NCBI GenBank assembly: GCA_900550295.1
Contig: URRM01000001.1
Span: 3,817 to 67,816, forward strand
Direction: 5' to 3'
DNA from: an uncultured bacterium
Lineage (GTDB): Bacteria; Cyanobacteriota; Vampirovibrionia; Gastranaerophilales; Gastranaerophilaceae
DNA: 64,000 bases
Made by a program: the position numbers and the translations under genes. Of the stretch, positions 1 to 64,000 are shown one piece after another. The notes beneath the pieces were generated by a model, which had not been told where the DNA came from, ran no database searches, and was given only the letters and a program-made list of their open reading frames with translations. Numbering within the stretch: position 1 is the stretch's first letter; the number at the start of each line of letters is the position of its first letter.

Positions 1-332
1 TCGAACAAGTTGGCATCGATATTGCCGTATCTACAAAATTTGCGGCACTTCACGAAATTAAAAATGAATTCAGCGAAAGAAATATCGGTATTTTAGCCAC
101 TGTTGAACAAGGTAAGGCTGAAGTTTTGGATATCGAAATTCCTGAAAACTTTGAAACAAAAAAACTTATGGAATTAAAACTTCCGACTCGTGCCGTAATC
201 GGTATGGTTAACCGCAAAAACAGGGTTATCATTCCAAAAGGTGACACTTTGATTATGGCTGGTGACGATATCTTAATTTTCACTAAAAACGAAGATGCAC
301 AAAAGATTAAGGACTTTTTTAAGGTAGGATAA
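1..332 (+). CDS. trkA: Trk potassium uptake regulatory protein TrkA, C-terminal part (5' end lies outside the window)
   Basis: Open frame (frame 3) runs from the window start to TAA at 330-332. RCK_C/TrkA_C-like sequence (..AVIGMVNRKNRVIIPKGDTLIMAGDDILIF..). Sits directly upstream of trkH with a 1-nt gap. Confidence 0.6.
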   Translation, partial: EQVGIDIAVSTKFAALHEIKNEFSERNIGILATVEQGKAEVLDIEIPENFETKKLMELKLPTRAVIGMVNRKNRVIIPKGDTLIMAGDDILIFTKNEDAQKIKDFFKVG

Positions 333-333
333 A

Positions 334-1803
334 ATGAGATTAAGTTACCTTTTTAACGCAGTATCATTCGTTTTTATCTGTATCGGATTTGTAACATTAT
401 TGCCTGCAGTAGTTGCAATAATTTATGGTGAAACAAATTGCATTTTACCGTTTGTTGCAACAGGCATTGGAGCAATGCTTTTAGGCGGATTTTTCAAACT
501 TATCGTAAATCACTTTTTAACCAAAGATAAAAAAATGACCGACATTAAAAAATCAGAAGGGCTTGCTACAGTTCTTTTATCTTGGTTAATTTTCGCTATT
601 ATAGCAAGTATTCCGTACTTATTTTTTAATTTTGGAGTTGTTGATTCGTTCTTTGAAGGAATTTCTGGGATTACAACAACAGGCGCAACAATTTTAACCC
701 ATTACAACTACCCTCATACGCTGTTCTTCTGGCGCTCATTCACTCAATGGTTAGGCGGTATGGGAATTATCATCTTGTTTATTGCGATTTTGCCACAGTT
801 TGCAATTGCAGGACGTCAAATGTTCTTTGCTGAAGCCCCCGGACCTACAGAAGACAAATTGACACCTCGTATTAAGAATACAGCTATTGCATTATGGGGT
901 TTATACATAGTTTTAACCTTAATTGAAATCGGTTTATTGGTATATTTCAAAATGCCGTTGTTTGATGCTATCTGCAACGCATTTTCAACAATTTCATCCG
1001 GCGGTATGTCACTTAACGAATTTTCAATCGCTGGATACCACTCGTTACCTATAACTTGGGTTGTAATTGTATTTATGTTTTTATCTGGTTGCAACTTGGC
1101 ACTTGTATATAGATTTATTACTCAATTAAAATGGAAAATGATTTTTCATAACGAAGAATTTAGAACTTACATCGGAATTATACTTGTTGTATCAGCCTTA
1201 ATCGCTTTATTCTTCTGGAATACATCAAACGAATTTTCATTCATTAATTTAACAAATATTGTTTTCACGGTTGTAAGTTTAATGACCTCAACAGGCTTTG
1301 CTTGCAGTGATTATACGTATTGGGCAACTTCCGCTCAAATAATTTTGTTAATCGCAATCTTAGCTGGTTCTTCTGCAGGATCAACAGGCGGTGGTATCAA
1401 AATTATGAGAGCATTAATTGTATTCAAATACTTGAAAAGGGAAGTTATAAAATTCTTACACTCCAATGCTGTTGTGACAATCAAACTTGACAGAACAACG
1501 GTTGCGCCTGAAATTATTTCTCAAATTATCGGATTTGTAATTTTCTACGTAACTATTTTAATAATAAGTTCTATTACAGTTTCATTCATTGAAAACAACG
1601 CCGTAATTGGTTTTACCGGTTCGTTCTCAACTCTAAGCATTACAGGTCCCGCTTTTGGTAGCACTCTTGGACCTATGGGTAATTATGAAAGCTTACACGA
1701 TTTAACAAAAATAATCTTTATGTTTAATATGTTAATTGGTCGTTTAGAATTAGTACCGTTCTTAATATTATTAAACAAGGATTATTGGGTATTCAAAAAA
1801 TAA
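334..1803 (+). CDS. trkH: TrkH/KtrB-family potassium uptake membrane protein
   Basis: 489-aa polytopic membrane protein with repeated GxGG-like selectivity-filter segments (TTTGATI, SSGGMSL, TSTGFA, GSTGGGIK). RBS AAGGTAGG lies upstream of the ATG at 334. Confidence 0.85.
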   Translation: MRLSYLFNAVSFVFICIGFVTLLPAVVAIIYGETNCILPFVATGIGAMLLGGFFKLIVNHFLTKDKKMTDIKKSEGLATVLLSWLIFAIIASIPYLFFNFGVVDSFFEGISGITTTGATILTHYNYPHTLFFWRSFTQWLGGMGIIILFIAILPQFAIAGRQMFFAEAPGPTEDKLTPRIKNTAIALWGLYIVLTLIEIGLLVYFKMPLFDAICNAFSTISSGGMSLNEFSIAGYHSLPITWVVIVFMFLSGCNLALVYRFITQLKWKMIFHNEEFRTYIGIILVVSALIALFFWNTSNEFSFINLTNIVFTVVSLMTSTGFACSDYTYWATSAQIILLIAILAGSSAGSTGGGIKIMRALIVFKYLKREVIKFLHSNAVVTIKLDRTTVAPEIISQIIGFVIFYVTILIISSITVSFIENNAVIGFTGSFSTLSITGPAFGSTLGPMGNYESLHDLTKIIFMFNMLIGRLELVPFLILLNKDYWVFKK

Positions 1804-1804
1804 A

Positions 1805-2647
1805 TTAATTAAAAAGTTTGAAAGCGTTATAAGAACTACGAACAAGCGGTGCTATTTGATACTTTTCAAATCCTGCTTGTTTTGCTAATTCTTTCAACTC
1901 TTCAAATTCTTCTTCTGTGTAATACTTTTCAACTTCCAAATGGAGTTTTGAAGGTTGAATATATTGCCCAATAGTTAAAATATCACAATTTACAGAGCGT
2001 AAATCATCAAGGGTTTGTTTTATATCATCTTGAGTTTCACCCAAACCAACCATCATGCCTGATTTTGTAGGGATATCACTGTTGTCTTTAATATATTTCA
2101 ACACATCTAAAGATTGTCTGTAATTTCCTTGTGGGCGAGCAGTTTTAAACAATCGTTCTACCGTTTCGATATTATGATTAAACACATCCGGATGAGCTTT
2201 AATTATTATGTCTAAAGCCTCTTTATTCCCTTTGAAATCAGGTGTTAAAATTTCTATTTTTGTATCCGGAAAAATTTTTCTAATCTCTTCAATCGTTTTA
2301 GCAAAATGATTTGCCCCGCCATCTGGTAAATCATCACGTGTAACCGAGGTGATTACAGAATATTTTAAACCTAATTCGCTAACAGCTTTTGCTAAATTTT
2401 TTGGCTCATTAACATCAAGTGGTTCAGGTCTTTCGCACCCAATATTGCAATAACGACAATTACGAGTACAAACATTACCCATAATCAAAAAAGTTGCCGT
2501 ATTTTTTTGATAGCATTCATTTTTATTTGGGCATCTTGCATTTTCACAAACTGTATTCAAACAATTGTGTTTCAAGATTGTTCGAACATTCTTTGTTTTT
2601 TCTGTGTCAATAATTTGTCGTTTTAAGTAATCAGGTAATCTTTTCAT
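1805..2647 (-). CDS. lipA: Lipoyl synthase
   Basis: N-terminal auxiliary Cys cluster (CENARCPNKNEC) and radical-SAM motif CTRNCRYC. 280 aa. Confidence 0.9.
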   Translation of the reverse strand: MKRLPDYLKRQIIDTEKTKNVRTILKHNCLNTVCENARCPNKNECYQKNTATFLIMGNVCTRNCRYCNIGCERPEPLDVNEPKNLAKAVSELGLKYSVITSVTRDDLPDGGANHFAKTIEEIRKIFPDTKIEILTPDFKGNKEALDIIIKAHPDVFNHNIETVERLFKTARPQGNYRQSLDVLKYIKDNSDIPTKSGMMVGLGETQDDIKQTLDDLRSVNCDILTIGQYIQPSKLHLEVEKYYTEEEFEELKELAKQAGFEKYQIAPLVRSSYNAFKLFN

Positions 2648-3882
2648 AGTGCTAAAATACTTTCATAAACACCTTCTGAGTATGTTGGGTGAGCAAAGCA
2701 AACTTTGTGTAAATCTTTAATTGAGATTTCATTTTGCATTGCAATTGCAAACTCATGAATCATTGCTGATGCTTCTTTTGATATGATATGAGCGCCTATA
2801 ATTTTATCATCATATGATAAAACTTTAATAAATCCGTCAATATCGTTGTCACAATGAGCTTTACCTAAAGTTCTTACAGGTAAAACACTCTTTTTATAAC
2901 TTCCTACCGGTAAATCTTGCTCGTTTGCACCTATCCATGCAATTTCAGGAATACCGTAAACTACACTCGGAATAAACACATTATCAAAAGGAGTATCCGA
3001 CATCAAAGCTCTTGCCTGATACATTCCAAAATTAGCTAACATTAATTGTCCGCAAGCATCACCCAAGTAAATAACTTTGCCGTTTGCTACCGGTTTATTT
3101 GGAATTCTGCCGATTGCAACAAGTACAAAATCAGGTTCTAAAACTTCACCATTTGAAAGTGTTACTTTTTTATTTTCAATTTTTTCAACTGTTGTAGAAA
3201 GTTTCAAACCAATTTTACGCATTTTAAACATTCTTTCAACATATTTTGAAACTTCATCATCAGCAATTGAAAGAACCTTGTTAGTTGCTTCAATAACAGT
3301 TACATCCACATCTATGTCTTTAAAAATTCTTGCCCATTCAATACCTTCAGCACCTGCACCAATAATTACAACGCTTTTTGGTGCTTCTTTCATTTCAAAT
3401 AAATCATCCGAATTTAAAATAAATTCATGGTCATATTCTAAACATTTCAAAGCTTTTGGTTCAGAGCCTGTTGCCATTATAATTTTTTCGCAAATATAAG
3501 TTTCACCATTTGCTTCAATTGTTTTTTCTGCAATAACCTTAGCTTCATCTTCAACAATTTGCACACCTTTTGATTGCAAATTCTTTGTTAAAGCATTTCT
3601 TAGCATTTCAGTAACTTTATTTTTGCGCTCCATAACTTTTGCAAAATCAAATTTTACATCATTTGCTACAATACCAATATTTTCGGCATTTTTAACATCT
3701 TTATACAGTTCAGCCGAATGCATAATAGTTTTTGTTGGAATACAACCCTTGTTCAGGCAAACTCCGCCAATTTTATCTTTTTCAAAAAGTACAACTTTCA
3801 AGCCTTTTTCTGCTGCGAGTAAAGCAGCCGTAAAACCTGCAGGTCCTGAGCCTATAATCCCAAAATCAAATTTATTTTCCAT
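2644..3882 (-). CDS. lpdA: Dihydrolipoyl dehydrogenase-like FAD-dependent pyridine nucleotide-disulfide oxidoreductase
   Basis: GSGPAG FAD-binding start, redox-active disulfide motif GGVCLNKGCIPTK, second Rossmann GAGAEGIE, C-terminal HAHPTYSE. Overlaps lipA by 4 nt (operon). At 412 aa it is shorter than a typical LpdA. Confidence 0.7.
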   Translation of the reverse strand: MENKFDFGIIGSGPAGFTAALLAAEKGLKVVLFEKDKIGGVCLNKGCIPTKTIMHSAELYKDVKNAENIGIVANDVKFDFAKVMERKNKVTEMLRNALTKNLQSKGVQIVEDEAKVIAEKTIEANGETYICEKIIMATGSEPKALKCLEYDHEFILNSDDLFEMKEAPKSVVIIGAGAEGIEWARIFKDIDVDVTVIEATNKVLSIADDEVSKYVERMFKMRKIGLKLSTTVEKIENKKVTLSNGEVLEPDFVLVAIGRIPNKPVANGKVIYLGDACGQLMLANFGMYQARALMSDTPFDNVFIPSVVYGIPEIAWIGANEQDLPVGSYKKSVLPVRTLGKAHCDNDIDGFIKVLSYDDKIIGAHIISKEASAMIHEFAIAMQNEISIKDLHKVCFAHPTYSEGVYESILAL

Positions 3883-3891
3883 TTCAAATCC

Positions 3892-5016
3892 TTATCTTGT
3901 GTAAACTCTTGCAAGTCGAGCTTTCAAGTGGCAAATAATTTCGTAATGTATTGTACCCATTGCTTTTGCCCAATCATCAATAGGTAATGTTTCGTCAAGT
4001 AAAGTGATTACGTCACCAACTTTTGCATCAACACCCGTAATATCAAACATCATTTGATCCATTGCAACATTACCGACTTGTTTAACTTTTTGTCCGTTAA
4101 TATGTCCATAAAATTTATTAGACATTAATCTTGGAATGCCGTCAGCATAACCTAGAGGAACTGTCGCTATTTTTGTAGGTTTATCAGCAACAAAAGTATG
4201 TCCGTAGCTTACACCGTCACCTTTTTCAATTTCATGAATGTGTATAATTCTTGTTTTAACTGACATTGCTTGTTTCAAATTAACATGTTGTGCCTCAGAA
4301 ATTAAGTCAGGATATAATCCATACAAACCAATACCGCCACGAACCATATTATATGTGCATTTGTAGACATTGCTTGTAATAATACCGGCTGTATTCAAGA
4401 TATGAAGCAACAAACCGTCAGTATTAATTTGAGAAATTACATCCTCCCAAATCGCTAGTTGTTGTTCTGTCTTTTCTTTAATTTCAGCATTCGCTAAGTG
4501 TGAGAAAATACCCTTTAAATCAATGCATTCCATTGATTGAACTTTTTTAATAAATTCAACTGCGTCTTTGTGAGAAACACCTATTCTGTTCATGCCTGTA
4601 TCTAACTTAATATGAGCCTTTACAGGAATTTTTGTTCTTTCGTAAGTTTGAATACAAGATTCCAAGTGTTCTTCTGAAAAAATTGTAATAGTTAAATTGT
4701 TTTCAACAACCGTTGGTAATGCCCAAATTGGCGCTGCGCCAAGAATTAAAATTTCAGCGGTTACACCGTTTTCTCTTAAATTTAAAGCTTCATCAATTGA
4801 AGCAACACCAAACATATCTACACCTGATGCAAGCATTGTAGGAGCAAGCATTGCAGCACCGTGTCCGTAAGAATCTGCCTTAACTACTGCTAAGAACTTT
4901 TTATCTTGCGGTACACATTTTTTTAATTCTTTAATATTGTTAGAAACGTTATCAATATTGACTTCTACCCAAGAATCTCTATGAGCGTTTACATTTGATG
5001 TCCTTGAAATTTTCAT
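3892..5016 (-). CDS. alr: Alanine racemase
   Basis: PLP-lysine motif AVVKADSYGHG near the N-terminus. 374 aa with a typical two-domain length. Confidence 0.85.
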   Translation of the reverse strand: MKISRTSNVNAHRDSWVEVNIDNVSNNIKELKKCVPQDKKFLAVVKADSYGHGAAMLAPTMLASGVDMFGVASIDEALNLRENGVTAEILILGAAPIWALPTVVENNLTITIFSEEHLESCIQTYERTKIPVKAHIKLDTGMNRIGVSHKDAVEFIKKVQSMECIDLKGIFSHLANAEIKEKTEQQLAIWEDVISQINTDGLLLHILNTAGIITSNVYKCTYNMVRGGIGLYGLYPDLISEAQHVNLKQAMSVKTRIIHIHEIEKGDGVSYGHTFVADKPTKIATVPLGYADGIPRLMSNKFYGHINGQKVKQVGNVAMDQMMFDITGVDAKVGDVITLLDETLPIDDWAKAMGTIHYEIICHLKARLARVYTR

Positions 5017-5030
5017 AACTCAAGTATAGT

Positions 5031-6197
5031 CTATTTTTTTTCAATGTTCAAGTATTTAACAAAATATGCACTGAAGGCCGGAATGAATCCTGCAATAAAT
5101 AACATTTGCAAGATACCGAACTTTTGAGCCATAAAACCCATTCCGCTGAGTAATACACCTACTATACCCCAACAAAATCCGTTTAAAAATCCGCCGATTA
5201 TGCTTTTATATTGAGGCAATTCTTTTTGGGCAAGAACCATTGTAATCGGAGTTGCAAGCATTAAAATAAATGCCATTAATACAAAATCAATTAGTGCCAG
5301 TATTGGGAATTTTGCGTTAAAAAACACAAATATACACATTAAAACAGGCATTGACAACATTGATATATAAATAATTCGTCTTGTTCCTACAACTTCTTCA
5401 ACCTTTGGACTTACAAGTGAACCAATTCCACCTGCAAACATAAACCAGAATAATGCCATACCAATATACATTGGATCATGACCGTTTGCTTTCCACAAGA
5501 ATGGCAACAAGATTGTACAACTGCTTGAAATTAATGCTTTCATAATAGAAATCAAAATCAAAATCAAAACTTGTTTATTTGTCAAAATTGTCTTGAATAC
5601 TGCAACAATATCCTTTTTAGAACTTTCAATTTTATCTCTGTCTGAAATTTTAGGTACGCATACAAACATTAAAAGTGCTAAAACAACACCTACAATGATT
5701 AATAGAGGCATTTTTTCTAAACTCAAGTATTGAGTAATTGCAGCAGACAATAATGGTCCGAAAGAATATCCGATTGAACCAAGGCTTAAAAATAAGCCCA
5801 TATTTTTTGTGAAATCTTTTCTTGTAAATCTAATTACAAAACCGATACCTTGAGGGTGAAAAACACTTACACCCAAACTACCCAGTATAATAAACAAGGC
5901 TAAAGTATAAACGTTATGCGCAACACCTGTCAACGGGAAAAATACTGTCGCAAAAACTAATCCCCAAAAAATAAAGCTTCTTTTGGCAATGTTATCCGCA
6001 AAAAATCCGAAAATTGGTTGCAACAATTGAGAAAACAATTGTGACAAGCTCATTAAAAGCGCAGCAACACCCATTGAAATACCTATTTTAGCTGCAATAA
6101 ACGGCATAATCGGATGTAAAAATCCTGAATATGTATCTGTTGTAAAGTGCGCTGCAGACAACCACTTCACCGCTTTATTATATGGTGATTTTTTCAT
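5031..6197 (-). CDS. MFS-family transporter
   Basis: 388 aa and roughly 12 predicted hydrophobic helices by eye. No further motifs were checked. Confidence 0.65.
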   Translation of the reverse strand: MKKSPYNKAVKWLSAAHFTTDTYSGFLHPIMPFIAAKIGISMGVAALLMSLSQLFSQLLQPIFGFFADNIAKRSFIFWGLVFATVFFPLTGVAHNVYTLALFIILGSLGVSVFHPQGIGFVIRFTRKDFTKNMGLFLSLGSIGYSFGPLLSAAITQYLSLEKMPLLIIVGVVLALLMFVCVPKISDRDKIESSKKDIVAVFKTILTNKQVLILILISIMKALISSSCTILLPFLWKANGHDPMYIGMALFWFMFAGGIGSLVSPKVEEVVGTRRIIYISMLSMPVLMCIFVFFNAKFPILALIDFVLMAFILMLATPITMVLAQKELPQYKSIIGGFLNGFCWGIVGVLLSGMGFMAQKFGILQMLFIAGFIPAFSAYFVKYLNIEKK

Positions 6198-6231
6198 AAT
6201 TTCCTCTATTTTATTTTTATCTTAATTCCTA

Positions 6232-7161
6232 TTAACCTTTAAAGTGTTCAATACCAGTTGCAACTAATGCAATTTCGTATTTATCACATTGTTCTATTAA
6301 TTTTTTATCATTAATAGAACCTGCCGGTTCAATAATTAACGCAATTCTACCTCTTGCTGCCGCATGAATTACATCAACAGTTTCTATAGCTCTATCTGTT
6401 GCCATAACAGCATCTTTTGTGCTGTCACATGCTGTATCCATTGCACCTTCGCAAGATTCAACAAACGATGTTTCACCTTGTCCGATTGCCAGTGTTTTAA
6501 AATCTTTTGCCAAAACAACTACATCTGATTTTGCATATTTTGCAACTTTAAACGCAAAAATTGCATCTTCCAATTGCTCTTGTTCAGGTTTCTTTTTTGT
6601 TAAAACTTTGAAAGTATCTTTATTAAAATCTGCTCTATCTGCATCTTGTTCCAAAACACCAAATGGAGTGATTTTTAACTCTTGCGATACAGAAATTCTT
6701 ACCTCATCAAAAGGTGTGTTGATTTTAATAACCTTCAAATTTTCGTTTTTCTTTAAAATTTCTAAAGCTTCTTTATCATATCCGCAAGCTAAAACAACTT
6801 CAAATTGGCTTTGGATAATTTTTTTTGCAGTTCTGTCATCAACAATTTTTGAAAAACCGATACAAGAACCAATTGCACCAATCGGATTGCTATCAACTGC
6901 TTTTGCATAAGAATCAACTAAAGTCTTACCCAAAGCAACCGCACAAGGTAAACCGACTTTTGCCATTACTGTTGCAAAAACATCGTAAAATTCACTCAAA
7001 ACATCAACTAAAACGCTCATGTTTAAGAAATTTTTGTATGTTAACTCGCCACCATTCAATTGTTCCCAATCAATTGATCCTTCATTTTTATATAAACAAG
7101 CTGATTGTTGTCTGTTTTCACCTTGTTTAAAATCAATTATTCTTTCTAAATTATCTAACAT
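6232..7161 (-). CDS. Standalone AICAR transformylase (PurH C-terminal AICARFT) domain protein
   Basis: C-terminus (AIFAFKVAKYAKSDVVVLAKDFKTLAIGQGETSFV...ATDRAIETVDVIHAAARGRIALIIEPAGSINDKKLIEQCDKYEIALVATGIEHFKG) matches the C-terminus of bacterial PurH as recalled from memory. A QGENRQQ segment matches YGENPHQ. No MGS-like IMP cyclohydrolase domain is present in this 309-aa ORF. Confidence 0.7.
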   Translation of the reverse strand: MLDNLERIIDFKQGENRQQSACLYKNEGSIDWEQLNGGELTYKNFLNMSVLVDVLSEFYDVFATVMAKVGLPCAVALGKTLVDSYAKAVDSNPIGAIGSCIGFSKIVDDRTAKKIIQSQFEVVLACGYDKEALEILKKNENLKVIKINTPFDEVRISVSQELKITPFGVLEQDADRADFNKDTFKVLTKKKPEQEQLEDAIFAFKVAKYAKSDVVVLAKDFKTLAIGQGETSFVESCEGAMDTACDSTKDAVMATDRAIETVDVIHAAARGRIALIIEPAGSINDKKLIEQCDKYEIALVATGIEHFKG

Positions 7162-7225
7162 CTTTATTTCCTTTTATTTATTAATTTTATCAGGGAAATT
7201 ATAGCACAAAAAGATTATTTAGAAA

Positions 7226-8170
7226 TTATTTGCAAGAGGTTTGAGTTTCCCAATTTAGAATTTTACCATTAGGACATTTATAAGTATCACCAGTTAGAGT
7301 TGCCTTTAAGTAGTCCATATTATTGTTTAAAATTACCCAACCCAGTAAATCCATATAAGATAAATTTCCTGTACTGCCACCACTAGAAAGATACTCAATT
7401 GCATAATTATTATTTTCATCATCAAATATACTAAATGTAAATAAATCAGAGCCTTCTTTTGTTTTACCTTTATTTGGACCATCAATATCTACATATATCA
7501 CAGACTGATCAAAAGACAATGATGTTCCATCGGCAAGAATCACATTATAGTAACCTGTATGAGAATCATCTAAATTAGATGCCATTTCACTACCATCATA
7601 ATAATAAGCTTTAGATTTAGAAGCACATCCTGTAGATAATTTACAATTTTTTGATACCTTCATAAATTCAGTCATTCTCTCGCCGAAACGAGTACTTATA
7701 TCTTCATAGTTAGTGAGTCCTGTAAACCATTCATCATATGGACCATAAACAGCTTGTGCACGCCCTAAAGCATCTTGTAGGTTTGAATATAGTTTCTTTA
7801 CTTTGGCTACTTTTTCTTTATCTGCAGTTGAAGAATTTAAGTTTGGAATAGTCAATGCCGCAACCACACCAATTATACCCATTACAATTAGGGTTTCTGC
7901 AAGGGTGAACGCTAAGGCTTTGCAAAGGGGTAGAATCCCTCTTTTGTCATCCCGTGCTTGACACGGGATCTTGTCAACATGAGATTCTGAACCAAGTTCA
8001 GAATGACATTGTGGTTTATGGCTTAATTGGGTAAACAGTCTTTGGATTGCTTCGCTTACGCTCGCAATGACGTCTTGAGTCTTAAGTCCAAAAGTCGCTC
8101 TACTACTAGTGTTTACCCCCCCCCCGCAAAGTTGAAGGGCTTTATTTTCAATGTTTTTATCCATATTCAT
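7226..8170 (-). CDS. Type IV pilin-like protein (prepilin-type N-terminal cleavage/methylation domain) with an atypical long repeat-derived N-terminal extension
   Basis: Class III signal motif KALA|FTLAETLIVMGIIGVVAAL (F+1, E+5) occurs about 85 aa into the ORF. Its C-terminal region ends with a Cys pair (..CPNGKILNWETQTSCK), typical of a pilin disulfide loop. The 5' 250 nt are built from palindromic repeat modules and a G10 tract. The most likely ATG is at 8162-8164 (RBS AGAGG), but the true start is uncertain. Confidence 0.6.
   Translation of the reverse strand: MNMDKNIENKALQLCGGGVNTSSRATFGLKTQDVIASVSEAIQRLFTQLSHKPQCHSELGSESHVDKIPCQARDDKRGILPLCKALAFTLAETLIVMGIIGVVAALTIPNLNSSTADKEKVAKVKKLYSNLQDALGRAQAVYGPYDEWFTGLTNYEDISTRFGERMTEFMKVSKNCKLSTGCASKSKAYYYDGSEMASNLDDSHTGYYNVILADGTSLSFDQSVIYVDIDGPNKGKTKEGSDLFTFSIFDDENNNYAIEYLSSGGSTGNLSYMDLLGWVILNNNMDYLKATLTGDTYKCPNGKILNWETQTSCK
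7945..8110. repeat. In-frame cluster of short palindromic repeat modules inside the pilin 5' region: hairpin module TGTCATCCCGTGCTTGACACGGGATC, perfect palindrome ATTCTGAACCAAGTTCAGAAT and module GTCATTGCGAGCGTAAGCGAAGCAATCCAAAGAC (inverted)
   Basis: The same modules recur at 8290-8316, 8478-8510, 18552-18579 and 18606-18625. Confidence 0.7.
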
Positions 8171-8269
8171 ACCTCTTATTTATTCTTATTATGTTTCTTA
8201 TTATAACATTCTTTGCTTGTTTCTTCAAGAGGGGTGGGTGAGGTTTGGATGGTTGGTAATATGTCGTAA

Positions 8270-8830
8270 TGACTTGAAATAAAACATACTGTCATCCCGT
8301 GCTACGACACGGGATCTTTTTTATACTCAATCGCTATTCAATAGATTCCGCATCAAGTTGACATAAAAGTAAATGTTCTCCTCTAATGTCATGCTAAAGT
8401 GTTTAATGTGTGCAATACAAGAACAACTTAGTTATTCCGCATCTGATAAACATTTCAACTACGTATTAAAACATAATGTCATTGCGAGCGGAAGCGTGGC
8501 AATCCAAGATTTTTTTAGATTACTTCGTCGTTTCACTCCTCGTAATGACATTAAAATTGAATTGCCAACCCTCTAAACATCTAAACCTCCAAAAGCGCAT
8601 TTGAACTGGTAAGATCCTGAATAAATGCGATTAATTTATTCTCTATTTAATCAATGTTTCAGGATGACATAGTATTGAAATTGTAACCCTAATGTCATAC
8701 TGAACTCGTTTCAGCATCTCATTCTTACTAACTCCTGCCACACGGGGGACAGGCTCACAAGGCTCATACTTCGCCTGTTCGCTTTGTCAAAAAATTCAGG
8801 ATGACATAAGGTTTAAACTTTTATCGGATA
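8270..8830. repeat. Intergenic mosaic of REP/MITE-like modules: hairpin TGTCATCCCGTGCTACGACACGGGATC+T-run at 8290-8322, a 52-nt module at 8431-8482, the GTCATTGCGAGCG..GCAATCCAAGA module at 8478-8510, and CAGGATGACAT / AATGTCAT cores at about 8395, 8660, 8700 and 8795
   Basis: Direct comparison with 18507-18585 shows a near-identical 52-nt module followed by an identical 28-nt hairpin and T-run. No ORF spans the region. Confidence 0.7.
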
Positions 8831-8850
8831 ACTGATAAGATTCTTAATTT

Positions 8851-9330
8851 TTAGAACGGGCAGATTGTCAAGCGTTCTAAAAATCTTACGGCACGAGTTG
8901 GAAGATTTTCATCAGGATTGATTGAACCTACCAAAATTGTCTTTGTACCTGCTAATTTGCCTACTAAAATATCTGTTAACGGTCTATCACCAATAACTAC
9001 AACGTGTTTTGGTTCCATAAACAAACCTTTGATTATTTGCTTAACTGTTTTTGTGCAAGGTTTGTTTGCATGAAAATATGTTTTACAAGGTGCTTGGTGT
9101 TCAACTTTTTCAATATATTCTTGATTTTTATTGTTTGAAACAATACACATATAAAAATCTTTTTTAAATTGATTAAACCAATCTATTGTCTTTCCTGAAA
9201 ATTCACCTGTTTTTGATTGCATTGTTGTGCTGTCTAAATCGATTAACATAGCCTTAATGCCCATATCTTTAAGCATTTCCGGCGTAATATCGTAAATATT
9301 TTTTAAGTTTTTATCAGGACGTAAAATCAT
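8851..9330 (-). CDS. HAD-superfamily phosphatase, YqeG-like (subfamily IIIA)
   Basis: Motif I DLDSTTM, downstream motif VVVIGDRPLTD, 159 aa. Confidence 0.6.
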   Translation of the reverse strand: MILRPDKNLKNIYDITPEMLKDMGIKAMLIDLDSTTMQSKTGEFSGKTIDWFNQFKKDFYMCIVSNNKNQEYIEKVEHQAPCKTYFHANKPCTKTVKQIIKGLFMEPKHVVVIGDRPLTDILVGKLAGTKTILVGSINPDENLPTRAVRFLERLTICPF

Positions 9331-10561
9331 CGTTTTTTATCTCCTTTGTTCTTGCAAGAGCAAATTTATAATTTTTTGGCGCTCGTTCAAATTTTATCCA
9401 TAATTCATCATTTGTATTGGCAACTTCTAACTCTTCTTTTGTTTTGTCACTTACAATTTCAGTTGCCTTCGTAATATATTGCTCGTCAGGTGTAATAATT
9501 TCAATTTCCTGACCTTTTAAAAATTTATTTTTTGTTTTTACTAAGTAACTATCGTCTTTCTTATCCCAAAATTCACACAAGAAATCAGCTCCCGCCAAAC
9601 CTTTTGAAATATCATAGCTGTAACTTTCCGAATTGTTATTTCCCAAATAGAAACCTTGAGTATAACCTCTGTTTCCAACTTTTTTAAGTTCTAAGAAATA
9701 TTTGTGCAAGTCATCAATTTTTCCTGCCATAACGTCATCAATAGCATTTCTATACGCCTTTGTTACGGCTGAAACATAATAAAGACTCTTTGTTCGACCT
9801 TCAATTTTTAATGAATCTACACCAGCTTCAATTAATTGAGGCAAGTATTCAACCAAACATAAATCTTTTGGGCTTAAAATGTGCGTACCACGTTCGTTTT
9901 GTTCAATTTCATAATATTGTCCCGGGCGAGTTTCTTCCAACAATTTGTAACTCCAACGGCAAGGTTGTGCACAATTTCCGTGGTTTGCTTGTCTTTCACC
10001 TTTTGTCATATAATCACTCAATAAGCATCTTCCTGAGAATGAAACACATTGAGAACCGTGTACAAAAACTTCCAATTCCATATCAGGAACTTGTTTTTTA
10101 ATTTCAGCAATATCTTTGATTGGTAACTCTCTTGCCAAAATCGCACGAGTTGCACCCATATCTTGCCAAAATTTAACTGCCTCATAATTTAATGTATTTG
10201 TTTGTGTGCTTATATGAATCGGAATATCTGGCAAATGTCTTTTTACCAAACGTAAAACACCCATATCTGTTAAAATAATTGCATCAGGATTAGCATCTTT
10301 AATTCTATCCATAACGCTTTCAAGCAATTTAATATCATTGTTGAACGCAAAAATATTAAGTGTCAAATAAGCCTTTGCACCTAAATTTCTTGCCATATCT
10401 ATTGCATCTTTAAGGTTTTCCATTGTAATTAATTCACCCTTACGCATAGCACGTAAGCTGAAATCTACAACACCCAAATATACTGCATCTGCACCGTATG
10501 TAACTGCATATTTTAATTTTTCAATATTGCCTGCCGGCATTAATAATTCTGGTTTGTTCAT
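9314..10561 (-). CDS. Peptidase U32 family protein (collagenase-like / RNA hydroxylase family)
   Basis: N-terminus ELLMPAGNIEKLKYAVTYGADAVYLG and U32 signature EVFVHGSQCVSFSGRCLLS. 415 aa. Confidence 0.8.
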   Translation of the reverse strand: MNKPELLMPAGNIEKLKYAVTYGADAVYLGVVDFSLRAMRKGELITMENLKDAIDMARNLGAKAYLTLNIFAFNNDIKLLESVMDRIKDANPDAIILTDMGVLRLVKRHLPDIPIHISTQTNTLNYEAVKFWQDMGATRAILARELPIKDIAEIKKQVPDMELEVFVHGSQCVSFSGRCLLSDYMTKGERQANHGNCAQPCRWSYKLLEETRPGQYYEIEQNERGTHILSPKDLCLVEYLPQLIEAGVDSLKIEGRTKSLYYVSAVTKAYRNAIDDVMAGKIDDLHKYFLELKKVGNRGYTQGFYLGNNNSESYSYDISKGLAGADFLCEFWDKKDDSYLVKTKNKFLKGQEIEIITPDEQYITKATEIVSDKTKEELEVANTNDELWIKFERAPKNYKFALARTKEIKNDDFTS

Positions 10562-10647
10562 AAAAATAGTTTACCCTAAACTAATCACCCGTGCAATGTG
10601 TATTTTTCAAAATTATATTAAAATCCCTGTATTAAAGGAGATATTTA

Positions 10648-11084
10648 TGAAAAAATTTATAGTTCTAACTTTATTTATTGCAGGTTTTACACTAATTGCA
10701 AAAGCTCAAGCCAAAACATTTACAACTTTTACACCATTTACTCCTCAACAAGCATATCAATTTAACAGCAACACTTATGACAGATATCTACCACCAAACA
10801 AGCAACAACGATATCTTCCGCCTCCACCTCCACCAAATTCTTACAACAGATATAACAATAATTTTGGATATTATAATCCTTATTACAATCAAAACCAAAC
10901 AAAATGGCGAAGATTTAAAAATTTCTTCACATCAGGACAAATGACAGGCTACACACCTTCTTACAACAGTGCTTTTGACAATAATCCTTACGGATATCAA
11001 AGCGGATACTACGATAGTTTTGGTAACTATAAATATAACAATTATGACCAACAAAACGGCATGAGCATTAAGATTTTAGATTAA
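10648..11084 (+). CDS. Secreted low-complexity Tyr/Asn/Pro-rich protein
   Basis: Strong RBS AAAGGAGAT 5 nt before the ATG at 10648. Signal peptide MKKFIVLTLFIAGFTLIAKAQA. Body rich in Y, N and P (PPPPPPNSYNRYNNNFGYYNPYYNQ). An intrinsic terminator follows. Confidence 0.55.
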
Positions 11085-11090
11085 ATATAT

Positions 11091-11124
11091 AAAAAACCTT
11101 GGGGTAGAACCCCAAGGTTTTTTC
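11091..11124. terminator. Bidirectional rho-independent terminator
   Basis: A-run, then 9-bp stem CCTTGGGGT-AGAA-ACCCCAAGG, then a T6 run. Lies between the convergent 10648 gene (+) and the HEAT gene (-). Confidence 0.8.
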
Positions 11125-11147
11125 TCTTTGTCTCACAATTATTTTAA

Positions 11148-12005
11148 TTAAAATGATGCTACAGGTTTCTTTTGTAATTGAGCACCTGGAATTTGTTGCC
11201 AGTTTGCAGACATGATTTTTTTGAATGATTTCAAAGCTGTATCTTCTAATTCACCTAGTTCATCAGCTTCCATAATTAATTCTCTTAAAGGAAGTAATGC
11301 TCTTTGGTCACGAAGAACGCCTAATGCTGCTGCTGCACCAGCTCTAACTAATTCGTTTTCTGAACGGTTTTTCATAACATCAATTAATGCAGGAACTGCT
11401 TTTGTATCATTTAATTTACCCAATGAAGTAACTGCATAAATTCTTACGTTAACCCATTCGTCATATAACATGTTGATTAATTTATCAACGGCTTTTTTAT
11501 TACCAATTTCACCCAATGCACGAGTTGCATCGCAACGTACATTAACTTTTTCGTGGTCTAATGAAGCAATTAAAGCATCTGTTGCAACATCACCAATTTC
11601 AATCAAAGCTTCAGTGGCTGTAATGCAAACTTGAGGGTTTTCATCATTTAAAGCTTCTACTAATGGCTCAACAACAATTTCGCCACCCAATCTGCCTAAT
11701 GCTCTAGCAGCACGAACTCTAACATCTACGTTTCTATCTTCTCGTAATGATTCAATCAAGTGAGTTGTTGCTTTTTCGTCACCCAATTCACCCAATGCAC
11801 GAGCTGCATATAAACGAACTGAACCATTTTTATCATTTTTCAATACGTCAATCAAAGGTTCTACGGCTTTTGATTCGCCCATTTCACCAAGAACTCTTGC
11901 TGCATTATATCTAACTTTTTCTGAGTTGCTTGTTCTCAAATCTGAAATTAATTCTTCAAATGTTTTTTTAACTTGTTTTTTCTTGCTATTTACGCTAATA
12001 GTCAT
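11148..12005 (-). CDS. HEAT-repeat (PBS lyase HEAT-like) protein
   Basis: About eight tandem repeats of VRxxAAxALGxxGxxxAVxPLIxxLxD. RBS GGAGG. Confidence 0.7.
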   Translation of the reverse strand: MTISVNSKKKQVKKTFEELISDLRTSNSEKVRYNAARVLGEMGESKAVEPLIDVLKNDKNGSVRLYAARALGELGDEKATTHLIESLREDRNVDVRVRAARALGRLGGEIVVEPLVEALNDENPQVCITATEALIEIGDVATDALIASLDHEKVNVRCDATRALGEIGNKKAVDKLINMLYDEWVNVRIYAVTSLGKLNDTKAVPALIDVMKNRSENELVRAGAAAALGVLRDQRALLPLRELIMEADELGELEDTALKSFKKIMSANWQQIPGAQLQKKPVASF

Positions 12006-12317
12006 TTAAAAATTGCCTCCGACGTATATAATAATGTACCGATGTTATAATAAAGTAAATTTTCTAAAAAAAATTGCTTTTTATTTTGTGTTTATTAACA
12101 ATTGTTAAGAGAACTTCATTCATGTGTATTGCATGCTGTGCTTGCGTTTCAACTTACACATATCTTGCAAGGGTAAACCTAACACTTTATATTTTTATCT
12201 TACCATTTTTTTTAAGTTTTGTCTTGCTTTTGAAACAATTTTTCATACATTTGTAGTAATTGTTTATTTAATCTTTTACACATTTAATAAAATCGGCATT
12301 TGTCGTGTTAAAAAATA

Positions 12318-13964
12318 TTAAGCAACTGGGATTAAAATTGTAAACTCACTACCATGCCCAAATTCACTGGTAACATGTATTTTGCCATGATGCATATCTA
12401 TAATTTCTGACGAAATCGCCAAACCCAAACCACTGCCAACACCAGCCTTTTTTGTTGTAAATCCGGCACTAAAAATTTTATCTAGATTTTCTGGTTTAAT
12501 ACCTTTTCCCGAATCTTTAATTTTTACAATCAGTTCATTGTTTTCAACTTTTGTTGTGATTTCAATTTTTCCATATTTTTCAATTGCGTGACACGCATTT
12601 AATAAAATGTTCATAAATACTTGATTTAACATATTCGGATAACATTTTATAAGCGGTAATTCACCGTAATGTCTAATAATTTCCGCTTTATTTTTTGTTT
12701 CATTACGAATTATTGTAAGTGTCAAATCAAGTTCTTTGTTGATGTCTGCCTCTTGAAGTTCTGCCTCATCCAATCTTACAAATTTCTTTAAAGATATAAC
12801 AAGATCTTGAACTCTTGCAACTGCAACATTGTCAATATCATTAATTTCTTCAAACATTTCTTTCATATCTGCATCATCCAATTTTTGAATTAATTTTTTC
12901 ATAATTGCATTATTTGATTTTATTGATGCAAACGGAGTATTAATTTCGTGAGCTATGCCGGCAACTAATTGACCAAGTGAAGCCATTTTTTCAGAATTTA
13001 TAAGTCGCAATTGAGTTTCTCTCAACTCAGTCAAAGTTCTAACATTATCTTCATACAATTTTGCCTGTGCAACAGCATTACCTAATTGAGCGGAAACACT
13101 TTCTAAGACATCAATTTCTTCAACCATCTCTCTTTTTTGATAGCTTACAAAAACAATTATCCCAAGTAAATCGTTCACGTGATAAATCGGCAAGATTACA
13201 CGCATTGTCGGAACATCAAACAATTTCGCTTCGTTAAACTCTTTCAATGTCATCGAAGAAACTGTTTTTTTAGCAGACAATTCTTGAAAAATTTTATCTC
13301 CAAAAGTTATATTTTTACCGATAAATTCTTTTTTATTTTTGCCGTATGCCTGTTTTATCACAAAAAGTTCTTTTTCTTTGTCATTTGATGCATAATACGC
13401 ACGATAAGCCCCAAACATTGTTGCTAGTTCTTTTAGGGCAGAATTCAAGATTTTGTCTGAATCAATTGACTCACGAATGATATTTGAAATTTTATTGATA
13501 AGTGTCATTTTAACAGCTTGAGCTTGGTTAGACTGGGCTGTTTTTCTAAGTCTTTCAACCTCCTTCAATGCCGTACTGCATTCTGTAACAAGATTTTCTT
13601 TTTCAGCTTTAACCCTTTCTAGTTCAACCTCTGCACTTACATCAGAAAATATCATTATGGTATAAATTCCACGTTTATAAGCTGACAAATTATAAAAAGA
13701 GAATTCACCTTTTGAGTCTTGGTAGTTTACAAAAGCATCAAAATCTTCTTTTGATTCAAAAAGATAATGCATAGGCAAAAATGATTGCATATCTTCTGCA
13801 TCAAACGGATAAAAATCATAGCTCAACTTATGGGAAAAACGCTTAAAATCGTTATAATCCCAAAAATATCTTTTAAATGCTCTATTAGTGTAAACCACTT
13901 CCTTATTTTGATTTGCAACAATTACAGCATCTTTAAATTTGTTGAAAAAACTAAATTTCTCCAT
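12318..13964 (-). CDS. Cytoplasmic sensor histidine kinase (PAS/GAF-like N-terminus, HisKA, HATPase_c), orphan
   Basis: H-box LVAGIAHEINTPF. N-box NILLNACHAI. G-boxes DSGKGI and GSGLGLAIS. No TM helices and no adjacent response regulator. Confidence 0.8.
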   Translation of the reverse strand: MEKFSFFNKFKDAVIVANQNKEVVYTNRAFKRYFWDYNDFKRFSHKLSYDFYPFDAEDMQSFLPMHYLFESKEDFDAFVNYQDSKGEFSFYNLSAYKRGIYTIMIFSDVSAEVELERVKAEKENLVTECSTALKEVERLRKTAQSNQAQAVKMTLINKISNIIRESIDSDKILNSALKELATMFGAYRAYYASNDKEKELFVIKQAYGKNKKEFIGKNITFGDKIFQELSAKKTVSSMTLKEFNEAKLFDVPTMRVILPIYHVNDLLGIIVFVSYQKREMVEEIDVLESVSAQLGNAVAQAKLYEDNVRTLTELRETQLRLINSEKMASLGQLVAGIAHEINTPFASIKSNNAIMKKLIQKLDDADMKEMFEEINDIDNVAVARVQDLVISLKKFVRLDEAELQEADINKELDLTLTIIRNETKNKAEIIRHYGELPLIKCYPNMLNQVFMNILLNACHAIEKYGKIEITTKVENNELIVKIKDSGKGIKPENLDKIFSAGFTTKKAGVGSGLGLAISSEIIDMHHGKIHVTSEFGHGSEFTILIPVA

Positions 13965-14169
13965 GTATATATTATATACATGTCTAAAAAAAAAGTAAAA
14001 ATGTTAAGCCAAGAGGATGATTTTTTAGATTTATCAATAGTTTGTAAACTAATGCAAACAAAAATTTACGTTATGAAATATTTTGTTTCTGCGATAGTTT
14101 TTTGTGTTAGATTAATAATGTAGAGGGATTAACTCAACTGTTCACAAATTACACTAGGAGATATATTAA

Positions 14170-14760
14170 ATGTCAGAATACTTGACTAAAGAAGAAATTA
14201 AGCAATGGAGAAGTTCATTAGAAAAAATTACTTTAGAAGAATTTGCAGCCAGATTAGGAAAACAAATTGAAGAAGCTAAACATACAAACGACTTGGTTGA
14301 TATAGTATTAAAAGGTAAACCATACACATCTTCATCAACTGAAATGTCATCTTCAATGCGTTCAGAAAAAATCAATACAATTGCAGAAAAAGCAGTAGAA
14401 AAAGAACGTCAAATCGTTTCTTCTTCTACACCAAAGGCTCAACCAAAAGCTGTTGAAGTTAAAGCTCAAAAAGAAGTAAAAGAAGTAAAAAAACAACAAC
14501 CGATTATAAAAGAAACCGCTCCTGCATCTTTGAAAGAAGAAGTTCAAATCGTTTTCAAAAAAGCATTAACAGACAGAGAACAATTAGTATTTGATTATTT
14601 CTTAAAAAATAAAAACCAAATTGTATACGCTAAAGATTTAGCTAATTTATTAAGCTTGCCAAGAGATTATGTATACAAATACATCAAAAACTTAAGAGCT
14701 AAAATTGACGGCGAAAACTTGAAAAACGCTGAAGCTGGCGGATTCTTGTTATCAGTTTAA
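14170..14760 (+). CDS. Hypothetical protein with a C-terminal OmpR/PhoB-type winged-helix DNA-binding domain (no receiver domain)
   Basis: C-terminus LTDREQLVFDYFLKNKNQIVYAKDLANLL..SLPRDYVYKYIKNLRAKI fits the trans_reg_C pattern (LTxxEFxLL....VSREELxxxVW...RTVDVHIxRLRKKI). N-terminal half is K/E-rich low complexity. RBS AGGAG is 12 nt upstream. Confidence 0.5.
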   Translation: MSEYLTKEEIKQWRSSLEKITLEEFAARLGKQIEEAKHTNDLVDIVLKGKPYTSSSTEMSSSMRSEKINTIAEKAVEKERQIVSSSTPKAQPKAVEVKAQKEVKEVKKQQPIIKETAPASLKEEVQIVFKKALTDREQLVFDYFLKNKNQIVYAKDLANLLSLPRDYVYKYIKNLRAKIDGENLKNAEAGGFLLSV

Positions 14761-14770
14761 CTAAGATAAA

Positions 14771-15889
14771 ATGGAAATTAAAACATTAAATTTATTAGAT
14801 ATTTTAAATAAATCGCAGGTGCTTTATTCAACTGACTACTCAGGAGAATTCCAAGCTCCTGCTGATTTGTTAGAAACTATTTTAGAAAACTCCAATTCAA
14901 ACGAACCTATTATTAACGGCATAATGTTCTTGCAAAAGACTTCCAGCCGTTCATACCTTGTTGTCGACGGAATGAAAAGAATTATCCAGTTCAGTTTGTT
15001 GCTTCACGCTCTATGTGAATGTTATAAGCTTACAAACGAAAAGAATGACCACGCCATTGAACTTATCAAAAAAAGGTATTTGTTCTTCGGAAAACATACA
15101 AAAATTCATCTACACGGCTATGAAAAAATTATCTATGAAAAACTTGTAAAATATGAACGAATGACAGATGAAGAAAAAGAACACCCAATGTTTAAAAACC
15201 TTCATGAATATTGGGCAAAAATTAAGATGAACAATATTTCTGCGACAAAATTATTTGAAGAAATAAAGAAAATTAATGTTTTAGCCTGTGTTTACGAAAA
15301 TTCTGACATTGAAAACAGAGATATTTACCAATATTTAAACTGTAATAATCCTAACATTGAAGAACTTTTACTCATCACTGATTTTATAAAAGAAAATTCT
15401 AATGAAGGGCTAAAAATCTGGTACAGCATTTTAGATTTGTATAAAAATGTCGGTTTAAAAGGCTATTTCAAATATTTTATAAGAGATTTTTTAACAATTC
15501 AAAGAAACGGAATTATACCAAAAGCAAACGAACTTTATATGAGCTTCAAACGTTATTACAAGCGCCTAGAGCCTAATATGAAAGTTGAAGATTTCTTTAG
15601 ACATATAGAAAAATTTGCAAAATATTATTTAAAAATTCTTCAAGCTGATTTTGAAAACGAAGAAGTTAAATCGCTTGTTGCAACAATCAACGAAGGCGAT
15701 ATGCAGGAAACATATCCATATTTGTTGGAAGTTCTTGATGATGTTGAAAACGGCAGACTTACAGACGAAACATTTGTTCAACTTCTAAATACTGTTATAG
15801 CCTTCATTAAAGAACAAAGAAACGGTAACTTTACAAGCACAATCAGCTTTGCAAATCTTAGCCACGAGATTAATCAAAGGATTAATTAA
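14771..15889 (+). CDS. Divergent DUF262 / ParB-like nuclease-superfamily domain protein (putative)
   Basis: N-terminal 80 aa follow the DUF262 layout: IKTLNLLDIL .. YSGEF(x)ADLLETI .. INGIMFL .. SYLVVDGMKRIIQFSLLLHAL, against the DUF262 consensus ..YQRxYxW..LLDSI .. FLGSIVL .. IIDGQQRLTTLxLLL. The catalytic DGQQR is changed to DGMKR. There is a long helical C-terminal region. The 10-nt gap to the upstream gene implies an operon. Confidence 0.45.
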   Translation: MEIKTLNLLDILNKSQVLYSTDYSGEFQAPADLLETILENSNSNEPIINGIMFLQKTSSRSYLVVDGMKRIIQFSLLLHALCECYKLTNEKNDHAIELIKKRYLFFGKHTKIHLHGYEKIIYEKLVKYERMTDEEKEHPMFKNLHEYWAKIKMNNISATKLFEEIKKINVLACVYENSDIENRDIYQYLNCNNPNIEELLLITDFIKENSNEGLKIWYSILDLYKNVGLKGYFKYFIRDFLTIQRNGIIPKANELYMSFKRYYKRLEPNMKVEDFFRHIEKFAKYYLKILQADFENEEVKSLVATINEGDMQETYPYLLEVLDDVENGRLTDETFVQLLNTVIAFIKEQRNGNFTSTISFANLSHEINQRIN

Positions 15890-15901
15890 AGACTATTAAG
15901 A

Positions 15902-16310
15902 CTACTTACATCTTGGGTTTTGTTCGGTTGGTGTTGTTCCGTTTGTACATTTACCACTTTTTAATTTTAAATAATCCATATTGTCGTAATTTATAATCCA
16001 ATCTGAAGTACAATATCCTTCGCCATTCACCTTTTGTAAAATGTAACTAAAGGTTCTATCATAACATTCTGTAGTAATACCTGAATCACTAATTAAAAAT
16101 CTAAAAATATCTTTACCAAATGCGGGCCTTTATTTTGGACATCAATATCTACTTCAATAACTTCAAACATAGCTTGAATCGGACATATCTCTACCTGAAG
16201 AAGAAGTTATTTTCTTTGGATAATAGCCTTGACCTGTTTGGACACAATCTCCAAAACGAACTACTTGAAATATACAAGGATGACGTAATAACCATTTTGT
16301 CATGTTGAAT
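15902..16310 (-). pseudogene. Frameshifted, 5'-truncated pilin paralogue remnant
   Basis: Minus-strand translation gives ..IEVDIDVQNKGP, a frameshift, then FGKDIFRFLISDSGITTECYDRTFSYILQKVNGEGYCTSDWIINYDNMDYLKLKSGKCTNGTTPTEQNPRCK*. This parallels the C-terminus of the 7226-8170 pilin (IYVDIDGPNKGKTKEGSDLFTFSIFDD...NNMDYLKATLTGDTYKCPNGK..TSCK*). No class III signal peptide remains. Confidence 0.5.
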
Positions 16311-16313
16311 TTA

Positions 16314-17081
16314 TTACAAAGTTTCTTTTTTAGCTTTGCGCCATAATTTATCAAATTCTTCAAACGAATATTCAGTCAAAGGTTTTGTCGCTAATTCTTC
16401 CATTTTTCGAAATCTTTTTTCAAACTTTCTGTTTGCAGAGATCAAACATTGTTCTGCATCAAGTTTATGCCAACGTGCTAAATTTACCACAGCAAAAAGA
16501 ATATCACCCATTTCATCTTCCATATGAGCTTTGTCACCTTCATTAACAGCTTCTTTAAACTCTTCCATCTCGGAATTTACACAATCCCAAAGAGTTTCAA
16601 CATTATCCCATTCAAACCCTACTTTAACAGCACGTTTTGAAATCTTTTGAGCAGACATCAAGGCTGATTGAGATTTCGAAATTCCATCCATTTGAGAAGT
16701 TCTTTCTTTTTTCTCTTCTTGTTTCAATTTATCCCAATTTACCACTACATCATCGGCATTTTTAACCTTTGTGTTACCAAAAACATGCGGGTGTCTGTGA
16801 ATTAATTTGTCTTTTAATTCTTTTGCAACATCTTCAATATTAAAAGCACCTTCTTCGTCTGCAATTTGAGAATGTAAAAGAACCTGCAATAAAACATCCC
16901 CCAATTCTTCTCTTAAATGAGGTAAGTCATTTTCATCAATGGCATCAACCGCTTCATAAGCTTCTTCAAGCATATTTGGTCTAAGCGAAGAGTGAGTTTG
17001 TTCTCTATCCCAAGGACAACCGTTTTCTGAACGTAAGACTCTTATAACTTCAACTAATTCTTCTAAATTCTTATATTGCAT
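16314..17081 (-). CDS. mazG: Nucleoside triphosphate pyrophosphohydrolase MazG
   Basis: Two MazG-type EExxE/D motifs (EELGDVLLQVLLH and EDEMGDILFAVVNLAR). 255 aa. Confidence 0.8.
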   Translation of the reverse strand: MQYKNLEELVEVIRVLRSENGCPWDREQTHSSLRPNMLEEAYEAVDAIDENDLPHLREELGDVLLQVLLHSQIADEEGAFNIEDVAKELKDKLIHRHPHVFGNTKVKNADDVVVNWDKLKQEEKKERTSQMDGISKSQSALMSAQKISKRAVKVGFEWDNVETLWDCVNSEMEEFKEAVNEGDKAHMEDEMGDILFAVVNLARWHKLDAEQCLISANRKFEKRFRKMEELATKPLTEYSFEEFDKLWRKAKKETL

Positions 17082-17124
17082 AAAAAATCCCCCACAAATT
17101 TATGTCCATGATACAATAAAAACT

Positions 17125-18456
17125 ATGAAAAGAAAACCAATAGTTGCAATAGTAGGAAGACCAAACGTAGGCAAATCTACGTTTGTAAACAGACTTGTAG
17201 GTCACAGAAAATCAATCGTTGACGATTTACCGGGGGTAACTCGTGACAGAATTTATTTTGACGTTGAATGGCAAAATAAATGGTTTACGGCTATCGACAC
17301 CGGCGGAATTATTCCGAGTGACGAGGATGAAATCATGGTTTCAATTTATGATCAAGCAAAAATAGCTTGCGATGAAGCCGAAAAAATTATTTTTATCGTT
17401 GACGGCAAAGACGGCGTAACTCCTGTTGATGAAGAGATTGCAAACATTTTACGCCAAACTAAAAAACCTGTATTTTTAGCGGTAAATAAAGTTGATAGCC
17501 CAGCTCAAGCACTTTATACAAGCGAGTTCTACTCTCTTGCACTTGGAGATCCAATCGGTATTTCTGCGCTTCACGGCTCAGGCGGTGTTGGTGACTTATT
17601 AGAATTGGTTACAGAAGATTTTGAAGCTGATGACGAACTTGAAGAAGAAACTGATATTAAACTTGCAATTGTTGGAAGACCAAATGCAGGTAAATCTTCA
17701 ATTGTAAATGCCCTTTTAGGCAAACAACGTGTTATTGTTTCTGATGTTTCAGGCACAACAAGAGATAGTATCGACAGCAAATTCACTTATAAAGAACAAG
17801 AATTCACTATTATTGACACCGCCGGTATTCGTAAAAAAGCCAAAGTTGATTATGGTGTAGAAAAATTTGCGGTTGATAGAGCAATCAATTCAATCAAAGA
17901 TTGTGATGTTGCAATCCTTGTACTTGATGCAAAAGAAGGTATTGCAGACCAAGATAAAAAAATTGCCTCAATAATTACAGAGGCAGGAAAAGGTTTGATT
18001 ATTGCCGTTAACAAATGGGATTTAATCGAAAATAAACAAGCAAATACAACAAGCCAATTTGAAAAGAAACTTGAAAACGAAATTCCATTTTTGAGTTATG
18101 CTCCAAAAATTTACATCAGTGCGGTTACAAAACAACGATTGAATCAAATTTTTGAAAAATCAATGGAAGTTTACGAACAATGCACAAAACGTATCTCTAC
18201 AGGCTTATTGAACAAAGTTGTAAACGAAGCATACTTGTTGAATCCGCCACAAAGCGTTAAGAATAAACGTCTAAAAATTCTTTATACAACACAAGTTAAC
18301 GTTAAACCTCCGACATTCGTTATTTTTGGTAACAACGCTGACTTGATGAAGGATCACTACAAACGTTATATCGAAAACAAACTTCGTGAAGCGTTCGGAT
18401 TTTTTGGAACTCCAATTAGAATTTCAGTTAGAGAACGCTCAGATAAAAGAAAATAA
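17125..18456 (+). CDS. der: Ribosome-associated GTPase Der (EngA)
   Basis: Tandem G domains (GRPNVGKST..DTGG and GRPNAGKSS..DTAG..NKWD) plus a C-terminal KH-like domain. 443 aa. Confidence 0.9.
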   Translation: MKRKPIVAIVGRPNVGKSTFVNRLVGHRKSIVDDLPGVTRDRIYFDVEWQNKWFTAIDTGGIIPSDEDEIMVSIYDQAKIACDEAEKIIFIVDGKDGVTPVDEEIANILRQTKKPVFLAVNKVDSPAQALYTSEFYSLALGDPIGISALHGSGGVGDLLELVTEDFEADDELEEETDIKLAIVGRPNAGKSSIVNALLGKQRVIVSDVSGTTRDSIDSKFTYKEQEFTIIDTAGIRKKAKVDYGVEKFAVDRAINSIKDCDVAILVLDAKEGIADQDKKIASIITEAGKGLIIAVNKWDLIENKQANTTSQFEKKLENEIPFLSYAPKIYISAVTKQRLNQIFEKSMEVYEQCTKRISTGLLNKVVNEAYLLNPPQSVKNKRLKILYTTQVNVKPPTFVIFGNNADLMKDHYKRYIENKLREAFGFFGTPIRISVRERSDKRK

Positions 18457-18463
18457 TTTAAAA

Positions 18464-18498
18464 GTCGGATTTGATTTCATCAAATCCGACTATTTTTT
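18464..18498 (+). terminator. Rho-independent terminator of der
   Basis: GTCGGATTTGA-TTTCA-TCAAATCCGAC 11-bp stem followed by TATTTTTTCT. Confidence 0.85.
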
Positions 18499-18506
18499 CT
18501 AGCATT

Positions 18507-18625
18507 GTTATTCAGCATCTGATAAACATTCCAATGGCGCATTAAAATATAATGTCATCCCGTGCTACGACACGGGATCTTTTTTACACACAATTGCTTT
18601 TCAGGAGATTCTGAATTAAATTCAG
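18507..18625. repeat. Second copy of the composite REP/MITE-like element (52-nt module, then hairpin ATGTCATCCCGTGCTACGACACGGGATC with T-run, then GAGATTCTGAATTAAATTCAGG palindrome)
   Basis: 18507-18558 differs from 8431-8482 at only a few positions. 18552-18585 is identical to 8290-8322. Confidence 0.75.
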
Positions 18626-18636
18626 GGGTGTATATG

Positions 18637-19197
18637 TTAATCTTCATTTTTACGAGCAACTGCCAAACCTGCAGGCAAGTCCAAAACCTCCATTTGATAT
18701 TTTGGATTACCATTGACGGCATCTAAAAATGGTTTTACCTTTTCTGCGTGTGAAGTTACATTGTCAGCACAAATTACTGCACCTTTTTTCAAGTGTTTAT
18801 CTAGCAAATTGAAATATTCAATATATTGAGATTTATTTGCATCAATAAACACAAAATCAATAATTTCGTCTTCAGGAAGTCGTTCCAAAATACCGATTGC
18901 AGAACCTTCTTTTGTTGTAATAACATCCATTACACCACAAGTTTTGAAATTTTCTTCTGCAAGAACTCTTCGTTTTTCATAAAATTCGATTGTGGTTAAA
19001 TGTCCGCCTGTTTCTTTCAAAGCTTTTGCAAGCCAAATTCCGGAATAACCATTTGAAGTTCCTATTTCGTATGCATTTTGTGCATTACAAATTTTCACAA
19101 GCATATTCAAAAAGTTGCCTGTTTCTCTTGCTACATTCCAAAATTCATTTTGTGTTTCTTCTAAGCGTTTAAATACTATTTCTGTTGTATCATCCAT
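18637..19197 (-). CDS. Class I SAM-dependent O-methyltransferase (caffeoyl-CoA OMT / YrrM-like)
   Basis: SAM motif AYEIGTSNGYSGIWLA, acidic FIDANK. 186 aa. Confidence 0.7.
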   Translation of the reverse strand: MDDTTEIVFKRLEETQNEFWNVARETGNFLNMLVKICNAQNAYEIGTSNGYSGIWLAKALKETGGHLTTIEFYEKRRVLAEENFKTCGVMDVITTKEGSAIGILERLPEDEIIDFVFIDANKSQYIEYFNLLDKHLKKGAVICADNVTSHAEKVKPFLDAVNGNPKYQMEVLDLPAGLAVARKNED

Positions 19198-19199
19198 AA

Positions 19200-20642
19200 T
19201 TAATTTATTTTTTTCACCTTGTTTGTAATTACCAATTCACTAACCGGAATATCTATCGGTAATGTCTTTATAACTTGTTTTCTATCCAAATTCAACACTG
19301 AATATTTTCCGGCTTTTGCATCAGAAATTATTGCAAGATTTGAGTTTGGCACTTTATACATTTTTGTAGAAAATCCGTTTGTGTTTAATTTTATTGTTGC
19401 AGTAATTTTATCGGTTTGAGTATTCAAAACTTGTACTGTACTGTTTTCTGCACTTAAGATATATAGGTTATTGAAATAAACCAACATATCCACAGGTTTT
19501 GGAGAAACTTCCAACTCGTCTGCAAGTGTCATTGTTGCATAATCAACGATTGCAATTCTGTTTTTAGTTCTACTTGCTAAATAAATTTTGTTTTGTGAGT
19601 ACGCAATTGAAGAAACGTTAGGGAAAATACCAACTTCTTTTATTGTGTAATCGTTATCTAATTCAACACACCAGACATCATTTGTTAGTTTGTCAACATA
19701 AATTAATTTTGTTGATTTGTCAGCAAGTGTCAATTTTGTACATCTGCCGTTTACTTGAATTTTTTGTTTAGTTTGCATTTTATCTAAATCTATCACGTAA
19801 ATAGAAGATATATTTGGAGCTGAAACATAAGCCAATCTGTTAATTTCATCAATAACAATTTCTTCCGGTTGAGCATCAAATTCAAAACATTTAATTACAG
19901 CCTCATCTGCTAATGAAATTACATTCATTGCATTAAAATCAAATGTTGTAACCATTAAAAATCTGTTTTGATATGCTTTCATATCAATCGGAATAGAGTT
20001 TAAGCTTAGCGCATATTCCGGTCTTGCACCTCCTGATGGTAAAACATGAACATTTTTTGAATGGCATGTTATTACATACATATTTTTATTTCTTAATTGT
20101 GGAACTGTTGTAACTAAATCTTTTTTAACCTCTGTATGAACAGTTTTTTCTTCTACCGGTTTTGTGTATTCAGATTTAACTTTTAACACATCTTGCTCTG
20201 TTGTAATTCGCAATCCGCCAATAATACCCTTGATATTTTCAGGCACTACCAAATTTTTTGGAACCAACAAGTCTTGAGGTAACAAACCTGTTTTAACTTC
20301 TAAAAATGGATCACTTTGGTATAAAACTGATTTTTTTCCGTCTTTTTCTATAATTTTCAATAAAACAAAATCATTGTTTAAAATAAGAATATCAGGCATA
20401 TCCTTTAAGGTTTTATTTGCAGGTACTGATTTTTTTACCGAAATTGTAGCCGGTTTTAAAATCTTCGCGGGGAATAATGGTAAATATAAATTATCTCTTA
20501 TTGTAATCAAACCATCAAACCTAATATCTGCAGAAGGTTGTTCTTTTTTAATATAGTTAACAACTTCTGTCGGTAAAGTTGCCGCAGAAGCAGACATAGC
20601 TCCTACAAACATAACTATAAGAGTTATAATCAGTTTACGCAT
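19200..20642 (-). CDS. Secreted beta-propeller repeat protein (YVTN/YncE-like)
   Basis: Signal peptide MRKLIITLIVMFVGAMSASA. Recurrent 40-residue units with YV/IYV cores (YVITCHS, YVSAPNISSIYVIDL, LIYVDKL, IYLASR, LYILSAE). The start overlaps the dnaJ stop (ATAATG). Confidence 0.5.
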   Translation of the reverse strand: MRKLIITLIVMFVGAMSASAATLPTEVVNYIKKEQPSADIRFDGLITIRDNLYLPLFPAKILKPATISVKKSVPANKTLKDMPDILILNNDFVLLKIIEKDGKKSVLYQSDPFLEVKTGLLPQDLLVPKNLVVPENIKGIIGGLRITTEQDVLKVKSEYTKPVEEKTVHTEVKKDLVTTVPQLRNKNMYVITCHSKNVHVLPSGGARPEYALSLNSIPIDMKAYQNRFLMVTTFDFNAMNVISLADEAVIKCFEFDAQPEEIVIDEINRLAYVSAPNISSIYVIDLDKMQTKQKIQVNGRCTKLTLADKSTKLIYVDKLTNDVWCVELDNDYTIKEVGIFPNVSSIAYSQNKIYLASRTKNRIAIVDYATMTLADELEVSPKPVDMLVYFNNLYILSAENSTVQVLNTQTDKITATIKLNTNGFSTKMYKVPNSNLAIISDAKAGKYSVLNLDRKQVIKTLPIDIPVSELVITNKVKKIN

Positions 20643-21763
20643 TATTGGAATACCCCTTTTACTTTTTCTTTCAATGTGTCTTGAGCTTTTTTGCCTGTAT
20701 TTATTTCATACAAACGTTTATACAAACTTCTTTCTTCATCAGTAAGTTTTGTAGGAACTTTAACATTTACAACTAAAATGTGGTCGCCTCTATGAGTTGG
20801 TTTTTGAATATGAGGTACACCTGCACCTTTAATCTTAATCAAGTTACCGCTTTGAATACCGGCTTGGACCTGAACTTTTTTATATCCATCAACAGTTTTA
20901 ACTGTAACTTCATCGCCCAATGCTGCTTGAGCAGGAGATATTTCTAATTGAGTAATAATATTTATACCATCTCTGTTAAAATGTTCAGAAGGTTTTACAC
21001 GTAAAACGACATATAAATCACCTGCCGGACCGCCATTTATACCACAATCACCTTCATCTGCTAAGCGCATTTTTGACATATTGTCTACACCTGCCGGAAT
21101 TTTAACTTCCAATGTCTTTTCAACTTCTACTCTACCCTTACCGTGGCATATTTCACAAGGTTCTTCAATTTTTTTACCTGTTCCACGACAATCTGGACAC
21201 GCTGTTACTTGAGTAAAGTGTCCCAAAATTGTTTGAGTCGTTTGTTGAATTTTACCGGAACCTCCACAAGTAGGACAAATTTTAGGTGTTGTACCCGCTT
21301 TTGCACCACTTCCGTTACAATCCTTACATACTTCAAGATGGTCAATTTTTATTTCTTTTTTGCAACCAAATACAGCCTCTTCAAATTCAAGTTCTACATC
21401 TACACGTAAATCTTCACCTTGACGAGGAGCATTAGGATCTGCTTGACGTTGAGAAAATCCACCAAAACCGTCAAAGAATGATGCAAAAATATCGTTCAAG
21501 TCACCGAAACCACCAGCAAAAGGACCGCCAGTATCAAAACCGGCATTCTTTAATCCGTCTTCACCAAATCTGTCATAAGTCGCACGTTTATCATCATCCA
21601 TCAATGTTTCGTACGCTTTACCGATTTCTTTAAATTTATCCTCTGCATCAGGTGCTTTATTTACATCCGGATGATATTTACGAGCCATTTTTCTAAAAGC
21701 GCTTTTAATTTCATCTTTTGTGGCGTTTCTATCAACACCTAGTGTTTCATAATAATCTGCCAT
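20642..21763 (-). CDS. dnaJ: Molecular chaperone DnaJ
   Basis: J-domain with HPD (KYHPDVNK), G/F-rich region, four CxxCxGxG zinc-finger repeats. 373 aa. Confidence 0.9.
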   Translation of the reverse strand: MADYYETLGVDRNATKDEIKSAFRKMARKYHPDVNKAPDAEDKFKEIGKAYETLMDDDKRATYDRFGEDGLKNAGFDTGGPFAGGFGDLNDIFASFFDGFGGFSQRQADPNAPRQGEDLRVDVELEFEEAVFGCKKEIKIDHLEVCKDCNGSGAKAGTTPKICPTCGGSGKIQQTTQTILGHFTQVTACPDCRGTGKKIEEPCEICHGKGRVEVEKTLEVKIPAGVDNMSKMRLADEGDCGINGGPAGDLYVVLRVKPSEHFNRDGINIITQLEISPAQAALGDEVTVKTVDGYKKVQVQAGIQSGNLIKIKGAGVPHIQKPTHRGDHILVVNVKVPTKLTDEERSLYKRLYEINTGKKAQDTLKEKVKGVFQ

Positions 21764-21836
21764 TCTTAACTAATTAACCTTTCCAACTTGTGGTTTGAAA
21801 AATGCCGTGCATAAATCACGGCATTAATTTTCATAT

Positions 21837-22415
21837 CTATTCTGCTGAAGCTACATTTACCAATGAAGCTCTTAAAACTTTATCACCAATTTTGTAACCT
21901 TTTTGAAGTTCATTAATAATTGTTCCTTCCGGATGTTCGCTTGTTGGTGTTTGCATTACAGCTTCATGGAAATTAGGATCAAATTCTTTTCCCTCTGTTT
22001 CAATAACTTCTAAACCTAATTTTGTCAAAGTGTCTTTCATTTGTTTTAAAACTAAATTAAAACTTTCTTTAACTTTTTGACAATCTTCTACATTTTCAAC
22101 TGCTTTTTGACCTCTGTCGAAGTTATCTAAAACTTCAATAAGTTGTTTCAATGTATTTTCTGCGCCATATTTTAACAAATTTTCACGTTCTTGAGCTTGA
22201 CGTTTTCTAAAGTTGTCAAAATCTGCAGCAAGTCTGATATATTTGCTGTTTAATTCCTCATATTTTGCTTGAAGTTCGTTATCTTTTGAAACCTCTTTAG
22301 TTTCTGTTTGTTCTGTTTCTTTGTTTTCTTCTGCTTTTGCAGTATTATCTAAATCCATATCTTTGTTGAATGGATTTGATTCTGTTGTTTCTTCATGTTT
22401 TTTCTTATGTGACAT
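21837..22415 (-). CDS. grpE: Nucleotide exchange factor GrpE
   Basis: GrpE-like coiled-coil and C-terminal domain (RLAADFDNFRKR ... GYKIGDKVLRASLV). Start placed at the Met preceded by AAGGCGGG. The ORF track extends it to 22445. Confidence 0.8.
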   Translation of the reverse strand: MSHKKKHEETTESNPFNKDMDLDNTAKAEENKETEQTETKEVSKDNELQAKYEELNSKYIRLAADFDNFRKRQAQERENLLKYGAENTLKQLIEVLDNFDRGQKAVENVEDCQKVKESFNLVLKQMKDTLTKLGLEVIETEGKEFDPNFHEAVMQTPTSEHPEGTIINELQKGYKIGDKVLRASLVNVASAE

Positions 22416-22565
22416 TTTACCCGCCTTCATAAAATTATTATACAACTTTAATTATATGCTATCAATCAAGATAAACAATGAATATTTATTATTTTTTAAT
22501 AATTCCTAAATAATTTATACAAAATATTATGGAAATATTAATTTTTCATTAACAAATCACTTTAT

Positions 22566-22594
22566 TTGAATTTTTTGAAGTATAAATGTATTAT
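22566..22594 (+). promoter_or_regulatory. Candidate sigma70-type promoter for groES-groEL (TTGAAT-17-TATTAT)
   Basis: Hexamers read directly from the sequence. No CIRCE inverted repeat (TTAGCACTC-N9-GAGTGCTAA) is present upstream of groES or grpE. Confidence 0.35.
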
Positions 22595-22629
22595 TAAAAG
22601 TCTAAATATATAAACTAGGAGGCATAAAA

Positions 22630-22917
22630 ATGAAAATTAGACCAATCGGTGACAGAATTGTAATCAAAGTTATTGAAGATACAGCACAAACAGAAGGTGG
22701 AATCTTTATTCCTGACAGTGCAAAAGAAAAACCTCAAAAGGGTGAAGTTGTAGCAGTAGGCGAAGGCAAAACTTTAGATAGCGGTGAAAAAGCTCCTGTA
22801 TCAGTTAAAGTTGGCGAAACTATTATTTATGAAAAATACGCTGGCAGAGATATTAAAATTGACGGCGAAACATTAAAAATCTTATCAACTTCAGATGTTT
22901 TAGGTGTACTTGAATAG
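22630..22917 (+). CDS. groES: Co-chaperonin GroES
   Basis: 95 aa with the IRPIGDRIVIK mobile-loop family pattern. RBS AGGAGG. Confidence 0.95.
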   Translation: MKIRPIGDRIVIKVIEDTAQTEGGIFIPDSAKEKPQKGEVVAVGEGKTLDSGEKAPVSVKVGETIIYEKYAGRDIKIDGETLKILSTSDVLGVLE

Positions 22918-22979
22918 TTACCTTGCAGTCTTAACGACTTAAAATAAAAGTTATTACATTATTTATAAAGGAAAAATGA

Positions 22980-24635
<1,656 letters not shown>

Positions 24636-24660
24636 TAGTTCATACGAACATAAAATTCCA

Positions 24661-24692
24661 AAAAAGGCGGTGATTTTATCACCGCCTTTTTA
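24661..24692. terminator. Bidirectional rho-independent terminator after groEL
   Basis: AAAAA-GGCGGTGAT-TTT-ATCACCGCC-TTTTT. Confidence 0.85.
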
Positions 24693-24705
24693 GTATTAAT
24701 TATTT

Positions 24706-25362
24706 TTATTTTTGAATTAAAACATAAGATCCAGGTTTTACTTCTTTTGATAATTGAACAATAACGTCATTATCCATTCTCATACAACCATGAGAAGCGT
24801 AAGTGCCAATACTTGCAGGGTTATTGTTACCATGAATAAATTCACCATTTGAGCCTAAATCTTTACCTGTTTTTGGGTCAATTGTTGTTAAAATTAAGAT
24901 TTTTGGACCATAAGCCTTTGGACTTTTACGTCTTTTTGTACCCGCAGGTGCTTCTGTGTATGGATAAGTTTCAATGTGAGAAACCTTTCTCAAACCAGTG
25001 CTTGTCGGTGAAGTCTTTTTACCTGAGGCAACTTGATAAACTTCAAAGGCTTTTCCATCCTTATCATATCTATATAATCTGTTTTCACTCAAATCAACTA
25101 CGATTGGGGCATTTTGTTTCTTACCCGCAACTTCAATTTGTGGTGATGGAGCTTTTGCTAAAATTGCCTTATCGTGTTTATCTATTCTTTTTAGTGGTGT
25201 TTGTGCGGTTTGTTGAACTGACAAACCTTCCATTTCACTCATTGCATCAGCTTGTGTTTGAGAAGCTGAAAAAATACTACTAGCTTCCGACTGCTGACTC
25301 TTTGTTGCACCAACATTTTGAGTCATATTCGTATTAAAAGAAATTTCATTAACTTTAACCAT
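24706..25362 (-). CDS. L,D-transpeptidase (YkuD domain) protein
   Basis: Catalytic region HGNNNPASIGTYASHGCMRM (His...Cys of YkuD). 218 aa. Confidence 0.75.
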   Translation of the reverse strand: MVKVNEISFNTNMTQNVGATKSQQSEASSIFSASQTQADAMSEMEGLSVQQTAQTPLKRIDKHDKAILAKAPSPQIEVAGKKQNAPIVVDLSENRLYRYDKDGKAFEVYQVASGKKTSPTSTGLRKVSHIETYPYTEAPAGTKRRKSPKAYGPKILILTTIDPKTGKDLGSNGEFIHGNNNPASIGTYASHGCMRMDNDVIVQLSKEVKPGSYVLIQK

Positions 25363-25465
25363 AAATTTCTCCTTTCAATTTTCTATTATCATTGTAGCAT
25401 AAATTTTAAAAAATAAGTAATTAATCTTTTTTTTGTTATAATTTCTTTAGAAACGAGGAAGAAAT

Positions 25466-26458
25466 ATGAAAAACATTTTAGTTATAAATTTTGGCGGAAT
25501 CGGTGATGAAATTTTATTTTTACCAACATTAATTTCATTAAAAAAAGCATTTTCTGAGTCAAAAATTACACTTTGCCTAGAACCAAGAAGCAAGGGCATC
25601 AAAGATTTGACTGACACTATTGATGATTTAATTTTAATTAATCCAAAAGGTAAAAACAAATATACAGAAATGCTAAAACTTTTACTAAAAGCTCGTTTTG
25701 GCAAATTTGACACTGTAATTTCTGCAGGGGGCAACAAACTTATAAGTATTTTATTGTTCTTAACAGGCATTAAAAAACGCTATGGCTACAATACAGGTAA
25801 ATTAAGCGAAAAACTTTTGACAAAAGCCGTACCTTTGAATAAGCAACAATATGCCTCTTTGATGTATCACGATTTAATTCGTGACATTACAGACATTAGA
25901 ACAGATATTCCTGAAATCACATTAGAAAAAGGCGAAAAAATTCCAAATTCAGTACTTATCCACCCCGGAGTAAGTAAATTAAGCGTTCAAAAAAATATGA
26001 TTAAAACAATAACTCCGGAAATTTGGGCAGATGTAATTAAACTTTTATTAGATAACGGCAAACACGTTACATTGACCGGTGGTCCGGATGACAAAGAGGT
26101 TGTAGACAAAATTTTATCTATAATTGAACCGTTAAACAATCCAAATTTTGAAAATTATTATGGAAAAACAAAAAATCTAATGGATTTAGCTAAACTTATA
26201 ACAAAATACGAAAAATTTGTATGTTCAGATTCAGCACCACTACACATTGGAGTAGGCACAAAAACCAGAACTTACGCTATTTTTGGTTCTACTGACGACA
26301 AAAAATTAATTCCACAAGCAGATTTTGTTACAGCATTGAAAACAAATGATGATTGTCCAATTAAACCTTGTTTATGGGATCACAGACAAACAACTTGTGA
26401 AAAATTGTCATGCTTAAAGTTCAAAGCCGAAGACATTGCCAGTGAAATTTTAAAGTAG
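25466..26458 (+). CDS. Glycosyltransferase family 9 (ADP-heptose:LPS heptosyltransferase-like)
   Basis: GT9 layout ending in KYEKFVCSDSAPLHIGVGTKT (matches the DSGPMHLAAA region). Extended -10 TGTTATAAT at 25434-25442 and RBS GAGGAAG. Confidence 0.7.
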   Translation: MKNILVINFGGIGDEILFLPTLISLKKAFSESKITLCLEPRSKGIKDLTDTIDDLILINPKGKNKYTEMLKLLLKARFGKFDTVISAGGNKLISILLFLTGIKKRYGYNTGKLSEKLLTKAVPLNKQQYASLMYHDLIRDITDIRTDIPEITLEKGEKIPNSVLIHPGVSKLSVQKNMIKTITPEIWADVIKLLLDNGKHVTLTGGPDDKEVVDKILSIIEPLNNPNFENYYGKTKNLMDLAKLITKYEKFVCSDSAPLHIGVGTKTRTYAIFGSTDDKKLIPQADFVTALKTNDDCPIKPCLWDHRQTTCEKLSCLKFKAEDIASEILK

Positions 26459-26625
26459 AAGTTAACAAAACTTAACAGTAAAAATGCCGTTTTTTCATGG
26501 TTTTCAGTAGTTTCAAGGCTCAAAATGGGCAAGGATAGAAAAACTGGTATTTTTGTGATATGCTATTATTTGCAAGCGTGTAGTTTGCTTTAGAGTACAC
26601 AATAACAAAGAAGGAATTAAAGATT

Positions 26626-28314
26626 ATGTCATTACCATCAGTTGCATACTTGTCAATGGAAATTGCATTAGACCAATCTTTAAACACATATTCCGGTGGT
26701 TTAGGTTTCTTAGCTGGTTCTCACATGTTATCAGCAGGTTACTTACAAATGCCAATGGTTGGTGTTACAATGCTTTGGTCTTATGGTTATTATGACCAAC
26801 GTATTGGCGAAAATGGACAAGTAGAAGTTTCTTACATCAGAAAATACTATGATTATTTAACAGATTTAGGTGTTCAAGTAGAAGTTGACACATTTGGAGA
26901 AAAAGTTAAAGTTAAAGCTTACAGAGTAGAACCTGAATTATTCGGTTCTTGTCCTGTATACTTATTAACAACTGATATCGATGGTAACAGTGATTGGGCT
27001 AGAAGCATTTCTCACAGATTATATGACGGAAATGAAAAAATCAGAATCGCTCAAGAAACTGTATTAGGTATCGGTGGTATCAAAATTTTACAAGCAATGA
27101 GATACAAGTTTGATGTTATCCACATGAACGAAGGTCACGCATTGCCGGCTGCATTCGAATTATTAAGACAATTCAAAGGTGATTTGGAAGAAGTTAAGAA
27201 AAGAACAGTATTCACAACTCACACTCCTGTAGCAGCAGGTAACGAAGTTCACTGGGTTGACACATTGATGGAAGGCGGATTCTTCGCTGGTACTTCAAGA
27301 GAAAAGGCTATCGAACTTGGTGGTGAAAACTTCTCTCTAACCGTTGCAGCTTTAAGAATGAGCCGTATCGCAAATGCCGTATCACAATTACACGGTCTTG
27401 TTTCAAACAAAATGTGGGATTGGGTTGAAGGCAGATGCCCTATCCGTGCTATTACAAACGCTGTAAACTTACACTATTGGCAAGATAAGAGAATGAATGG
27501 CGACAAATCATTCGAAGAATTGTTAGCAGCAAAACACGAAATGAAAAAAGAATTGTTTAAATACATCGCTAACAAAGCAGGTAAAAGATTCGATCCTGAT
27601 GTATTAACAATCACTTGGGCAAGAAGATTTGCTGACTACAAACGTGCTTGGTTAATCTTAATGGATAAAGACCGCATTACAAAATTGTTAGATAACAACA
27701 AATTACAATTAATCTTCGCTGGTAAATTCCACCCAGATGATGTTATGGGTAAAGAAATGTTCAACAAATTGTTAAACCGTTCTCATTCAATGAAGAACAT
27801 GGTTGTATTACCGGGTTATGAATTACAATTAAGCGGTATGTTGAAACGTGGTTCAGATATTTGGTTGAACACACCATTAAGACCATTCGAAGCTTCAGGT
27901 ACTTCAGGTATGAGTGCTAACGCTAACGGCGCTTTACACTTATCAACATACGATGGTTGGACAGTTGAAGGTACATTCAATGGCGTAAACGGTTACACAA
28001 TCGAATACGAAGGACTAGACGATGAAATTCCTTGGGAAGAACGTCATTGGAAAGATCACGAATACATGATGAATGTAATCGAAAAAGAAATCATTCCAAC
28101 ATACTACCATAACAAAGAAGAATGGGCTCGTATGATGCGTCAAGCAATCAGAACAGCTGAAGCTTACTTCAATTCTGACCGTATGGTAATTGAATACTAC
28201 AACAGAATTTATCGCTCTATCGCTCACGATACAGAAGGCGCAGGAAAAGATAAAGCTGATGTTAATTTAACAAGACCAACATTTGATGCTTGGACATTCG
28301 CTAACATCAAATAG
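26626..28314 (+). CDS. Alpha-glucan phosphorylase family protein (GT35, short GlgP-type)
   Basis: N-terminus AYLSMEIALDQSLNTYSGGLGFLAGSHMLSAGYLQMPMVGVTMLWSYGYY matches the alpha-glucan phosphorylase family start ([37 protein letters not shown]). 562 aa. Confidence 0.7.
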   Translation: MSLPSVAYLSMEIALDQSLNTYSGGLGFLAGSHMLSAGYLQMPMVGVTMLWSYGYYDQRIGENGQVEVSYIRKYYDYLTDLGVQVEVDTFGEKVKVKAYRVEPELFGSCPVYLLTTDIDGNSDWARSISHRLYDGNEKIRIAQETVLGIGGIKILQAMRYKFDVIHMNEGHALPAAFELLRQFKGDLEEVKKRTVFTTHTPVAAGNEVHWVDTLMEGGFFAGTSREKAIELGGENFSLTVAALRMSRIANAVSQLHGLVSNKMWDWVEGRCPIRAITNAVNLHYWQDKRMNGDKSFEELLAAKHEMKKELFKYIANKAGKRFDPDVLTITWARRFADYKRAWLILMDKDRITKLLDNNKLQLIFAGKFHPDDVMGKEMFNKLLNRSHSMKNMVVLPGYELQLSGMLKRGSDIWLNTPLRPFEASGTSGMSANANGALHLSTYDGWTVEGTFNGVNGYTIEYEGLDDEIPWEERHWKDHEYMMNVIEKEIIPTYYHNKEEWARMMRQAIRTAEAYFNSDRMVIEYYNRIYRSIAHDTEGAGKDKADVNLTRPTFDAWTFANIK

Positions 28315-28333
28315 TTGATAAAAGTCTAACTAG

Positions 28334-28366
28334 AAAACGGAGTTTGCAAAAACTCCGTTTTTTTAT
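28334..28366 (+). terminator. Rho-independent terminator after the phosphorylase gene
   Basis: AACGGAGTTT-GCAAA-AACTCCGTT followed by TTTTTTTAT. Confidence 0.85.
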
Positions 28367-28624
28367 AAGTACATTGAAAATTTAATAGGGGTAACTTTCA
28401 AACTCCCACCAACACATACAATTAACGAAGAAATTAGCTGGAAAGGGAGCAATATAAAGAAATTTCAGATAATAAAAACCGCTATCAAAGTGCTGATAAC
28501 TGTTTTACAATTTATCTTATTTTTTTACAAGGAAACAAAACATTATTTGAAAACTTGCACTTCTTGGGCAATGTCCCCTATATTTTTATTATAACATATT
28601 TTACAAAAATTTTATGAGGTAGCA

Positions 28625-30157
28625 ATGGTTTGCAAAGTTTTTACATCAACAGTTATCGGATTAGATGCTTACAAAATTGAGGTTGAAGTCGATTTAGTTA
28701 ATTCACTTCCTTCTGTTTCAATAGTAGGTTTGCCTGATGCTGCAGTAAATGAAGCAAAAGAAAGAGTTCGCTCAGCAATAAAAAATTCATCTTTTTCTTT
28801 CCCTCAAAAGAAAGTAGTTGTAAACCTTGCTCCGGCAGATATAAAAAAAGAAGGTACAAATTTTGATTTGCCTATTGCTGTTGGTATTCTGATTGAAGAA
28901 GGAACTATCCAAGAAGAAAAAACTCAAGATGTTGCTTTTATTGGAGAATTATCTTTAGATGGAACATTAAGAAGCATAAATGGCGTACTTCCGCATGTTT
29001 TAGGATTAAAAAAAGCAGGAGTAAAAACCGTTATTGTACCTAAAGAAAACGCAAAAGAAGCTTCACTTGCAAACGGAATAACTGTTTTAAGTGCAAATAA
29101 CTTAAATGAAGTTGTGAACCATTTTATAGATACACCTTTAGAGATTGTACACACAAATGTTGATGAATATCTTGCAAAAGGAATTGAAGAGAATTATTTG
29201 TATGATTTCAAAGACGTAAAAGGACAACAGAAAGCAAAAAAAGCATTAGAAATTGCAGCGGCCGGTGGTCATAATATGATTATGGTTGGCACTCCCGGTT
29301 CCGGTAAAACGCTTATGGCAAAATGTTTTGCATCAATTTTACCTCCGCTTGAACTTTCAGAAGCATTAGAATTAACTAAAATTTATAGTGTTTCCGGTCT
29401 TTTAACGAATAACGAACCTTTAATGGTAAAACGTCCATTTAGAGCTGTTCACCATACAGCATCCGCAAACGGAATTATTGGTGGCGGAACAAATCCAAAA
29501 CCAGGAGAAATAACACTTGCACATAGAGGGGTTTTATTCTTAGATGAAATTGTTGAGTTTCCAAGAAATGTGCTTGAAGTTTTACGTCAACCGCTTGAAG
29601 ACGGAGAAGTTGTAATTTCAAGAGCGAAACACTCTATAAAATATCCTGCGGATTTTATGTTGCTTGCAGCAATGAATCCGTGCCCATGCGGATACTTAGG
29701 GGATAAAGAAAAACATTGCACATGTACGGAATATCAAATTAATCGTTATCGTGCAAAACTTTCAGGACCTCTTTTAGACAGAATTGATATACAAATAGAT
29801 GTTCCTAGATTAACAACAGAAGAACTTTTGAATACAAATTCTAATGCGGAAAGTTCGGCAGAAATTAGAAAAAGAGTAATTAATGCTCGAAAAATTCAAA
29901 AAGAACGATATAAAAACACCGGAATTTTAACAAACTCACAACTCACAGCTGATATGGTTAAAAAATATTGTCAAATTGATAATGCCTCAAAAGAAATTTT
30001 AAAACTTGCAGTTGCGAAATATCAACTTTCAGGACGTCGTTATGATAGAGTTTTAAAACTTTCGAGAACAATCGCTGACCTTGATAACTCAGAAATCATT
30101 ACAACAAAACATATAACTCAAGCTCTACAATATAGGTTTAGCGAGCAAATGAACTAG
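28625..30157 (+). CDS. YifB/ComM-family Mg-chelatase-like AAA+ ATPase
   Basis: N-terminal Lon-like domain, Walker A GTPGSGKT, Walker B LFLDEI, C-terminal Cys cluster. 510 aa. Confidence 0.85.
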   Translation: MVCKVFTSTVIGLDAYKIEVEVDLVNSLPSVSIVGLPDAAVNEAKERVRSAIKNSSFSFPQKKVVVNLAPADIKKEGTNFDLPIAVGILIEEGTIQEEKTQDVAFIGELSLDGTLRSINGVLPHVLGLKKAGVKTVIVPKENAKEASLANGITVLSANNLNEVVNHFIDTPLEIVHTNVDEYLAKGIEENYLYDFKDVKGQQKAKKALEIAAAGGHNMIMVGTPGSGKTLMAKCFASILPPLELSEALELTKIYSVSGLLTNNEPLMVKRPFRAVHHTASANGIIGGGTNPKPGEITLAHRGVLFLDEIVEFPRNVLEVLRQPLEDGEVVISRAKHSIKYPADFMLLAAMNPCPCGYLGDKEKHCTCTEYQINRYRAKLSGPLLDRIDIQIDVPRLTTEELLNTNSNAESSAEIRKRVINARKIQKERYKNTGILTNSQLTADMVKKYCQIDNASKEILKLAVAKYQLSGRRYDRVLKLSRTIADLDNSEIITTKHITQALQYRFSEQMN

Positions 30158-30349
30158 CAGAATTTTGGTTATTTTCTCTTAAAAGCATCTTCAGGATGGG
30201 CGGAATTTGAACAGATAATTTCGTAATATTCGTTTTTATCAATATTTACGCCCATATTTTTTATATTAATTTTTAACTTTTTTTTCTTTTTTTTCTTCTC
30301 GTCCATAAATTTATTATACTACAATTTAAGTTTATGGTAGAATTTTCGT

Positions 30350-31675
30350 ATGAGAAAAAAAGTTTTTATCGACACAATGGGTTGTCAAATGAACAAATCA
30401 GACACTGAAAGAATGCTTGGTATGTTGTCATGCTTAGGTTATGATGAAACCAAGGAGCCTAAAGATGCTGATTTATTAATGATAAATACATGTTCTATCC
30501 GTCAATTAAGCGAAGACAAAGCATTTAGCGAACTTGGCACTTGGGGCAAATGGAAACGTGAAGGCAAAGATATAAAAATTGCGCTTTGTGGCTGTGTTGC
30601 ACAACAAAAACAAAAGGAAGTCTTCCACCGTGCACCATACGTAGATTTAGTGATTGGAACACACAACGTTTACCAGTTACCGGATTTAATTAAACGTATT
30701 GAAAACGGCGAAACTCACGTTTGTGAATGCCCTGAAACACCTTATGGTGAAAGCGATATTGAAATCAAACGTGTAAAAAGCGTTAATGCTTGGATTCCAA
30801 TCACTGAAGGTTGCAACAATTTCTGCACATACTGTATTGTTCCATACACTCGTGGCAGAGAACGTTCTAGAGCTTCCGAAACAATTATTAAAGAAGCAAA
30901 AGATGCATTAGCACAAGGTTTTAAAGAAATCACATTATTAGGCCAAAATGTTGACAGTTATGGTAAAGATTTCAAAAACAGGGAATATAGACTCGCTGAT
31001 TTACTAACAGAATTGAACGCTCTTGAAGGCGATTTTTGGATTAGATTTGTAACATCATACCCAACGGATATTACTGATAATTTAATTGAAACAGCAGTAA
31101 AATTAGACAAAGTTTGTGAATATTTCCACATTCCAATGCAATCCGGTTCAACAGAAGTTCTAAAGAAAATGAACAGACGCTATGATAGAGAAACATATGC
31201 CCAAATTGCTAAAAAAGTTCGTGATATGGTTCCTGATGTAACAATTACAAGCGATTTTATTGCAGGCTTCCCAGGAGAAACAGAAGAACAATTCCAAGAA
31301 ACGTTAACTGCAATGGAAGAATTGAATTTAGATTACTCAAACACAGCAGCATACTCACCTCGTGAAAAAACAGTTGCTGCAAAATGGGTTGATAAATTTA
31401 TTCCGGAAGATGTTAAAACAGAAAGATTAAAAAGATTGAACGACAAAAATAAAGAATGTTGTCTAAAATCAAATCAAAAATATGTTGGTAGAGAACTTGA
31501 CGTTTTAATTGAAAATTTTGAAAACCACAAAGGTAAAAACGTTATCACAGGTAGAACTCGTAACAATAAAATTGTTCATATTCCTTATGATAAAGACCTT
31601 ACTGGAGAATTTGTAAAAGTTAAAATTACAGGTGCAAAAACTTGGTATATTAACGGAGAATTAATTAGCAAATAA
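30350..31675 (+). CDS. miaB: tRNA-2-methylthio-N6-dimethylallyladenosine synthase MiaB
   Basis: MTTase N-domain CQMN, radical-SAM CNNFCTYC, C-terminal TRAM. 441 aa. Confidence 0.9.
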   Translation: MRKKVFIDTMGCQMNKSDTERMLGMLSCLGYDETKEPKDADLLMINTCSIRQLSEDKAFSELGTWGKWKREGKDIKIALCGCVAQQKQKEVFHRAPYVDLVIGTHNVYQLPDLIKRIENGETHVCECPETPYGESDIEIKRVKSVNAWIPITEGCNNFCTYCIVPYTRGRERSRASETIIKEAKDALAQGFKEITLLGQNVDSYGKDFKNREYRLADLLTELNALEGDFWIRFVTSYPTDITDNLIETAVKLDKVCEYFHIPMQSGSTEVLKKMNRRYDRETYAQIAKKVRDMVPDVTITSDFIAGFPGETEEQFQETLTAMEELNLDYSNTAAYSPREKTVAAKWVDKFIPEDVKTERLKRLNDKNKECCLKSNQKYVGRELDVLIENFENHKGKNVITGRTRNNKIVHIPYDKDLTGEFVKVKITGAKTWYINGELISK

Positions 31676-31730
31676 ATTATTGCATTATAATTAAAAATAT
31701 GATACGATAAACTCGTTAACAGAGGTAAAA

Positions 31731-31811
31731 ATGATTAAGCAGAAAAAAGCTAAAATAATCATCAAGCCAAGTTTGAAAAATCAAACTAAATTTGTTGACA
31801 ACCGAAAATAA
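31731..31811 (+). CDS. Candidate 26-aa basic micro-ORF / leader peptide (MIKQKKAKIIIKPSLKNQTKFVDNRK)
   Basis: Strong RBS AGAGGT 6 nt before the ATG. Followed 7 nt later by an intrinsic terminator. Not in the ORF track because it is under 60 aa. Confidence 0.35.
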   Translation: MIKQKKAKIIIKPSLKNQTKFVDNRK

Positions 31812-31817
31812 AGTGTA

Positions 31818-31846
31818 AAAAGAACCCTCAATTGGGTTCTTTTTAG
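31818..31846 (+). terminator. Rho-independent terminator (GAACCC-TCAATT-GGGTTC + T5)
   Basis: Read directly. Sits between the micro-ORF and the downstream promoter. Confidence 0.7.
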
Positions 31847-31895
31847 TTCTCTGACAATTTAATAAACAAACATTGTAAACAAATCTTAAAACTAC

Positions 31896-31924
31896 TTGCA
31901 ACCTTACTACAAAAGTAGTAATAT
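31896..31924 (+). promoter_or_regulatory. Candidate promoter TTGCAA-17-TAATAT with a perfect inverted repeat TTACTAC-AAAA-GTAGTAA in the spacer (putative operator)
   Basis: Hexamers and a 7-bp-arm palindrome at 31905-31922, read directly. Lies upstream of the 31962 small gene and hom-thrC. Confidence 0.35.
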
Positions 31925-31961
31925 AATGAAGTAAAGTTTTTTGGTAGAGGTACACAAGGAT

Positions 31962-32189
31962 ATGACAGAAAATTATTGCGAAGCGCTTGGGTATAGCGCA
32001 AACAAATACCACGTAGAAATGGAAAATGTTGGTAACATAGTCGCTACAACTCTTTACAAGGATGGTAAAATTGTTTTGTATGAAGAAACTACAAAAGAGA
32101 TAAAACACCTTGCAGATTATGGTGACTTTGAAGTTACTAAGGTTTTAAAAAGAATACATTTTGATGAAAACGGACAAATAAGAAGATAG
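31962..32189 (+). CDS. Small hypothetical protein (about 75 aa)
   Basis: ORF with ATG at 31962. The track uses TTG at 31941. No recognisable motif. Start uncertain. Confidence 0.4.
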   Translation: MTENYCEALGYSANKYHVEMENVGNIVATTLYKDGKIVLYEETTKEIKHLADYGDFEVTKVLKRIHFDENGQIRR

Positions 32190-32301
32190 AGCAAAGATTT
32201 TTGGTATAAAATTTTTGCTCTATTCTTTTTTGAGGTTATTTATTTGCACTTATGTAGTAAATATTGTACAATAGGCTTATTATAAAAGAAGGATTTGTAT
32301 T

Positions 32302-33579
32302 ATGAGTAAAATTAAAATAGGTCTTATAGGCTTAGGTACAGTAGGTGGCGGTGTTTTCAAAGTTTTGAAAGACTTTCCTGATGTTGAAATCACAAAAATT
32401 GCCGTAAAAAACATCGACAAACCTCGTAATATTGAAGGTTTAAACCGTGCAATGCTTACTACAGATCCTTATGAAATTGTAAACAATCCTGAAAGTACAG
32501 TAGTAGCTGAACTTATTGGGGGAGTACATCCTGCTTATGAATTGATAAAAAAGGCTATTGAAAACGGTAAACATGTTGTTACCGCAAACAAAGAACTTTT
32601 AGCAAAACATGGTGAAGAGTTATTCAACTACGCAGAGCAACACAATGTTGTAATCCTTTATGAAGCTGCCATTGCCGGTGGTATTCCGTTAATTATGCCT
32701 ATAAAAACAATCCTTGCAGGTAATAAAATCACTAAAATCGAAGCCATTTTAAATGGCACAACCAACTACATATTAACAAATATGGACGTTAACCAATCTT
32801 CTTATGAAACAGTTCTAAAAGAAGCGCAAGAATTGGGCTATGCCGAAGCTGATCCGACAGGTGATGTTGAAGGTTTTGATTCTACATATAAACTTACAAC
32901 CCTTGCGACAATTACATTTAACAAACGTGTAAAATTAGAAAATGTTTACAGAGAAGGTATCACAAAAATAAAAGCAGAAGACATCAAATATGCAAATGAA
33001 TTGGGTTATAAAATAAAACTTGTTGCTTACGCACATATTGATGAAAATGACAATGCAGACGTAAGAGTTCATCCTATGTTTGTAAGCAAAGAAGAAACAT
33101 TAGCTCACATCAACTATGTTAAAAATGCCGTAACTCTAACAGGTTCACCTGTTGGTAAAATAACTCTTTCCGGAGCAGGAGCCGGTGAAATGCCAACTGC
33201 AAGTTCGGTTGTTGGTGATATTTTGGCAATTGAAAGAGAGTATGGTACAACAGATTATATTTTACCAATGATGCGTTGCAAACATGCTCATAGCACTGTT
33301 GCAAAGATGGTTCCTATTGAGGAAACTGAAAATAAATATTACTTACGTTTAATTGCAAACGACAAAATTGGCGGAATTGCAGATATAACAGAACATTTTG
33401 CAGAGAAAAAAATCAGTATTGAATCAATCTTAATGAAAGAAGTAAAAGAAAACAATACTGCAGAAATTGTTATTGTTACCGATAAATGCAAAGAGAAATT
33501 GATAACAGAATTAAAAGATGACTTTGCAAAACACAGTTGCGTAAAAGAATTAGCAAGCATGATTAGAATTAACGGTTAG
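32302..33579 (+). CDS. hom: Homoserine dehydrogenase
   Basis: NAD-binding [13 protein letters not shown], catalytic domain, C-terminal ACT domain. 425 aa. Confidence 0.9.
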
Positions 33580-33590
33580 AAAGGCAAAAA

Positions 33591-34646
33591 ATGACTTATT
33601 ATAAAGGTTTGATTAACAAATATAGAGAATATTTACCGGTAGATGAATTTACACCAATTGTAACTTTAAACGAAGGTAATACTCCATTAATTAAAGCAGA
33701 TAATTTAGCAAGAAAGTTAGAATTAGATGCTGAGATTTATTTAAAATTTGAAGGTTCAAACCCAACAGGCAGCTTTAAAGACCGTGGAATGACAATGGCT
33801 GTAACTAAGGCGAAAGAAGCGGGTTCAAACGCTATTATATGCGCATCAACAGGTAATACAAGCGCTTCTGCAGCAGCTTATGGAGCAAGAGCCGGTTTAA
33901 AAACATATGTATTAATTCCTGATGGTTACATTGCCCTTGGTAAACTATCTCAAGCAATGATGTATGGTGCTGAAATTATTGCAATACAAGGTAATTTCGA
34001 CCAAGCATTAGAAGTTGTAAGAAAAATTTCTGAAGAATATCCTATCACTTTGGTAAATTCGGTAAATCCTTACAGAATCGAAGGTCAAAAAACTGGTGCA
34101 TTTGAAATTTGTGATGCATTAGGTCAAGCTCCGGATTACCACTTTATTCCGGTTGGTAATGCAGGAAACATTACTGCATATTGGAAAGGCTACAAAGAAT
34201 ATAACGAAAAAGGTAAAATTAATAATTTACCTAAGATGATGGGCTTTGAAGCAGAAGGTGCTGCAGCAATTGTTCGTGGAGAAAGAATTATGAACCCTGA
34301 AACTATTGCAACAGCAATTAGAATCGGCAATCCGGCAAGTTGGGAAAAAGCAGAAGCCGCAAGAGATGAAAGCAAAGGTACAATTTCATCAGTAAACGAC
34401 GATGAAATTATGACAGCTTACAAATTAATTGCAAATTGCGAAGGTGTTTTGGCAGAACCGGCTAGTGCCGCATCAGTTGCAGGTCTAATCAAATGCAGAC
34501 ACACAATTAAAACAGGTGCGAAATGTGTTTGTATTTTAACAGGAAACGGTTTAAAAGATCCTGATAACGCCATTAAATATTCTGGTGCAGAAGTTAAAAA
34601 GACATCAGCTGATATCAAAGATATTTTAAACGTTATGTCATTCTAA
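33591..34646 (+). CDS. thrC: Threonine synthase
   Basis: PLP-lysine motif GSFKDRGMT. 351 aa. Follows hom. Confidence 0.9.
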
Positions 34647-35695
34647 TTTCGTTTTAGCGTAATTAAAACATCCGGTTCATACATTTCAACAGATTGAATT
34701 GTATAGTTTTTTGATGCGCTAATTTCCTCAATATTTCGTCCTGAATATGCACTTTTTGCAGAATTATCACCAACAATTTTTGGAGCGACAAATTGGTAAA
34801 TTTTATCAACAAAATTTTGTTCAATCAAATAACCATTTAACGTTCCTCCCGCTTCAACAAAAACAGAACGCAAGCCTAAATCATACAAATTTTCGAACAA
34901 TTCGCCTAAATTCAATTTATTATTTTCTTCCGAAATATTTATATATTCAATATTTTTCGATGCATTTGATAAATCTGTTTTGCTCGTCACGACATAAATT
35001 TTACCGGTTTTAAAATATTGCATAGAAGTGTCACATTTTAATTCTCTATCAAGCAAAATTTTTGTTTTACAATCAAATTTTGGATTGTCTATTAAAACAG
35101 TTGAAGATGTTGTTAAAACACAATCATATGCTTTTCTTAGCTCCATAACTTTTTCACGAGCTAAAGTAGATGTTATCCATTTTGAACTACCTGTTTTTGT
35201 TGCAATTTTTCCATCTAAGGTTGTTGCTGATTTCAAAGCTACAAAAATTTTTTGTTCTAACATATTTTTTATAAAAATTTCATTTAGAACTTTTGCTTCT
35301 TTTTCTAAAACACCTTCTACAACCTCAACACCTGCATTTTGAAGTTTTTTAACACCATTACCTGCAACAATAGGATTAACATCACGCATTGCAATAACAA
35401 CCTTTTTAAGCCCTCTTTCTATTATTAAATCAGCACAAGGTGGAGTTTTTCCATAATGCGAACAAGGTTCTAAATTTACAATCAAAGTTCCGCCAACGGC
35501 ATCTTTTTCACCCAACTTGAGTAAAGCATCACGTTCTGCATGATTTTCGCCATACTTTTTGTGATAACCTGTTGAAATTTCATTACCTTCTTTATCTAAA
35601 ACCACACAACCAACCAATGGATTTGGAGAAACCTTTCCTGCTCCAAGTTTGGCTAGTTCTAAACATTTTTGCATATATTTTTCGTAACGTTGCAT
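34643..35695 (-). CDS. ribD: Bifunctional riboflavin biosynthesis protein RibD (deaminase/reductase)
   Basis: Deaminase zinc motifs HAERDAL and [12 protein letters not shown], plus a C-terminal RibD_C reductase domain. Overlaps the thrC stop convergently by 4 nt. Confidence 0.85.
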
Positions 35696-35745
35696 ATTTG
35701 TATTTTACAATAAATTATGTTAAATTTAAACAAAAGGAGAATTTT

Positions 35746-36420
35746 ATGGCTTTTGATTTGAAATATTTAGGACACAGTGCGTTTGAAATTAAATTTTTTG
35801 ATAAATCAATTTTAATTGATCCTTTTTTAGGAGCAAATCCTGATTATGATTACAGGGTAGAAAATGTTTCAGATATCTTTTTAACACACGGGCATGCCGA
35901 CCACATCGGTAATGCTATTGATATTGCTAAATATAGTCAATCAACAATAACTGCCGTATTTGAACTTGCCAACTACTGTTCTCAAAAAGGAGTTCGCACT
36001 AATGGTGTAAACTTTGGAGGATGGCTAGATTACGATTGGGGTAGAGCCATTTTTGTCCCTGCTTTTCACTCTAGTTCTAACTTAGAAGGTCAATACATGG
36101 GTGAACCTGCCGGAATTGTATTTGAAATTTCCGGAGTAAGAATTTATCATGCCGGCGATACTTGCTTATTTAGCGACATGAAATTAATAAAAGAATTATA
36201 CAATCCTGACGTTGTAATGCTTCCTGTCGGAGGAACTTTCACAATGGATATTGAACATGCTGCAATTGCTGTAGATTGGTTAAGACCAAGAGTTTTAATT
36301 CCAATGCATTACAATACCTTCAGTTCTATTTACACAGATATTGAACATTTTGAAATAATGCTTCAATCAAAAGGTATAAATTATCAAACAATGCAAATAA
36401 ATGAAGTTCTTAACTTCTAA
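35746..36420 (+). CDS. Metal-dependent hydrolase, UPF0173/MBL-fold family
   Basis: MAFDLKYLGHSAFEI...HGHADH metallo-beta-lactamase motif. RBS AAAAGGAGA before the ATG at 35746. The ORF track started earlier, at 35572. Confidence 0.75.
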   Translation: MAFDLKYLGHSAFEIKFFDKSILIDPFLGANPDYDYRVENVSDIFLTHGHADHIGNAIDIAKYSQSTITAVFELANYCSQKGVRTNGVNFGGWLDYDWGRAIFVPAFHSSSNLEGQYMGEPAGIVFEISGVRIYHAGDTCLFSDMKLIKELYNPDVVMLPVGGTFTMDIEHAAIAVDWLRPRVLIPMHYNTFSSIYTDIEHFEIMLQSKGINYQTMQINEVLNF

Positions 36421-37405
36421 CTTTAAAAACTCCACCGGTTTCTGCAAACAACACAACTTCACTTGTTTGTGATTCTTGTTTGATTAACTTATAGAAATCT
36501 TTTACCAAAATCATTTGTGTTTGAACGCAATTGAACTTGTTATTTTGCAAATATTCATCTAAATCTTTTGAATTTGAAACATATTTCTTTTGTTTCACAA
36601 ATAAAGAATATTGTCTTGAACGTTTTGTAATTTCTTGCTTTGCAAAACCTATTACATTGTCATAATTTAATGTAAAACCTGTTGAAGAAGTTATATCTAA
36701 TACATAGTTATGTCCGTCGTAAGTTTTTATTGAAAAATATGCCAAAAGGGTATGTAAGTTTTCATCTTCCAAAACATATTGCCATTCAACATTATCTGCC
36801 AAACCTTTAAAAAATCTTGAATAATATTCATTTTTCGTTTTTAACATTGAAGGTTTAAAGTGTGTAATTAGTGAATCATTAAACAACATCGCTACAGCTT
36901 GTGCATCAGAATTTTTAAATTGTCTAAAGCCGTGAATATCATTTGAAATAAAACCGCTATTATCAACTCTATAAAGTTCTTCATCCGCACATTTTCTAAA
37001 TCCGCAACCATCAATAAAAAGTTTTAATAATTCATCATGTGATTCATCAATTGAAGCAACAAAAGATTGAGCTCCCTTTGCACCATAACGAGCTATAACA
37101 AACTCTATAAGTTGCTTACCAACATCATAATAATCCTTTTTAAATAAAAGTTTTGTTATGTTAATTCTTTGATGATTACCAATTTTCGGCAAAACTGAAA
37201 TCATACCATGTAACTCATTACCATCAACCAAAACATAAGATTCTGATTTGAATTTCAAATTTAAAGGCAACCAATAATGAAACAAATCACACGAAGTGTT
37301 TAAAAGTCTTTTTACGAACTTTTCTGCCTCGTCATTTCCTAAAAAAGAAATCATTTCTTTAACTTTATCTCTGTCAAACGGTGATAATTTTCTTATGATT
37401 GTCAT
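36410..37405 (-). CDS. Hypothetical protein (possible GNAT-like fold, unassigned)
   Basis: 331-aa ORF with no recognisable catalytic motif. Overlaps the upstream gene end by 11 nt. Confidence 0.4.
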   Translation of the reverse strand: MTIIRKLSPFDRDKVKEMISFLGNDEAEKFVKRLLNTSCDLFHYWLPLNLKFKSESYVLVDGNELHGMISVLPKIGNHQRINITKLLFKKDYYDVGKQLIEFVIARYGAKGAQSFVASIDESHDELLKLFIDGCGFRKCADEELYRVDNSGFISNDIHGFRQFKNSDAQAVAMLFNDSLITHFKPSMLKTKNEYYSRFFKGLADNVEWQYVLEDENLHTLLAYFSIKTYDGHNYVLDITSSTGFTLNYDNVIGFAKQEITKRSRQYSLFVKQKKYVSNSKDLDEYLQNNKFNCVQTQMILVKDFYKLIKQESQTSEVVLFAETGGVFKVRS

Positions 37406-37460
37406 AACTAAATTATATCTATTTTTAATTCATTAATCAAGTTTATGCTAAAATTTGATT

Positions 37461-38474
37461 ATGAAAACAGCTATCTATAATCAAGGAAAAATTGAATTAA
37501 TTAACACAGAAAAGCCCTCTCTAAGTGGCAAACATGGTGCCATTTTAAAGATTTTTGGATGTGGACTTTGTGGTTCTGACATCGTTAAATATAAAGAAAA
37601 TTTAGTAAAAGATGGAACAGTTTTAGGGCACGAAATTGTTGGCGAAATAGTTGAAATTAACTCTAACACGGATTTCAAAGTTGGAGATAAAATTGTTTCT
37701 TCACACCATATACCTTGTTTTCATTGTACTTATTGTGAAAATGAAAATTACTCAATGTGCCAACATTTTAAACAAACAAATATCTTCCCTGGAGGCTTTG
37801 CAGAATATGTTTATCTTTCAGAAGAACATCTTCAAAATGTTGCACACGTCATTCCTGAAGATTTAACAAATCAAGAAATTGCATTTTACGAACCTTTAGG
37901 CTGTTGTGTCCGTGCAATTAAGCGCTGTAACTTAAAAAAAGGCGCCAAAGTTCTTGTTATCGGACTTGGTTCAATCGGCTATATTATGGCTCAAGGTTTA
38001 AAAGCATTCGGAATGGATGTTTACGGATGTGACCTAATTGATGAAAGAATTGAACTTGCAAACAAAGTCGGAATAAAATCATTCAATTCAAAAGACACCG
38101 AAAAATCAGTTGAATTCATAAAATCAAACACTGATAATTTAGGTGCTGATGCAATATTTATGACATCCGGAGCTGATGCTACAATTGATTTGGCACTAAA
38201 AACAGTTAGAAATGGCGGAAAAATTTTGATTTTTGCAAGCACACCAAAAAACTTTGGCTACGCAAACAATGAAATTTACTATAGAGAAATAACTGTTATG
38301 GGAAGCTATTCCCCTTCACCAAAAGATTTAGAAGATTCTTATAATCTATTAAAAAACGGTGAAGTAAATGTTCATGGTATTTCAACAATCTATGAAATAG
38401 GTGACATTCAAAAAGCATTTGACGATACAATTTCAAACGAAGTTTATAAAGCATATATAAAGGTTAGCGAATAG
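37461..38474 (+). CDS. Zinc-dependent alcohol dehydrogenase (MDR family, sorbitol/threonine dehydrogenase-like)
   Basis: GCGLCGSD..GHE zinc site, structural-zinc Cys cluster CFHCTYC..C, Rossmann VIGLGSIG. Confidence 0.8.
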   Translation: MKTAIYNQGKIELINTEKPSLSGKHGAILKIFGCGLCGSDIVKYKENLVKDGTVLGHEIVGEIVEINSNTDFKVGDKIVSSHHIPCFHCTYCENENYSMCQHFKQTNIFPGGFAEYVYLSEEHLQNVAHVIPEDLTNQEIAFYEPLGCCVRAIKRCNLKKGAKVLVIGLGSIGYIMAQGLKAFGMDVYGCDLIDERIELANKVGIKSFNSKDTEKSVEFIKSNTDNLGADAIFMTSGADATIDLALKTVRNGGKILIFASTPKNFGYANNEIYYREITVMGSYSPSPKDLEDSYNLLKNGEVNVHGISTIYEIGDIQKAFDDTISNEVYKAYIKVSE

Positions 38475-38476
38475 AT

Positions 38477-39508
38477 ATGAAAGCAATTAGATTTTATGCA
38501 CCACAAGATATCAGATATGAAGAAGTACCCATTACACCACCAAAAGCAGGCGAAGTTGTCATTAAAATAAAAGCTGCTTTAACTTGTGGCACTGATGTAA
38601 AAACCTTCCGTAGGGGGCATCCCGTTTTGATAAAAAAAATTCCATCAGGGTTTGGACATGAATTTTCCGGTATAATTGATGAACTTGGAGAAGGTGTGAC
38701 TAACTTTAAAGTTGGAGATAGAGTTGCTGTTGCAAATTCTGCACCTTGCGGAGAATGTTTTTTCTGTAAGCGAGAACAATTTAATTTATGCGAAAACCTG
38801 AATTTATTAAATGGTGCTTATGCTGAATACATAACAGTTCCAGAGAGAATTGTTAGTAAAAATATGTACGTAATTCCTGACAATTTGAGTTTTGAAAAAG
38901 CCGCATTTTGTGAACCTTTAGCCAATGTTGTACACGGCGTTGCAAGGACAGAAATAAAAGCAGGACAAAGTGTGGGAATTATCGGCATTGGACCTATCGG
39001 GTTAATGTTTGCACGAGTTGCAAAACTTAAAGGTGCAAGAATAATCGTTGCAGGTAGAAACGAAACAAAATTAAGACTTGCAGACGAATTTGCTCATGCT
39101 GATGAAATTATTGATTTAAAAAAATATCCTAATCCTGAAAAAATATTTAAAGGTTTTTCAGACGAAAATAAAGGTTTGGATGTTGCAGTTGAATGCGTAG
39201 GATTACCTGAGATTTGGGAACAAGTTTTCGGGCTTGTTAGAAAAGGTGGCACCGTTCATTTCTTTGGTGGTTGCAAAAGTGGTTCAACAGTCACTTTTGA
39301 CACAACAAAAATGCATTATGGTGACATAAAAATAATGAGTGTCTTCCACCATACCCCTAAATATTTTAAAGAAGCTCTGGATTTAATTGCCTCTGGAGAT
39401 ATTGAAGTTGAAAAATTAATTACCGAAAAATTGGGACTAAAAGATGTCGAATATGCAATGAAACAGCACATCGACGGAAAAGCTATTAAATTTTTAATAA
39501 AACCTTAG
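38477..39508 (+). CDS. Zinc-dependent alcohol dehydrogenase (MDR family), paralogue
   Basis: CGTD..GHEFSG, Cys cluster CGECFFCKREQFNLC, Rossmann IIGIGPIG. Sits in tandem with the previous gene. Confidence 0.8.
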   Translation: MKAIRFYAPQDIRYEEVPITPPKAGEVVIKIKAALTCGTDVKTFRRGHPVLIKKIPSGFGHEFSGIIDELGEGVTNFKVGDRVAVANSAPCGECFFCKREQFNLCENLNLLNGAYAEYITVPERIVSKNMYVIPDNLSFEKAAFCEPLANVVHGVARTEIKAGQSVGIIGIGPIGLMFARVAKLKGARIIVAGRNETKLRLADEFAHADEIIDLKKYPNPEKIFKGFSDENKGLDVAVECVGLPEIWEQVFGLVRKGGTVHFFGGCKSGSTVTFDTTKMHYGDIKIMSVFHHTPKYFKEALDLIASGDIEVEKLITEKLGLKDVEYAMKQHIDGKAIKFLIKP

Positions 39509-39762
39509 TGTGATTTTACAATCTTTTTAAAAAATTTACCAAAAATTCCGTTTGGTTGTAAAAAGTCTAAAGTAATTTCAATGTCTTTAGCTTCTTGCCA
39601 TAGGTGTTTAATAGCATTTGAAGTTTTTTTAGCTTCAAACAGGTCAGCAGCTAACATTTTTTCTTTAAAACCATTTGATAACATGTGAATAATTCCAATT
39701 CTTGTGAACTCTCTGAAATTATCACAACATGGAAAACAATTAAATCCTCTATATTACGTATA

Positions 39763-40728
39763 TTATAATGCCAAATCGTGTAAATCTACAAAATATTTTA
39801 TGTATTTAGAAGTAAACAATCTGTTTATACGTCCATATAACTTCAATTTGCTCATTTTTAACAATTTTCCGTCACCACATAAAATTGTTAAAGAATTTTC
39901 TTGAAAGTTTTTATCCAAAATTGTTCCTGCTGTCGTAAATTCAGTGTTATTATCCAAAATTTCTAATTCGTAAGGATTTGGAGTAAAAAATCTGTTTTTA
40001 TAAGAAAAATAAGTCTTTGACCATGGATAAAAACCACGAATTTGAGCCGAAATTTCTTCTGCCGATTTACTAAAATCTAACATTATATCATCACGTGTAA
40101 TTTGAGGATAATAAGTTGCTCTTTCCTCGTTTTGAACTACAGGAATAATAAAATCGTCAGCAAGCATATTCAACAACTCTGTAACGGCTGAACGTGCTGT
40201 TAAAACTGTTCTTTCTTTAAGTTCTTTGCCTGTATCATCAGGTTTTATTTCAATTTGTTTTTGCAACAAAATTGCACCTGCATCATACTCTTCACTCATC
40301 AAATGAAAAGTAATACCCGACATTTTTTCTTGATGTCTAATTGTTTCCAGATAAGGATTAGGTCCTCTATACTTTGGCAACAATGATGGGTGAACATTAA
40401 TCATTGCAATTTTTGGCAATTGAATAGATTCTTTTTTTAGTTTTTCTCCCCAAGTACCAATTAACACTATATCTGGATTTAATTTTAAAATTTCTTTTCT
40501 AAACTGTTCTGAATTAGCACTTTTTGACTTTAATTCAGGCACATTATAGCTCTTAATATAACTGTATTCAGTTGAAGGAAGAACAAAGTCTTTTATTTTT
40601 GTATAAATATCAAGTTTTTTGAGTTTTTCATGACGCATAACACCAACAATTTTGCAGTTTGCATCCTGTACGCCTGCAATTAAATTGCCTAACATCTCAC
40701 CATGACCTAATATAACTACTCTAAACAT
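39763..40728 (-). CDS. Formyltransferase-family protein (Fmt-like N and C domains, atypical N-terminus)
   Basis: Catalytic motif NVHPSLLPKYRG (Fmt NVHGSLLPRWRG). C-terminal domain ISAQIRGFYPW (Fmt IRAFNPWP). Lacks the canonical N-terminal PDRPxGRG segment. Overlaps ribF by 13 nt. Confidence 0.6.
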   Translation of the reverse strand: MFRVVILGHGEMLGNLIAGVQDANCKIVGVMRHEKLKKLDIYTKIKDFVLPSTEYSYIKSYNVPELKSKSANSEQFRKEILKLNPDIVLIGTWGEKLKKESIQLPKIAMINVHPSLLPKYRGPNPYLETIRHQEKMSGITFHLMSEEYDAGAILLQKQIEIKPDDTGKELKERTVLTARSAVTELLNMLADDFIIPVVQNEERATYYPQITRDDIMLDFSKSAEEISAQIRGFYPWSKTYFSYKNRFFTPNPYELEILDNNTEFTTAGTILDKNFQENSLTILCGDGKLLKMSKLKLYGRINRLFTSKYIKYFVDLHDLAL

Positions 40729-41612
40729 TCAATATCCTTCTCAATTTGAGCCTTTAACTCTGCCAAAGATTGAAATTTCTTCTCATTTCTTATTTTAACT
40801 AAAAAACTTACTTTTACCAATTCTCCATAAATATCTTGGTTAAAATCAATAATATGAACCTCTAATAACTTTTGAGAGTCGTCTGTAACTGTTGGATTTG
40901 AACCAAAATTTGCAATCCCCATATATTTTTTACCTAAAACTTCTACCTCAACAGCATAAACACCGTCCGGTATATTTATCATTTTTTCAGGCATTTTTAA
41001 ATTTGCAGTTTTAAATCCAATCGTACGACCTATTTGTCTACCTTTAATTACTTCATTTTTAACATAAAATCTATAACCCAGCATTGAATTGGCTTTTGGA
41101 ATATCACCATTTGATAATGCTTTTCGTATTGCAGTTGAACTTATAACATCTTCATTTAATTTTATTGGATTAATTTCTTTAAATTCGTATCCATACTCTT
41201 GCTGCATCAATCTTAAATAGTCCACACCGCCGGATTTGTTATAGCCAAAATAGTGATTAAATCCGGTTGCAATCATTTTTGGATGTAAATCATCAACCAA
41301 ATTTTTTAAATAATCTGAAGCTGTTTGTTTTGCTAAATCTTCCGTAAAATCAGAAAGATACAAATAATCCACACCCAGCTTTTTTATCGCTTTAATTTTC
41401 TCTTCAAGAGTAATTATATAATTTGGTTTTACATTATTCAATGCAACATATGGAGATTGGCGAAAAGTTACAACCGCAGATTTTATGTTGTTTTTCTTGG
41501 CATAATCAACAGCAGCGTTAATTACAGCTTTATGACCTAAATGAACGCCATCAAAAAAACCCAGGGCAATCGCCAAATTTTCGTTACTTTTTAACTTGTT
41601 TAAAATCTCCAT
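40716..41612 (-). CDS. ribF: Bifunctional riboflavin kinase / FMN adenylyltransferase
   Basis: N-terminal FAD synthetase motif GFFDGVHLGH, C-terminal riboflavin kinase domain. 298 aa. Confidence 0.9.
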   Translation of the reverse strand: MEILNKLKSNENLAIALGFFDGVHLGHKAVINAAVDYAKKNNIKSAVVTFRQSPYVALNNVKPNYIITLEEKIKAIKKLGVDYLYLSDFTEDLAKQTASDYLKNLVDDLHPKMIATGFNHYFGYNKSGGVDYLRLMQQEYGYEFKEINPIKLNEDVISSTAIRKALSNGDIPKANSMLGYRFYVKNEVIKGRQIGRTIGFKTANLKMPEKMINIPDGVYAVEVEVLGKKYMGIANFGSNPTVTDDSQKLLEVHIIDFNQDIYGELVKVSFLVKIRNEKKFQSLAELKAQIEKDIECLE

Positions 41613-41695
41613 AGAAACATTATATTATAAAATTAATTCAAATATTGTCATGAAAAAATTTTTTTCATGATAAAATTATTTCAAGGAACAAACTC

Positions 41696-43942
41696 ATGAG
41701 AATATTCGAGGTTAAAAATAACCTGGTAAAAATTTTTTATGAAACAAGTGACAACTTGTTCTTATCCGGATTTGTAATGATTAAGGATAGCAGAGAATCT
41801 TACATTGGTCAGATTATGCACCTGGAATCAAGCAAACACGGTAATGTTGCTATTGCCAAAATTATTTTTAACATCACAGAAGAAGGCGTTATCACTACAT
41901 ATTCGGGCTCAATTCCTGCAATAAATAGTGCTATTTCTAACATCAATTCCGTTGATTTCCTTAAACTTATACAAGGTCAAACCCCAATTTTAATAGGTGA
42001 ATTCATAGATAACGATATTTTGGTTTCACTTGATAAAAGTTTTCTTGAAAATAAATTAGTTATTTGTTCCGAAAATCAAGAAAACTCTGATTTAATGATT
42101 AAAACATTAAATCAACAAATTAAAAATTACAGCAAAAAGACTGTCATCATTGATACTGACGGGGAAAGCATTTTTGATAAAAATACTTTCATAATGGGTG
42201 AAAATTTTCGTCTTCCGATAAACAATCAGTTAATCAACTTTATTTATGAAAACGGATTAGATTTTAAAAGCGCACGAAGCAAAGCTATTTTGCAAGAAAC
42301 TTTTTTAGAAATTCAATATTACTTGTCAAGCCTAGAAGAGCCTTATATTCCAGTTAAAAAGTTTATTGATATTCTTGAAAAACAATACGAAAATTCAAAA
42401 CTTCCTGAGCTCGTACTACTTAAAAATGCTCTGGTAAGATTTGATGAAGCCGGTATTTTTGCAAGAAATTTACTTGAATACAAAAATGTTTTTGAATCAT
42501 TACTTCAAAACCAAACAACAGTTATAAACATTGCAAATGTCGATGAATCAATCCAAAGGGAAACTATATCTTACATCTACAATGTTCTTTCAGGTTTTTC
42601 AGAAGATTTTTATGTATTTGTAAAATTAAACAATGCAAATTCAGACAAAAAATTATTAAAACAAATATTCTCAAACTCAAATATATACTCAATTACGAAT
42701 TGTTCCTATTCGTACAAATACTTAACAGAATTAAAGAAAATTTCAAAAGACTTAATTCTGTTTACCCCTTTGTTGCAACAGCAAGATTTTGCAAGCTACA
42801 ACACTTTCTTGACAACTTTAGGAAGAACAGAATTTGTGGTTTACGGTAAAGCAACACAATATATGCCGTTGATAATTAAATTATCGGAAAAAGCTCGTAT
42901 TACAAGAACTGCACCACACGTATCAATGTCACAAGAAGATGCGCAAAGAATGGTTCAAAACCAATTAAAAGAACAACAACGACGTTATGAAGCTGAAAAG
43001 GTTCAGCAAGAAGCCTACAATCAGCAACAACAAATGACTCAACAAATGTTCCAACAACAAATGGCACAGATGGTTTATCCGCAAATGTACCCACAACAAC
43101 CGCAGATATTCTATCCGCAACAACCGCCAATTTTCCCTCAACCGCAAATGTTTGCACAACCTATGTATAATCAACCATATATGCAGCCATATCCTCAAAT
43201 GCAACAACCATATATGGCACAACCTTTTATGCAAAATCCACAGCAACCTTTTGCAACACAACCGATTCAACCAGCACAATCGCAAACTTCACAAACTCCT
43301 CATCCACAACAAAATGTTCCTCAACAACAAGCACCTAGTGAAGTTGCACCACAAATTTTCAAATCTATAGAACCCCAAGAAATGCCTGTTGAAAATCCAT
43401 CTCTGGATGTACACTCAACTCAAAATTCAAACATTATAAATGTTGATGATCCTTCTACACAACTTACTGAAGAAGATTTAGATCAAATTCAAGATGTTGA
43501 TATATATGAAGATTCATCAATGCAAGAAAAAACCCCTGAAATCATTGAAGAAAATCCGTTTGAACCTCTAGAACATGAAATTCAAACAGAAGAAGATGAT
43601 TCTTATTTAGACGAAATTCAACCGGATGAAAACGATATTATTGAGGAAGAAGTTTCTGATCCTGAAACAGAAGAACCTCAAGATATAAAAACAAAATATA
43701 ACATTACAGAAGAAGATTTAAAAGAAAAAGAAGTTGTTCCTATATACCCTGCAAATACCGGCTCTAACAATATCAATGTCGAATACAACAAGGGTGACGT
43801 TGTAGTTCACAAAGAATTTGGAACTGGTCGTGTAGAAAAAATTATTAACTATGGCAGCAAAAAACTTTGTTCTGTATATTTTGAAGGATTAGGCAGAAGA
43901 CTTCTTGATCCAACACTTTCAGAATTAAAAAAGGCTAATTAA
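41696..43942 (+). CDS. Large hypothetical protein: about 410-aa N-terminal globular region, Gln/Pro-rich prion-like linker, acidic segment, C-terminal UvrD/PcrA-CTD-like Tudor domain
   Basis: C-terminus KGDVVVHKEFGTGRVEKIINYGSKKLCSVYFEGLGRRLLDPTLSELKKA parallels the UvrD C-terminus GQRVRHAKFGEGTIVNMEGSGEHSRLQVAFQGQGIKWLVAAYARLE. Residues about 430-560 are Q/P/M/Y low complexity (QQQMTQQMFQQQMAQMVYPQMYPQQPQIFYPQQPPIFPQPQMF...). No Walker A motif in the N-terminal region. Confidence 0.55.
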   Translation: MRIFEVKNNLVKIFYETSDNLFLSGFVMIKDSRESYIGQIMHLESSKHGNVAIAKIIFNITEEGVITTYSGSIPAINSAISNINSVDFLKLIQGQTPILIGEFIDNDILVSLDKSFLENKLVICSENQENSDLMIKTLNQQIKNYSKKTVIIDTDGESIFDKNTFIMGENFRLPINNQLINFIYENGLDFKSARSKAILQETFLEIQYYLSSLEEPYIPVKKFIDILEKQYENSKLPELVLLKNALVRFDEAGIFARNLLEYKNVFESLLQNQTTVINIANVDESIQRETISYIYNVLSGFSEDFYVFVKLNNANSDKKLLKQIFSNSNIYSITNCSYSYKYLTELKKISKDLILFTPLLQQQDFASYNTFLTTLGRTEFVVYGKATQYMPLIIKLSEKARITRTAPHVSMSQEDAQRMVQNQLKEQQRRYEAEKVQQEAYNQQQQMTQQMFQQQMAQMVYPQMYPQQPQIFYPQQPPIFPQPQMFAQPMYNQPYMQPYPQMQQPYMAQPFMQNPQQPFATQPIQPAQSQTSQTPHPQQNVPQQQAPSEVAPQIFKSIEPQEMPVENPSLDVHSTQNSNIINVDDPSTQLTEEDLDQIQDVDIYEDSSMQEKTPEIIEENPFEPLEHEIQTEEDDSYLDEIQPDENDIIEEEVSDPETEEPQDIKTKYNITEEDLKEKEVVPIYPANTGSNNINVEYNKGDVVVHKEFGTGRVEKIINYGSKKLCSVYFEGLGRRLLDPTLSELKKAN

Positions 43943-43947
43943 TATAA

Positions 43948-44568
43948 ATGAAAAATACTACTAATAACAAAACCAAATATAAAAAATTAGCACAGTTCAT
44001 TGAACTTTTTATTTGGTTTTTATTATTAGTTTGCATTGTTGGAATTGGCATAGTTACAAAACATAATTACAATCAATATAAAACATATAAAATATTCTTA
44101 CAAGATGTTGACGGTATTATTAAAGGCTCACCTGTAAGAATGATGGGTATTCACATTGGGTATGTCAGAAAAGTTAAAATCATTAATGATATGGTTTTTG
44201 TTGATTTTATAATTAATCAAAAGGGTATTGATATTCCAAAAGGCTCAATGGTAACAGTTGAATTTACAGGTCTTGGTGGTTCAAAATCTATAGAAATTTA
44301 CACACCAAAAGATAAAGTTCCTGAAGGAACTCAGACTTTTGAAATTCAACAACCACGCAGAATTGGAGCAGCTTTGAGTTTATTAGACTCTATGTTAGAA
44401 AAAATTTCAGCAATTATGTTCCAATGCACAAGCTTTACAGATTCTATAAACAGAGCCTTCTCTCATTCTGAAAAGACAAATGTAGAAAAACCTGTTGGAG
44501 ATATCCTTAATGATACAGATAAATGGTTGGATGACAAACAAAAGAAAATAGATAATATAAAGAACTAA
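43948..44568 (+). CDS. MCE/MlaD-domain membrane protein
   Basis: N-terminal TM helix, then MCE signature IKGSPVRMMGIHIGYVRKVKIIND..VDFIINQKGIDIPKGSMVTVEFTGLGGSKSIEI. 6-nt gap from the upstream gene. Confidence 0.65.
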   Translation: MKNTTNNKTKYKKLAQFIELFIWFLLLVCIVGIGIVTKHNYNQYKTYKIFLQDVDGIIKGSPVRMMGIHIGYVRKVKIINDMVFVDFIINQKGIDIPKGSMVTVEFTGLGGSKSIEIYTPKDKVPEGTQTFEIQQPRRIGAALSLLDSMLEKISAIMFQCTSFTDSINRAFSHSEKTNVEKPVGDILNDTDKWLDDKQKKIDNIKN

Positions 44569-44599
44569 GATATTATAATAGAAAAAGAGGTATGAATAA

Positions 44600-45250
44600 A
44601 TGAACAAAGATTTAGTAAGAATTATTGAAAATCCAGTAATATTTCAAAATTTATGTACAATGCGTGACAAACGCACTGACAGCCAAGGCGTAAGACTTGC
44701 TACAAGAAAAATTACACGTGTACTTTTGTATGAAGCTGCTAAAAATTTACCATTAGTAGAAAAAGAAATTGAAACTCCAATTAAAACAACAACATTCAAA
44801 ACTATTAAAGAAGATATAAATATCATTATTTCGCCAATTTTAAGAGCTGGTCTAATCTTCACAGATGAAGCAATTGATATTTTACCGCAAGCTTGCATCC
44901 GTCATATCGGTATGTATAGAGATGAAAAAACATTAAAACCTGTTTGGTATTACAATAAAGTACCTATGGAAGCTCCAAATCCGGAAAACTTTTACATCTA
45001 CATTACAGATCCAATGCTTGCAACAGGCAACTCTTTGCTTGAAGCAATCAGACTTTATGCAGATAAGAAAATCCCTATGTCTAACATCAAATGTATTTGT
45101 ATTATGGCAGCACCGGAAGGTATTGAAAATATTCAAAGAGAATTCCCTGAAGTTGAAATTATTACAGCAGCAGTTGACGAAGGCATAAACGAAAAAGGCT
45201 ACATTGTACCAGGAATGGGCGATGCAGGTGATAGAATTTTCAATACTTAA
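44600..45250 (+). CDS. upp: Uracil phosphoribosyltransferase
   Basis: PRPP-binding IYITDPMLATGNS and C-terminal GMGDAGDRIFNT. 216 aa. Confidence 0.9.
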   Translation: MNKDLVRIIENPVIFQNLCTMRDKRTDSQGVRLATRKITRVLLYEAAKNLPLVEKEIETPIKTTTFKTIKEDINIIISPILRAGLIFTDEAIDILPQACIRHIGMYRDEKTLKPVWYYNKVPMEAPNPENFYIYITDPMLATGNSLLEAIRLYADKKIPMSNIKCICIMAAPEGIENIQREFPEVEIITAAVDEGINEKGYIVPGMGDAGDRIFNT

Positions 45251-45336
45251 TATATCTACAAAAACATAGCTAAAAAAGTGTAAATTCCTTATGTATCAAA
45301 TATAATATTGTACATAGAGGAAGGATTTAGTTTTCT

Positions 45337-46884
45337 TTGAAAAAGATTGTACAAATATTATCGATATTTTTTGTTTTATTTGCATTATGCAATTGTGTAT
45401 ATGCAATAGAAGATGTGCAAAAAAATAAGAACAAAGAAGTTGTATTAAAAAAAGAAGTTAAAGAAAACGCACCAAAAGATGATTTATCCAGAATGGAAGC
45501 AAACGTTGAAATTCAAGATGGTGCAGTTTTGTCATTAGAAGATTGTATAAGAATTGCTTTAACCAACAGTCCTTCTGTAAAAAAATATAAAAACTTGGTT
45601 AAACACGCAAACGCTATTTTAGGACAATCAAAAGCTTCTTACTTTCCATCGCTAAGCTTAGGCACAGGTTATTACGGAAAATTCAATAATAACGATGGAA
45701 ATTCAACAAGTGATAACTCTTATGGTTTAAACGCATCTTTAAGTCAATTAATATTTAGTTTTGGTAAAGTTGGAACAAAAATCAAAAAAGCAAAATTGAA
45801 CAAAATTGCGGCAGATTTTGATTTGAACTATGAAATAATCAGAACTATCTTTAATGTAAAAACTAATTATTATGCCGTTTTAGCAGCCACTGCTAATATG
45901 AAAGTTCAAGAGGCAAACATTTCTGTCAACGAACGTCAATATCAACAAACAAAGGCTTATTTTGAAGAAGGTTTGAAATCAAAAATTGACTTGGTTAACG
46001 CAGAAGTTTACTTGAGTGATGCAAAAATTAACTACGTAACTGCACAAAACACTTATGATGCAGCAGTTATTGCATTAAACAACTCAATGTACATTCAAAG
46101 TTCACCAAAATATTCAATTGAAAAACTTGAATCATTTAATTTTGCAAACAAATATGCAGAAGTTACACTTAAGAACTTTGACCAAGATTTAGTTAAAAAA
46201 TTTAAAGCCCCTGACCTTGCTGAAGGTGCAAGTTATCAAACAAGCGTACAGAAAAATGAATTAATTGATATTAATTATAAAGTTGAAAAATTCCCTTACA
46301 CATTGAATGAATCTATTGCTTTGGCAAAAGAAAATCGTCCCGATTTGCATTCATACGTTGCAGTAAGAGATGCCTTAAAACAAGAATTAAAATATCAAAG
46401 AATTCAATATTTACCTGACTTAAAAGCAAAGGGTACTTATGGACTTAATGCTGCAAGCACGATGTCAAATTCATTCCAAGTTACAGGAACCTTGGATTTT
46501 GCCTCAATTAACGCAATGGATATCAAATACAAAATCGAAGAAGCAAAAGCAAACTTGGATGTAGCAGATAATGCTATTGACAAAATGGAAAAAGATATTT
46601 ACTTTAGCGTACAAACAGCTTATGTAAATATGGTTCAATTAGAAAAGAAAATTCCATTAACAGAAGTTTCAGTAAAACAAACATTTGAAAATTTAGAACT
46701 TGCAATGGGCAGATATGAAGTTGGTTTAGGCAACTTCTTAGAAGTTCAAGATGCAATTGTAAATTATAATAAAGCTCAAGAAAGCTATGTTAAATTAATC
46801 TTTGATTACAACGTAGCAAGAGCAAAAGTTGAATTAGAAATCGCAAAACTTGATAAACCTCAAGAACAAAAGGACAATAAATAG
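45337..46884 (+). CDS. TolC-like outer membrane efflux protein
   Basis: TTG start and signal peptide MKKIVQILSIFFVLFALCNCVYA. Two OEP-type repeat halves rich in coiled coil. First gene of the efflux operon. Confidence 0.7.
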   Translation: MKKIVQILSIFFVLFALCNCVYAIEDVQKNKNKEVVLKKEVKENAPKDDLSRMEANVEIQDGAVLSLEDCIRIALTNSPSVKKYKNLVKHANAILGQSKASYFPSLSLGTGYYGKFNNNDGNSTSDNSYGLNASLSQLIFSFGKVGTKIKKAKLNKIAADFDLNYEIIRTIFNVKTNYYAVLAATANMKVQEANISVNERQYQQTKAYFEEGLKSKIDLVNAEVYLSDAKINYVTAQNTYDAAVIALNNSMYIQSSPKYSIEKLESFNFANKYAEVTLKNFDQDLVKKFKAPDLAEGASYQTSVQKNELIDINYKVEKFPYTLNESIALAKENRPDLHSYVAVRDALKQELKYQRIQYLPDLKAKGTYGLNAASTMSNSFQVTGTLDFASINAMDIKYKIEEAKANLDVADNAIDKMEKDIYFSVQTAYVNMVQLEKKIPLTEVSVKQTFENLELAMGRYEVGLGNFLEVQDAIVNYNKAQESYVKLIFDYNVARAKVELEIAKLDKPQEQKDNK

Positions 46885-48009
46885 ATGAACAAGAAAAAAA
46901 TCGCTATTGTAGCATTAATCGTAGTTGTCGTATTACTTGTTGCAATAAAAGTTATAGCAGGAAAAGCTCACAAATATAAAACTGAAAAAGCAGAAAAACA
47001 TACAATTCAACAAATTGTAGAAGCTTCTGGAACTGTAAATCCTGTAAATACAGTCAGCGTAGGTTCAACTGTATCAGGTTTGATGAAGGAGGTTTATGTT
47101 GATTTCAACTCTAAAGTTAAAGCTGGTCAATTAATCGCATTAATGGATACTAGTTTACTTCAAGCAAATGTTGATAAAGCAAGAAGTAACTATGACAAAC
47201 AAAAAGCGATTACAGATAACAGTTTAAAAACTTACAACAGATACAAAAATCTTGTTGCAAGAAACTTTATGGCAAGAAGTGAATTAGACCAAGCACAAGC
47301 TGATTATTTATCAAATAAAGCTCTTTTAAACGCAGCAAAAGCGGATTTAGAATACGCAGAACGTCAATGCTCATTCGCATACATCTATTCACCTGTTGAT
47401 GGTATTATTGTTACACGTAATGTTGATCCCGGACAACCGGTTGCGGCAAGTTTCCAAGCACCTGAATTATTCACAGTTGCAAGAGATTTAAAAGAAATGC
47501 AAATTGAAGTTAACGTTTCAGAAGCAGATATTGGTAAAATTAAAGAAGGTCAAGAAGTTGACTACACACTTGACGGATATCAAGATGAAATATTTAAAGG
47601 TCGAGTTTCACAAGTTAGAATTTCGCCAACAACTGTTTCAAATGTTGTAACATACACAGTTGTAGTAAAAGTTGATAACGACGACTTAAAGCTTAAACCC
47701 GGTATGACAGCAAATGTTTCTATCATCACTCAAAAGAAAGAAAATGTTCTTTGCGTTCCATCAATTGCTTTGAAATATACACCTACAACAAAAGGTGAAA
47801 TCAAACGTTATGACACACAAGGAATTTGGGTATTAAGAGGCTCAAAACCTGTAAGAGAAACTGTTGAAATAGGTGCAAGTGACGATACTTATACAGAAAT
47901 TACATCAGGAAATATTCAAGAAGGTGACAGAATCATTGTTAGCAGTGATGGAAAGTCTTCAAAACAAGACAGCAAAGATAATAGAAAACCACCAATGAGA
48001 ATGTTTTAA
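46885..48009 (+). CDS. macA: Periplasmic adaptor subunit (HlyD/MacA family)
   Basis: N-terminal TM anchor, biotinyl-lipoyl and coiled-coil hairpin regions, beta-barrel C-terminus. Abuts tolC-like and macB. Confidence 0.75.
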   Translation: MNKKKIAIVALIVVVVLLVAIKVIAGKAHKYKTEKAEKHTIQQIVEASGTVNPVNTVSVGSTVSGLMKEVYVDFNSKVKAGQLIALMDTSLLQANVDKARSNYDKQKAITDNSLKTYNRYKNLVARNFMARSELDQAQADYLSNKALLNAAKADLEYAERQCSFAYIYSPVDGIIVTRNVDPGQPVAASFQAPELFTVARDLKEMQIEVNVSEADIGKIKEGQEVDYTLDGYQDEIFKGRVSQVRISPTTVSNVVTYTVVVKVDNDDLKLKPGMTANVSIITQKKENVLCVPSIALKYTPTTKGEIKRYDTQGIWVLRGSKPVRETVEIGASDDTYTEITSGNIQEGDRIIVSSDGKSSKQDSKDNRKPPMRMF

Positions 48010-48011
48010 AA

Positions 48012-48701
48012 ATGGCACTTATTGAAGTTAAAAATATAATAAAAACATACGCAACAGGCGATAGCTCATTCAATGCCTTAAATAATGTTTCATTGAGCAT
48101 TGAAAAAGGTGAGTTTGTCGCAATTATGGGTGCCTCAGGTTCCGGTAAATCAACCTTTATGAACATGTTAGGAACTTTGGATAAACCAAATTCCGGAAGT
48201 TATTATCTTGATGGAATTGATGTTTTAAGCCTAGATAGTGAAAGCCTTTCTGAAATTAGAAACATCAAATTAGGTTTTGTATTTCAAGGATTTAACCTAA
48301 TTTCAAGAACAACAGCCCTTGAAAATGTTGAATTACCTATGATTTATAAAGGTGTCAACAAAGAAACAAGAATAAAAAAAGCAAAAGAAGCTTTAAAAAT
48401 TGTAGGTTTAGAAAAGCGTGAAGACCACATGCCTAATCAAATGTCCGGCGGTCAGCAACAACGTGTTGCAATTGCAAGGGCAATAGTAAATGATGCACCT
48501 ATCATCCTTGCCGACGAACCTACAGGTAACTTGGATACTAAAACAAGTATTGAAGTAATGAATTTTTTCTGCGAATTAAACGAAAAACACGGAAAAACTA
48601 TTGTTTTGGTAACTCACGAACCTGATATTGCTGAATTTTGCAAACGTGTAGTAAGATTTAAAGACGGAAACATAGTTTCTGATGAGGTGAAACGCAAATG
48701 A
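48012..48701 (+). CDS. macB: MacB-type ABC transporter ATP-binding protein
   Basis: Walker A GASGSGKST, ABC signature LSGGQQQRVAIARA, Walker B ILADEPTGNLD. Confidence 0.9.
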   Translation: MALIEVKNIIKTYATGDSSFNALNNVSLSIEKGEFVAIMGASGSGKSTFMNMLGTLDKPNSGSYYLDGIDVLSLDSESLSEIRNIKLGFVFQGFNLISRTTALENVELPMIYKGVNKETRIKKAKEALKIVGLEKREDHMPNQMSGGQQQRVAIARAIVNDAPIILADEPTGNLDTKTSIEVMNFFCELNEKHGKTIVLVTHEPDIAEFCKRVVRFKDGNIVSDEVKRK

Positions 48702-49927
48702 TAGATTTAAAAACCACCTTAAATATTGCCATTCGTTCACTAAAAATAAATAAAATGCGTTCTGCATTAACAAGCTTAGGTATCATTATCGGTGTTTGCG
48801 CAGTAATTGTAATGCTTGCCGTTGGTACAGGTTCAAGAGAAAAAATTGCAAAAGATATGGAGTCTATGGGCAGTAATTTGCTTATGGTTCGCTCAGCATC
48901 TGCTAAAAGCGGTGGCGTTCGTATGGGTATGGGTACTCGCCCAACACTTACTCTTAAAGATGCCGAAGCTATTGAAAGTAAAGCCAGAGGTGTTCTTGCA
49001 ATTGCCCCATATTCAGCAGAAGCTAAACAATTAACGTTTGGTAATCAAAACTGGTCAACTTCAGTTGGCGGTACAACAGCACCGTATTTGTTTATCAGAA
49101 ATTACGAAATTGAATCAGGAAGAAACTTCATTCCAGAGGATATAAAAAACAATACAAAAGTTGCAATTTTAGGTCAAACAGTTGCCAATGAACTTTTTGG
49201 AGATATGGATCCAATTAACAAAACTATTCGTATTGGAGGAATTCCATTTAAAGTTGTTGGATTATTAAAAACAAAAGGTCAATCAGGAATGGGGCAAGAC
49301 CAAGACGATTTGGTGTTTATTCCTATTACAACAGCACAAAAGAAAGTATTTGGAACCTCTTTTCCTGGAACCGTTTCAATAATTTCTGTAAAAGCTCAGA
49401 ATGACCAAATCATAGAAACGACTCAAAAAGACATTGAAGAAATTTTAAAATACAGACATCATATTGGTAAAACACAAAACAACGATTTTGAAATAAGAAA
49501 CCTTGCTCAAATGCAAGAAACTATCAAATCTTCCGCTAGAACAATGTCGTTATTTTTATTCGTAATAGCTTTTGTTTCCCTTCTTGTAGGCGGTATCGGT
49601 ATTATGAATATTATGCTTGTATCTGTTACGGAAAGAACAAAAGAAATCGGTATAAGAATGGCAATCGGAGCAAAAGCAAGAGATATTCGAATTCAATTCT
49701 TAATTGAATCATTCTTACTTTCAATTTTTGGAGGCATAATAGGTGTTCTGCTAGGATGTGTCATCTCCGGAATTATCGGTCTGATTGGAGCAATGCAGGT
49801 CTCAGTTTCAGCATTTTCAATCATCTTATCTTTAGGTTTTTCAGGAATTGTTGGTGTTGGTTTCGGTTATTATCCTGCCTACAAAGCCTCTCTGTTAAAC
49901 CCTATTGATGCATTAAGATACGAATAA
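48698..49927 (+). CDS. MacB-type ABC transporter permease (FtsX-like, MacB periplasmic domain)
   Basis: N-terminal TM, about 200-aa periplasmic domain, C-terminal FtsX-type 3-TM bundle. Overlaps the ATPase gene by 4 nt. Confidence 0.85.
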   Translation: MIDLKTTLNIAIRSLKINKMRSALTSLGIIIGVCAVIVMLAVGTGSREKIAKDMESMGSNLLMVRSASAKSGGVRMGMGTRPTLTLKDAEAIESKARGVLAIAPYSAEAKQLTFGNQNWSTSVGGTTAPYLFIRNYEIESGRNFIPEDIKNNTKVAILGQTVANELFGDMDPINKTIRIGGIPFKVVGLLKTKGQSGMGQDQDDLVFIPITTAQKKVFGTSFPGTVSIISVKAQNDQIIETTQKDIEEILKYRHHIGKTQNNDFEIRNLAQMQETIKSSARTMSLFLFVIAFVSLLVGGIGIMNIMLVSVTERTKEIGIRMAIGAKARDIRIQFLIESFLLSIFGGIIGVLLGCVISGIIGLIGAMQVSVSAFSIILSLGFSGIVGVGFGYYPAYKASLLNPIDALRYE

Positions 49928-50008
49928 TAAAAAATAAGTCCCACAAATGCGGGACGTAGATTGAGCAATCAAAAGAGTTGAGGATTTACAACTCTATGAT
50001 AAACTATT

Positions 50009-50047
50009 AAGGCGGTCATTTCATTAGATGAAATGACCGCCTTTTAA
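50009..50047. terminator. Bidirectional rho-independent terminator between the convergent macB permease and the 5'-nucleotidase gene
   Basis: 13-bp stem GGCGGTCATTTCA-TTAGA-TGAAATGACCGCC flanked by TTAA-rich and TTTTAAAAA runs. Confidence 0.8.
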
Positions 50048-50069
50048 AAATAATTATACTACTTTAAGA

Positions 50070-51710
50070 CTATAAAACTCTTTGTTCTTTTACTCTGTCA
50101 TCAACATTAACTTCGTAGTTTTTGCCTTTAATGTTTGCTCTAAAGAAATCATCATAGTTTTTGTTGATTGATTCAAAGTTGTCTTTTACTTCTTTAAAAT
50201 CTTTTTTAGATAAGATTTTATTTGATAAAATCACTTTATAATCTTTATTTAAATCAATATTTTCGAATTTACCTGTTTCTTGGTTTCTGCATTTTACAGC
50301 ATCTGCATAAGAATTTTTGCTTTCGCCTTTAGCAATTTGTTCAATCATTGTTCTGTTTACTTGAAAATCAGACCATTGAATTAATGTATTTCTTGTTGGG
50401 GCTTCTAAGTTTGATTTTACATTCTTAGAAATAATATCAACTAATTGATTACCTTTAACGTTACCAACGTTCAAGTTTTGAGATTCAACGTCAATACCAT
50501 CAAATATTTTTAATAAGTTCAAGTTAGTAGAACCTTCTTTAATTCCGCCTCTTACATAAGAAGATTGTAAAGCAACTGATGCTAAATCAGGAATTTCTTT
50601 TCTTGCTTCTTCTGCAACAGTTGAAGTTAAGAAGTTAGTTAATTCTGTATTAGCGTATCTGATTTTATCTGAATATTCCAATTCTGATGCACCATGCATT
50701 TTAACTAATGGTTTAACATCTTCTTCAAAGTTTTTATCTAAGAAAGTTTTAACCTCTTTATCCGGTGCAGAATTTTCTGTAATGTACATATTGTAACCTA
50801 CATCTTCTAAATCACCATCATCATTGAATCTAAAGTTTACTGATTTAATAATTTCATTATCTTTACCTAAAGAGTTAATAATTGTTCCACCTTGTTCCGC
50901 ATTATCTCTTGTATGGTCATGACCGTTCAAAATAACATTAATATTTGGAACATTTTTTTGAATCATTTTAGAAATTGGAGCACCCATATGAGAAAGCAAA
51001 ACTACAGCACCTTTTGGATGTTTTTCTTTAAACGCTTCAACTTCTTTATTCAAAACAGCAAAAGTACCTTGTAAATCATCTTCTGTTAATTGAGTATCCT
51101 TTTTATTGCAGTTATCATACAATTCTGTCTTAGTTAATTTACCTTTTAAGCTTGGAATTGTAACACCCACAAACATTACATCATGTTTAAGATTCGGATT
51201 TTTATCATCTTGAACTTCATAAACTTGTGAAGTTACAATATTTTTATGATTTTTCATCAAACCTGTTACCAATGGAGATTTTTCTAAATCAACATTAGTT
51301 ACAAGAGTTTTAACAGGTTCATCTTTTAATTTATTGAATACAAATTCGTCACCGCCGTCATAACAGTGGTTTCCTAAAGAATAAACTGTATCAAAATTAT
51401 TTTTAACTATACCTTTCACAGTATTAACAACTTTTTGTAAGAAGTTTGCTTGAATATCACCATTTGAAAGTTCAGGTTTTGTCATGTAACCTTTTTTATG
51501 AGGGTTCATAAAGAAATCACCTGCAATTGCAAACATATTCAAAGTTGATTTTTCATCAGCTTTTTTAAAGATATCGCCTTTATTTTTATCAATAGTTCCA
51601 ACCAATTGAGGCAAGTTTTGAACGTTGCCATGATTATCTGACATAGCCACAATATTTACTTGAGCGGCTTTAAAACCTACTTGAGGGTAATTAAAATTAG
51701 TTAATTTCAT
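50070..51710 (-). CDS. Metallophosphoesterase / 5'-nucleotidase family protein (UshA-like)
   Basis: Calcineurin-like motifs MSDNHGN, IAGDFF, GNHCYDGG, LLSHMG, ILNGHDHT, plus a C-terminal substrate-binding domain. 546 aa. Confidence 0.75.
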   Translation of the reverse strand: MKLTNFNYPQVGFKAAQVNIVAMSDNHGNVQNLPQLVGTIDKNKGDIFKKADEKSTLNMFAIAGDFFMNPHKKGYMTKPELSNGDIQANFLQKVVNTVKGIVKNNFDTVYSLGNHCYDGGDEFVFNKLKDEPVKTLVTNVDLEKSPLVTGLMKNHKNIVTSQVYEVQDDKNPNLKHDVMFVGVTIPSLKGKLTKTELYDNCNKKDTQLTEDDLQGTFAVLNKEVEAFKEKHPKGAVVLLSHMGAPISKMIQKNVPNINVILNGHDHTRDNAEQGGTIINSLGKDNEIIKSVNFRFNDDGDLEDVGYNMYITENSAPDKEVKTFLDKNFEEDVKPLVKMHGASELEYSDKIRYANTELTNFLTSTVAEEARKEIPDLASVALQSSYVRGGIKEGSTNLNLLKIFDGIDVESQNLNVGNVKGNQLVDIISKNVKSNLEAPTRNTLIQWSDFQVNRTMIEQIAKGESKNSYADAVKCRNQETGKFENIDLNKDYKVILSNKILSKKDFKEVKDNFESINKNYDDFFRANIKGKNYEVNVDDRVKEQRVL

Positions 51711-52084
51711 CTACACACACCTATAAATTCTTATGCCCTTATAAAACATGTGAAGAAAAAAAATTGCCCCAAAACCATGATTCTACTGGATTTTTATACT
51801 TGATTGTAAAGATATGTAACAACATTGTTCAAAAGCCTAAAGTTTCTCACGAGTTATGACGATATATAAAATGCAAGTTACAAAGGGATATGTTAAAACA
51901 AAAAAACATATAATGGTGTCTAAAAACAAATTTAATAGAGAAAATTAAAATGACTTGGGATATATATTTTAGTTTTATATTTTGATTTTCTATAACAAAG
52001 ATTTTTTAACGATGCTATTCGCATTAACGAATAACATTAGTGTTTATTAAAATTTCCTTATTTCCTTCCCTATATACAAATTTT

Positions 52085-52118
52085 CATGCCGTTTCTTTCG
52101 AAACGGCTTTTTATTTTT
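52085..52118 (+). terminator. Orphan rho-independent terminator (GCCGTTTC-TTTCG-AAACGGC + TTTTTATTTTT) with no upstream plus-strand gene
   Basis: Read directly. Both flanking genes are on the minus strand. Implies an unannotated plus-strand transcript (sRNA?) in the 650-nt spacer. Confidence 0.6.
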
Positions 52119-52357
52119 AAATTGAAATCAGGTTACTTACAAGAAGTATTTATCGTCCAATTCAAAACTTTACCATTTAGACATTTTCCGGTTTTACTTT
52201 GTCCAAATGTTGTATATGGAACACAAGTTTTTTCATTAAGCATATTCTATACTTCTTTTACTAATTAACTATTTTTATTAGTAAATTTGTCATCGAATTA
52301 CTTGACATATACAAGGATTACATTGGTATTATTATCAACCATTTAAAAATCTATCTT

Positions 52358-53716
52358 CTAAGCATGTTTTCGTTTATTTTTTAGAATCTTCAATAAGCTT
52401 ATTTTATATCCGCTAAACAATACCACTGTCGCACCAAGCCAAGCAGCAGGCGTTGCAAAACAAATACCCAAAAATCCAAACTTAAATCCAAAAGCAAACG
52501 CAAAAACGGTTCTCATAATTAATTCAGTAGTGCCTGAAATTAGAGGAACAACAACCTGTCCCATACCTTGCAAGACATTTCTGTAAAGCAACAACAAACC
52601 CAAGAAGATAAAGAATATCATTATAATATGCAAGTACATTGTACCCAACTTTATAACTTCTTCATTTGCTTCACTCATAAACATTTGAATTAAATTTTGA
52701 GAGAAGAAAGTTAAAACAACAACTGCAAAAATTGTTACTGTAATAACAATACCCAGTGCAGATTTTGCACCTTGCTTAATTCTTGCCATTTTATTTGCAC
52801 CAAAATTTTGCGCTGTAAATGTTGCCATTGTTGCCCCCAAAGCAACAAAAACTTGTGAAAATATTTGATCAACTCTCATTGCTGTTGTATACGCAGCAAC
52901 TGCAATTGAACCTAATCCATTTAAAACATATTGCAAAGCCAAAATACCCAGAGTCAAAATTGACATTTGAAATCCCATTGGAATACCAATTCTTAAATGC
53001 TCCAACATAAAATCTTTATCAATTTTCCAATCGCCTTTTTTAAGATGTAATATTGAAAACTTCCAAAACATAAAGCTTACACACAAAATTGTTGCAACAA
53101 ATTGCGCTAAAACTGTTGCACAGCCTGCACCAGCTACACCCATTTTGAATTTTACAACAAATAATAATGCCAAAAAGATATTCAAAATTGATGAGAAAAT
53201 CAAGAAATAAAGTGGAGTTTTGCTATCTCCTAGCGCTCTAATTACATTTGAAGACAAATTGTAAAAAACTGTTGCAAAAATCCCCGCAAACATAATAAAC
53301 AAATATATATTCGCCATATCAATAATGTCAGATGGAGTTCTTAGAAAAGACAACATTTGATATGTAAAAGGTGTTGAAACCAAAGTCATAAGTAACATTA
53401 AACCACCTGACAAATAAACCGAGGTAGTAAATGATTTACGCACCATATCATAATCTCTTGCACCAAATCTTTGCGCTAAAACAACCGTAAATCCTTGAGT
53501 TGATGCAAAAATAAAACTAATAACAAAGAATATTAATGGTGCTGTCGTTCCAACTGCAGCAAGTGCCTTAATTCCGACATAACGACCAACAATTATTGCA
53601 TCTGCAAAGTTATACAACTGTTGAAATAAATTGCCTATAAAAATAGGAAACATAAATTCCAAAATTAATTTTAAAGGTTGACCGCTTGTTAACTCTTTTG
53701 TTGCCATTTCATACAC
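52358..53716 (-). CDS. MATE-family efflux transporter
   Basis: 452 aa, 12 TM helices, MATE N-terminal pattern (..LILEFMFPIFIGNLFQQLYNFADAIIVGRYVG..). Confidence 0.8.
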   Translation of the reverse strand: MYEMATKELTSGQPLKLILEFMFPIFIGNLFQQLYNFADAIIVGRYVGIKALAAVGTTAPLIFFVISFIFASTQGFTVVLAQRFGARDYDMVRKSFTTSVYLSGGLMLLMTLVSTPFTYQMLSFLRTPSDIIDMANIYLFIMFAGIFATVFYNLSSNVIRALGDSKTPLYFLIFSSILNIFLALLFVVKFKMGVAGAGCATVLAQFVATILCVSFMFWKFSILHLKKGDWKIDKDFMLEHLRIGIPMGFQMSILTLGILALQYVLNGLGSIAVAAYTTAMRVDQIFSQVFVALGATMATFTAQNFGANKMARIKQGAKSALGIVITVTIFAVVVLTFFSQNLIQMFMSEANEEVIKLGTMYLHIIMIFFIFLGLLLLYRNVLQGMGQVVVPLISGTTELIMRTVFAFAFGFKFGFLGICFATPAAWLGATVVLFSGYKISLLKILKNKRKHA

Positions 53717-53878
53717 CCTTTTGTAAACTGCTCGACAAATTTATCCAACCACATTTTGTCATTTTCTATATTTCTTAACCATATACTAGCACAAATTTGT
53801 AAATAAATTGATTTAACAGTTTAAACATGTTAAAATTTTACTTAAAATAGGCTTTATTAGAGAATTACAGAAGTATAA

Positions 53879-55228
53879 ATGACTCAAAATTATAACAACT
53901 ATAAAAATCACCAAAATCCAAATAATAAAAATCCAATGCAAACAATTGCGTTAATCATTCTTGCAACAATTGCAATATTTGGATATCAAATACGTGGAGT
54001 TATAAAACCACATTTTAACACCGCAGACAAAAATATTGAAAACTCTTCGATACAAGAAAAAAACGATTACTCAATAACTGATTTAGAAGAAATTGAATTA
54101 ACAGATGAAGATTCTGATGACGACACCAAAACCTCAACAAAAAATGATTTTAGTTTAGTAAATTCCTCAAACAACCCTAATGGAAATTATCTGCATAATG
54201 CCATTGATAGTTCAGGTCAAATTCACAAGTGGACTAAAAAAGGTATAGCGGTTTGGGTTGAAAATTCAAGTTATCAAACTACAATTTATCAAGCATTTGC
54301 AAAGTATAACAAGACTTTCCCTGAACTTTTCAAGTTTATGATTACACAAGATAGAAAAAAAGCCGACATTACAGTAACTATGGTAAACAGACTTGAACAT
54401 TCAAACGGTGGAGAATATTACAAACAAGGAAGCACTAACTTAAATTACAACCAAAAAGGTGAGATTAATACCGCAAACATAAGTTTATTACCATTAGACA
54501 ACAAGGGTAATTATATTTCTAAAAGCCAAATGTATTCAGTCATTTTACACGAAATAGGTCACGCCGTAGGTATTACAGGACATAGTCAAGATAAACACGA
54601 CGTTATGTATGGATTTAGATCTTCAAGCGAATTCAGTACAAAAGACATTGAAACTATTCGATTAATGTACTCAAAAAACAAAGAAGAAGTTTCAAGCGCA
54701 AAAATTGGTTTCGAATCATCAAAACTTCAAGAAGCACTTAGTTACGCTCGAAAACTACCAAACAAAACGACCTCTTGGATTCAATTAGGACAAGTTTATT
54801 ACGATCTGGGACAACTGAACGAAGCATTAGAAGCATATAAAAAAGCATTAACCATTGATCCGACAGATTCTGATGTTTATCGTTCTATGGCGCAATGTTA
54901 CTATATGTCTAAAAAATACGAAACAGCCATTAAATATTTTAAATACGCAAAACAGTATTCTAACAATGACATTGATACAAGTTTAATAGATGAAAACATC
55001 GGAATCTGTTATCACAAATTGAATCAATTCAATGAGGCATATCCTTATTTAAAAAGCGCATTTGAGGCAAATCCTAAAATTAAAGGAAACCTTTATAACT
55101 TTATTTCTGTTTGCGCAAATTTAGACAAAAAGGAAGATGCAAAAATTGCAATAGAAAAATACAAAAATGCCGGCAATGACATATCAAATGATGAAATGAT
55201 TCAAGTTGCATTAAAATGGATAAAATAA
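53879..55228 (+). CDS. Membrane-anchored metzincin-like zinc metalloprotease domain fused to TPR repeats
   Basis: N-terminal TM helix. Metzincin motif HEIGHAVGITGH (HExxHxxGxxH) with downstream Met-turn-like VMYG. The C-terminal 170 aa are TPR repeats. Confidence 0.6.
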   Translation: MTQNYNNYKNHQNPNNKNPMQTIALIILATIAIFGYQIRGVIKPHFNTADKNIENSSIQEKNDYSITDLEEIELTDEDSDDDTKTSTKNDFSLVNSSNNPNGNYLHNAIDSSGQIHKWTKKGIAVWVENSSYQTTIYQAFAKYNKTFPELFKFMITQDRKKADITVTMVNRLEHSNGGEYYKQGSTNLNYNQKGEINTANISLLPLDNKGNYISKSQMYSVILHEIGHAVGITGHSQDKHDVMYGFRSSSEFSTKDIETIRLMYSKNKEEVSSAKIGFESSKLQEALSYARKLPNKTTSWIQLGQVYYDLGQLNEALEAYKKALTIDPTDSDVYRSMAQCYYMSKKYETAIKYFKYAKQYSNNDIDTSLIDENIGICYHKLNQFNEAYPYLKSAFEANPKIKGNLYNFISVCANLDKKEDAKIAIEKYKNAGNDISNDEMIQVALKWIK

Positions 55229-55284
55229 AAGGATTGAATTTTAAAAAACTCAACCCTTTCATAAAATCATTTTAATTCTTTGAA

Positions 55285-55941
55285 TTATCTAACATTGCTA
55301 TCATTTGGATTTTTGCTTCTTTCGACTTGGTCATCATCAACCACCATAATCAAAGCTGCAACATCAGCAAAATCTTTTGGTAATTTATTTTCGTCGATTC
55401 CATCAGAAAAACCAAATATTTTTTTATCAAATTTTACGTTAACTTTTTGGTCGCCGTAAGTACCTTTCATAATTCTGTCGCCGTCATCTAAAACTGCATT
55501 TTCCTTTGCATATTCAACGCTAAAAGATTTACCTCTGTATGTGCCTTTGTATATCTTTTTATCACTTACAGAAAGTGCTTTTTCTTTTGATTTCATGCTA
55601 AATTTTTCGTTGCCAATTTTACCTGAAAATGTTTTTTCATTAGTAAATGAAACTATTTTGTTGCGTTCTTCAACATCAACTTTTTTATCACCAATATTAC
55701 CGATGATTTGATAACCTCTTTCTATAATATTATTTCTTCTTCTTAGGTTAAAATCTTGTCCTGCAATGTTACCTTTATAACTTTTAATAACAGTTCTTCT
55801 AATTTTACCTTGAGTTTCAAGAGATTCTGATGTAGAAGCACCAAAAAGCATAATCTCTTCGGGCTTTTGCTCTGCTTTTTCGGCTGAAGATAAGTTTGCA
55901 TTTTGAATATTGCCTAATCCGTTTACATTCATATCTGTCAT
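55285..55941 (-). CDS. Repeat protein, paralogue B (G-x-I-G-x-x-x-F repeat family, unassigned)
   Basis: Begins MTDMNVN like its upstream paralogue. Shared C-terminal block IYKGTYRGKSFSVEY..DDGDRIMKGTYGDQKVNVKF..LPKDFADVAALIMV. Confidence 0.6.
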   Translation of the reverse strand: MTDMNVNGLGNIQNANLSSAEKAEQKPEEIMLFGASTSESLETQGKIRRTVIKSYKGNIAGQDFNLRRRNNIIERGYQIIGNIGDKKVDVEERNKIVSFTNEKTFSGKIGNEKFSMKSKEKALSVSDKKIYKGTYRGKSFSVEYAKENAVLDDGDRIMKGTYGDQKVNVKFDKKIFGFSDGIDENKLPKDFADVAALIMVVDDDQVERSKNPNDSNVR

Positions 55942-55952
55942 AATTATTTCTC

Positions 55953-57248
55953 CTATTTATTTCTACCTGATTTTTCAAGTTCTGTTTGTGCAACAAAAAT
56001 AAATGATGCAACATTTGCAAAATCTTTCGGCAGGGCTTTTACTTTTAATCTGTCATTATCTGTTAATTTCGCAGGACGTTTTTTGATATCAACTCTTTGT
56101 CCGCCAAAATAGCCCCTAATAACTCTGTCACCATCATCTTTTTCAATGTTATCTCTACCAACTTCTACTTGGAAAGATTTACCTTTATATTTACCTTCGT
56201 AAATTACACGGTCAGCATTTGAAAATTCTTTTGATTTAGATTCCATTTCAAAATCATCATAGCCAATTTTACCAAAATAATGGTTTAAACTATTCATTGT
56301 AAATTGAGTTTCACGTTCTTCAATATCAACGTCTTGTCTTCCAATTCTGCCTAAATATTGACTTCCAGAATCGAACTCATTTTCACGTTTATACATTTTG
56401 AAGTTATTAGAACCGATTTTGCCGTGATAACCTTGTTTATCACCAAAAACAGTTGCTTCTCTAAAACCACCATAAGTTTCAACCATTATGGCTGCTTTAT
56501 TATGTGAATATTTACGACTGTCAATTTCATTTTCAGCATGTAGTTCACGTTGCTTTCTATAAGACTTATCTGTTTCTTGAGTTCTACTCTTACTTCTTTC
56601 AGAAGTGTAGACAAAATCTTTATCCGTTTTATCTTTTTCGTCCATATTATAATTTGAACTATCAAATTTTTCACGCTCGTTTTCTAGTGAATTATATTCT
56701 TTAGTACTAAAGCCAATATAATTCTTTACAGGTTTAGGATCTGTAGCATAATTATAAGATTTTGGATTTTCAGCAGATTTTTGTTTGTTAGACAAAGATT
56801 CTTTAGATTGTTTTGGTTTTCCTATTGTGTCGTCTTTTTGATATTTTTCTAAAACCTCTCGTTTTATTTGCTCTGCAGTTTTTCCTTTTACATTAATTTT
56901 ATATTTTTCAATGTATTCTGAATAATTTCTTATTACCTTTTGACGTTCTTCTTCAGCTTTTTCTTTAGCCTCTAATGTTGTTTTATAATTTGCTCTTTGT
57001 TTTTGTTCCTTGTTTAATTTTTCAGCTTCTTGTTTTTCGGCTTTTGTCATTTCAAAAGCAGGTTTGTTTGAAGCATTATCTAATTTTTTATTTTGTTTTT
57101 CTAGCTCACCAATAACAGTTGGCATTTTATAATTATTATCAAAAATACTACCTGATTGTTTAGACGAATTCTCACCGTTTAAATATCTTGGAACCTTATT
57201 GTTATCATTTTTTTGAGACTTATTTACTTCATTTACGTTTATATCCAT
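55953..57248 (-). CDS. Repeat protein, paralogue A (K/E-rich N-terminal half, G-x-I-G repeat C-terminal half)
   Basis: Begins MDINVN. C-terminus IYEGKYKGKSFQVEV..DDGDRVIRGYFGGQRVDIKK..LPKDFANVASFIFV is collinear with paralogue B. No signal peptide. Confidence 0.6.
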   Translation of the reverse strand: MDINVNEVNKSQKNDNNKVPRYLNGENSSKQSGSIFDNNYKMPTVIGELEKQNKKLDNASNKPAFEMTKAEKQEAEKLNKEQKQRANYKTTLEAKEKAEEERQKVIRNYSEYIEKYKINVKGKTAEQIKREVLEKYQKDDTIGKPKQSKESLSNKQKSAENPKSYNYATDPKPVKNYIGFSTKEYNSLENEREKFDSSNYNMDEKDKTDKDFVYTSERSKSRTQETDKSYRKQRELHAENEIDSRKYSHNKAAIMVETYGGFREATVFGDKQGYHGKIGSNNFKMYKRENEFDSGSQYLGRIGRQDVDIEERETQFTMNSLNHYFGKIGYDDFEMESKSKEFSNADRVIYEGKYKGKSFQVEVGRDNIEKDDGDRVIRGYFGGQRVDIKKRPAKLTDNDRLKVKALPKDFANVASFIFVAQTELEKSGRNK

Positions 57249-57262
57249 AAGTCACTCCTCTC

Positions 57263-58948
57263 TTAATGATTTACTGTTTTGTTAATTCTTTCACAGAAAG
57301 CTTCTGCTGTAAGTGGTTTGCCTGTAACTTCTTTTAGAATTTCATCATCTTCTTTTGAACCGCCATATTGGAAAATATGTTCATCCAAATATTTTGCAGT
57401 GTCTTTATTTTCAGTCAAATTACCAAACTTTTTAGTTAAGCCGTCATATAATTGAGCCTTTATTAATGATGCTCTAAAGTAGTTTTGATAATACGCTGGG
57501 TGTGATAAGAAGTGAGGAATTGTTGCCCATTCATTTGTAGCTTCATCTTGTTCACTTCTGCCTTTATATTTTACACTCATATCCTTCCAAAGTTGTTTTA
57601 AATCTTGATCAGGATTTTTATACATATTTCGTTCAAAATCAATTATCGCCATACTTGAACCAACAAATTTTGAATCTTCTTCTGCCGCAGATTTTTGGAA
57701 TTTTGCAAAAGTTTCAGGTGAAACTTTATCCTTGATAAGACTTTCTGTTCTTGGCATATCACCCATCATCATTGCAACAGCCTCAGTCATTGTGCTTGTT
57801 GTATCTTGTTCCATATATGGTAAGTTTGGATTTGTTTTTACAGTAAACACTGAATGTCCTAATTCGTGCATTAAAGTATCGATACTTGAAACATTATTAG
57901 TTAAATTTGCCAAAATTCTCGCATCTTTTCCTGCTTCGATTGGGAAAGAGAACCCGTGAGTATTTTTGTTTTCTCTTGGGAATAAATCCAATTTAATCGG
58001 AAGTTTGTCAACGTCATATCCCATGCCGGCATACGCTTTTTTAGAAATGTCAACTACTTCTTCTTTTGATTTTATTTCATCATTAACAAGTTTTTCAGGG
58101 TTATCACCCGCCAAATACCCAAAGTGATAACTTCTCAAATCTTCCGGAGCAACTCCAAAAGCTTTTGATAAATCAGCTTTTACACTGTCCATTACTTTTT
58201 TATTTGATTCTTTTGTATTATTGGCAACATCTGTCAATAGTTTGTCTAATTCTTTTGGTTTAATGTCATAATTTTCTTCTAACATATAGTCAAAATAATT
58301 GTCATAACCTTTTTTCTTAGCAAAATCATTTCTCATTTTTACTAATTCAACAAGGTCCTCCGCAATCAAATCACCTGACTTAATTTTTGCATCTGCAGCT
58401 TTTTTGCGAACTTCCGGATTCTTTTCAGTTTCCATAATCTTTGAAATTTCTGCTTTAGAAACTGGTTTTCCGTCTATTGACATTTGATATGAATTAAGTT
58501 TTTGAGAAATTTCATTCTCTTTAGTACTCATTGCCTTTAATTCTTCTTTAAATTCAATACCGTCACCGAATGCGCTAGTTAAATTACGAAGTTGTTTTTG
58601 TAATTTTTTATCACTTACACCACCTGCATCATTGATATCTTTAAGTTTTGCGTAAGTTTCTTTATTGTCATAAAAATTATCAGCCTTATCTTGAGCTGCA
58701 TTCATTTTATCCATATTTTCAGGAGTGCTTTCTGTATAAAAATCCCAACATGCAGATTCAACACCTGACATAATAGGTTTCATTTCTTTAGAAATTTCTT
58801 CTCTTAATGCAACAAATTTTTGCTCGTTATCCTTAATGTTGTGAGAAAAACTAACACTATCTAACGGCATTGGTTTTGTTTTTTGAATATTATTGCTACT
58901 ATTTGTTTTTTTGATTTTAAAATGTGGTATTAAGTTTTGAATTTTCAT
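57263..58948 (-). CDS. Zinc metallopeptidase, neurolysin-like fold, ACE-like (M2-type) motif spacing
   Basis: HELGH followed 23 residues later by TEAVAMMMGD, reproducing the M2 HEMGH-x23-EAIGD spacing. 561 aa. 14-nt gap to the downstream repeat-protein gene. Confidence 0.55.
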   Translation of the reverse strand: MKIQNLIPHFKIKKTNSSNNIQKTKPMPLDSVSFSHNIKDNEQKFVALREEISKEMKPIMSGVESACWDFYTESTPENMDKMNAAQDKADNFYDNKETYAKLKDINDAGGVSDKKLQKQLRNLTSAFGDGIEFKEELKAMSTKENEISQKLNSYQMSIDGKPVSKAEISKIMETEKNPEVRKKAADAKIKSGDLIAEDLVELVKMRNDFAKKKGYDNYFDYMLEENYDIKPKELDKLLTDVANNTKESNKKVMDSVKADLSKAFGVAPEDLRSYHFGYLAGDNPEKLVNDEIKSKEEVVDISKKAYAGMGYDVDKLPIKLDLFPRENKNTHGFSFPIEAGKDARILANLTNNVSSIDTLMHELGHSVFTVKTNPNLPYMEQDTTSTMTEAVAMMMGDMPRTESLIKDKVSPETFAKFQKSAAEEDSKFVGSSMAIIDFERNMYKNPDQDLKQLWKDMSVKYKGRSEQDEATNEWATIPHFLSHPAYYQNYFRASLIKAQLYDGLTKKFGNLTENKDTAKYLDEHIFQYGGSKEDDEILKEVTGKPLTAEAFCERINKTVNH

Positions 58949-59051
58949 TTATTTTCCCTTTTTTATGCTTCTTATTTATAGCTTAAAAGCAGTAAAAATA
59001 TTTTTTGCTAACAAGTTTCTACCGCTGTAACAAAATTTTACTAAGAGTATT

Positions 59052-59549
59052 TTAAATATCCATATGTAGGTATTTTTTCATAATTAATTTCTTTAAAGCT
59101 TTTGAATATGGTGATTGCGGTTGGATAGCCAAAACCTTATCTAATGACACAATAGCACTTTCATACAAACCTAATTTCATTTTTACTATTGCTAAGTAGT
59201 AGTATGCATCTATAAATTTGTCATCTAATTCGGTAGCTTTTTCCAAATCTGTCTTAGCTTCTTTTAATTCCTCTTCAGACGGATTATCAAATGCTAAAAT
59301 AGTTTGCGCTCTGTTATAATAAGCATCTACCATTTTTTCATCAATTTTGATTGCATGTCCATAATTTTCATATGCTGCACGTAGTTGTTTCAAATTGTGA
59401 TGTGCAATAGCTTTTGAAAAATGAGTCAAAGCGTGATCAGGTTTTAGCTCTAAAGATTTTTCTAAATCCTTCAAAGCTTCTTCAAACTTACCTTCGTTTG
59501 TCTTTTTTATTCCTTCTTCTAAATAATATTTATAATCTTTGTCAGTCAT
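59052..59549 (-). CDS. TPR-repeat protein
   Basis: Four TPR-like units (AxxxYxxA patterns). 165 aa. Confidence 0.6.
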   Translation of the reverse strand: MTDKDYKYYLEEGIKKTNEGKFEEALKDLEKSLELKPDHALTHFSKAIAHHNLKQLRAAYENYGHAIKIDEKMVDAYYNRAQTILAFDNPSEEELKEAKTDLEKATELDDKFIDAYYYLAIVKMKLGLYESAIVSLDKVLAIQPQSPYSKALKKLIMKKYLHMDI

Positions 59550-59623
59550 AACTATATCCTCATAAATCGGTTAACATGTTTATTATATAATAAATACGTA
59601 ATAAAACATTCCAGAGGTGAATT

Positions 59624-60427
59624 TTGGCAGGTATTTTAAACATTCAATTAAAATCATTATTAGGAGATAAAGAAACCAACTTAAAAAAAGTTGAACATTA
59701 CATAAAGTTCAACAAGGATAAAAATTTAGACCTTGTTATTGTACCGGAATTTTTTACAACAAGTATTGCATACAAAGATACTCCGGAAGATGAAAATGGT
59801 GGAAAAGTAATCAAAACAATGCAAAGACTTGCAAAAGAATACAATACAAATATTGTTGCAGGTAGTATTGTTAGAAAAATCGGAGATAGACTTTATAACT
59901 CAACTTTTGCGATTAATAGAATAGGTGAAATTATTGAAGTTTACGACAAAATTCATTTATACAATTATATGGGTGGAACCGAAGGACAAAGAATCACAGC
60001 CGGAACTGAAATGAAAATTGCACACTTTGACTTTGCAAAAGTAGGTCTAACAATTTGCTATGATATGAGATATCCGGTATTTATTAATGAGATGATGAAA
60101 AAAGGTGTTCAAATTATTGCAATGCCTACAGCATGGCTTGTACCAAATGAAGTTTATAACGAAGAAGAAACACGAAAATATGCACAAGAAATGTTTATTT
60201 CTATGTGTAGAACAAGAGCCTATGACAACGCTTTATTCTTAATTGTAAGCAACCAAACAAAACAAATTTCTGATGCATTTTGCGGAATTGGTAACTCAAT
60301 GATAATATCACCAACTTCACAGGTTATTGCAAATGCTGAAGATAGAGAATGCGCAATTTATGCTGATATTGATGTTCAAGAAGCAAAATATATGAAACAA
60401 CTTTTTCCTGTAGATAAAATAGATTAG
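59624..60427 (+). CDS. Carbon-nitrogen hydrolase (nitrilase superfamily) protein
   Basis: E-K-C triad context: VPEFF (Glu), YDKIHLY (Lys), GLTICYDMRYP (Cys). 267 aa. Confidence 0.75.
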   Translation: MAGILNIQLKSLLGDKETNLKKVEHYIKFNKDKNLDLVIVPEFFTTSIAYKDTPEDENGGKVIKTMQRLAKEYNTNIVAGSIVRKIGDRLYNSTFAINRIGEIIEVYDKIHLYNYMGGTEGQRITAGTEMKIAHFDFAKVGLTICYDMRYPVFINEMMKKGVQIIAMPTAWLVPNEVYNEEETRKYAQEMFISMCRTRAYDNALFLIVSNQTKQISDAFCGIGNSMIISPTSQVIANAEDRECAIYADIDVQEAKYMKQLFPVDKID

Positions 60428-60504
60428 ATTGGGTTATAAATATGATGTATTTTTTATTATGTTTATGATTTAATCTTTATACAAGAAAGGGTTTATATTT
60501 CGAC

Positions 60505-61062
60505 ATGCCATTTGAATTTGAAAAACAAAAAATAGAAGATGTCATTCTGGTAAAACCAAAAGTTTTTGGTGATAACAGAGGATTTTTTATGGAAACATAT
60601 AAAAAATCAGACTTTTTTGCTAATGGAATTACAGAAGAATTTGTTCAAGATAATCACTCAAAATCAACAAAAGGCGTACTTAGAGGCTTGCACTATCAAG
60701 CAAAGCCTTACGGACAAGCAAAACTTGTACGATGTTCAAAAGGTATAATTTACGACGTTGCCGTTGATATCAGAAAAGACTCTAAAACATACGGACAATA
60801 TGTAAAAGTTGAATTATCAGAAGAAAACAAACATATGTTGTTTATCCCGAATGGTTTTGCACACGGTTTTGTAGCTTTAACCGATGAAGTTGAATTGCTT
60901 TACAAAACTGGCGGAGAATACGCTCCTAGTGCGGATAGAGGTATCTTCTGGAAGGATGAAGACATAAATATTGATTGGGAAATTGATTTTGAACCAATCC
61001 TGAGCGAAAAAGATAAAGTACAACCAAAATTTAAAGATATAAATAAAGAGGAATTAATTTAA
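60505..61062 (+). CDS. rfbC: dTDP-4-dehydrorhamnose 3,5-epimerase
   Basis: Cupin RmlC pattern (DNRGFFMETY..GVLRGLHYQ..QAKLVRC..GFAHGF). 185 aa. Confidence 0.9.
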   Translation: MPFEFEKQKIEDVILVKPKVFGDNRGFFMETYKKSDFFANGITEEFVQDNHSKSTKGVLRGLHYQAKPYGQAKLVRCSKGIIYDVAVDIRKDSKTYGQYVKVELSEENKHMLFIPNGFAHGFVALTDEVELLYKTGGEYAPSADRGIFWKDEDINIDWEIDFEPILSEKDKVQPKFKDINKEELI

Positions 61063-62045
61063 TGAAAACAATGTTAGTAACTGGCGGTGCAGGTTTCATC
61101 GGTAGCTGTTTTGTAAGACACATTTTAAAAAAGCATCCTGATTACAAAGTAATAAACCTTGATGCACTAACTTATTGTGGAAACTTAGAAAACTTGGATG
61201 ATATCAAAGACAATCCAAATTATAAATTCGTACACGGCAACATTTGTGACCACGATTTAGTTAGAGAACTAATCAAAGACTGTGATTACGTTGTAAATTT
61301 TGCAGCAGAATCTCACGTTGATAATTCTATCAAACATCCTGAAATCTTTGTAGAATCAAATGTCCAAGGTACATTGAACTTACTTCAAGCCTGCAAAGAA
61401 CTAGGTATTGAAAGATATTTACAAGTTTCAACAGACGAAGTTTACGGTACATTGGGTAAAACAGGTTATTTCTACGAAACAACACCAATTCAACCAAACT
61501 CACCTTATTCAGCATCAAAAGCAAGTGCTGACTTGCTTGTAAGAGCATATTATGAAACTTACGGTTTACCTGTTCTAAACACTAGATGCTCAAACAATTA
61601 CGGACCTTATCAATATCCTGAAAAACTTATTCCATTCTTCATTTCAAAATTATTAAAGGGTGAAAAGGTTCCTGTATATGGTGACGGTTTGAACGTTCGT
61701 GACTGGTTATATGTTTACGACCACTGCGAAGCAATAGATGTAGTTTTACACAAAGGTAAAATTGGCGAAGTTTACAATATCGGCGGACATAACGAAAAAA
61801 CTAACATGGAAATTACACACCTTATCTTAGATGCAATGGGTAAAGATGAAAGTTCAATCGAATACGTTGCAGACAGATTGGGACACGATAGACGTTATGC
61901 TATTGCAAACGACAAAATCACATCTGAACTTGGATGGGAACCTTCAATCACATTTGAAGAAGGTATCAAATTAACTATTGATTGGTACTTAAAACACCAA
62001 GATTGGATGAAACATATTGAAGACAAGAAAACAGCATTAAAATAA
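61062..62045 (+). CDS. rfbB: dTDP-glucose 4,6-dehydratase
   Basis: GGAGFIGS Rossmann, catalytic YSASKA (YxxxK), SDR-extended length. Confidence 0.9.
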
Positions 62046-62058
62046 AAGGAGCTCTAAA

Positions 62059-62934
62059 ATGAAAGGTATTGTTCTTGCCGGTGGCGCTGGAACTAGATTA
62101 TATCCCTCAACAATGGTTGTTTCAAAACAACTGTTACCAATTTATGACAAACCAATGATTTATCATCCAATTTCAGTTTTAATGTTGGCTGGAATTACTG
62201 ATATATTGATTATCTCAACTCCACAAGATTTACCTAACTTTGAAAAATTATTAGGTACCGGTGAACAATTTGGACTTAAATTCTCATATAAAGTTCAACC
62301 ATCTCCAGATGGACTTGCACAAGCTTTTATTTTAGGCGAAGAATTCGTTGGTGACGACGATGTTGCAATGATTTTAGGTGATAACATCTTCTACGGACAA
62401 GGTTTCTCCGGCGCTTTACACAGAGCAATCGAAAATGTTTCAAAACGCAAACAAGCCACAGTTTTTGCATATGAAGTTCATGATCCGGAAAGATTTGGCG
62501 TTGTAGAATTCAATGACAAAAATCAGGCTGTATCTTTAGAAGAAAAACCCAAAGAGCCAAAATCTAATTACGCTGTAACAGGTTTGTATTTCTATCCAAA
62601 CAACGTTTGCAAATATGTTAAAACAATGAAACCGTCTGCACGTGGAGAATTAGAAATTACAGATTTAAACAGAATCTATTTAGAAAAAAATAAACTTCAA
62701 GTCGAAGTTTTAGGTCGTGGTTTCGCATGGCTTGATACAGGAACGCATAAGTCTTTGATTCAAGCAGGACAATATGTTCAAACTATTGAAGAAAACCAAG
62801 GCATTAAAATTGCTTGCCTTGAAGAAATTGCTTATAGAAAAGGCTTTGTAACAAAGGAACAGTTAGCAAAACATATTAAACCTTATAAAAACAATGAATA
62901 CTTCAACTACGTAAAACGCTTAATTAATAAGTAA
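62059..62934 (+). CDS. rfbA: Glucose-1-phosphate thymidylyltransferase
   Basis: GGAGTRLYP nucleotide-binding motif. 291 aa. Confidence 0.9.
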
Positions 62935-63282
62935 TTGTTTTTTAATCCAAGTCATAATCAGCTGAACAATATATTCTTGTTGTCCAGCTGTTAATTTTGT
63001 ACCTTGTGGAAACTTGTGCCATTTTGAAATACAACCTCGACAACAAGTGGCTGTTGCATGTTGAGCTATAAAAACAGGATGACCTCGCATTGGAGTTTGT
63101 TTTCCGTCATTTTGAATAACCTCCGGAGCAATTCTTTTGGCAATAAAATCTCTTGCATGAGATTCGATTACATCAAGACCTTTTTGCTTAATGTAATCGA
63201 ATTCTTTTTGCTTAAGTTTAAATTTACTTCTAAATTTTGAATTTGCTAACTTATCAAATATATCCATTTTATTTAATAGCAA
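62920..63282 (-). CDS. DUF4186-like small protein
   Basis: Motif [15 protein letters not shown] recalled as characteristic of DUF4186. 120 aa. Overlaps the rfbA stop convergently. Confidence 0.45.
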
Positions 63283-64000
63283 AACTTACGTTTGCAACTG
63301 CTGTAACTTTCTTTTCAATAGAACTTAAATCGTTATAACCTGAGTCACTTACATCGTTTGAATCTACTGGTGTAATTTGGAATACGCCCATTTTTGCCGA
63401 ACGGATTTTGCCAACTCTGTTGTGATTTGATTTTAACATTGATTTTGCTCTGTTTTTAGCATCTTTTGTTGCTTTTTCTAATAGAGAAACCTTTAAATCA
63501 GCAAGTTTTGAATAGTGATATTGAGGTTCCCCACTACTTGCAATATTAATACCTTTTTCAAAAAGCACTTGATATGCGGTAGATAATTCTTTAACCTTTT
63601 CTACATCTGTTGTAGAAACTTTGATTGGTTGTTGATAAACATAATTGTCTACCTTATTTGTTGCATAACCTGTATTTGGGTTTGTTTTGTAAGTTTCATA
63701 AGAATTTGACAACAATAATTCAATTTGATTTTCTTGAATTCCGTTTGAAGTCAAATATTTTTTAACTTCCGGAATTTGTCCTTGAACTGTTTTGTAAGCT
63801 TGTAATCGAGTTGGAGCTTTTGCAGTAATAGTGAAAGTCCAATTTGCAGAATCTGATTTTACAATTTCATAAGCTGAACCCGTAACTTGAATATTATTGT
63901 TTGAAAGGTTATTTGTAGCAATCAAAGCCGCAAAAATTGCACCTATCGCAATACATACACCCAAAATTGCTAACTGAAAATCTCTAAATTTTTCGTACAT
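63269..64000 (-). CDS. SIMPL-domain (DUF541) periplasmic protein
   Basis: N-terminal TM/signal anchor, SIMPL-like beta-rich body (..QVTGSAYEIVKSDSANWTFTITAK..). The ATG start is the last 3 nt of the window. Confidence 0.6.
   Translation of the reverse strand: MYEKFRDFQLAILGVCIAIGAIFAALIATNNLSNNNIQVTGSAYEIVKSDSANWTFTITAKAPTRLQAYKTVQGQIPEVKKYLTSNGIQENQIELLLSNSYETYKTNPNTGYATNKVDNYVYQQPIKVSTTDVEKVKELSTAYQVLFEKGINIASSGEPQYHYSKLADLKVSLLEKATKDAKNRAKSMLKSNHNRVGKIRSAKMGVFQITPVDSNDVSDSGYNDLSSIEKKVTAVANVSFAIK

Follow-up and report, generated by a model that had tools for sequence, protein, structure and literature searches.

Hairpins of the SRM/dRS3 type are among the most widespread bacterial repeats and, to our knowledge, the only role tested for them so far is the modulation of transformation in Neisseria meningitidis. 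The dRS3 repeat is contained in the Neisseria Transformation Sequence (NTS), and it bounds the repeat units of the NIMEs, arrays located near pilin, opa and other surface-protein genes of Neisseria. Small GIY-YIG nucleases that act on single-stranded DNA (Ssn) have Ssn-related motifs (SRMs) as their targets (Chenal et al. 2025, Nat Commun 16:2388; PMC11893778). Characteristically, the genome also encodes a cognate single-domain GIY-YIG nuclease (Ssn, cd10448), whose gene frequently has copies of the motif on its flanks. Cleavage and binding depend critically on the GTC at the head of the hairpin, its A-T base pairs and the C at its tail (PMC11893778). The Neisseria enzyme SsnA reads the C that follows the stem, cuts a few bases 5' of GTC and does not act on RNA (PMC11893778). 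The CGTC-tagged REPs, which include dRS3 as well as RPE-4 and RPE-6 of Rickettsia, were reported from five phyla, neither Cyanobacteria nor Melainabacteria being listed among them; some copies lie within ORFs, often N-terminally, and clusters found there encode 43-82 aa (Di Nocera et al. 2013, BMC Genomics 14:522; PMC3733652). Finally, Rickettsia palindromic elements (RPEs) are inserted in frame into protein-coding genes (PMC10969869).

The repeats described here lie in a 64-kb window (the whole stretch of DNA that was analysed) from a human-gut Melainabacterium, which probably belongs to the order Gastranaerophilales. They are SRM hairpins, the class that includes dRS3/NTS of Neisseria and the CGTC-tagged REPs, and thus represent a known repeat class with an unusual link to a prepilin leader.

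The repeat unit and its copies in the window

The initial annotation described a dispersed, modular family of small palindromes of REP/MITE-like appearance. All of its modules are present where it placed them, far above chance, and a common unit stands behind them: GTC, followed by AT-stem-loop-stem'-AT, followed by C. Every unit is a short palindrome with A-T pairs at both ends, GTC before it and C after it. This architecture was derived from the window independently, before the comparison with PMC11893778. The stems differ from unit to unit, with compensating changes between the two arms. A generic unit finder recovered nine units of the form GTCAT-stem-loop-stem'-ATC in the window. GTC is invariant among the units, and the preceding base is A or T in most of them (AATGTCAT) and C in a minority, as in the unit at 8045-8071 (GACGTCAT). 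The units at 7983-8007, 8518-8549, 8613-8668 and 8731-8805 (minus strand) and at 8694-8718 (plus strand) come in addition to those listed previously. The array covers the region 5' of a prepilin-like gene and reaches ~250 nt into the 5' portion of the coding sequence. The features of the array (7946-8805), of the gene and of the second locus are as follows.

7226-8170, minus strand: prepilin-like gene, 314 aa; residues 1-86 form the predicted leader, which ends in A and is followed by FTLAETLIVMGIIGVVAAL from residue 87
7946-7970, plus strand: GTCAT-CCCGTG-CTTGA-CACGGG-ATC, matching the SRM pattern (single-stranded DNA fold -8.6 kcal/mol, z = -5.0); within the DNA for the leader of the pilin-like ORF (minus-strand reading ..KIPCQARDD..)
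7983-8007, minus strand: GTCAT-TCTGAAC-TTG-GTTCAGA-ATC, recovered by the unit finder (fold -6.5 kcal/mol, z = -4.4); tail-to-tail with the 7946 unit and translated as CHSELGSES
8045-8071, minus strand: (C)GTCAT-TGC-GAGCGTAAGCGAA-GCA-ATC, with a weak 5-bp stem (fold no better than shuffles, z = -0.5); translated as VIASVSEAIQ
8116-8125, minus strand: poly-G(10), that is, poly-C on the plus strand, 13 codons past the start codon
8200-8228, minus strand: promoter-like TTGAAG-N17-(TG)TATAAT, the top sigma-70-type match in 7000-9500 (10 of 12 positions)
8291-8322, plus strand: GTCAT-CCCGTG-CTACGA-CACGGG-ATC and T6, a direct repeat of the 7946 unit (fold z = -3.7)
8346-8366, minus strand: decayed inverted partner of the 8291 unit (GATTCCGCATCAAGT-TGACAT); the intact form, GAT-CCCGCA-TCAAG-TGCGGG-ATGACAT, is found with the same 28-nt spacer in L153, L154, L164 and L200
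8388-8443, plus strand: decayed large-loop unit GTCAT-GCTAAA...TTCCGC-ATC, whose 3' arm opens the 52-nt module; intact relatives, GTCAT-GCTGAA...TTCAGC-ATC, occupy the equivalent position in L164 and L200
8431-8482, plus strand: 52-nt module, ending with the AATGTCAT head of the next unit; second copy at 18507-18558
8478-8504, plus strand: GTCAT-TGC-GAGCGGAAGCGTG-GCA-ATC, with a weak fold
8518-8549, minus strand: GTCAT-TAC-GAGGAGTGAAACGACGAA-GTA-ATC, recovered by the unit finder; tail-to-tail with the 8478 unit, no stable fold in single-stranded DNA prediction
8613-8668, minus strand: large-loop GTCAT-CCTGAA-(36 nt)-TTCAGG-ATC (fold -6.5 kcal/mol, z = -2.1)
8694-8718, plus strand: imperfect GTCAT-ACTGAAC-TCG-TTTCAGC-ATC, head-to-head with 8613-8668 (fold z = -2.3)
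8731-8805, minus strand: long unit GTCAT-CCTG-(~60-nt conserved insert TTGACAAAGCGAACAGGCGAAGTATGAGCCTTGTGAGCCTGTCCCCCGTGTGG)-CAGG-AGT
15898-16306, minus strand: decayed 3' fragment of a pilin-like gene (..NMDYLKLKSGKCTNGTTPTEQNPRCK, then a stop codon)
18463-18491: terminator of der itself, with a 13-bp stem, directly after the stop codon
18507-18585, plus strand: second locus, consisting of a module copy, the hairpin GTCATCCCGTGCTACGACACGGGATC and T6, 3' of der and of der's own terminator
18607-18626, minus strand: decayed inverted partner of the 18554 unit (GATTCTGAATTAAATTCAGG..)

The clustering of the unit heads is pronounced: region 7945-8830 contains 11 occurrences of GTCAT/ATGAC, where the frequency in the remainder of the window predicts 1.43 (Poisson P ~4e-7). 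Over the whole window AATGTCAT is found 10 times against 5.6 expected, a weak enrichment, so that it is the clustering that counts; a DNA uptake sequence is ruled out, as AATGTCAT is not enriched outside the clusters. Exact copies of GTCATCCCGTGCTACGACACGGGATC are present at 8291-8316 and 18554-18579, with a loop-CTTGA variant at 7946-7970, and shuffled sequences gave no matches. The sequence GTCATTGCGAGCG.AAGCG..GCAATCC is found at 8478-8505 on the plus strand and at 8044-8071 on the minus strand, the 30-nt arms at the two positions being 90% complementary, and TTCAGRATGACAT occurs four times, all within 7997-8807 (expected 0.33). The recurrent "cores" AATGTCAT and CAGGATGACAT are the head of the unit seen on opposite strands. 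Both copies of the ~52-nt module exist (8431-8482 and 18507-18558, 83% identity across 59 nt); however, the module is not an independent element: it is composed of the 3' arm of a decayed large-loop unit, a spacer and the head of the next unit.

The units are arranged mostly as inverted pairs joined by spacers, resulting in a mosaic array. Inverted dimers are formed by the pairs 7946/8007, 8478/8549 and 8668/8694, and intact doublets are found in L153, L154, L164 and L200. Folding as single-stranded DNA is strong for the CCCGTG, TCTGAAC and CCTGAA units (z of -2.1 to -5.0) and weak for the TGC and TAC units (z of -0.5 to +1.7), and some units have large loops of 36-60 nt. The long unit at 8731-8805 is also present in strains lacking the pilin gene and in another species, and its closing stems compensate between copies (CCTG/CAGG, TCCG/CGGA, TCTG/CAGA).

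Two units carry a T-run, and they had been proposed to act as intrinsic terminators. More broadly, the hairpins might act mainly as RNA, serving as terminators, attenuators or mRNA stabilisers for der, the HAD phosphatase and the pilin-like genes, and REPs elsewhere indeed stabilise or terminate transcripts (PMC3733652). The copies at 8294-8315 and 18557-18578 have T6 and pass a terminator scan. However, these are two of ~12 units, and the other ~10 are without a T-run. The 8294 copy lies on the plus strand, opposite to all neighbouring genes (the minus strand carries AICARFT, the pilin gene, HAD and U32), and the 18557 copy, albeit on the same strand as der, sits behind a 13-bp-stem terminator that der already has right after its stop codon. 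The conserved positions, GTC head and C tail, are irrelevant to termination, and Neisseria SsnA is inactive on RNA (PMC11893778). No known RNA family is present at the repeats: the whole window gave no Rfam match at gathering thresholds and, with E up to 1, the only match in 7800-8900 was a chance miRNA hit (21 bits against a gathering score of 100). A primarily RNA-level function is thus highly improbable.

Other classes of mobile or structured DNA were considered as well. A tRNA scan of the window found none, and there is therefore no tRNA-linked island. Integron attC sites were set aside: the flanks are unlike the attC R-box, the Pfam tables list no integrase, and a row of ten hairpins without ORFs does not resemble cassette arrays.

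Class assignment, nuclease genes and distribution of the hairpin

The published SRM search pattern, HGTCWYN(0-2)YYVSBRHN(0-5)WNVSBRGN(0-2)RNCYNB (PMC11893778), matches the window exactly at three positions (7945, 8290 and 18553), whereas 0.02 matches are expected from 100 dinucleotide shuffles. Further points of likeness to SRM/NTS are the palindromic hairpin with GTC(A/T)(C/T) at its head and C immediately following the stem, and the clustering of the copies around a variable surface-appendage gene. There are also differences. Only the CCCGTG units fit the pattern, whereas ~9 other units fail it because of their AT-richer or weaker stems, and some loops reach 36-60 nt. The host is a Melainabacterium, in which arrays are in frame as a predicted prepilin leader. 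With the CGTC-tagged REPs the units share the short stem-loop with GTC at one end, the heterogeneity of stems within the family, the prevalence of dimers and the lack of a dedicated transposase (none in the window), but the base before GTC is here usually A or T (AATGTCAT) and only in a minority C. REP/BIME and REPIN sequences are likewise short extragenic palindromes forming inverted doublets and mosaic clusters; those, however, have a GTAG tag and a RAYT gene. The units of the window bear no GTAG tag, and the Pfam tables of the window contain no member of the Y1 transposase family. The REP/MITE label of the initial annotation therefore holds as to appearance, while the specific class is that of the SRM/CGTC-tagged REPs, which are known to have a GIY-YIG single-strand nuclease, rather than a transposase, as their partner.

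No ssn gene was found in the DNA read from this organism. The 64-kb window, L001-L010 and the loci related to this organism contain no gene for a GIY-YIG/Ssn nuclease, transposase or recombinase, which agrees with the earlier statement that no transposase gene is present. The nuclease was searched for with a regular expression, phmmer and an unfiltered purpose-built HMM among ORFs of at least 30 aa in the window and 27 related loci, which make up a small fraction of the genome, and the best match had E = 1.7. A profile search of a large protein database retrieved at least 7986 Ssn-like GIY-YIG proteins of ~95-105 aa; none of the best 120 of these carries a Melainabacterial name. In loci from other phyla (L076, L042, L170, L184, L203, L182 and L232), small GIY-YIG genes of a single domain have the identical hairpin right next to them. 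In L232 a 25-mer identical to the 7946 unit lies 15 nt upstream of the GIY-YIG gene. L232 is a contig of 40% G+C that is not from a Melainabacterium and offers a canonical hairpin-ssn-hairpin example. For the present lineage the nuclease partner is putative, and the mechanism given below is inferred.

Further copies of the repeats are located at other loci of related genomes (L145, L154, L163, L164, L181 and L200) and in other phyla, in line with a dispersed family. The hairpin is base-identical, with the same loops, in Rickettsia, Bacteroidota, Thermoanaerobaculia, a Defluviitaleaceae MAG, Patescibacteria and Gammaproteobacteria, and Firmicutes, too, carry it in base-identical form; the CCCGTG hairpin pattern is present in several Rickettsia genomes. 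Because of these base-identical copies across phyla, the hairpin is not diagnostic of any taxon and has no taxonomic value, contrary to the initial suggestion that it could help to place the genome.

Repeat units in the predicted prepilin leader

As had been noted, some copies are inserted within a coding region, namely three units that are in frame with ORF 7226-8170 (minus strand), towards its 5' end. The start module, the poly-G tract and these units together make up residues 1-86 of the product, a predicted leader that ends at the prepilin cleavage motif A/FTLAE. Residues 87-139 match the N-termini of the ComGE, ComGC, GspG and PilA models, all below the curated cut-offs. Class III signals are built of a short basic leader (~6-30 aa), with G or A at position -1, F at +1 and E at +5, and a hydrophobic helix; we know of no precedent for a prepilin leader of 86 residues. 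There are 2170 homologues, some of them named type II secretion system protein or Candidatus Melainabacteria. Among the best 120 of these, ~80 have extensions of 40-142 aa consisting of translated units, and 23 have canonical leaders such as MKKLLAFTLAET.

The units within the ORF could instead be non-coding, the gene being a pseudogene or having an unusual start codon immediately ahead of FTLAE, with the open frame an accident of stop-poor repeats. Each unit's own sequence is indeed stop-free in two of three frames, gene callers gave products of 218-301 aa for alleles with nine G residues, substitutions between leader alleles are mostly non-synonymous, and the length of the leader is unprecedented. 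However, the leader frame is free of stops, while the other two have 4 and 11; only 0.6% of shuffled leaders stay open, and in the intergenic array, which is built of the same units, each frame is interrupted by 11-23 stops. The promoter-like site at 8200-8228, which is kept in the paralogous cassette of L004, the ribosome-binding site (AAGAGG upstream of ATG codons at 8164-8170) and the ATG are all located upstream of the poly-G tract, and no in-frame ATG, GTG or TTG exists between the tract and FTLAE. Moreover, different arrays in dozens of homologues are all open from the conserved start module to FTLAE. We therefore give the non-coding alternative very little chance of being correct and favour the reading in which array units are read in frame as a predicted prepilin leader. 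The peptide sequence of this leader is under no visible constraint, because the substitutions are mostly non-synonymous.

The presence of palindromic repeats in frame within a gene, here three units in ORF 7226-8170 and a 26-codon insertion in the leader of a homologue, is reminiscent of the RPEs. The latter, however, are ~100-150 bp long and reside in many unrelated housekeeping genes, whereas the present units measure 25-80 nt and are, in this window, restricted to the presumably cleavable leader of a single gene family. Annotation calls for caution here, as translated repeats form the N-termini of hundreds of "long" Melainabacterial pilins in the databases. Should such leaders indeed be produced and cleaved, they would exceed all known prepilin leaders in length and would explain how a coding region absorbs repeat insertions.

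The poly-G tract is a putative frame switch that might turn the gene on and off. Ten G residues are present in the window, L008, L006 and L161, and the frame is open; with nine, in L001-L003, TAA follows immediately past the tract, the alleles being otherwise identical. In L004 an interrupted GTG8 tract is in frame. The tract lengths, like the L143 junction described below, were taken from metagenome assemblies and not from reads.

Strain variation and proposed recombination joints

The strains, 99.2-99.9% identical, are collinear over window positions 1-19.3 kb save at pilin or repeat sites, namely 7193-8845, 15990-16306, the sequence past 18609 and the interior of the pilin gene. At 15898-16306, where the window retains a decayed fragment, L004 and L006 carry an entire cassette whose promoter and leader units are the same. 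The locus at 18507-18585 was found in all strains examined, and a pilin cassette abuts it in L005, L007 and L161. In L143 the 5' end of the pilin gene is joined at the 8291 hairpin to the flank after 8316, which amounts to a deletion of 7971-8290; the deletion lies between the direct copies at 7946 and 8291. As in the NIMEs, then, different short repeats are interleaved with dRS3-type hairpins in a mosaic (a likeness of layout), the neighbouring gene varies in sequence and presence between strains, and recombination breakpoints lie at hairpins; the difference is that the present array runs into a coding region.

L233 and L234 form a clean empty/filled pair, in which L234 carries a 78-nt (26-codon) doublet in the leader of a homologue. 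Such a polymorphism with near-identical flanks is what would be expected if the units and inverted doublets were selfish miniature transposons (MITE- or REPIN-like) mobilised by a transposase encoded elsewhere, for example a RAYT of the IS200/IS605 type, their position at the pilin gene reflecting insertion tolerance only. Doublets of 66-110 nt with inverted heads, the dispersal of the same composite at unrelated sites and the absence of coding capacity in the units themselves point in the same direction. However, the ends of the L234 insert are imperfectly inverted (~9/12) and the target-site duplication (AAAT?) at this sole clean insertion is ambiguous. The tag is GTC..C and not the GTAG used by RAYTs, neither the window nor related loci yielded a RAYT or any other transposase, and CGTC-tagged REPs have been reported without a dedicated transposase (PMC3733652). 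In addition, the genes directly flanked by the identical hairpin encode GIY-YIG nucleases, not transposases. We consider the transposon explanation unlikely, albeit less so than the two alternatives discussed above.

The explanation that we regard as probable, when taken as a whole, combines SRM hairpins, GIY-YIG cutting, recombination joints, tolerated insertions in the leader and separate gating by the poly-G tract. At a single-stranded stage (replication, repair or DNA uptake) each unit would fold into a hairpin, which would be bound by a small Ssn-family GIY-YIG nuclease encoded elsewhere in the genome. As does SsnA of Neisseria, the enzyme would read the C after the stem and cut a few bases 5' of GTC. 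Through the breaks and short shared sequences the units would become recombination joints, at which promoter/start modules and pilin cassettes may be gained, lost, moved or deleted between strains. The leader-coding DNA would accept units because the leader remains cytoplasmic and is cut off by prepilin peptidase, so that only an open frame is needed. Slippage in the poly-G tract after the start codon would gate expression independently of the units, and the two T-run copies may also terminate plus-strand transcription as a side effect.

A further-reaching and rather doubtful possibility, offered tentatively, is that gut Melainabacteria have recruited SRM hairpins as building blocks of pilin variation. 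The hairpins would serve as joints where promoter, start and poly-G modules, along with pilin cassettes, are shuffled, deleted and transferred from one chromosomal site to another, and as translated filler in exceptionally long cleavable leaders, and hairpin-directed single-strand cutting (by an Ssn-type nuclease during DNA uptake, or during repair) would drive the diversity of surface appendages in a commensal. If true, this would parallel NIME/NTS and pilin variation of pathogenic Neisseria in a distant phylum. With this locus a second natural system becomes available, in an uncultured inhabitant of the human gut, in which the hairpins coincide with strain rearrangement of a pilin-like family that is putatively gated by poly-G.

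Repeats do not account for every difference between strains. A further pilin cassette, at the GroEL/YkuD site, is strain-variable and has no repeats. This rules out that all strain variation is located at repeats, and indicates that cassette turnover does not require them.

Anatomy of the hairpin units

The hairpin modules described in the initial annotation are present where it had placed them. The 26-mer GTCATCCCGTGCTACGACACGGGATC occurs exactly at 8291–8316 and 18554–18579 (absent from all of 100 shuffled sequences), with a CTTGA-loop variant at 7946–7970. Likewise, the module GTCATTGCGAGCG.AAGCG..GCAATCC was located at 8478–8505 (+) and 8044–8071 (-), its 30-nt arms being 90% complementary, and the ∼52-nt module at 8431 and 18507. 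TTCAGRATGACAT is found four times, exclusively within 7997–8807, versus 0.33 expected, and the pentamer GTCAT/ATGAC 11 times in 7945–8830, where its frequency elsewhere in the window predicts 1.43 (P ∼4e-7). The array surrounds a pilin-like gene:

6232–7161, -, AICARFT gene, one flank of the array
7226–8170, -, pilin-like gene
8116–8125, -, poly-G tract after the start codon of the pilin-like gene
8694–8718, imperfect unit
8731–8805, imperfect long unit
8851–9330, -, HAD phosphatase gene, other flank of the array

When both strands are read, all modules follow a common formula, GTC/AT-stem-loop-stem'-AT/C, in which the stems vary but compensate (CCCGTG/CACGGG, TCTGAAC/GTTCAGA, CCTGAA/TTCAGG, TGC/GCA, TAC/GTA). 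A unit finder (GTCAT, stem, loop, stem', ATC) run on the window returned nine convincing units, eight in 7946–8668 and one at 18554, together with five chance-like, AT-only matches elsewhere. The cores AATGTCAT and CAGGATGACAT, initially listed as recurring elements, are the unit head seen on opposite strands; in a count of the whole window, the former shows no more than mild enrichment. Similarly, the 52-nt module is not an element of its own: intact relatives in two other loci (L164 and L200) reveal a composite in which the 3' arm left by a decayed large-loop unit is joined through a spacer to the head of the following unit. Folding scores for single-stranded DNA are far better than those of shuffled sequences for the CCCGTG, TCTGAAC and CCTGAA units (z = -2.1 to -5.0), an advantage that TGC and TAC units lack.

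Units usually form inverted pairs. In related genomes, a conserved 28-nt spacer separates the 8291-type unit from a partner that follows it, GAT-CCCGCA-TCAAG-TGCGGG-ATGACAT, which is decayed in the window. The long unit at 8731–8805 encloses a conserved ∼60-nt insert, and its closing stems compensate across strains and species (CCTG/CAGG, TCCG/CGGA, TCTG/CAGA). The insert, TTGACAAAGCGAACAGGCGAAGTATGAGCCTTGTGAGCCTGTCCCCCGTGTGG (8738–8797, -), which had no match in Rfam, also occurs in the related strains L004 (10500–10570) and L161 and in L218, from another species (9860–9930). It opens with a perfect TTGACA, and its conservation between strains and species extends to loci with no pilin gene downstream.

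Class membership and distribution

We assign the repeat family with high confidence to the SRM/CGTC-REP/dRS3 class. SRMs (Ssn-related motifs) are targets of the GIY-YIG single-stranded DNA nuclease Ssn, and the Neisseria Transformation Sequence, CGTCATTCCCGCGMAVGCGGGAATCYRG, contains dRS3 (Chenal et al. 2025, PMC11893778). The general SRM search pattern defined in that study has three matches in the window (7945, 8290 and 18553) versus 0.02 in shuffles. The 94-aa SsnA, which consists of a single GIY-YIG domain, binds to the hairpin solely in single-stranded DNA and cuts a few bases 5' of it; cutting depends critically on the three bases preceding the palindrome, and binding on the C following it (PMC11893778). 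The same positions are invariant in the window units. The super-family had earlier been named CGTC-tagged REPs (Di Nocera et al. 2013, PMC3733652), with dRS3 as CGTC-1 and Rickettsia RPE-4 and RPE-6 as further members. These REPs form dimers, have heterogeneous stems and no dedicated transposase, and are also inserted within ORFs, frequently at the N-terminus (PMC3733652). As originally reported, no transposase appears in the Pfam tables covering the window to ∼61.7 kb; integrase and GIY-YIG families are absent from the same tables, and an HMM scan of all ORFs in the whole window found no GIY-YIG domain. The kind of repeat is already known; its novelty lies in the host lineage and in a family-wide tie to prepilin leaders.

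Species-representative genomes were scanned for GTCATCCCGTG-N(3–8)-CACGGGATC, yielding at least 119 stretches. Among the matches listed are Rickettsia, Bacteroidota, Thermoanaerobaculia, a Defluviitaleaceae MAG, Patescibacteria, Gammaproteobacteria and two Gastranaerophilales MAGs, and the commonest loops are those of the window itself (CTTGA, 50 times; CTACGA, 18 times). The same hairpin and loops being spread across phyla, the family therefore lacks the taxon-diagnostic value once proposed for it. The exact 26-mer is present in 85 metagenome stretches. In three metagenome contigs, from human gut or other sources (L136, L149 and L172), it precedes a different pilin-like gene (MKKLFAFSLAEVL..) by ∼156 nt, and the hairpin–pilin link therefore recurs beyond the pilin family studied here.

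Small ORFs adjoining the hairpin in species-representative and metagenome loci encode GIY-YIG domains (Pfam), a protein family of at least 7986 members of ∼95–105 aa. In L232, a locus from another phylum, a hairpin identical to window 7946–7970 sits 15 nt 5' of a GIY-YIG gene, with an inverted copy 8 nt 3', and a second GIY-YIG gene is bracketed by CCCGCA-type hairpins. The two small genes of this locus (40% G+C; 3796–4379 and 9961–10327) each have their own hairpin type, CCCGCA and CCCGTG, and these types also stand side by side in Melainabacterial doublets.

Leader region and poly-G tract of the pilin-like gene

Residues 87–139 of the 314-aa product (AFTLAETLIVMGIIGVVAAL...) match the N-termini of ComGE, ComGC, GspG and PilA models, with scores below the curated cut-offs. 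For the part past the cleavage motif 2170 homologues were found, some of which bear the name type II secretion system protein. The GroEL encoded in the window belongs to a 90% identity cluster with the name Candidatus Melainabacteria bacterium, and many human-gut metagenome contigs carry proteins identical to those of the window. The suggestion that copies lie inside a coding region held up: units 8045–8071, 7983–8007 and 7946–7970 all lie after the start codon and ahead of the prepilin motif. The top promoter-like site of the region (TTGAAG-N17-TATAAT, 8228–8200) and AAGAGG precede ATG codons at 8170/8164. The 83-codon leader is free of stops in frame, the alternative frames having 4 and 11, and shuffled versions remain open in just 0.6% of cases; in the intergenic portion of the array, each frame is interrupted by 11–23 stops. 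No in-frame ATG, GTG or TTG occurs from the tract to FTLAE.

Of the 120 best-matching among the 2170 homologues, 23 show a canonical leader (MKKLLAFTLAET, MKKIQKLLAFTLAET) and ∼80 carry extensions of 40–142 aa that are translated units (LCHSELVSES, CHPEFSSGSQ..MLKQVQHDN, VIASVSEAIQ, IPCQARDD, RFRNKFGMT), most of them preceded by a conserved start module with a G-run. Comparison of two loci, L234 and L233, revealed a 78-nt (26-codon) doublet that L234 has in addition, inserted in the leader between AAGAAAT and TTGAAAAAAGCC; the flanks are otherwise nearly identical and target duplication is ambiguous. We infer that the leader tolerates insertions, as it would stay cytoplasmic and be removed at A/F by prepilin peptidase.

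The length of the poly-G tract differs between otherwise identical strains. By assembly consensus lengths, G10 in the window, L008, L006 and L161 leaves the frame open, G9 in L001–L003 leads to TAA immediately past the tract, and L004 has an interrupted, in-frame GTG8. L218 has two ATGs ahead of its tract, each in a different frame (10001–10075; MKNKEK.. and, behind AAGGAG, MAESIENK..), and G9 is open too (assembly consensus length). Translation could therefore stay open in two out of three tract phases, perhaps at different expression levels. Differences in homopolymer length after a start codon are typical of slipped-strand phase variation, which to our knowledge has not been described for Melainabacteria.

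Strain variation and proposed role of the units

Ten same-species contigs (99.2–99.9% identical) are collinear with window 1–19.3 kb except at the following sites. The pilin gene and array (7193–8845) are missing from six of them, which retain just the long unit in a 181-nt spacer. Where the window has a decayed pilin 3' fragment (15990–16306), L004 and L006 hold a full cassette whose promoter and three leader units are those of the window gene. The decayed fragment (15898–16306, -) ends in ..NMDYLKLKSGKCTNGTTPTEQNPRCK*, with frameshifts upstream and ATGAC and GTCAT heads at its junction (16280–16305). A cassette is also found past 18609, adjoining the der-side copy, in L005, L007 and L161, and breakpoints lie within the pilin gene in L003 and L008. 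In L143 the pilin 5' end is fused at a CTACGA-loop hairpin to the flank following 8316. This junction, which eliminates promoter, start codon and tract, is what would be expected had the direct copies at 7946 and 8291 recombined. A fourth variable pilin cassette is located at the GroEL/YkuD site; its canonical leader and lack of repeats count against a strict repeat–cassette link. This spacer is empty in the window (24636–24705); in six strains (L220, L222, L224–L227, ∼3430–4305) it holds the repeat-free pilin-like gene (MAKKNAFTLAET..), accompanied by a 39-aa ribbon-helix-helix-like ORF.

The hairpins had also been read as intrinsic terminators. Two T6-trailed units (8294–8315 and 18557–18578, both +) do pass a terminator scan and may terminate transcription, the first facing away from every neighbouring gene and the second sitting behind der's own strong terminator; termination cannot explain the whole family. 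From unit anatomy, strain comparison and the Neisseria precedent, we propose that the hairpins would form in single-stranded DNA and probably be cut there by an Ssn-type nuclease, that they may provide the joints for recombination around a pilin-like cassette under the control of the poly-G tract, and that the cleavable leader of this cassette would accommodate them as translated filler. No ssn gene was found for this organism, which is the main gap in the proposed mechanism.

Outside these sites, window 40–62 kb displayed no structural variation among the four strains compared. A 285-aa ORF (11148–12005, -), assigned to no Pfam family, contains three diverged copies of a 61-nt segment (11398–11830) spaced by multiples of 93 nt, presumably an internal protein repeat.
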